A model generated the notes under the pieces. It ran no database searches, had not been told where the DNA came from, and saw only the letters and a list, made by a program, of their open reading frames with translations. A program made the position numbers and the translations under genes. Below are positions 1 to 64,000 of a stretch of 64,000 bases of DNA, piece after piece. Source of the stretch: Cetorhinus maximus. Its lineage: Eukaryota. The stretch is from the NCBI RefSeq assembly GCF_964194155.1, contig NC_135901.1, positions 34,162,001 to 34,226,000 of the forward strand, written 5' to 3'. Within the stretch, counting starts at the first letter, position 1. Every line of letters begins with the position of its first letter.

Positions 1-12724: not shown

Positions 12725-14990
12725 ATTCGCTTCAATATCCAAGATAAATGGAGCAATACTGGACCTAATCTTAGGAAATGAAGCAGGGCAAGTGGTAGAA
12801 GTGTCAATGGGGGAGTATTTCGGAGATATTGACCATAACTCTGTAAGGTTTAAGGTAGTTATGGAAAAGGACAAAGATGGACCGGAAATAAATGTCCTGA
12901 ATTGGGGGAAGGCAGATTTCAATATGATAAGACAGAATCTGGACAAAGTGGACTGGGATCAGCTACTTCTAGAAAAGTCTACATCAGACCAGTGGGAGTC
13001 AATCAAAAAGGAAATAGAGTGCAGAGGATTGGATAAGGAAATAAAAGGAGCCTTATGGCATTTACAGAGGACTGAAAACAGCAGAAGCCTTCAAGGAGTA
13101 CAGAAAGTGTAGGGAGTTACTTAAAAAAGTAATTAGTATAGCGAACAGGGGGCATGGAAAAACACTGGCGTGCAAGATTAAGGAAAATCCAAAGGCATTT
13201 TATAAATATATCAAAGGTAAGAGGATAACCAGGGAAAGGGTAGAGCCCATTAGGGGTAAAAGTGGCAATCTGTGCGTGGAGCTGGAGGACATCGGTGAGA
13301 TTTTGAATTATTACTTTTCATCTGTGTTCACAATGGAGAAGGAAGATGTAGGTACAGAAATCATGGACTGTGATATACTTGAACAAATTAGCATCGAAAA
13401 GGAAGAAGTATTAACAGTTTTAGTGGGCTTAAAATTGGATAATTCCCCAGGCCCAGATGAGATATATCTCAGGCTGCTATGTAAGGCAAGGGAGGAGATT
13501 GCAGGGGCTCTGACACTAATTATCAAATCCTCTTTGGCCACAGGAGACGTGCCAGAGGACTGGAGGACGGTGAATATTCAAGAAGGGTAGTTAGGCATAA
13601 ACCAGATAATTACAGGCCAGTGAGTCCAACATAAGTGGTAGGGAAACTACTGGAAAAAATTCCAAGGGACAGGATTAATCTCCATTTGGAGAGACAGGGA
13701 TTAATCAGGGGTAGTCAACATGGCTTTGTCAGGGAGAGATCATGTCTAACAAATTTGATTGAATTTTTTGAGGAGGTGACTAGTTGTAGATGAGGGTAGT
13801 GCAGTTGATGTAGTCTACATGGACTTTAGTAAGGCTTTTGACAAGTTCCTGCATGGGAGAATGGTCAAGAAGGTAAGAGCCCATGGGACCCAGGGCAATT
13901 TGGAAAATTGGACCCAAAATTGGCTTAGTGGCAGGAGGCAGAGGGTGGTGGTCGAAGTTTGTATTTGCGATTTGAAGCCTGTGATATGTGGTATACCGCA
14001 GGGATTAGGGCTGGGACCCTTGCTGTTTGTAGTTTACATTAATGATTTAGACGCGAATCTAGGAGGTATGATCAGTAAGTTCGCAGATGACATGAAAATT
14101 GGTGGTGTTGTAAATAGTGAGAAGGAAAGCCTTAGATTACAGAATGATATAGATGGGCTGGTAAAATGGGCAGAGCAGTGGCAAATGGAATTTAATCCTG
14201 AGAAGTGTGAAGTGATGCATTTTGGGAGGACTAACATGGCAAAGGAATACATAATGAATGGTAGGAGCCTAGGAAGTACAGAGGATCAGAGGGACCTAGG
14301 TGTAGATGTCCATAGATCCCTGAAGGCAGCAGCACAGGTAGATAAAGGTGGTTAAGAAGCTATATGGGATACTCGCCTTAATTAGCTGGGACACAAAATA
14401 TAAGGGCAGGGGGGTTATGTTGGAGCTGTATTAAATGCTAGTTAGGCCAAAGCTGGAGTATGTGTGCTCTTCTCGTCGCCACACCATAGGGAGGATGTGA
14501 TTGCACTGAAGAGGGTGCAGAGGAGATTCACCAGGTTGTTGCCTGGGCTGGAGCGTTTCAGCCATGAAAAGAGACTAGATAGGCTGGGGTTGTTTTACTT
14601 AGAGCAGGGAAGGCTGAAGTGCAGGGGGCCAGAGTGGAGGCTGATGGAGGAAGAAGGTAGGAAGAAGCTTTTCCCATTGGTGGAGGTATCAATAACCAGG
14701 GGGCATAGATTTAAGGTAAGGGGCAGGAGGTTTAGAAGGGATTTGAAGAAATTTCTTTTCACCCAGAGGGTGGGGGGTATATGCAACTCACTGCCTGAGG
14801 GTGTGGTAGAGGTAGGAACCCTCACAACATTTAAGAAGTATTTAGATGAGCACTTGAAACACCATAGCATACAGGGTTACGGGCCGAGTGCTGGAAAATG
14901 GGGTTAGAATAGATAGGCGCCTGATGGCCAGCACAGATACGATGGGCCGAATGGCCAGTCCCTGTGCTGTATAACTCTATGACTCTATGA
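12725..14990 (+). mobile_element. CR1 LINE, long decayed ORF2 (end of APE domain, RT) plus tail
   Basis: LDLILGNE...DHNSVRF, SPGPDEIY, MDFSKAFDK, SKFADD, EFNPEKCEVMHFG; tail ending (CTATGA)n. Confidence 0.92.
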
Positions 14991-15034
14991 CCTACTATGT
15001 GAAAAAATGGGAGCGGTGGTTATGATCTGAAATT

Positions 15035-15430
15035 ATTGGAATGAATGTTCAGTCTGCAAAGTTGTAAAGTGTCTAATCAGAGATAAGCTGCTGTTCCTCG
15101 ATCTTCCATTGAACTTAATGGGAACATGCAGGAGGCCGAGGACAGTGTGGGATTGGGTGGAAATTAAACTGGTAAATGGTTGGAAGCTCAGGATCATGAT
15201 TGCAGCCCGAATGGTGCTGCTCCACAAAGCAGTCACACAATCGGGGCTTAGTTACCTCAGTGTAGAGGAGACCACATCGTGAGTAGCAACTACACTACAC
15301 AAAAAATCATGAAGTATAAGGGAAACACTGTGTCATCTGGAAAGTGTGTTTGGGGCCCTGGAATGTGGGAAGGGAGGAGCTGAAAGGGTGGGTTCTGCAT
15401 CTGCTGTGCTTGAATGGAAATGTTTGACAG
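15035..15430 (-). mobile_element. Penelope-like element internal relic (GIY-YIG endonuclease region)
   Basis: Minus strand reads LPTFQGPKHTFQMTQCF...V*CSCYSRCGLLYTEVTKPRLCDCFVEQ, resembling the Penelope VY-I-C--C-LLYIGET-R-L--RF-EH motif. Confidence 0.7.
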
Positions 15431-15971
15431 TGATGTTCAAAAGAACACAAGAAATTGGAGCAGGGGTAGACCACCCGACCTCTTGAGCCTGCTCCACCAT
15501 TGAATGATCTTCCATGTCCACTCGACTCTACCTTTATGCTCAAGATGGAAATGAATACATTCGATTCAAGTTTCAATCTGGAAAATGCACAAACAAGGTG
15601 CACATTAATTGCAAAATTCACTTCCTCAATGCTTGGAAATCACGTTAACTGTACTTTCCACTGGCCTCGTGCTGAAATCTAGTCATTACGTGGTTGTTTA
15701 AAAATAAGAGGTCACCCCTTTAAAATTGAGGTGAGGCGAATTATTTACTCTCAGAGTATCGTGAGTATTTGGAACTCTCTTCCTGAAAAGGTGGTGGAAG
15801 CAGAGTCTTTGAATATTTTTAAGGCAGAGGTGGGTAGATTCTTGATAAGCAAGGGGGTGACAGGTTATCGGGGTCGGCAGGATGCAGATTTGTGGTTACT
15901 ATCAGATCAGCCATGAACTTATTAAATGGCAGAGGATGCTTGAGGGGCCGAATGGCCTCCTCTTGCTCCTT

Positions 15972-16226
15972 ACAGAGATAAAAACAAAAAACTACTGTGG
16001 ATGCTGGAAATCCAAAACAAAAACAGAATTACCTGGAAAAACTCAGCAGGTCTGGCAGCATCGGCGGAGAAGAAAAGAGTTGACGTTTCGAGTCCTCATG
16101 ACCCTTCAGCAGAACTTCAACAGAAGTTCTGCTGAAGAGTCATGAGGACTCGAAACGTCAACTCTTTTCTTCTCCGCCGATGCTGCCAGACCTGCTGAGT
16201 TTTTCCAGGTAATTCTGTTTTTGTTC
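15972..16226. mobile_element. Penelope-derived foldback element with 103-bp arms and hammerhead motifs, inserted in a CR1 tail; 13-bp TSD
   Basis: Arms 16016-16118 and 16123-16225 (1 mismatch), loop AACA; TSD CCTCTTGCTCCTT at 15959-15971 and 16227-16239. Confidence 0.88.
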
Positions 16227-16429
16227 CCTCTTGCTCCTTGTTCGTATGCTCATATTTTCGTATGTTACTGACAAGATGGAATTTAAAGGTTCTGTGTATG
16301 GGAAGAAAAATCATTTGTTCACATCGCCTGCTGAGATTCCAGTGAGTTCACATCTAAATGTGAAGGTTGTTCTGCGGTTATTTACACCCGGGACAGAACT
16401 ATGGCAGAGGGCCCATGAGCTTTGTTTGT

Positions 16430-16945
16430 CATATCAATTGAATTAATAATATTATATCTTGGCCCTGGGCTCCAATCATCATCGGATCACAAAACATAAT
16501 TTTCTGTTTAAAAAAATTGGCCTTCAATGGCGGCGGGGCTACCCAGCATTGAAAGAGGAGCAGAATGTGCCCTATCCTCACAGCAGCTCTCTGCTCATGC
16601 GCATTACCGTGTGAGCTTGGAGCATGCGCGTTGCGGTCTGTTTCATGAGCATGCGCAGTGCTGGTCTGTGACTGAAGCTGCTCAGGGCGTGTGAAAGAAT
16701 GCCGAGTGGAGCAAACTAACAGAGTTAGTGGGTGTGTGAGGAGGAATGAAGCCAGCGGAGTGGACAGGGAGGCTCCATAAAGACACAGTGCAGGCCGATG
16801 ACCACAAATAACAAGGTACCGGTCTTGTGTTTGCAGAGAATGGGCCGTAAAAGTCTGGATTTCTCCCTTCGCCAGGCCCGGGGTAACGGCCGCCATCTTT
16901 ATAGGGGGCAATGTGCAGCAGGGCGCATGCGCGGTCATCCTGGGT
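16430..16945 (+). promoter_or_regulatory. Class I ZNF promoter plus YY1-NRF1 unit
   Basis: CCAATCATCATCGGATC, TACCCAGCATT (16540), GCATGCGC repeats at 16597-16660, and GGCCGCCATCTT...GCGCATGCGC at 16888-16932; upstream of the ZNF at 17724. Confidence 0.7.
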
Positions 16946-17723
16946 CCTGGCAACTCAAACCCAGAGAAATGTTTGTCTTTTCTCAATTTATAATCTTAGA
17001 CTGACAGTAATGGCTTTTAAATTCCGTTTATAGCGGGGTTGTAGAACTGAACCCAGCCAGAGCGGAGGGAGATAGAAAACTGGGAGAGGAACAAAGAAAT
17101 GGTGGAGATTGCATGATGGGTTTGGATTTCATCACAGAGAGGAGAGAGAGTTTGTGGCACTGTGATTTACAGCTTGGGGTGGGGGAATGGGAGACGAGAG
17201 AAAGAAATATTCAATAGCAAGTGGAATTGTCAATTATTAATTTCCATGCTGGACTGACAGTGATAACTTTTGTTAACCCTTTTTACAGCTTATTAGAAGG
17301 GAGGGATTTTCAGATGCCAAACATCATGAAGTATTAAGATTTGTAGATGGGACACTCAAACCAAACATCACACGAAGATTGCACAGTCACTCGATTCATC
17401 AGGACCTGAATATCATCGGCCTTTGAATGTGGAAGGAGAAAGTTTTGACTGTTCTTTCTGTGGGAAAAGATTTCAAACATCAGTGTGACTGGGAAAGCAC
17501 TGAGACACACACACACACCTGAGTGAGAGTGTTCCAGTGAACTCACCGCAGAAAGAGCTTTAACCAGTTACAGAGCCTGAAAAAAACATTGCAGCGTTCA
17601 CAGTGGGGAGAAACTGTACATGTGTTCTGTGTGTGGACAAGAAAATGTGAGAACAGTGTGAAGCTATTCAGTCATCCACCCCAGCTGGAAATTCATTGGC
17701 GCACTCACATTGGGGCCAGCACC

Positions 17724-18398
17724 ATGGTGAAACCATGGAAATGTGGGGACTGTGGGAAAGGATTCAATTATCCATCTCTGCTGAGAAACCATCGACGTAT
17801 TCACACTGGAGAGAAGCCGTTCACCTGCTCCGTGTGTGGTAAGGGATTCACTCAGTCATCCACTCTGCTGACACATCAGCGAGGTCACACCGGGGAGAGG
17901 CCTTTCAGCTGCACTTACTGTGGTAAGAGGTTCAGGTCTTCATCCCACCTGAGTGGACACAAGCGATTTCATACTGGGGAGAGGCCATTTGCCTGCTCTG
18001 TGTGTGGGAAGGGATTCACTGTGTCCTCCAACCTGCTAAAACACCAGCAAATTCACACGGAGGAGAGGCCGTTCAGCTGCAGTTCCTGCGGAAAGAGGTT
18101 CAGGTATTCCTCCGACCTCACTGCACACCAGCGAGTTCACACTGGGGAGAAACCATTCACCTGCTCTGTGTGTGCGAAGGGATTCACTCAGTTAGCCAGC
18201 CTTAAGTCACACCAGCAAATTCACACTGGGGAGAAGCCATTCAGCTGCACTTCCTGTGGAAAGAGGTTCAGGTCTCCATCTAATCTTAAAGTACACAAGC
18301 GAGTTCACACTGGAGAGAGGCCATTCACCTGCACTGTGTGTGGGAAGGGATTCACTCAGTCAGCCAACCTGCTGTCACACCAGCGAATTCACAAGTGA
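17724..18398 (+). CDS. C2H2 zinc-finger protein, 8 fingers, 224 aa
   Basis: ACCATGG start, [10 protein letters not shown]...HQRIHK*; TGEKP/TGERP/TEERP linkers; probable splice acceptor TTTTTACAG ending at 17289. Confidence 0.85.
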   Translation: MVKPWKCGDCGKGFNYPSLLRNHRRIHTGEKPFTCSVCGKGFTQSSTLLTHQRGHTGERPFSCTYCGKRFRSSSHLSGHKRFHTGERPFACSVCGKGFTVSSNLLKHQQIHTEERPFSCSSCGKRFRYSSDLTAHQRVHTGEKPFTCSVCAKGFTQLASLKSHQQIHTGEKPFSCTSCGKRFRSPSNLKVHKRVHTGERPFTCTVCGKGFTQSANLLSHQRIHK

Positions 18399-18879
18399 CT
18401 GCAGGGATTGGATTTTGCTGTTATTGCTGCTGTTAGTCACATCCAGGACTGATAGTCAGATGCTATTAGCTTTGATTCTGCTGATATTAACAACCCTATA
18501 ACTGGCTGGAGTTTAATTTTCTGGATCTGTCACTGATTATCAGAGCTGCAGTGTCCCTTTTTAAAAGCACTATCTGTGATCTTTCCTCTTAATTCAAGAA
18601 CACTCAACAGGAACTCGATTACAATAAAATTATGAATTTTTACTTCAATTCTAAATTTATCTTTGGAGCAAAGTCTACAATTCAGTGTCTGAAAGGTTTC
18701 ACTGATTAACATCTCAAATTAGAAAGTGCTGATTAATCCTTGCTGACAATTCTTACTGACTTGCACATTCCACACAGAGACAAATCCATGATGAAATTAA
18801 TTTATCAAGGAACATAAAACATTAGAATATTTTACAGGCACATCGATAAAAGCTTCATCAGTCAATGTTGATATTGATG

Positions 18880-19795
18880 AATCTTGGAAGTCGCTGAGTT
18901 CAATCATTTCTGACGCAGCAGCAGCAACATTTGGTAAAAGGTGGAACCCACAACAAAGACTGGTTTGAGACCGACTCAGCAAAGATTAATCTGTCATTGA
19001 AGCAAAATGCAAAGCCTACCTGATGTACAACATAAACCCAACAGCGAGAGCACTGTGTAACTTGAAAGTAGCCAAGACAGTGGTATAAAAGACAGGGAGA
19101 TATGCACAAATAAACACTAGATCAGCCCACGTCAAGAAATCCAAACTGCCTGTGACAATGGAAATCTATGTGCTCTGTATGATGGGATCAGGAGGACGCT
19201 TGGTCCGACCATCACCAAAGTTATCCCCTGAAATCAGCAGATGGTGAAGTTCTCACCGACTGAAGTAAACTGATATCCCGCTGGGTTGAACTTTATTGTG
19301 AGCAGTACTCCTGTGAGAAGGACATCTCCCAGTCTCCGTTTTACTCTCTCCTGCAGCTTCCTGTCATGGTTGAGTTGGATGAGGAACCCTCATCACTTGA
19401 GCTCAAAAAGGCCATTGATTGTTTAGCAAGCAGAAAGGCACCTGGCAAGGATGGAATTCCAGCTGAACTGCTCCAGCCTGGAAAGTCCCATCTACTGTCA
19501 CAGCTTCATGAGCTGCTCCTTCTCTGCTGGAAGGTAGGATCCATTCCACAGGACACGAATGATTGAAGAATGATCACAATGTACAAAAAGAAAGGTGACA
19601 GAGGAGATTTCAACTGTCGTTGTTCTACAGGGACATCTCACTCCTCAGCATCACAGGGACGACCTTCACTAGGGTCATGCTTAAAAGACTCCATCTACTT
19701 GCAGACCGAGTGTATCCAGAAGCACAGTGTGGTTTCTGTGCTGGCAGATCTACAGTGGACATGATCTTCTCCATACACCAGCTACAAGAGAAGTG
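18880..19795 (+). mobile_element. RTE (BovB-like) LINE relic
   Basis: ELKKAIDCLASRKAPGKDGIPAELL, TMYKKKGDRGD and YPEAQCGF..GRSTVDMIF motifs with stops. Confidence 0.8.
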
Positions 19796-21174
19796 AACAA
19801 TTGGGATTGAATCTAAAATGCTGCTAGCTTCTGTGCTGAGAAAAGTGAAAGGTTATAATTACTGAGTGAAAGTAAACCTTTAAGTATGAATCACAATGAA
19901 CTTGTACAATTGTAAAAATCATCAAAAAGTTTGATTCCCTAAAGATAAGCTTCAGCCTTGAGGTTCTGTTCCGGAGCTCACAAGCTGTGGGAAGCTCCAC
20001 CCTCTTTAACTCTTTTCAGTCTCAGAGGGTTCAAGCTCCTTTTGCCTGTGAAAGTGAACTTTTTCAGTTTTATTTTTCTTCAGTTTTATTACCGTCATTT
20101 GGAAAGGTGACTGAAGAAAGAAGAAAAAATAATATTTGTGAAAAGCTGAGAAAAATACCAAAAGAATTGGAAAAACAGAAATTGAAATGGGGTTTGGTTC
20201 ATCCTTGATCTGAAAATGAAGTTACATAAAGTTGACACAAGTGTGCACATTTGAGAATGTTTCTTCAGCCCCTTTGCTAACAAGCTGAGAAGTTAACCTT
20301 TTCCACTGACAGCACGGTGACAATTTAAACAAAAGGCTTTGCTTTTTAAAGATTTGGCTTCATCCCATTTGTTATCATTCAAGACAAAGTTCCTGAGAAT
20401 GGGAGAAATGGGAGTGATCTGCAATCTGATTGCAAGTACCTGTACTTCTGTCTCTGATATATAAACACCATATTCTGTGAGTATTAAATGGGACAGTAAA
20501 ATTCCTCCTGTGCTCCTGAATGAGATAGAATGGTAATTAATGGAATTACGTATTTAGAATAAAAGAGAAAATCACACCCCCAGTTGGGAAATGGAATAAT
20601 TCATCTGGGTATAGTTCAATGGAATTGTTCAAACTGATATACCTGTACATTCTAGTGAAAGTCAGGAAAGTCGCAGTAGATGCGACCAGTAAACAGGGAT
20701 TTCTCTTGGTGATGTTTGTGTCCTTGCCTCTGTATTTAAAAGAAACTGAATTTGATAGTCTGGCCACTCTCCAAGGCATCAGAACCATGCAGGGTTAGAT
20801 CAGCAAAGATCTTCAGACAGACACCCCATTGATATTTTGATAAGATCACCTGAAAGGCTAAGAGTAGCTTGCATAGGTTCACACATGCATGATATTGGGA
20901 CACAGCGTGAGTGTGCAGATTAGATATGTTCCATGTGGTGGTAATTAACATGTGGAAATGTATGGTGACCCTGCACTGAAGAACAGGTCCCAGACATGCT
21001 CAGCTACTTGACAACAGAACAACATGAAGTGATTATTGTGGAAAATTGAATGAGACATTTTAAATAATCAAGACATTAACACACACTCCATAGTGAAACT
21101 AACTATAAAACAATCAGCATTGAATTAAACACACTGGTACCTATAAGAGGGAATGAAGTTAAATTGAAGGGGGA

Positions 21175-21700
21175 AATAGAATCTGGATTTAGAAAATATC
21201 CACAAGGTGGATGCAGGTGAACAGAGAGCTGGAGAGTCTTTAAAGTCCGTGCATGAACTTCTGTTTGAACCAGATGTATTTACGACATGCTAATAATTTA
21301 GATTGTGTGAGATGATTGGCAGGTGGGGAGGATGAATCTAAGTCAATAGTTATCACGTTTTAGTGGAAAAGTTTTGATATTTACTCTTGGTGGCAGCTCA
21401 AGGGTTTGTGTTGCTGATTCTGATCATTCTAGTAACTTTAGTATGTTGTCTACAGTTTGTCATCAAGAAATTAGGAAAACAAGCTCGTAGCTTAGAAATA
21501 GTGAGGTTAGTCAGAAATCAGTTGTGAGAAATCAATAAGGATTTTCCCTTCTCAAGCTGGGGAGATCTGTGAGAAATCACTGTCTAATAACCTTATAAAA
21601 TCTGTAGAAATGTATTGAATATTATAGGAATAGCTCTCTCCCTCTTGCTTAGGAATAAATATTCCTGGCTTGACAAACATAGGACAACATATCCCAATGT
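21175..21700 (+). mobile_element. LTR-element relic (internal 3' part plus start of an LTR)
   Basis: Highly similar to 56505-57000; GGGGAGATC followed by TGTGAGAAATCACTG. Confidence 0.55.
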
Positions 21701-22014
21701 TACCTCACAGGGATGGACTCGGTAGTTAGGGAACGGAATTTGTAGTGGTGACCGAAGACAATGGCTTTGATCTTCATAATTCTTAAAAGGTGCAAATTTC
21801 TGATCATCCTGTATGGAATGTTGGATAAGCAGTTTGATAATTTAGTAACAGTGGAGGAATGGAGAGGGATGGTGGTGAGGTAGAGCTGGGCGTTGTCAGT
21901 TTACATGTGAAAACTAACATGGTGCTTTTTGGATGATGTCACCTAGTGACTGCACTTGTGTCGAATAAGGTCCCTTGATGGCCTGAACCCATGGGACATT
22001 CTGATGTAAACTCT

Positions 22015-24995
22015 GGTTTTACAGCATGGAAAGAGGCCTTTTGGCCCATCGTATCCACTCTGGTCATCAAGCCCCGATCTACTCTCATCCCATTTTCCAG
22101 CACTTGGCCCGTAGCCCTGTAAGCTGTGGCATTTCAAGTGTTCATCTAAATACTCCTTAAATGTTGTGAGGGTTCCTGCCTCAATCAGCCCCTCAGGCAG
22201 AGAGTTCCAGACTCCAACCACCCTCTCGGTAAAAAAAGTGTTCCTCAAATCCCCTCTAAAACTCCTGCCTCTTCCCTTAAATTTATGCCCCCTAGTTATT
22301 GACCCCTCCACTAAGGGGAAAAGTTTATTCCTATCCACCCTATCTATGCCCCACACAATTTGGGACACCTCTATCAGGAACCCCCCTCAGTCTTCTCTGC
22401 TGTAAGGAAAACAACCCCAGCCTATCTAGTCTCTCTTCACAACTGAAACTCTCCAGCCCAGGCAACATCCTGGTGAATTTCCTCTGCACCCCCTCCAGTG
22501 CAATCACATCCTTCCTATAGTGTGGCGACCAGAACTGCACACAGTATTCCAGATGTGCCTGAACTAACATTTTATACAGCTCCATCATAACCTCCCTGCT
22601 CTTATATTCAATGCCTCGATTAATAAAGGCAAGTATCCCATTTGCCTTCTTAACCACCTTATCTACCTGTCCTGCTGCCTTCAAGGGTCTATGGACATGC
22701 ACATCAAGGTCCCTCTGATCCTCTGTACTTCCTAGGGTCCTACCATTCATTGTGTATTCCCTTACCTTGTTAGTCCTCCCAAAACACATCATCTCATACT
22801 TTTTGGGATTAAATTCCATTTGCCCCTGTTCTGCCCATCTGTATCGTCCTGTAGTCTAAGGCTTTCCTTCTCGCTATTTATCACACCACCAATTTTTGTG
22901 ACATCTGTGAACTTAATGATCTAGACATGAATGTAGGGGGTATGATCAGTAATGTACACTACAAACAGCAAGAGACCCAGCACCGAACCCTGTGGTACGG
23001 CAACTGGACACAAACAAAAACAGCCTTTGACCATCACCCTCTGCCTCCTGACATTGAGCCAATTTTGGATCCAATTTTCCATGGGCTCTTAACTTCTTGA
23101 CCAGTCTCCCATGTGAGACCTTGTCAAAAGCCTTACAGAAGACCATGTAGACTACAGCAATTGAACTACCCTCATCTACACACCGAGTCACCCCCTTGAA
23201 AAATTCAAATTTATTAGACATGATCTCCCCTGACAAAGCCATGCTGACTATTCTTGATTTTCTTGCCTCTTCAAGTGGGGATTAATTCTGTCCCTCAGAA
23301 TGTTTTCCAAAAGTTTCCCTACGACCGATGTTAGACTCACTGGCCGATAGTTCCCTGGTTTATCCCTACCACTCTTCTTAAATAACGGTACCACATTAGC
23401 TGTCCTCCAGTCCTCTGGCACCTCTCCTGTGGCCAGGGAGGATTTGAAAATTAATGTCAGGGCCCCTGAAATCTCCTCCCTTGCCTCCCACAGCACCTGG
23501 GATACATCTCATCTGGGCCTGGGGATTAATCCACTTTTAAGGCCCAATAAAACCATTAATACCTCCTCCCTCTCAATGCTAAGTTGTTCAAGTATATCAC
23601 AGTCCCCCTCCCTGATTTCTATATCTACATCATCCTTCTGTATAGTTAATACAGATACAAAGTACTCATTTAAAACCTCACCTACACCTTCCAGCTCCAC
23701 ACAGATTGCCACTTTGGTCCCTTATGGGCCCTACTTTTTCCCTGGTTATCCTCTTGTCCCGAATATACTTACAAAATGCCTTTGGATTTTAACTTATTTT
23801 ACCCAGTGATATTTTTCATGCCCCCTCTTCTCTCTCCTAATTCCTTTTTTTAAGTAGCCCCCTGCACTTTCTATACTCCTCAAGGGCTCCCGCTGTTTTA
23901 AGCCCTCGGTATCTACTATAAGCTTCCCCTTTTTTCCTTATCTAATCCTGTAAATTCCTTAACATCCAGGTTTCTCTGGACTTGTTGGTCTCACCCTTCA
24001 CCTTTATGGAAACATGTTGGCCCTGCACTCTCTCTGACTCCTACTGCTCTGATGTAGATTTTGTTACAAATATCTGCTCCCAATCCACTTTGACCAGATC
24101 CTATCTTATATTAAAATTGGCCTTCCCCCCAATTCAGAACCTTTATTTCCGGTCCATCTTTGTCCTTTTCCATGACTACCTTAAATCGAACTGAGTTATG
24201 GTTACTATCACTGAAATGCTCCCCGACTGACACTTCTACCACTTGCCCAGCTTTGTTCCTTAAAAGCAGGCCCAGCACCGCCCCCTCTCTTGTAGGATTT
24301 TCTCTGTGCAGGCTTAAAAAGCTCTCCTGGATACATTTTAAGAATTCAGCCCCCTCTAAGCCTTTCACATTTTGTCTATCCCAATTAATATTGGGGAAGT
24401 TGAAATCCCCTACTATTATTACCCTATTATTTTTACACTTCTGAGATTTGCCTACATATCTGGCCTTCTATCTCTCTCTGACTGTTTGGGGGCCTATAGT
24501 ACACTCCCAACAATGTTATTGCCCACTTTTTGTTTTTAAGTTCTACCCACATGGCCTCATTTAAGAAACCTTCTAAGATACCATCCCCCCTTACTGCAGT
24601 AATTGATTCCTTGATCAATATTGTGACACCACCACCTTTTTTACAACCCCCCACCTGCACCCCCTCCTCTTTCGCCTGAAGATTCTATACCTTGGAATAT
24701 TGAGCTGCCAGTCCTGCCCCTCCCTTGACCATGTCTCTGTGATAGCAATGATATCATATCCCCATGTGTTAATCAAAATCCTCAACTCATCTGCCTTACT
24801 CACAACACTCCTTGCGTTAAAATAAATGCCATCCAGCCTTGCTATGTTCCCTTGTGCCTTAACTTGACGATGTACACTCTACCTTCCAGACTGACTTGTT
24901 TTTTTCTTATATACCTGTCTGTACATTACCCCCTACTATACTTCAACTCGGTATCCCACCCCGGTGCCAAATTAGTTTAAACCCCCACCAACAGC
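22015..24995 (-). mobile_element. Near-full-length CR1 ORF2 (APE endonuclease plus RT), disabled
   Basis: IIAITETW, YYRPPNS, DFNFPNINW, PGNYRPVSLTS, KAFDKVSH, EFNPKK, HLEYCVQFWSP; many frameshifts. Confidence 0.92.
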
Positions 24996-25009
24996 TCTAG
25001 CAAACCTTG

Positions 25010-25260
25010 CAAGGTTCCCCACACCTTTTAAAGCACTTCTCACACTCTGGTCCTTCAAAAGGTCTCTCGCCAGTGTGAATGGTGTCCCAGCAGGTGGGAT
25101 GATGTGCTGAACCTCTTACCACATTGTGAGCAACTGAATGACCTCTCCCCAGTGTGAATTCACTGTGTTTCAGCAGGTCAGTCCAGGATAGAAATTGAGC
25201 TGAGACAAACATTTCTCTGGGTTTGAGTTTGCTGTGTCTAAATCTTCCCCTTCTAACACT
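25010..25260 (-). pseudogene. ZNF relic, head-to-head with the 26653 gene
   Basis: [19 protein letters not shown] and adjacent finger debris; exon-start module GAAGGGGAAGATTTAGACAC...AAACTCAAACC. Confidence 0.7.
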
Positions 25261-25399
25261 CGGCTCACGGGTTTGGAGTCCTACACCGGGTGTTTGTGAA
25301 CCCTCCCAGTCCACCCTCCGGCTCCATTCCTCTCCTGCACTCGACCCTTTCTGTGACTCTTGCTGGACTTTCGACCCGACCGCCTTCATCCTGATCCCG

Positions 25400-38444: not shown

Positions 38445-39482
38445 TTACTTGTGAACTTGCTGGTGTGTCAGCAGATGGGATAACCGAGTAAATCCCTTCC
38501 CACACACAGAGCAGGTGAACGGTCTCTCCTCAGTGTGAATTCGCTGATGTGTCAGCAGGGTAGATGACTGAGTGAATCCCTTCCCACACTCGGAGCAGGT
38601 GAATGGTCTCTCCCCAGTGTGAATTCGCTGATGTGTCAGCAGGGTGGTTGAGTGAGTGAATCCCTTCCCACACTTGGAGCAGGTGAATGGCCTCTCTCTG
38701 GTGTGAATTCGCTGGTGTCTCAGTAGGCTGGATGACTGAGTGAATCCCTTCCCACACTTGGAACAGGTGAATGGCCTCTCTCCAGTGTGAACTCGCTGGT
38801 GTTCAATGAGGTTAGAAGATCGCCTGAAACCAGTCCCACAGTGAGAGCACCTGAACGGTCTTTCATCAGTGTGAACACGTTCATGGGACATCAATTCCTG
38901 GGAACTCTTAAAGCACTTCCCACAGTCTGGGCATTTAAAAGGTCTCTTGTCTGTGTGAACATGTTGATGGGACATAATTTCCCTCGAACTTTGAAAGCAC
39001 TTCCCACAGTCTGGGCATTTAAAAGTTCTCTCTCCTGTGTGAACACGTTGATGAGACATCAGGTCTCTGGAACTTTTATAGCACTTCCCACAGTCTGGAC
39101 ATTTAAAAGGTGTCTCCCCACTGTGAACCCGCTGATGTCTCAGCAGGACAGATGACTGAGTGAATGTCTTCCCACACTCGGAACAGGTGAATGGCCTCTC
39201 CGCATTATGAACTCGCTGATGTGCCAGCAGGTGAGATGAGGTAATGAATCCCTTCCCACATTGGGAGCAGGTGAACGGTCTCTCCCCAGTGTGACTGCGC
39301 CGATGTGTTTCCAGCACAGATGGATAATTGAATCCCTTACCACAGTCCTCACATTTCCATGGTTTCTGCCGGTTGTCCCTGCATTTATGTTTTGACAGGT
39401 CAGATGATCGGCTAAAGCCTCGTCCACACACAGAACATGTGTATGGCTTCTCCCCGCTGTGAACGGTACTTTTTCCTTCCAT
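38445..39482 (-). CDS. C2H2 zinc-finger protein, 11 intact plus 1 degenerate finger, 345 aa
   Basis: ATG at 39482, [16 protein letters not shown]...HQQVHK*; uninterrupted. Confidence 0.9.
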
Positions 39483-39713
39483 GTTCAAGATTCGATCATG
39501 TTCAGGTTATGATAAATTAGGCAACTCCGTCAGACACTGATGTGATGTTTGCTTTCAGGTTCCTGACTGAAAATCCGCTCCTTCTCATAAACTGTGCAAT
39601 TGATTTAAAACAGAAAAAAATGGAGTGAGAGGAAACACAGAAAAACACAAAGGCAGGTTGTGAAATTGAGCTGAATGAATCTGGTAATTTGTGGGACCGG
39701 CACCAGGAAAAAG

Positions 39714-40600
39714 TGACTATGAAAACTACTGGATTGTCCTAAAAACCCAACTGGTTCATTAATGTTCTTCAGAAAGGGAACCTGGCACAAAGTCTGGGTA
39801 TAAACAAAACTCTGGCTTCTATGGGAAGAGGGAGAGAGACAGAGAGGGAGACAGAGGTGGGAGAGGCACTGGGTATAACAGAGGGACTTTATATATCTAT
39901 AACTTGACCAGAACTTTGACAAAATCTCCTGAACCACTAGCCTCTGCCACCTAGAAGGACCAGGGTAGCAGGTGTCTGTGAACACCATCACCTCCAAGTC
40001 CCACATCATCCTGACTTGTCTGAATGCAGTACTGGATAACAGAAATTTCTTCTATTTAAATATTGGGAATATTGAAGCCATTGAGTTCAGTCCCATCTAT
40101 AAACTCCACTCCCTATCCACAGACTCCATCTGCCTGAGACTGAACCAGATGGTTCACAATCATGGTGAAATATTTCACCCCAAGATGAGCTTCCAACCAC
40201 ATATCCACATCATCACCAAGACCGCCCATTTCCACCTCAGTAACATCGCCCAACTCCACCCCAGTCTCAGCTCATCTGCTGCTGAAATTCTCATCCATTC
40301 CTTTGTTACCACTCGACTTATCTATTCTAACGCACTTCTGGCCGACCTCCCACATTCAGCCTTCCTGTAATCCTGAGGTTATCCAAAACTTTGCTGCCCG
40401 TGTGCTGGCTCTTGTTTACCCATCACCCCTGTGTTCACTGACCTCCGGGCTAAGAAGCATTAAAATTTTAAATTCCTGATCCTTTAAAATCCCTTCATGG
40501 TCTCGCCTCTCCCTATCCCTGTCATCTTCTCCAGCCTCATAATTCTCCGAGATATCTTCACTTCCTCTAATTCCAGATTTCTGGCTCGAAATCTGAATTC
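39714..40600 (+). mobile_element. Shared intronic TE stack (SINE, Zenon, L2)
   Basis: Same order and junctions as 35188-36310; L2 peptide AEILIHSFVTTRLIYSNALL. Confidence 0.78.
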
Positions 40601-40609
40601 CTCCACCAA

Positions 40610-41125
40610 ACATGCGCACTGCTGCAATTGCCCCGCATAAAGATGGCGGACACACATGCGCTCTGCAGCACATTGCGCCCGATAAAGATGGCGGACACAC
40701 ATGCGCACTGTTGCACATCCTTTCAAGGAAGATGCCTGTTAATCTGGGCCTGAAATCGGGAGAAACGCTACAACTTCCAAACCCTGTGCAAATGTTGGAC
40801 CGGAAACTTCTTATTCACATCTTGAGGACTCCAGCAACTGTTTATGAAAACTCTCCACTCACTAGGCGGCTCCATTTTCCCTCACCCACCCGCTGGCTCG
40901 ATTCCTCTGCTCTCCTCGCTGATCCGACACGGCCACCTCTATCCTTCCAGCACCGGACTGCGCATGCTCTGGTTTGAACACCGGCTGCGCATGCTTTAGT
41001 CACTGCGCCTGTGCAAGGGCGAGGGTGAAGATAGAGCATATTCTGGGTCTCGGTGAATGCTGGGTAATGTTACCGCCATTGAAGATCTTCATGCATGCAG
41101 AATCATATATTTTGATCCGATTTTT
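40610..41125 (-). promoter_or_regulatory. Class I promoter with 2x YY1-NRF1 units facing the 39482 gene
   Basis: AAGATGGCGG at 40640 and 40685; TGCGCATGC near 40959 and 40986; GTGAATGCTGGGTAA at 41053-41067. Confidence 0.72.
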
Positions 41126-41684
41126 AAGTTAATGTATATGGTAAGCAAGTGCACGGGAAGGGAATCTGTCATCTGGTCTGTGTCCCTACGTGCTGAGAGA
41201 GGAAAATGTGCAGGGTGATAAAGAAGGATTTTATGCATCTTATCCCTCTCTTCCTTCCATCCATTACACTGGGTGTCACTACCAAGTGAGCGATCGCAGT
41301 GTTTTCCCAATCTACCTTAACACCGTGGTCTTGGTTACTGGGTGCTCATTGTCCATCCAGGTCATTCCCCATCATCCAACTCATGAAATTTATTCTGGTG
41401 TCTGGATTAAAGAGGATCGACCAAAATTTGCTGGATGTGCATTCGGGCAAATATAGAGAACAAGGGGACATCATGAAGGCAACTAGGGATGGGCAATAAA
41501 TGCTGGCCCAGCCAGCAAAGCCCACATCCCATGAATGAATTTTTAAAAAAGTTAGAGCTTGGTCATTCAGCAGTGCAACCAAGCAGAGATTCTTCGCACA
41601 AAGTGGAGTAGAAATGTGGAACTCTCTCCGACAAAACACAGCGGATACTCAGGGTTAACCGGAGCATTCAAGACTGAGATAAGG

Positions 41685-42730
41685 TGCCACATCAAAAGTT
41701 CTTGCAGAAAGTTAAATTCATGGTGTGGGGGTAACATATTAGCATGTATGTTAGATTGGCTAGCTAACAGGAAACAGGGAGTTGTCATAAATATGCCATT
41801 TTCTGGCTGGCATGGTGTGACAAGTGGTGTGCCACAGGGATCAGTGCTGGAGCCTCAAGTTTTTACAATTTATATAAATGACTTGTATGAAGGGACCAAG
41901 GTATGGTTGCTAAATTTGCTGATGACATAAAGATAGGTAGGAAAATAAGTTGTGAGGAGGACATAAGGATGCTAAAAAGGGATACAGATGGGTTAAGTGA
42001 GTGAGCAAATCTAGTAAATGGCAGAGAATGTGGGAAAATGTGAAATGGTCCATTTTTGTAGGGAGAATAAGAAAAGCTTACCTACATGGTAAGAGATTGC
42101 AGAGCTCTGAGATGTAGAGGATCTGGAGGTCCTAGTGCATGAATTGCAAAAGGTTAGTGTGCAGGTACAGCAAGTAATTAGAAAAGCTAAGACAGTGTTA
42201 TTGTTTATTGTAACGAGTGCTGAATAAGTAGGGAGGTTATACTTCAGTTACATATGGCATTGGTGAGATCACATCAGGAGGACTGTGTACAGTATTGGTC
42301 TCCTTATTTAAGGAAGGATATAAATGCATTGGAAACAGTTCAGAAAAGGTTTACTAGACTAATATCTGAAATAGCCGGGTTGTCTTATGAGGAAATGTTG
42401 GAAAGGTCAGGCTTGTATCTGCTGGAGTTTAGAAGAGTAAGAGGTGACTTGATTGAAACATAAGATCCTGAGGGGATCTTGACAGGGTGGATGTGGAGAG
42501 GATGTTTCACGAATCTTTGGAACTCTCTTCCCCAAAATGCAGTGAAATCAGAGTTTTTGAATAATTTAAAGGCAGAACTAGATAGATTCTTGATAAGCAA
42601 GGGAGTGAAAGGTTAACTGGGGTAGGGGAGAATGTGGAGTTGAGGTTACAATCAGATCAGTCATGATCTTATTGAATGGTGGAGCAGGCTCGAGGGGCTG
42701 AGTGGCCTACTCTTGATCTTCATTCATATG
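41685..42730 (+). mobile_element. CR1 LINE 3' part
   Basis: VTSGVPQGSVLEPQ, MALVRSHQEDCVQYWSP; ends at the same 3' flank position as the CR1 ending at 33165. Confidence 0.85.
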
Positions 42731-43195
42731 TAACTTGTGTTAGAGATATTAAAAAGGCTCAATTCAACATGTGTTTAACACAAAGCAAATTTATTTCACT
42801 TTAATCCACAATATTAGCTCCTATAACTGGGCTGGAGTTTATTAACATCAGTAGAAACAGACCCCAATGAATATAGTTCAGTCCTGGATGTGATTAACAG
42901 CAAAATCCAATCAGTGTGGTTACTTGTGAACTCACTGCTGTGTCAGCAAGTGGGATGATGGAGTGAATCCCTTCCCACACTTAGATCAGATGAACAGTCT
43001 CTCCCCAGTCTGAATTTGCTGGTGTACAGTGAGTTGAGATGATCGCCTGAAATCCAGTCCCACAGTGACAGCATCTGAATGGTTTCTCATCAGTGTGAAC
43101 ACGGTGATTGCACCTCAGTTCCAGGGAACCCTTAAAGAACTTCCTGCAATCTGGGCATTTAAAATGTCTCTCGTCATTGTGAACTCGCTGGTGTT

Positions 43196-43951
43196 TCAGC
43201 CGTTCAGATGACTGAGTGAATCTCTTTCCACACTCGGAGTTGGTCTCTCCCCACTGTGAGTGCGCTGGTGTTTAGTGAGGTCAGATGAATGCTTGAAACC
43301 AGCCCCACAGTAAGAGCACCTGAACGGTCTCTCGTCAGTGTGAACACGTTGATGGGACATCAGGTTCCCAGAACTTTTACAGCACTTCCCGCAGTCTGGG
43401 CATTGAAAAGGTCTTTCATCACTGTGAACTCGCTGGTGTCTCAGCAGGCTAGATGACTGAGTGAATCCCCTCCCACACTTGGAGCAGGTGAACGGTCTCT
43501 CCCCAGTGTGAGTGCGCTGGTGTTTAGTGAGGGCAGGTGAATGCTTGAACCCAGTCCCGCAGTGTGAGCACCTGAACGGTCTCTCGTCAGTGTGAACACG
43601 CTGATGGTACATGAGTTCACTGGAACTTTTATAGCACTTCTCACAGTCTGGGCATTGAAAAGGTTTCTCGTCAGTGTGACCCCTCTGGTGTTTCAGCTGG
43701 TTGGATAACTGAGTGAATCCCTTCCCACACTGGGAGCAGGTGAACGGCCTCTCCCCAGTGTGACTGCGTCGATGAATTTCCAGGTCAGACGGGTAATAGA
43801 ATCCCTTCCCACAATCCCCACACTTCCACGATTTCTCCCCACTGTGACTGCGCTTGTGTCTGGACAGGCCAGATGATCGGCTGAAGCCTCGTCCACACAG
43901 AGAACACATGTAGGGTTTCTCCGCACTGTGAACAGTGCTTTGTCCTTCCAT
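43196..43951 (-). CDS. C2H2 zinc-finger gene, 8 in-frame fingers then a frameshift (truncated or pseudogenising; ancestral stop at 42920)
   Basis: ATG at 43951, [17 protein letters not shown] small deletion near 43240 gives SGERPTPSV...*; decayed fingers continue to VHK* at 42920. Confidence 0.65.
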
Positions 43952-44182
43952 GTTCAAAATCCGATGATATTCAGGTTACGACAAACTGGGTGACTCTGTC
44001 AGGTATCCTGATGTGATGTTTGGTTTGAGTTTCCTGACTGCAAATCCTCCCCTTCAAATACCCTGCAAAATTGATTAAAGACAGAAAAAAGGGAGTGAGA
44101 GAGAACCCACAAAAACACAAGGGCAGGTTGTGAAATTGAGCAGAATGAATCTGGGAATTTGTGGGGCCGGCACTAGGAAAAG

Positions 44183-44720
44183 GTGACCTTGAAAAGCTGC
44201 TGGATTGTTGTAGAAACACAACTGGTTCACTAATGTCCTTCAGGGAAGGGAAACTGTCACCCGGTCTGGGCCTACACAGGACTCTGGCTTCCATGTGAGC
44301 GGGTGCGGTGGGGGGGCGTTTTTTGAGAGAGATGGGAGCAGACGGGATGAAGGAAAGGGATTTTAGATAACAACAACGAGAAAGAGTCTCCCAAACCCTC
44401 AACCTCCACCATCTAGAAAGACCAGGGTAGCAGGTATATGTGAAAACCATCACCTCCAAGTTCCCCTCCAACTCACACACTGTCCTGACTTGTCTGACAC
44501 CCAGTACTGGATGAACAGAAATTTCCTCCATTTAAATATTGTGAAGGCTGAAACCATTGTCTTCAGTTCCCACTATAAATTCCACCCCCTATCCACCGAC
44601 TCCATCCCTCTCCCTGGCAACTGTCTGAGGCTGAATCATCACTTTTCACAATCATGGTGAATATTTCACCCCATGATGAGCTTCCAACCATATATCTTTG
44701 TCATTTCCAAGAGCGGGTTT
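44183..44720 (+). mobile_element. Shared intronic TE stack (SINE, Zenon, truncated L2)
   Basis: Same sequence as 3877-4505, including the same L2 truncation point TATCTTTG..AAGAG(T/C)GGGTTTCCA. Confidence 0.75.
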
Positions 44721-45775
44721 CCATCTGTGAGGGGACTGAGGCCTCACACTGTATATTTTTTAGAAATAGATTGTGATATCCCCAATGGCTGTTTCTAAAA
44801 ATTTTAAAAACCAGACAAAAGATATTTTAAAAGGCTGAATCTGTCTGTGACACCTGAACAAAAGGAGCTGTCTGGCATTATCAGAGAAATTTGGAACTCG
44901 TTATCTCTGAAGGGACACTTGCTGTACCGAAAAACCTCATTCTGCCATTTTAACATCGACAAGCAGCAAACAGAAAAGGTGTTCTGCCCAGATTTAATAC
45001 CTGGTCACATCTACACTTTCTCCTGGAACTTCTCTGCAGTCGCCAAAAGACTGATTTACCTCTGCATAGCTATCATCGCATGAAGTCAACTCCACCGGAA
45101 AAGTGATTTATAAAGCGTAAGTTTTCAGTCTGCCAACCTTCTGGAAGGAATACCTCAGTGGACTTTCATTCTGGACTCTGGAACCCACGTGAAACATCAT
45201 TTTTCTCTGCAGTCCCTACCCTGAAAATCATTCTTTTCTCCATCCCTCTTTTACTGTGTGAATGCAAAGGGCCTACATTGTGAGCTCCCGCCCCACACGA
45301 AATTTACATAAACTAACCCTTTGAGTTCATCCTATCCCATGTTTGCTGTGGGGTTATTAATGGAAAATGGATCACATCAAAATGGAGGGATTGGGAAATA
45401 GGCCACCGCTTATAAAGGGGGAAGCAAATCAAGAACACCTTCCTGTTTGTGGACGGGAGATGAGAGAATTCAGTGTGGTTTAAATTAATCCCCCTCCTGT
45501 CCTTAATACATTGCAGTAACGTCACTCGACTTGGCCCTGTCTCAGCTCATGTTTCTCAATTCTCATCCAGTCCTCAAGACTTGACTGGTTGGTCTCCCAC
45601 ATTCAACCTGTGATAAACTTGAGTTTATCCAAATCTCCGCTGTCTATGTCCTCTGCACTGAGTCCCATTCACTCACCCATCACCCTGTCCTCACTGACCG
45701 ACACAGGCTAAACAACAACTCAATTCAAAATTCCCATCCTTATTTTCAAATCCCTCCATGGCTTTGCTCTCCCCT

Positions 45776-46070
45776 ATTTCCAGTCACACAGACGTTTGAA
45801 TCTTTTTCCACAGACAGACATACTTTCAGGCTCTGATGAATCGAGTGACTCTGTCAGGTTTTGATCAGATGGTTGGCTTGAGTTTCCCACCTTCAAATCC
45901 TGCTCTTCTAGTATCCTGTTAAAAAAATCATCACTGTCAGTCCAGGATAGAAATTGAGAAGAGACAAACATTTCTCTTGGTTTGAGTTTCCTGTGTGTAA
46001 ATCCTCCCCTTCTAAACCCCTGTAAAAGGAGTTTCCAAAATCCATCCCTGTCAGTCCAGGATAGAAATGC
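45776..46070 (-). pseudogene. ZNF exon-start relic with a tandemly duplicated acceptor module
   Basis: Two copies of ATTTCTATCCTGGACTGACAG...ACAG-G..TAGAAG...AAACTCAA; ends in SVCGKRFKRLCDWK. Confidence 0.65.
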
Positions 46071-46104
46071 ACATCATTCTCTCCTCCTGCTACCTGGACC
46101 TGGA

Positions 46105-46510
46105 TGACCGCGCATGCGCCCTGCTGCACATTGTCCCCTATAAAGATGGCGGCCGTTACCCGGAACCTCTCAGCGAGAGTTGCGACCCCCGCAGCCACCG
46201 CCCTAATTAACTCGGGCCTCCAACCTGTAGGCGCGGCCCTTTCGGTGCTAACGCGGGCCCGATAGGTTCTTATTCGTGTTTTGAGGCCTCCACTGGGTGT
46301 TCATGAAGCCTCCCCACCTACTCGGCCGCCTCCATTATCCTCCTAGAATCGACCGTTTCTCTCCGGTTGCAGGGTCGAAATGACCGCCTTCCCGCAGCTG
46401 CAGCACCCGCACTGCGCATGTGCCTGCTGGAAAACTGCGCATTCGCCTTCTGAAAACGCACTGCGCATGCTCAATTTTTGCAGCTGCCACTGCGCCTGCG
46501 CGAGACGCTC
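46105..46510 (-). promoter_or_regulatory. Class I promoter, proximal part (YY1-NRF1 unit plus NRF1 array); distal part displaced to 48480-48630
   Basis: GACCGCGCATGCGCCCTGCTGCACATTG..AAAGATGGCGGCCGTTACCCGG is nearly identical to the reverse complement of 16880-16940. Confidence 0.72.
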
Positions 46511-46515
46511 ATTGA

Positions 46516-48478
46516 ACAAAGGAAAGTACAGCATAGGAACAGTCCCGGGGTCCGTCTCCCTCTATTCCCAGATCCCTCTGCCCGTCGATGCACTTAAGAG
46601 CTCTGCTATTTACTGCATAATTCCTGTATTAGACCTTCCCAAATGCATTACCTCGCATTTGTCCGGATTAGAACCCTTAAGTGCATTGACAGGCAGAGGG
46701 ATCTGGGTGTACAGGTCCACGGGTCACTGAAAGTGGCAACGCAGATGGATAAGGTGGTCAGGAAGGCATATGGCATGCTTGCCTTCATTGACAAGGGTAT
46801 TGAGTATAAAAGCTGGGAAGTCATGCTGCAGTTGTATAGAACCTTGGCTAGGCCATACTTGGAATATTGCGTGCAATTCTGGTCACCACATTACCAGAAG
46901 GATATGGAGGCATTGGAGAGTGTGCAGAGGAGGTTTAACAGGATGCTGCCTGGTCTGGAGGTTATTAGCTATGAGGAGAGGTTGGAGAAACTCGGATTGT
47001 TCTCACTAGAGCGACGGAGATTGAGGGGCGACTTGATAGAAGTTTACAAAATTATGAGTGGCATGGACAGAGTAGATAGTCAGAAGGTTTTTCCCAGGGT
47101 GGAAGAGTCAATTACTAGTGGACATAGATTTAAGGTGAGAGGAGAAAACTATAGAGGAGATGTGTGGGGCAAGTTTTTTACACAGAGGGTAGTGAGTGTC
47201 TGGAATTCGCTGCCAGAGGAGGTGGTGGAAGCAGGTACGATAGTGGTGTTTAAGAGGCAGCTTGACAAAGACATGAATAGGATGGGAATAGAGGGATACG
47301 GATCCCAGAAGTGCAAAATGTTTTAGTTGACGGGCAATATGATCGGCGCAGTCTTGGAGGGCCGAAGGGCCTGTTCCTGTGCTGTACTTTTTTTTGTTCT
47401 TTAAACTCCATCTGCCATTTCTCCACCCAAGTCTCCAACCGATCTATATTCCATTGTATCCTTTGACAATCCTCTTCACTATCTGCAACTCCTCCAACCT
47501 TAGTGTCATCTGAAAACTTACTAATTAGCCCAGTTACATTTTCCTCCAAATCATTTATGTATACTACAAACAGCAAAGGTCCCAGCACTGATCCCTGCGG
47601 AACACCACTAGTCACAGCTCTCCATTCAGAAAAGCACCCTTCCACTGCTACCCTCTGTCTTCTATGACCAAGCCAATTCTGTATCCATCTTGCCAGCTCA
47701 CTTCTGATCCCATGCAACTTTACCTTCTGTACCAATCTGCCATGAGGGACCTTGTCAAAGGCCTTACTGAAATCCATGTAGATGACATCCACTGCCCTTC
47801 CAACATCGATCATCTTTGTCATTTCCTTGAAAAACCCGATCAAGTTAGTGAGACACAACCCCCCCTTCACAAAACCATGCTGCCTCTCACTAATACGCCT
47901 GTTTGCTTCCAAATGGTAGTAAATCCTGTCACGAAGAATCTTCTCCAATAATTTCCCTACCACTGACGTAAGGCTCACTGGCCTGTAATTTCCTGGATTA
48001 TCCCTGCTACCCTTCTTAAACAATGGAACAACATTGGCCATTCTCCAGTCCTCTGGGACCTCACCCGTAGCCAGTGAGGATATAAATATTCCTGTTAAGG
48101 CCCCAGCAATCTCCTCCCTTGCCTCCCTCAGTACTCTGGGGTAGAACCCATCTGGCTCTGGGGACTTAGCCACCTTAATATTCTTCAAGACACCTAACAC
48201 CTCTTTTTTGATCTCAACATGATCCAGGCTATCTACACACTCTTCCCTAGACAAATTGACCGCTAAGTCCTTCTCTTTGGTGAATACTGATGAGAAGTAT
48301 TCATTTAGTATCTCTCCTATTTCTTTTGGCTCCACACACAGATTCCCACCTCTGTCCCTGAGTGGGCCTACCCTTTCCCTGGCTACCCTCTTGCTTTTTA
48401 CATATGTATAAAAGGCCTCAGGATTTTCCTTTATCCTGGTTGCCAATGACTTTTCATGGCCCCTTTTAACCCTCCTGA
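46516..48478 (-). mobile_element. Young CR1 insertion with an internal inverted segment (46671-47400 on +)
   Basis: Long open RT frame 48478-47404; inverted 3' part with an open frame; candidate TSD CATTGA at 46510-46515 and 48479-48484. Confidence 0.9.
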
Positions 48479-49030
48479 CATTGAGTGAGAATAGGGCACA
48501 TTCTGTATCCCTGTGAATGCTGGGTAAGAGCACCGCCCTTGAAATTAAATATTGCTCAATCGAAAATTATGTTACACGATCCGATTATGATTGGAGGCAT
48601 AGGGCCAATATATAAAATTATTGAATAAATTGATGCAGCAACCAAAGTGCACAAACCCTCCAGCAGTTCTGTACTGGGTGTAATTAACATCAGAACAAAT
48701 CCTTACAGTTAGATGTGAACTCACTGGTGTCTCAGCAACTGGGGTGAACAAGTGATTTTTTTTTTTACCCCCCATATACAAAATATCTAATCCGTGTTTT
48801 GCCAGAATGCCCCAATTGTGGGTCAAATCCTTTGAACTTTTAAATCTGGAGTGTCAACCGAGAAACTGAGTAAATCTCTCTACACACATTAAATTTCGAC
48901 CGCCTTCCCATTTTCAGCTAGTGAGTTGCCTCTTCACAGCAGGATTTTACCCATGGGTTTCCAGCTCACATGCGGATCTCAAACCATTCTGGTAAGGAAT
49001 TCCATAATCTCAATGCTCTCCATTGAAAGA

Positions 49031-49284
49031 AAAGCAAAATACTGCAGATGCTGTAAATCTGAAATTAAAACAGACAGTTCTGAAACTCTTATCAGATTTG
49101 GTAATATATGTGGAGACAGAATCATAGTTTATAATTTTCATTGTTAACTTTCATCAGAACTGTATAACTGGATTAAAGTTCAATGACCTGAAACATTCAC
49201 TCTGTTTCCATTTCCAGAGATACTGCTGAATGTTTCCAATATTTTCTGTTCTTAGTTTGGATTTCCAGCAGCTGCAATATTTTG
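49031..49284. mobile_element. Old, degenerate Penelope-derived foldback element
   Basis: AAAGCAAAATACTGCAGATGCTGTAAATC at the left end and GATTTCCAGCAGCTGCAATATTTTG at the right end; minus-strand AGTTCTGATGA near 49150-49160. Confidence 0.6.
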
Positions 49285-49479
49285 GGTCACTGTGAATCAG
49301 TTTTCTCTCACTTAACGTTACCTGGTTAGATAGGTAAAAGATCGAGGTTTTAAATAATGGGACAGCAGCTACTGTCACCCTGTTCGACATGAAATTAAAC
49401 AAAATGCTAATTGCTCATTTTTTAAAATATTTTTTCATGGGATGGTGGTGTCGCTATTGTTGTCCATACCAAATTACCG

Positions 49480-49690
49480 TCGAACGGAGTGACTTGCTAG
49501 GACATTTCAGAGGGCAGCTAAGAGTCAACCACGTTGCTGTGGGCCTGGAGTTACATGTCGGACAGACTGGGTAAGGACGGGCACATTTCCTTCCCTAAAG
49601 GATATTAGTGAACCAGATGGGTTTTGACGACAGTTGAAGAAAGCTCCAATTCCCCACTACTGAGACTAGCTTTCAATTCCAGATTTACTA
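49480..49690 (-). mobile_element. Shark tRNA-derived SINE body fragment
   Basis: Matches 62881-63010 (CAGAGGGCAGCTAAGAGTCAACCAC...GTGAACCAGATGGGTTTT). Confidence 0.7.
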
Positions 49691-50269
49691 ATTCAATTGC
49701 CAACTCACCAACGCTCATTGAACAGCACCTTCCAAACCTGCAACTTCTACCACCTCAAAGGACAAGGGAAGACGATGCATGGGAACACGACCACCTGCAA
49801 ATTCCACTCCAAGTCAAACACCATACTGACTTGAAACTATATCGCCGTTCCTTCACTTCACTGGGTCATAATCCTGGAACTCTCTCCCTAACAGCACTGT
49901 TGGTGTACCTACACCATTTGGACTTCAGTGATTCAAGAAGATGGCTCACCACCGCCTTCTCAAGGGCAAATTAAGGATGGGCAAGATATATATTGGCCAA
50001 GCCAGCTACACTCACATCCCATTAAATAATTTAAAAAAACTAAATCTCAAGCTGTGGTGGAATCTGAAGCCTTGTGCCCGGGCCTTTAGGTTTTCCTAAT
50101 CTCACTCCTGAAAGGTCTGGCTCTAATTTTTAGACTATGTTCCTCAATCCTGGATTCCCCAAACAATGGAAATACTTCCCCTCTATCTACTACACCATTT
50201 CCAATTAACGTCATGAAAACTTCGAGAAAATCCTCCTTAATCTTCTAAATTCCAGGGAATACAACCCTC

Positions 50270-51050
50270 ACAGTGAGATGATGAATACTGGCAGAGGAAT
50301 ACGGAGAGGCAATGGATACTTAATGGTACAATCCCAAAGAGAGTGCAGGGACAGGAGGACCTGGGGGTTGATGTGCACAGATGTTTGGGGGTGGCAGGAC
50401 GTATTGAGAGAGCAGTTAGCAAAATATATGGGATCTTGGGCTTCATAAACAAATATAATGTGCATTAAAGCAGGGAAAATATGCTGACCCTTTATGAAAC
50501 TCTAGTTAGGTCACAAGAAAAGTATTGCATCTAGTTCAGGTCTCCACACTTTAGGAAAGATGTGAGGTTCCTTGAGAGGGAGTAGAGGAGATTTTCCAGA
50601 ATGGTTCCAGGAAAAAGTGAATTCAGTTACAAGGTTAGATTGGAGAAGCTGGAGTTGTTCTTCTTGGAGTTACAGAGTTGAGGGGAGATTTGATAGAATT
50701 GGACAAGATTGTGACAGGTTTAGATAAGGTGGACAAAGAAAAAGCTGTTTTCATTAGGTGATGATACAAGGATTAGGAGGACACAGATTTAAGGTTATGG
50801 ACAATATGTACAGTGCAAATGCATGGTGGAACCTTTTACACAGCAAGTGGTAATAACTCAGAACTCTCTGCCTATGAGGGGGGATGGAAGCAGAGATGAT
50901 CGATGATGTAAAAAGGAGATTGGATCGGCACATAAGGGAAATAAACTTGCAGGGCTTTGGGGATAAACAGGGGAATGTGACAGACTGGGTTGCTCTACAG
51001 AAAGTCAGCATAAACCCAATGGGCTGAATGGCCCCTTCCTGTGCTGTAAT
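50270..51050 (+). mobile_element. Old CR1 3' fragment
   Basis: Decayed RT C-terminus (LEKLELF...RGDLIE) and tail GGGCTGAATGGCCCCTTCCTGTGCTGTAA. Confidence 0.7.
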
Positions 51051-51089
51051 TACTGTGGTTGAGGTGCGATCTAAGCAGTATTTTGAATA

Positions 51090-51400
51090 TCTTTGTGCAT
51101 TTCCAGTCACACTGATAACTGAAATCTTTTCCCACAAACAGAGCAGACAAACCTTTTTCCTTCCACATCGAGGTCCGATGATATTCAGGTCCTGAGGAAT
51201 CGAGTGACTTTGTCAGATCTTGATGTGATGTTTGGTTTGAGTTTTCCCGTTTGTAAACCATGCCTATTTAATATGGAGATTATAAAAAAATCCATCCCTG
51301 TCGGTCCAGGATAGAAATTAAGAGACAAACATTTCTCTGGGTTTGAGTTTGCTGTGTGTAAATCCTCCCCTTCTAACCCCCTGTAAAAGGAGTTTCCAAA
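51090..51400 (-). pseudogene. ZNF exon-start relic, head-to-head with the 54290 gene
   Basis: ENSNQTSHQDLTKSLDSSGPEYHR...VCGKRF-type leader; duplicated acceptor module as at 45776-46070. Confidence 0.68.
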
Positions 51401-51559
51401 CACTCGGTGTAAACTGGGCTCCGGGAGTTTCTAATCCGGGTTTGGGGTCCTACACCGGGTGTTTGTGAATCCTCCCAGTCCCCCCTCCGGCTCCATTCCT
51501 CTCCTGCACTCGACCCTTTCTCACCCGCTGGACTTTCAACCTGACAGCTTTCATCCTGA

Positions 51560-52075
51560 TCCCGCACCGGTACCGCGCATGCTTCGCTTCAACTCGTTCC
51601 CGCCCCTTCTTCACTCCGATTGGTCGGAGGACCGGCGCCTCTCTTTCGGTCTTCCAAAGCCGCTTCCCTCTTCCTATTGGTCCGGAGCTGCCGTCAATCA
51701 TTTTGAGCTGGAGCATGCGCAGTGCGTGCAGAGAAAGACGGTGAGAGAGCTCGAGCGAACGGATTTAAAATGCGAATTTTGGAAAGGTCGAGTGCGCATC
51801 CGGAGCCGAAAATGAACACGTGAACATGGATAGGGCCGTCGGGTTGGTGCGGAAGCTTCCTCAACTTATGCTGTCGGCCCCAAACCCTTAATAAGAGCCA
51901 TTGCTCCCGCGTTTCACGAAGCGAGACGACAGTTTAGGCCTTTTTCCGGAAGTAAATCCTTGGTAACGACCGCCATGTTTGTGGGGGGCGATGAGCGACA
52001 GAGCGCATGTGCGACCAGCATCTTTGTGAGGGGCAATGCCCAATGAGGGGAATGTGTGGCCGCCATCTTTACAGT
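51560..52075. promoter_or_regulatory. Class II CpG-island promoter with 3x YY1-NRF1 units
   Basis: Paralogous to 25400-25870; GATTGG at 51618, TATTGG at 51675, GCATGCGCAG at 51713; CGCCAT(G/C)TT-like units near 51969, 52014 and 52059. Confidence 0.75.
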
Positions 52076-52184
52076 GGCTGCAAACCCGGATGAATGACCC
52101 GCAGAAGGGACAATAAATCAGAGATAGAGTTTGGTGTGAAATCAATGGGTTGTTGTAAAACAGGAGATCAGGGTAACAGTCAGA

Positions 52185-53450
52185 AATAACAACAGCTTTT
52201 ATTAACATCATAAATCATCCCAGTGAGCTTCACAGGGAAATTATAAAACAAAGTGTGACAGCCAGACACAGAAGGAGATATTAGGGCAGGTGACCAAAAC
52301 CTTGGGCAAAGAGGTTTCAGGAGAGTTTTAAATAGTCGCTTGGTTGTACAGAACTTTAGTATTACTGAAAAAAGAGACATGCTGTGGAAGCTTTTCAACT
52401 TGCACTCATCAGGACAGATGCAAGAATCCCAAATTTCAAAGAGAGCAACAATATTTCTGCATGAAAGAAGGGTGCTGATTGGTTGGCCTGTCAGTTCTGA
52501 TTGTTCGTTGCCATGGAGAATACAGCAGGGAGCTATTGTCGCCTGTGCTTTTGTTTAATTCAACAAAAGGCCCTGTGCCTGGACATGTTCCTTCTGCCTG
52601 CAGAGGACAGGTACCTGTGTATTAATATATGAAGCTCCCAGCAAGTGTAAGTGAGACGCATTATGAACCCGACTGATAACTTTGATATTTGGTGTTCTTG
52701 CATCTGTCCTGATGAGTACAAGATAGAAAGTTTTGACGGAATGTCTCTTTTTATCAATACTCAAATCTCTTGAAGGAGGAAAGTGTGGTAGACAGGAAGA
52801 GGTGTAAGGAGAGAATTTCAGAGCTTGGGGACAAGGAAATAAAGGCACGGTCACTAATGGTGGAGCGATTAAAATAGGGAATGTAGAAGGCCAGAATTAC
52901 AGCAATACAGATATCTCAGAGTGCTGTGGGGCTGGAGGAGATTACAGAGATAGGGAGGGGTGAGGCCATGGAGGTATTTGAAAACAAGGATGAGAATTTT
53001 AAAACCAAGTTGCTGCTTGTCAAGGCAGGTCAGGAAGCAGAGGGGTGTTAGAGGAAATGCCCTCACTGCAAGTGAAGACACAGGCAGCAGATATTTGGAT
53101 GGCTTCCAATTTACGGAGGGAAGAATTGTGGGAGACCAGCCAGGAGTGTGTTGGAATAGTCGAGCCTGGAGGTAACAACGGCAGCGATAAGGGTTTCAAG
53201 CAGCAGATGCACTGAGACAGGGTGAGGTTGGGGGATGATACAGGGGTAGAATCTGGAGATCTTAGTGATGGCACAGATATGAGGTCAGAAACTCATCTCA
53301 AGATCAAGTGTAACACTGAGGTTGTGAACAGACAGGTTTAATCTCAGTATGTTCCCAGGGAGAGAGATGGAGTTGATATCTGGGAAATGGAGATTGGAGC
53401 AGGGACTGAAAACAGTGTCTTCAGTCTTCTCAGTGTTTAATTGGGGTTAA
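52185..53450 (-). mobile_element. L2 LINE 3' region in the intron of the 54290 gene
   Basis: FKILILVFKYLHGLTPPYLCNLL peptide; interrupted by the 52358-52761 element. Confidence 0.75.
52358..52761. mobile_element. Inverted-repeat element (second Penelope-like family) with a hammerhead motif in each arm
   Basis: Arms about 52358-52441 and 52680-52761; CTGTC-CTGATGA-GTGCAAGTT-GAAA-AGCT-TC-CACAG (minus, 52417-52382) and CTGTC-CTGATGA-GTACAAGATA-GAAA-GTTTT-GACGG (52704-52739). Confidence 0.72.
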
Positions 53451-54289
53451 TTAGTCATCAGGAAGAGAAGCAGTAACCAGAATGGGCCATGAGACCGATC
53501 CCAGGTTTACCTCAGTTAGAGAGGGAGAGAAGGAAGGAAGGGAAACCCTGGGAGGTTTGGAGAAACCACCTTCACAATCACTCATTAAATCTCCACACAG
53601 TAAGTTTTGGACACAAGGTTAACGTCTGCTATTCTGCCTGGTCGGTCAGGGGGCTTCAGATTCATGTTTTGTCAGGAGTAATGACTGAAGTGAATGATCA
53701 GACATATTGTTATCTCCAGTTGTAGAAATTTGTTAAAAAGATACAGAAAGAATTGTGCAAAACTCTGTTTGGATTTCAGCACAGGGAGGAGGGAGAGTGT
53801 GTGGGACGGGGATTTGCAGCTTTGGAGGAACAAGAGAGGAAATAATGTGACATAGAAACTAGAATTGTCTGCTCTGAATTTCTATCCTGTTCTTAGAGTG
53901 ATGACTTTTGTAAACTCCTTTTACAGGGTATTGAAAGGGGAGAATTTGCAGGCGGGAAACTCAAACCAAACATCACATCAAGATCTGACAGAGTCACTCG
54001 ATTCATCAGGACCTGAATATCATCGGTCTTTGAATCTGTGAGAAATGTTTGTCCCTTTTGCCTGGAGGGAAAGATTTCAAACATCAGTGTGACTGGAAAA
54101 GCACCGAGACACAAACACACCCAAGTGAGAGTGTTCCAGTGAACTGACTGTGGAAAGAGCTTTAACCAGTTACACAGCCTGAATAAACATCACACCATTC
54201 ACAGCGGGGAGAAACTGTACACGTGTTCTGTGTGTGTGGATGAGGCTTCAACTGATCATCCAACCTGGAGACACAGGGACACCCGCACC

Positions 54290-55216
54290 ATGGAGAAACC
54301 GTGGAAATGTGGGGACTGTGGGAAGGGATTCAATTGTCCTTCCCATTTGGAAACCCATCGACGCAGTCACACTGGGGAGAGACCATTCACCTGCCCTGAG
54401 TGTGGGAAGGGATTCACTCAGTCATCCCAACTTCTAACACACCAGCGGTTACACACTGGAGAGAGGCCGTTCACCTGCTCTGAGTGTGGGAAGCGATTCA
54501 CACAGTTATCCAGCCTACTGAGACACCAGCCAGTTCACACTGGAGAGAGGCCATTCACCTGTCCTGAATGTGGGAAAGGATTCACTGGGTCCTCTGACCT
54601 GCTGAAGCACCAGCGAATTCACACTGAGGAGAGGCCGTTCAGCTGTACTTCCTGTGGAAAGAGATTCAGGTCTTCATCCAACCTGTTGAGACACCAGCAA
54701 CTTCACACTGGAGAGAGGCCGTTCACCTGCTCCGAGTGTGGGAAGAACTTCACTCAGTTATCCAACCTTCTGACACATCAGAGGGTTCACTCTGGAGAGA
54801 GACAGTTCACCTGCACAGTATGTGGGAAGGAATTCACTGGGTCCTCTGACCTGCGGAAACACCAGCAAATTCACACTGAGGAGAGGCCATTCAGCTGTAC
54901 TTCCTGTGGAAAGAAATTCAGGGCTTCATCAAACCTCAATGTACATCAACGAATTCACACTGGGGAGAGGCCGTTCACCTGCTCCGAGTGTGGGAAGGGA
55001 TTCATTCAGTTACCCAACCTGTTGAGACATGAGCGAGTTCACACTGGAGAGAGACCATTCACCTGCTCCGAGTGTGGGAAGGGATTCACCCAGTTATCCC
55101 ACCTGCTGACACACCAGCGAGTTCACACGGGAGAGAGACCATTCACCTGCTCCGAGTGTGGGAAGGGATTCACTCAGTTATCCAACCTCCAGTCACACCA
55201 GCGAGTTCACAAGTGA
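54290..55216 (+). CDS. C2H2 zinc-finger protein, 11 fingers, 308 aa
   Basis: ACCATGG start, [10 protein letters not shown]...HQRVHK*; uninterrupted; probable acceptor TTTTACAG ending near 53926. Confidence 0.9.
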
Positions 55217-55737
55217 CTGCAGGGGCTGGATTCTGCTGTTATGGTTGCTGTTAATCACAGCCAGCACTGAACCATATTCATTTGGGCAGTTGGGGTTTGC
55301 TTCTGCTGATGTTAATAATCCCTGTAACTGGGCTGGAGTTTAATATTCTGGATCTACAGCTGATTGTGTTCTCGGGGCTGCAGTGCCCCTTTAAGAACTG
55401 CTGTCTCTGATCTGTCCCCATAATTCATGAACTTAAATCAGAAATTAGTTTACAACAAGATTCTGAACTTTTATTTCAATCCTAAATTGATCTTTGGTAC
55501 AAACTCTACAATTCAGTGTCTGAGAGGTTCCACTGATTAACATCTCCAATTAGAAAGTGCTGATTAATCCTTGCTGACAATTCTTACTGACTTGCACATT
55601 ACTCACAGTGACACCTCCATTATCCATCAGAAAGAAGGGGAATGGGAATTGGTGGAGAATCGAGAGTTACCCCTCCCGCGTGGTACAGAAATCCCCTCGG
55701 CACGGGAATGGAGACAAGTTCAATCCAACTAACGGAC

Positions 55738-57120
55738 TGTAAGTAATCACTGCCTAATAAAAATCTTCAGAAATGTATGGAATATTATAAGAATTGCTCA
55801 CTCTCTCTGTTGTGAAGAAAGCCTCCTTGGCAGCTTGCTGGCTGACAAACACAGGACAGGCCTGTTATCTCTGCCAAGGACATGTCTCTAGCACAGGCCC
55901 TGAAAGGATTGGATCTCATGACCCATACGTAAACCTACTGTCTGTGTAAAGGTTAAGACAGGCTCTTGAGAGCACAGAGATTTTGAGGTGATCCACACTG
56001 GCTTCAGCCCAACACTCACGTTCTGGCTCACACCAGTTAACCGTTCAGAGGAGACTGACACCACCAGCTACAGAGACCAGCACTCACTCTGTGTCATCCG
56101 TCCGTTTGTCCTCCGGGACCAGTAAATTGTTTTCATCTGTCACAGGTCGTGTGTTTTTCCTGTCTATTTAGCTTTCGCATCATATGTTACTTCTAATAAA
56201 CTACTTTAAAGTCATTCCTGAGCTCCCGAACCCAAATCTTACAAGTTAGGAATGGGATCAGAGTGATCAGGATCATAGGCTTGAGAAGCAACACACTTAT
56301 TTCAGTGTGAGTGGAGAAGTTCCTAAGTGAAGCCAGGAGTCCACAATGGCATTGACACATCACAGGGAGCGACTGATAGATAGTCTGACAGAGAAAACAG
56401 GCGGGCCGGGGATGAGAGACGGGGAAGAGTGTGACCGGGATTACGAGTATATCCTCAATAGGATTTCTAAAGAGGGTCAGGAAGGACCGATTAAGTTGAA
56501 GAAGGTCTAGAATCAGTTAGAAAATATCCACAAGATGGATGCAGGTGAACAGAGAGCTGGAGAATCTTTAAAGTCCGTGCATGAACTTTTGTTTGAACCA
56601 GATGTATTTACGACATGTCAATAATTTAGATTGTGTGAGATGATCGGCAGGTGGGGAGGATGAATCTAAGTTGATAGTTATCACATTTTAGAGGAAACAT
56701 TTTGACATTTATTCTTGGTGGCAGCTCGAGGGTTTGTGTTGCTGACTATGATCATTCTAGAAGCTTTAGTATGTTGTCTATGGTTTGTCATCAAAAAATA
56801 AGGAAAACAAACTTGTACCTTAGAAATAACGAGGTTAGTCAGAAATCAGTTGTGAGAAGTCAATAAGGATTTTCCCTTCTCAAGGTGGGGAGATCTGTGA
56901 GAAATCACTGTCCAATAACCTTATAAAATCTTCAGAAATGTATTGAATATCTCTTTCCCTCTCATGAAGAAAGCTTCCTGGGTTGAGAAACACAGGACAG
57001 TGAGGCCTGTTTCTCTGCCAAGGACATGTCTCTGGCACAGACCCTGAAACAAGACAAGCTTGATAGGGTGGGGGGAACTTATGACCCATATGTAAACCAA
57101 CTGTCTGAGTAAAGGACAAA
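55738..57120 (+). mobile_element. Internally deleted LTR retroelement relic
   Basis: TGTAAG...AATAAA...CTTACA (55738-56243); a second related LTR starts TGTGAG at 56896 after purine-rich AAGGTGGGGAGATC. Confidence 0.6.
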
Positions 57121-57519
57121 CAGGATGTCCCAGCAATGATGAGCCACAAAAAGACTTCATGGACTTCCAATGGAAATAGGAGGGGTTACTTTGAATATCT
57201 GTCCCTTGCTAATGGACAATTGAATAATTGATTAACATGAGACCCCCAGAAATGAGATATATAAACTGGCTTTCGAGAGAGAAAATAACATCAGACAGTG
57301 AAGAGCTTCTTGAAGTGATCCCTCATTCCATCCACATGCTCCTGTTCACTGGAACTGTGAGAGACAAGATTGTAGATGTGGCCTAATGTACAATGAATGA
57401 TGAGTTTAATAGTGGAAAGTTCCACTCAAGCCCCTGAACCAACAGACAGTTGCCATGGCCACTGAGTGCGCTCTGCACATGTGTGAACTCTGAACTTGTG
57501 CAGAGTGATCAGTCCAAAT

Positions 57520-58150
57520 CACTTTGGAAAGTTACTTATGGATCTGCTTCCACCAGTCATTCAGACAATGTGTTCCAGATCGTCAGAACTCACTGAGTAA
57601 AATAATCTCTCCTCATCTCCATCCTGGATTCTTTGCCAATTATTTTAAAGCTGTGTTCTGTGGTTACCAACCATCCTGCCAGTGAAAACAATTTCTCCCT
57701 GTGTAGATGAAAACTCCTCAAAAATCTCTGCACCTCTATCAAATCACCCTTTAACCTTCTCTGCTCTAAAGAGAACAATCCCAGCTTCTCCAGTCTTTCC
57801 ACAGAACTGAAACCCCTCACCACTGATAGCATTCTGGGAAATTTTCTCCACACCATCTCCAAGGCCTTGACATCTTTCCTAAAGTGTGGTGCTCAGAATT
57901 GAACACAATACTTCAGCTGAGGATTGTCAGTGATTGATAAAGATTCAGGATAACTGCCTTGCTTTTGTACTCCATGTCTCCATGAATAAGCCGAGGACCT
58001 CATTAGCTTTTTATTAAACAGCTTGATCAGCTTGCCCTGTCACATTCAAAGATTTGTGTTCATACTCTCCCAGGTCATTCTGTTGCTGCACTCTGTTTAA
58101 AATTGTACCATTTAGTTTATTCTGCCTCTCCTCATTCTTCCTCCCAAAAC
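57520..58150 (-). mobile_element. Old CR1 3' fragment
   Basis: ERLEKLGLFSLEQRRLKGDLIEV peptide. Confidence 0.75.
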
Positions 58151-58559
58151 ATATCATTGACTGTGAATCACTTTGGGATGTTCTGAGGGTGTGAATGAAG
58201 CAGAAAGAGAACGTGAATTTTCTTTCTCTTCTGCAGTTGATTTAAAGTTGCAGATTTTGTTCCAAAGTTCACTATTTTACTGCAGAAACAACTTCAGCTG
58301 GGAGTCAGTGAATTAAGAGGAAAGATCCCAGACAGTATTTCTTCAAAGTACACTGCAGGCCCGACAGCTCAATCAGCTCCACTCTCAGCTCAGGAGAGCT
58401 CAACAACTCCACATCCTGTCCACAGGGGAGTTCTCCTGGTGCAGTGGGACCAACATTCGTGTTTTAATTAACAGCACCGAAAAAAACTGGATTAATCAGT
58501 TAGTCTGATTGCTGTTTGTGAATTCTTACTGTGCACAAACTGGCTGTTGTGAAACAGCA

Positions 58560-60070
58560 ACAACTTGTATTTAGAAAACACGTTTAATGTAATAAAATGT
58601 TCCAAAGTTCTTCAGAGGAGTTTCAGAAAGAAAATTCTGACAGCGAGTCACATGGGGAGATAGGGTAAATGGACAGAACCTTGATTGGAGAGGCAGATTT
58701 TAACAAACATCTTTAATCAGGAGAGAGGTGGAGAGGTTTAGGGAGGAGATTTAAGAGCATCATAGGTAGGCACGGCCACCAATGGTGGAGTAATTAAAAG
58801 CAGGGATGTTCCAGACGCCAGGATGAGAAGAGTGCAAATATCTCAGAGGGTTGTGTAGCTGGAGGTTACAGAGATAGGGAGTGACGAGACCATGGAGGGA
58901 TTTGAAACAGGATTCCAAATTTTAAAATGGAGGCACTGCTGGACCAGGAGCCAATGTAGATCAGTGAGCACAGGGCTGATGGGTGAAGGGGACTTGATGT
59001 GAGAAAGCTCACAGTCAGCAGAGTTTTGGATGATCTCACGTTTCCGTGTGGATACAGAGTGAATGCGAGGGGTAGGCCAAGAATGTATTGGAATGATCAA
59101 GTCTAATGGTAACACGGACATGGGTGAGAGTTTGAGCAGCAGATGAGCTGGGTGTGGAGTGGAGACAGACGACGTTATGGAGATTGAAATGTCTGGTATT
59201 AGTGATGGTGTGGATATGTGGTCAGAAACTCATCTTGGGGGCAAATATAACATCAAAATTGTGAACAGTGTAGATCAGCCTCAAACACTTCCCAGGGAGA
59301 GGGATGGACTCAGCAGTTAGGGAATGGAATTTGTAGTGGTGGCTAAGGACAATGGCTTTGGTCTTCCCAATTTTTAATTGGTGGAAATTTCTGCTCATCC
59401 AGTACTGGATGTGGGATAAGCAGTTTGATAATTTAGTAAAAGTGGAGGAATGGAGAGGGATGGTGGTGAGGTAGAGCTGGGCGTTGTCAGTGTACATGTG
59501 AAAACTAACATGGTGCTTTTGGATGATGTCACCTCGTGGCAGCATGTAGATGAGAATTAGGAGGGGCCAAGGATAGATCCTTGGGGGACACCAAGTACAA
59601 GGACTTTGGAGAGGAACGGGAGGTTGGAGCTGGGGCAGTTGTTTGCAAAGATGGTGGGGGGGGGGTCACAGGTTGTTTTGTTAGGATGGGTGATTACGGT
59701 AGATTTAGAGGTGAGAAAGACAGTAACAGAAGAGAGAGAGCCATTAACAATATCAGCAAACGTGGAGAAGTTGAATGGTCAGTAATTTAGTGAGAATAGG
59801 GTTGATGGAGCACAAGGCGGGTCTCATGGACAAGTTGAGCACTGAGGGGGCATAAGGGGAGATGGGAGAGAAACTGGAGAAAGACGTGGGTTCAGGGCTC
59901 AGACAAGGGGGAATTTTAGAGACAGTTTGTCCTGGTGGGCTAGTGGAAGGGAGGGAAGCAGCAGAGGCAGCTGATGGGATTGTCTCAATCTCAGTGACAA
60001 AGAAGCTCCATGAGCTCCTCACACTTGTTGTTTGAAGTGGGGATGGAGGAGGAAGAGGAGAGGGAGAGCC
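58560..60070 (-). mobile_element. L2 LINE, decayed RT and 3' end
   Basis: GVPQGSILGPLL, FHMYTDNAQLY, WMSRNFHQLKIGKT, ISPVLTDLHWLLVQQ. Confidence 0.85.
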
Positions 60071-60273
60071 CTTCAAAAGGAACTAAGTTGTGTTAGAGCT
60101 ATTAAAAAGATTCAGCACAGTGTGCTCAACACAAAGCTGATTTATTTGACTTTATCCAGAATATTAACACCTATAACTGGGCTGGAGCTTATTAACATCA
60201 GCAGAAACAGACCCCAATGAACATGGTTTCGTTCTGAATGTGACAAACAGAAAAATCTACTCAATGTTACGAG

Positions 60274-60891
60274 TTACTTGTGAACTTGCTGGTGCCTCAG
60301 CAGTGCAGATGACTGAGTGAATCTCTTCCCACATTTGGAGCAGGTGAAAGGCCTCTCCCCAGTGTGAATTCGCTGGTGCACAGTGAGGTTAGCTGATTGC
60401 CTGAACCCAGTCCCACAGTGAGAGCACCTGAATGGTCTCTCGTCAGTGTGAACACGTTGATGGGACATCAGTTCCCTGGAACTTTTGTAGCACTTCCCGT
60501 AGTCTGGATATTTAAAAAGTTTCTCCCCAGTGTGAACTTGCTGGTATCTCAGCAGATGAGATGACCGAGTGAATCCCTTCCCACACTGGGAGCAGGTGAA
60601 CGGTCTCTCCCTTGTGTGAAGTTACTGGTGTTGTAGCAGCCCTGATGATCAGGTGAACTCCTGCCCACACTCGGGGCAGGTGAACAGCTTCTCCCCGGTG
60701 TGAACTCGCTGGTGTGCCAGCAGGTTGGATGATTGAGCGAATCCCTTCCCACATAGGGAGCAGGTGAACGGTCTCTCCCCAGTGTGAGTGCACCGATGAG
60801 TTTCCAGCTCAGACGGGAATCTGAATCCCATTCCACAATCCCCACATTTCCACAGTGTCTCCCCACTGTGAATGCTGCTTTGTCCGTCCAT
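60274..60891 (-). pseudogene. C2H2 zinc-finger pseudogene, MEGK subfamily
   Basis: ATG at 60891 ([16 protein letters not shown]); premature TGA at 60649 in finger 3 and further disruption; ends HQQVHK* at 60274. Confidence 0.85.
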
Positions 60892-61091
60892 GTTCAACAG
60901 GGTGACTTCGTCAGATCCCGATGTGATGTTTGGTTTCAGTTTCCCGACTGCAAATCCTCCCCTTCTATTACCCTGTGAAATTGATTTTAAACAGAAAAAA
61001 GGGAGTGAGAGAGAACCCACAAGAACACAAAGGCAGGTTGTGAAATTTAGCTGAATGAATCTGGGAATTTGTGGGGCCGGCACGAGGAAAA

Positions 61092-62640
61092 AGTGACCAT
61101 GAAAACTGCTGGATTGTTATAAAAATCCAACTGGTTCACTAATGTCCTTCAGGGAAGGGAACCTGCCACCCGGTCTGGGCTACACAAGACTCTGGCCTCA
61201 ATAAGAACAGAAGAAACAGGAACAAGAGAAGGCCTAACACCCCGTGGAGCCTGCTCCACCATTCAATACGATCATGGCTGATCTGGGGCTTCAACTGCAC
61301 TTTCCCACCCACTCTCCATATCCTTCGACTCCCTGAGAGACCAAAAATCTCTCCATCTCAGCTTGAAATATATTCAATGATAGAGCATCCACAACTCGCT
61401 GGACTGGAGAATTCAATGTGGCAGAGAGAGAAGGGGAATAGGAGAGAACAAGAAAGAGAAAGGCGGAGTGGGAGAGAGAGAGAGTGAAGGGGAGTGGGAG
61501 AGAGAGAGAGGAGGGAGGGAGAAGGGGAATGTGAGAGACAGAGAGAGAAGGGCAGTGGGAGAGAGAGAGAAGGGGAGTGGGAGAGTCAGAGAGAGAAGGG
61601 GAGTGGGAGAGGCAGAGAGAGAAGGGCAGTAGGAGAGACACGTGGTGAGGGGCGGGTTTTTATAACCCCACGACTAAACCAGAACTTGATTTAATCTCCT
61701 GAACCACTAACCTTCACCCCCTGGAAGGACCAGGGTAGCAGGTGTATGTGAACACCATCACCTCCAAGTTCCCCTTCCTGACTTGTCTGACACCCAGTAC
61801 TGGATGAGCAGAAATTTCCTCCATTTAAATATTGGGAAGATTGAAGCCATTGTCTTCAGTCCCCGCTACAAACTCCACTCCTTAGACACTGATTCCATTC
61901 CTCTCCCTGGCAACTCTCTGAGACTGAACCAGACTGTTCACAACCATGGTGAAATATTTCACCCCAAGATGAGCTTCCAACCACATATCCACATCATCAC
62001 TAAGACCGCCTATTTCCACCTCAGTAACATCGCCCGACTCCAGCCCAGTCTCAGCTCATCTGCTGCTGAAACTCTCATCCTTTCCTTTGTTATCTCTAGA
62101 CTTAACTATCCTAACACATTCCCGGCCGCCTCCCACATTCAACCTCCCTGTAATCTTGAGGTCATCCAAAACTCTGCTGCCCGTGTGCTTACTCGCACCA
62201 AGTCTTCTTTGCCCATCACCCCTGTGCTCATTGACCTACAAAAGCTTCTTGGTTAAGAAGCACCAAAATGTAAAAATTCCCACCCCTATTTTCCAATTCC
62301 TGTATGGCTGCTCCCTGTTGCTGGAATCTCCTCTAACATCACAACCCTCTGAGATACCTGCGCTCCTCTAATTTGGCCTCCTGAGCATTCCTGATTTTTA
62401 TTCTTCCACATTTGTGCCCATTCTGTCAGTTTCCAAGGCCCCAAGTTCTGGAATTCACTCCCTGAACCTCTTCCTCTCTACCTCATTTTCCTCCTTTAAT
62501 TTACTCTGTAAAACCCACCTCTTTGACCAAACGCTTGGTCACCTGCCCTAATATCTCCTTCTGTAGCTCAGTGTCAAACTTCGCTTTGCAACATTTCTGT
62601 TGAACGTTGTCTTACATTAAAAGTGCTATATAAATTGTTG
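61092..62640 (+). mobile_element. Shared TE stack (SINE, Zenon, L2) with a nested CR1 tail (61200-61410, minus) and an expanded GA-rich tract (61420-61640)
   Basis: L2 peptide SDTQYWMSRNFLHLNIGK...QNSAARVLTRTK; same junctions as the paralogues. Confidence 0.8.
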
Positions 62641-62880
62641 TTGTTGATTTGGAGATATATCACTGTTCCTTCATCATCACTGGGTGAATAACCTGTAACT
62701 CCTTACCTAACAGCATTGTGGGAGCACCTTCACCACACAGACTGCAGCGCTTCAACAAGGTTAATCATCATCTCCACAGGCAACTGGGGGGGTCACAATA
62801 AATGCTGGTATCTGTGGAGAGAGACAGAATTGTGCAGAATGATTTAGTTTGATTCAGGTGGGTGTCACCGGCTAGGCCAA

Positions 62881-63155
62881 CATTCAGAGGGCAGCTAAGA
62901 GTCAACCACTGCTGTGATCTGGAGTCACGTGTCGGCAAGACCAGGTAAGGACAGCAGATTTCCTTTCCTAAAGGGCATCAGTGAACCAGATGGGTTTTTA
63001 CAACAATCATTTGATTATTAATTCCAGTCTTTTTTTTTATTGAATTGAAATTCCACCATCTGCCATAATGGGATTTGAACCCGAGTCCCTGGGATATTGC
63101 CCTGGGTCTCTGGATCACTAGTCCAGCGAAAATACCACTACACCATCGCCTCCCC
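62881..63155 (-). mobile_element. tRNA-derived SINE with head and body
   Basis: GGGGAGGCGATGGTGTAGTGG (A box)...GGGTTCAAATCCC (B box), followed by the body shared with the intronic fragments. Confidence 0.8.
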
Positions 63156-63705
63156 TTAGGGAGTAAAAATGCTGCAGAATTTGATGATCAGCTTAAGCTC
63201 AGAGGTGGAAATGGACTATAGCTCAGGAAAAACAATTCCTGACTATGAAAGATACTGTGGGGAGATAAAGCTGGGAAGCCAGCAGCACATGGTCGTGGGG
63301 ATGGGCATCGGTGGAAACCTCATTTAGACACAATCAACAGAAGTAACAGTAAAATACTAAACATAACTCAAATACATCCATTATTAGAGACAGGAGAAAT
63401 TAAAAATGGCAGAGAGGTGATAGGGTGGGGGGGGGGTGGCAGAGGTGAGACAGAGCAATGGATGGACATGGATTCAGATCCACAGAAAAGGAGCCACACC
63501 AGTCCCAGAGCCATGGAACCCCTCACAGATACAGAGCGTAGAACTAAACACTCTAAATTGTAGGTGGATGGTGAAAAACAGTCAACTCTGAAACAGTTTC
63601 AGTTTTCAAATTTAAACTCTCCCCCTGGAGCCTGCAGCTGGAAAGATATCAGGAACACTGGAGTCAGAGAAAAATCTCCCAGTTGAGGAAATACCCGGGG
63701 AGCGG

Positions 63706-63838
63706 GATGATGTCACAGTGTAATTGTCGATGTGTGATGATGTGACCGTGTAATTGTCGATGTGTGATGGTGTCACAGTGTAATTGTCGATGTGTGATGA
63801 TGTGACCGTGTAATTGTCGATGTGTGATGATGTCACAG
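63706..63838. repeat. Minisatellite, 30-bp unit x about 4.4, with 60-bp alternation
   Basis: GATGATGT(CACA/GACC)GTGTAATTGTCGATGTGT repeated. Confidence 0.92.
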
Positions 63839-64000
63839 ACACGAACACAGAACATCTGGGTCTGTGCAAACCAGTGATCACCACACATTATGAAGGATGT
63901 GAGGGTCCTTGAGAGGGTGCAGAGGAGATTGACCAGAATGGTTCGAGGGATGAGGTGTTTTATTTGTAAGATTAGGTTCGAGAAACTGGGGTTGTTCTCC

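What the first reader, a model, noticed from the sequence alone, without database searches (positions are those of the whole stretch)
15972..16226. Foldback retro-element: 103-bp near-perfect palindrome with a minimal hammerhead ribozyme fold on both strands
Seen: 16125-16163 reads AGTT-CTGCTGA-A-GAGTC-ATGAG-GACTC-GAAA-C-GTC-AACT, i.e. stem I (AGTT/AACT), a core with A6 changed to C, stem II (GAGTC/GACTC), GAAA, a vestigial palindromic stem III (ACGT) and a GUC cleavage triplet. The mirror copy is in the left arm. Established: Penelope-like elements carry minimal type I hammerheads with a very short stem III that are thought to cleave as dimers. Inference: a young element (1 mismatch between arms, perfect TSD) about 200 bp upstream of a ZNF promoter that would give a long dsRNA hairpin or cruciform, with possible self-cleavage in either direction.
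Basis: partly seen in the sequence, partly recalled or inferred. Interest (0 to 1): 0.7.

Follow-up and report, generated by a model that had tools for sequence, protein, structure and literature searches.

The report
Back-to-back Penelope retrotransposon stub insertion
This 255-base mirror-image insert is real but common: it is two back-to-back copies of the front end of an abundant Penelope-type jumping gene, likely made when both cut DNA ends copied the same RNA up to its likely start, and its two ribozyme motifs are predicted to be locked in the long hairpin rather than cutting.

Summary
In detail: 103-bp arms with one mismatch, a 13-bp TSD, and a minimal hammerhead at 16125-16163 with its mirror copy. 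Nine paralogous ZNF units show the empty site. It is not a new foldback element. The arm is the pseudo-LTR of a 3.3-kb Penelope-like element (RT plus C-terminal GIY-YIG, Neptune/Nematis-type linker) with intact-ORF copies in this genome. There are 13,747 exact hammerhead motifs and at least 1,585 equally tight palindromes with varied centres. Head-to-head insertion with a one-sided tail is a published PLE layout. Inferred mechanism: both nicked strands prime on the same source RNA at two start sites and run to its 5' end. Both arms here stop at an Inr-like A 29 nt after a TATA-like box, a family hotspot, and either arm can be the longer one (12 vs 12 of 36), which argues against simple fold-back. 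Core A6 is lost family-wide (37 of 13,747 keep it). Self-cleavage at this locus is unlikely: hammerhead stems have about zero probability inside the hairpin, and each strand holds one sense motif. The scan noted the same layout before, in this genome and in other shark-like DNA.

The parts
15959..15971 (+). Left target-site duplication, 13 bp (14 with one mismatch at 15958)
   Evidence: empty site in 9 of 11 paralogues
15972..16116 (-). Tailed arm: 145-nt copy of the PLE pseudo-LTR from the putative +1 A (16116) to the distal 3' end
   Evidence: 98.6% and 96.6% identical over 145 nt to the 5' pLTRs of long copies L301 and L306
15972..16015 (-). One-sided tail, 44 nt, absent from the right arm
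   Evidence: one tailed plus one tail-less arm in 36 of 41 pairs
16078..16116 (-). Minimal hammerhead motif, copy 1 (C6 core; stem II with the family's G-U pair)
16117..16124 (.). 8-nt junction scar; reads as a near-repeat of the arm's terminal 11-nt unit in its U6 form, likely a templated insertion
   Evidence: sequence; centres vary between copies
16125..16225 (+). Tail-less arm: 101-nt copy from the putative +1 A (16125) to the proximal 3' end
16125..16163 (+). Minimal hammerhead motif, copy 2 (C6 at 16132, extra A at 16136, predicted cut after 16159)
   Evidence: architecture as in PMC4209133
16227..16239 (+). Right target-site duplication
15780..15971 (+). Target: 3' end of an older abundant repeat (recalled as a CR1-type LINE tail) that is part of the duplicated ZNF unit
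   Evidence: 55 alignments reach this flank end, 4 of them to the locus itself; family name recalled
16526..16932 (.). Promoter-like region with YY1- and NRF1-type motifs; TSS not mapped
   Evidence: motif labels recalled
17541..18398 (+). C2H2 zinc-finger open frame of the neighbouring gene

Best explanation
The insert is two head-to-head copies of the front end (pseudo-LTR) of an abundant Penelope-like retrotransposon, likely made in one insertion event in which both nicked DNA strands primed reverse transcription on the same source RNA, and its hammerheads are predicted to be inactive in this arrangement. Shown: the identity of the arms, the TSD and empty site, the one-tail layout, and the shared stop point. 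Inferred steps: (1) the GIY-YIG domain nicks both strands about 14 bp apart; (2) one end primes at the distal internal site (tailed arm), the other at the proximal site (tail-less arm); (3) both cDNAs run off the RNA 5' end at the Inr-like A, 29 nt after a TATA-like box that neither arm retains; (4) the two cDNA ends join through microhomology or short templated insertions, each probably templating the other's second strand. The product has no ORF and no upstream promoter, and is probably inert.
For: Parent: copies with a 99-100% identical arm continue into a GIY-YIG frame. Long copies are pLTR-ORF-pLTR of about 3.3 kb; 2 of 7 have uninterrupted 923- and 925-aa frames. P0002 hits RVT_1 above cutoff (30.5 vs 29.6 bits) and GIY-YIG below cutoff (E 0.0016), and shows DKG, YIDD, C-x4-CxxC and CxxC-before-YIG. 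Layout: 41 of 86 motif-selected insertions have an adjacent inverted arm, 36 of 41 with one tail. Stop point: 28 of 86 arms end within 8 nt upstream of C3, none at -9 to -16, including 8 of 43 arms without a partner (counted). TATA-Inr spacing recurs in 12 pLTRs from 7 of 8 long copies. Independent arms: tail-less arm longer in 12, tailed longer in 12, within 10 nt in 12 of 36, differences up to about 700 nt. Same source: 2.2 differences within insertions vs 4.8 between, and 10 shared doubleton variants vs 0.12 in shuffles, 40 pairs. Literature: both strands cut and extended, two internal RT starts that define the tail, hammerhead mutants still insert (PMC11167929). Ribozyme: stems at probability about 0 in the hairpin; A6C lowers Mg-dependent cleavage (PMC7151607; PMC3088659).
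Against: The TSS is inferred from truncation pile-up and motifs only. The same spot is also a polypyrimidine-CAG (possible splice acceptor) and a short near-palindrome that favours joining. The cap-G signal is thin (G upstream in 5 of 7 partner-less stops at -3/-4). D. virilis Penelope has a TATA-less internal promoter (PMC2377424). Arm similarity could come from later gene conversion or a single active donor, and the 40 pairs include loci chosen for likeness to this copy. Two of 40 pairs differ at positions 6-7, and 5 of 41 break the one-tail rule. Copies starting at the predicted cut site are somewhat more common than at a control site (70 vs 40), so the family motif may cut occasionally. 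Paralogue L259 has a similar 13-14-nt duplication at this site without any element. Arm lengths were read within 1.5 kb flanks.
Confidence: 0.68

Rival explanations
1. Same PLE remnant, but the mirror arm arises by self-priming: one cDNA (or an antisense template, as proposed in PMC3846280) folds back at a short palindrome and copies itself.
For: Arms of one insertion share rare variants. Junction ends also cluster at -27 to -44, near short self-complementary words (13 of 82 ends). The commonest tight centre has a one-base loop (12 of 50 listed). Self-priming is the published proposal.
Against: Fold-back of a tailed cDNA cannot give a tail-less arm that reaches further upstream, seen in 12 of 36 pairs, by up to 699 nt. 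Fold-back of a tail-less cDNA cannot create the tail. Antisense templates were not tested.
Confidence: 0.17
2. The stop point is a 3' splice acceptor or an RT barrier at the hammerhead's 5' edge, not the transcription start; the rest of the model stands.
For: A pyrimidine tract and CAG/TAG precede the motif. In D. virilis an intron end maps to the 5' end of helix I (PMC4209133).
Against: No constant upstream exon is seen in stopped copies. TATA- and Inr-like motifs sit at textbook spacing. Stops are spread over -5 to -2.
Confidence: 0.07
3. A non-autonomous palindromic mini-element (MITE- or retrozyme-like) that moves as a unit, using its two ribozymes.
For: At least 1,585 tight palindromes of similar size; 40 of 40 scored hits are full-length palindromes (biased by the query).
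Against: 32 distinct centres in 40 copies, with the commonest centre in both orientations relative to the tail. Arm lengths form a continuum. Retrozymes are tandem, not inverted (10.64898/2026.07.22.740005).
Confidence: 0.04
4. The insert is an active self-cleaving or regulatory element for the ZNF gene.
For: It lies 300-700 bp from promoter-like motifs. C6 hammerheads keep low activity.
Against: Absent from 9 paralogous units. Hammerhead fold is out-competed by about 200 kcal/mol of hairpin, also in growing transcripts. No sign of selection on this copy.
Confidence: 0.04

Closest known systems
EN+ Penelope-like insertions with inverted pLTR, one-sided tail and TSD (Pen2a_Av, PMC3846280; general scheme in PMC8557442)
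   Same: Head-to-head inverted 5'-truncated copy, tail on one side, TSD, TATA/Inr-like motifs in the pLTR.
   Different: Both arms are only 101-145 nt and stop at one point; thousands of copies; modal TSD 14 bp rather than 8-10.
Neptune/Nematis-type PLEs (PMC8557442)
   Same: C-terminal GIY-YIG, CX2-5CxxC linker, CCHH-type cysteines, DKG motif in the parent ORF.
   Different: No tree was built; Neptune vs Nematis is not resolved by my tests.
Poseidon element of Anolis, PAc (PMC11167929)
   Same: Hammerhead in the pLTR, two 3' end clusters about 35 nt apart, T/A-rich ends.
   Different: Different clade; here the ORF's likely ATG lies downstream of the tail, not in stem II; core A6 is lost.
Minimal type I hammerheads of metazoan PLEs (PMC4209133)
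   Same: Extra base after A9, G10.1-C11.1 pair, 4-bp stem I, palindromic vestigial stem III; pairs on opposite strands 100-700 bp apart were already noted.
   Different: Position 6 is U or C in 99.7% of exact motif copies; stem II is 5 bp.
A6C hammerhead of phage Bcep176 (PMC7151607, PMC3088659)
   Same: Same core substitution.
   Different: A full monomeric ribozyme, not a dimer-dependent minimal one.
Non-LTR retrozymes (10.64898/2026.07.22.740005)
   Same: PLE-derived, ORF-less, type I hammerhead.
   Different: Tandem repeats; this insert is inverted and single.

Membership tests
EN+ Penelope-like element (parent family) | Single ORF with RT and C-terminal GIY-YIG endonuclease | tested here: met
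   925-aa frame in L306; RVT_1 above cutoff, GIY-YIG E 0.0016 below cutoff. P0001 and a partial frame gave no Pfam hit; L300 gave a sub-cutoff RVT_1 only.
EN+ Penelope-like element (parent family) | Pseudo-LTRs from partial tandems, containing this sequence | tested here: met
   The arm occurs at both ends of the ORF in 7 of 7 long copies.
EN+ Penelope-like element (parent family) | Inverted 5'-truncated copy, one-sided 30-40-nt tail, TSD | tested here: met
   41 of 86 inverted; 36 of 41 with one tail; TSD mode 14. Tail is 44 nt in this copy.
EN+ Penelope-like element (parent family) | RT groups with PLEs and telomerases in a phylogeny | not tested
   No named reference set was at hand; DKG motif seen.
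Neptune/Nematis clades | CX2-5CxxC linker plus CCHH-type endonuclease | tested here: met
   C-x4-CxxC and CxxC between the GIY-like and YIG motifs (definition).
Neptune/Nematis clades | Placement in Neptune rather than Nematis | not tested
   No tree built.
Minimal type I hammerhead | Stem I, stem II, extra base after A9, palindromic vestigial stem III, NUH triplet | tested here: met
   matches the traits in PMC4209133.
Minimal type I hammerhead | Canonical CUGANGA core | tested here: not met
   C6 here; A6 in 37 of 13,747. A6 is kept in older relatives: 7 of 8 below 80% identity vs 5 of 289 at 90% or more (the set includes 5 loci fetched for having A6).
Minimal type I hammerhead | Stems conserved by compensatory change | tested here: inconclusive
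   95.8% of cells paired, 4 pairs with a two-sided change, each in one row. The 24 rows were picked by a descriptor that demands pairing, so the test is circular.
Minimal type I hammerhead | Self-cleavage, as a dimer | not testable with these tools
   Predicted blocked at this locus; family-level proxy 70 vs 40 is not decisive.
Non-LTR retrozyme | Tandem units each with a hammerhead | tested here: not met
   Inverted pair only.
MITE-like unit transposon | Copies share one internal sequence | tested here: not met
   32 centres in 40 copies.

The most novel reading that the evidence does not exclude
Penelope-like elements make their inverted ends by priming from both nicked strands at two internal RNA sites; the two cDNAs, here run-off copies of the capped 5' leader, join and template each other's second strand. 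A lineage that replaced hammerhead A6 with U, then C, still spread to over 13,000 copies, so fast self-cleavage is dispensable for PLE mobility.
Probability: 0.5. Interest if true: 0.6.

Novelty: new member of a known kind. Interest (0 to 1): 0.33.

Why it matters
The locus itself is ordinary. The family is useful: how PLEs form inverted ends and tails is described as undefined (PMC8557442), and thousands of young, short insertions record the priming sites, the stop point and the joint. They favour two-ended priming over self-priming and point to the RNA start, both testable in the published in vitro system. The family-wide loss of A6 is a natural test of whether PLEs need their ribozyme.

Tried and rejected
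Rfam: only sub-threshold miRNA hairpin hits, no hammerhead. DNA search with the 75-nt core returned nothing, since very common words are skipped. Sequencing runs: no RNA holder listed; contigs of relatives cannot show starts or expression; one contig begins at the right TSD with 8 unfitted letters, too few to call an empty site. Single-sequence structure model: pLDDT 33.6, unused. PDB sequence search and NCBIfam gave nothing useful; the Atlas did not hold the protein. Lunse et al. 2017 was not held. Cofolding two motifs did not give the dimer register, which nearest-neighbour folding is not expected to capture. Telomerase-like realignment at the RNA 5' end as a general rule: only 4 of 40 centres fit. 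Literature searches for shark PLE palindromes and for two-ended priming in PLEs found no such paper; subscription journals, Repbase and Dfam were not searched.

Full report
Observation. The inverted repeat is real: arms 16016-16118 and 16123-16225, 103 nt, one mismatch, folding z -28. A 13-bp duplication flanks 15972-16226. Nine of 11 paralogous ZNF units show the uninterrupted site, so the insert postdates those duplications. One further paralogue, L259, has a similar short duplication without an element, a caveat on the TSD. The hammerhead-like motif reads as stated at 16125-16163 and in mirror at 16078-16116. Rfam does not detect it and it has no folding signal alone. The window is a C2H2 ZNF cluster in a 4.0-Gb genome; 'shark-like' is my recollection of the repeat types plus the wording of earlier notes, not a tool result.

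Identity. Searching with the long arm alone gave copies 99-100% identical, several continuing into a GIY-YIG frame that ends about 400 nt upstream of the motif. Seven long copies are pLTR-ORF-pLTR units of about 3.3 kb; two have uninterrupted frames of 923 and 925 aa. P0002 matches RVT_1 above cutoff and GIY-YIG below it and shows DKG, YIDD, a C-x4-CxxC linker and CxxC before YIG, the marks of Neptune/Nematis-type elements (PMC8557442). Two other frames gave no Pfam hit. The window's tailed arm is 96.6-98.6% identical to two of these pLTRs.

Abundance and layout. The exact motif occurs 13,747 times, and 1,585 places hold two motifs head-to-head within 30 nt; both are lower bounds. From the first 100 listed matches, I analysed 90 loci; 6 partner matches and the last 4 were not fetched, and 4 loci were dropped as second hits of one insertion, leaving 86. 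Of these, 43 or 41 (stricter) have an adjacent inverted arm within 1.5 kb. In 36 of 41, one arm has the tail and the other lacks it; 3 have two tails and 2 none. The longest shared flank word is 14 bp in 19 of 41. This layout is published (PMC3846280; PMC8557442), and opposite-strand motif pairs were noted in PMC4209133. Centres differ (32 types in 40), so the palindrome is not a unit element.

Stop point. With C3 as 0, 28 of 86 arms end at -8 to 0, none at -9 to -16 and 3 at -17; 8 of the 43 partner-less arms also stop there (counted). In long copies this spot reads as an Inr-like TCAGTT or TTAGTT whose A lies 29-30 nt after the start of a TATA-like box. Both arms of the window copy begin exactly at that A (16116 and 16125). 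I infer run-off at the RNA 5' end. Support from an extra G is thin (5 of 7 partner-less stops). A splice acceptor or a joining preference at this near-palindrome is not excluded, and D. virilis Penelope uses a TATA-less promoter (PMC2377424).

How the mirror is made. Arms of one insertion are closer to each other than to other copies: 2.2 vs 4.8 differences in 90 nt, 10 shared doubleton variants vs 0.12 in 2,000 shuffles, positions 6-7 alike in 38 of 40 (the set is enriched for copies like this one). So they share a source or were later homogenised. Either arm can reach further upstream: tail-less longer in 12, tailed longer in 12, within 10 nt in 12 of 36. Fold-back of one cDNA predicts that the tailed arm is never the shorter. 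Two priming events fit better, and agree with in vitro data on the anole element: both strands cut and extended, two internal RT starts bounding the tail (PMC11167929). Mutual second-strand templating is my inference.

The ribozyme. The architecture matches metazoan minimal hammerheads. Position 6 is A in only 37 of 13,747 copies; among the 86 it is U in 65 and C in 21. A prevails in the most diverged relatives (7 of 8 below 80% identity), so A6 was lost before the young expansion. A6C reduces but does not abolish activity in other hammerheads, and hammerhead mutants still insert in vitro. At this locus stems I and II have probability about 0 on both strands, and the hairpin zips as the right arm emerges. 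Each strand has one sense motif, while these motifs are thought to need a dimer (PMC6765202). Against a dead family motif: 70 copies break off at the predicted cut site vs 40 at a control 3 nt away. Of 30 examined, 6 are internal indel variants, 7 overlap the partner through 4 shared bases, and 17 start there, several with short microhomology. The control was not classified by script. This allows rare cleavage and proves nothing.

Context. The insert sits in an older repeat tail 300-700 bp before promoter-like motifs and 1.3 kb before the ZNF frame. Nothing tested here shows transcription across it or an effect on the gene.

Papers seen. PMC11167929 and PMC4209133: parts 1-2 of 4. 10.64898/2026.07.22.740005: part 1 of 5 and passages. 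PMC3846280, PMC8557442, PMC7151607, PMC6765202, PMC2377424, PMC3088659: passages. Lunse et al. 2017: nothing, known only through the review. No supplements were read; those of PMC4209133 and PMC11167929 may list position-6 variants or junction data.

Earlier notes. My reading was written before the look-ups. The scan holds many like findings; they are not independent support. One note prompted the check.

Verdict. A new member of a known kind: identity as a PLE stub about 0.97, the two-ended run-off mechanism about 0.68 as stated, cleavage at this locus unlikely. Interest 0.33, carried by the family-level mechanism and the A6 loss rather than by this copy.

Noticed in passing
window 30275-30710: Head-to-head insertion of a sister subfamily (about 87% identical arm, U6 core, U17) with a short flanking duplication and longer arms.
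   Followed up: partly
window 9697-9845: Short insertion of the same subfamily between 14-bp duplications, with an A-rich scrambled stretch in place of the left arm's body.
   Followed up: no
window 12293-12401: Older relative (70% identity) that keeps a canonical A6 core.
   Followed up: partly
L259 (G000:C24:34258300-34259900): Paralogous ZNF unit with a 13-14-nt tandem duplication at the insertion site but no element.
   Followed up: partly
L262, L263, L273 (pLTR-ORF junction): A possible 86-nt GT-AG intron upstream of the likely ORF start would contain both 3' end clusters; if real, only unspliced RNA could be a template, which would bear on intron retention in PLEs. No RNA evidence.
   Followed up: no
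L283/L284 (G000:C1:217258768-217262078), L285: Short tandem units made of the pLTR plus the first ~100 nt beyond the tail, resembling retrozyme-like repeats.
   Followed up: no
L091:4879-6846: Insertion whose inverted part starts inside the ORF rather than at the pLTR end and overlaps the direct part by about 470 nt.
   Followed up: no
window 16889, 25781, 36462, 46143, 52059: The same promoter-like motif recurs through the ZNF cluster; the flank at 16240-16560 had 818 candidates, and the 40 scored lie mostly on this contig.
   Followed up: no
window 693-755: A 63-bp self-complementary stretch, 92% symmetric.
   Followed up: no
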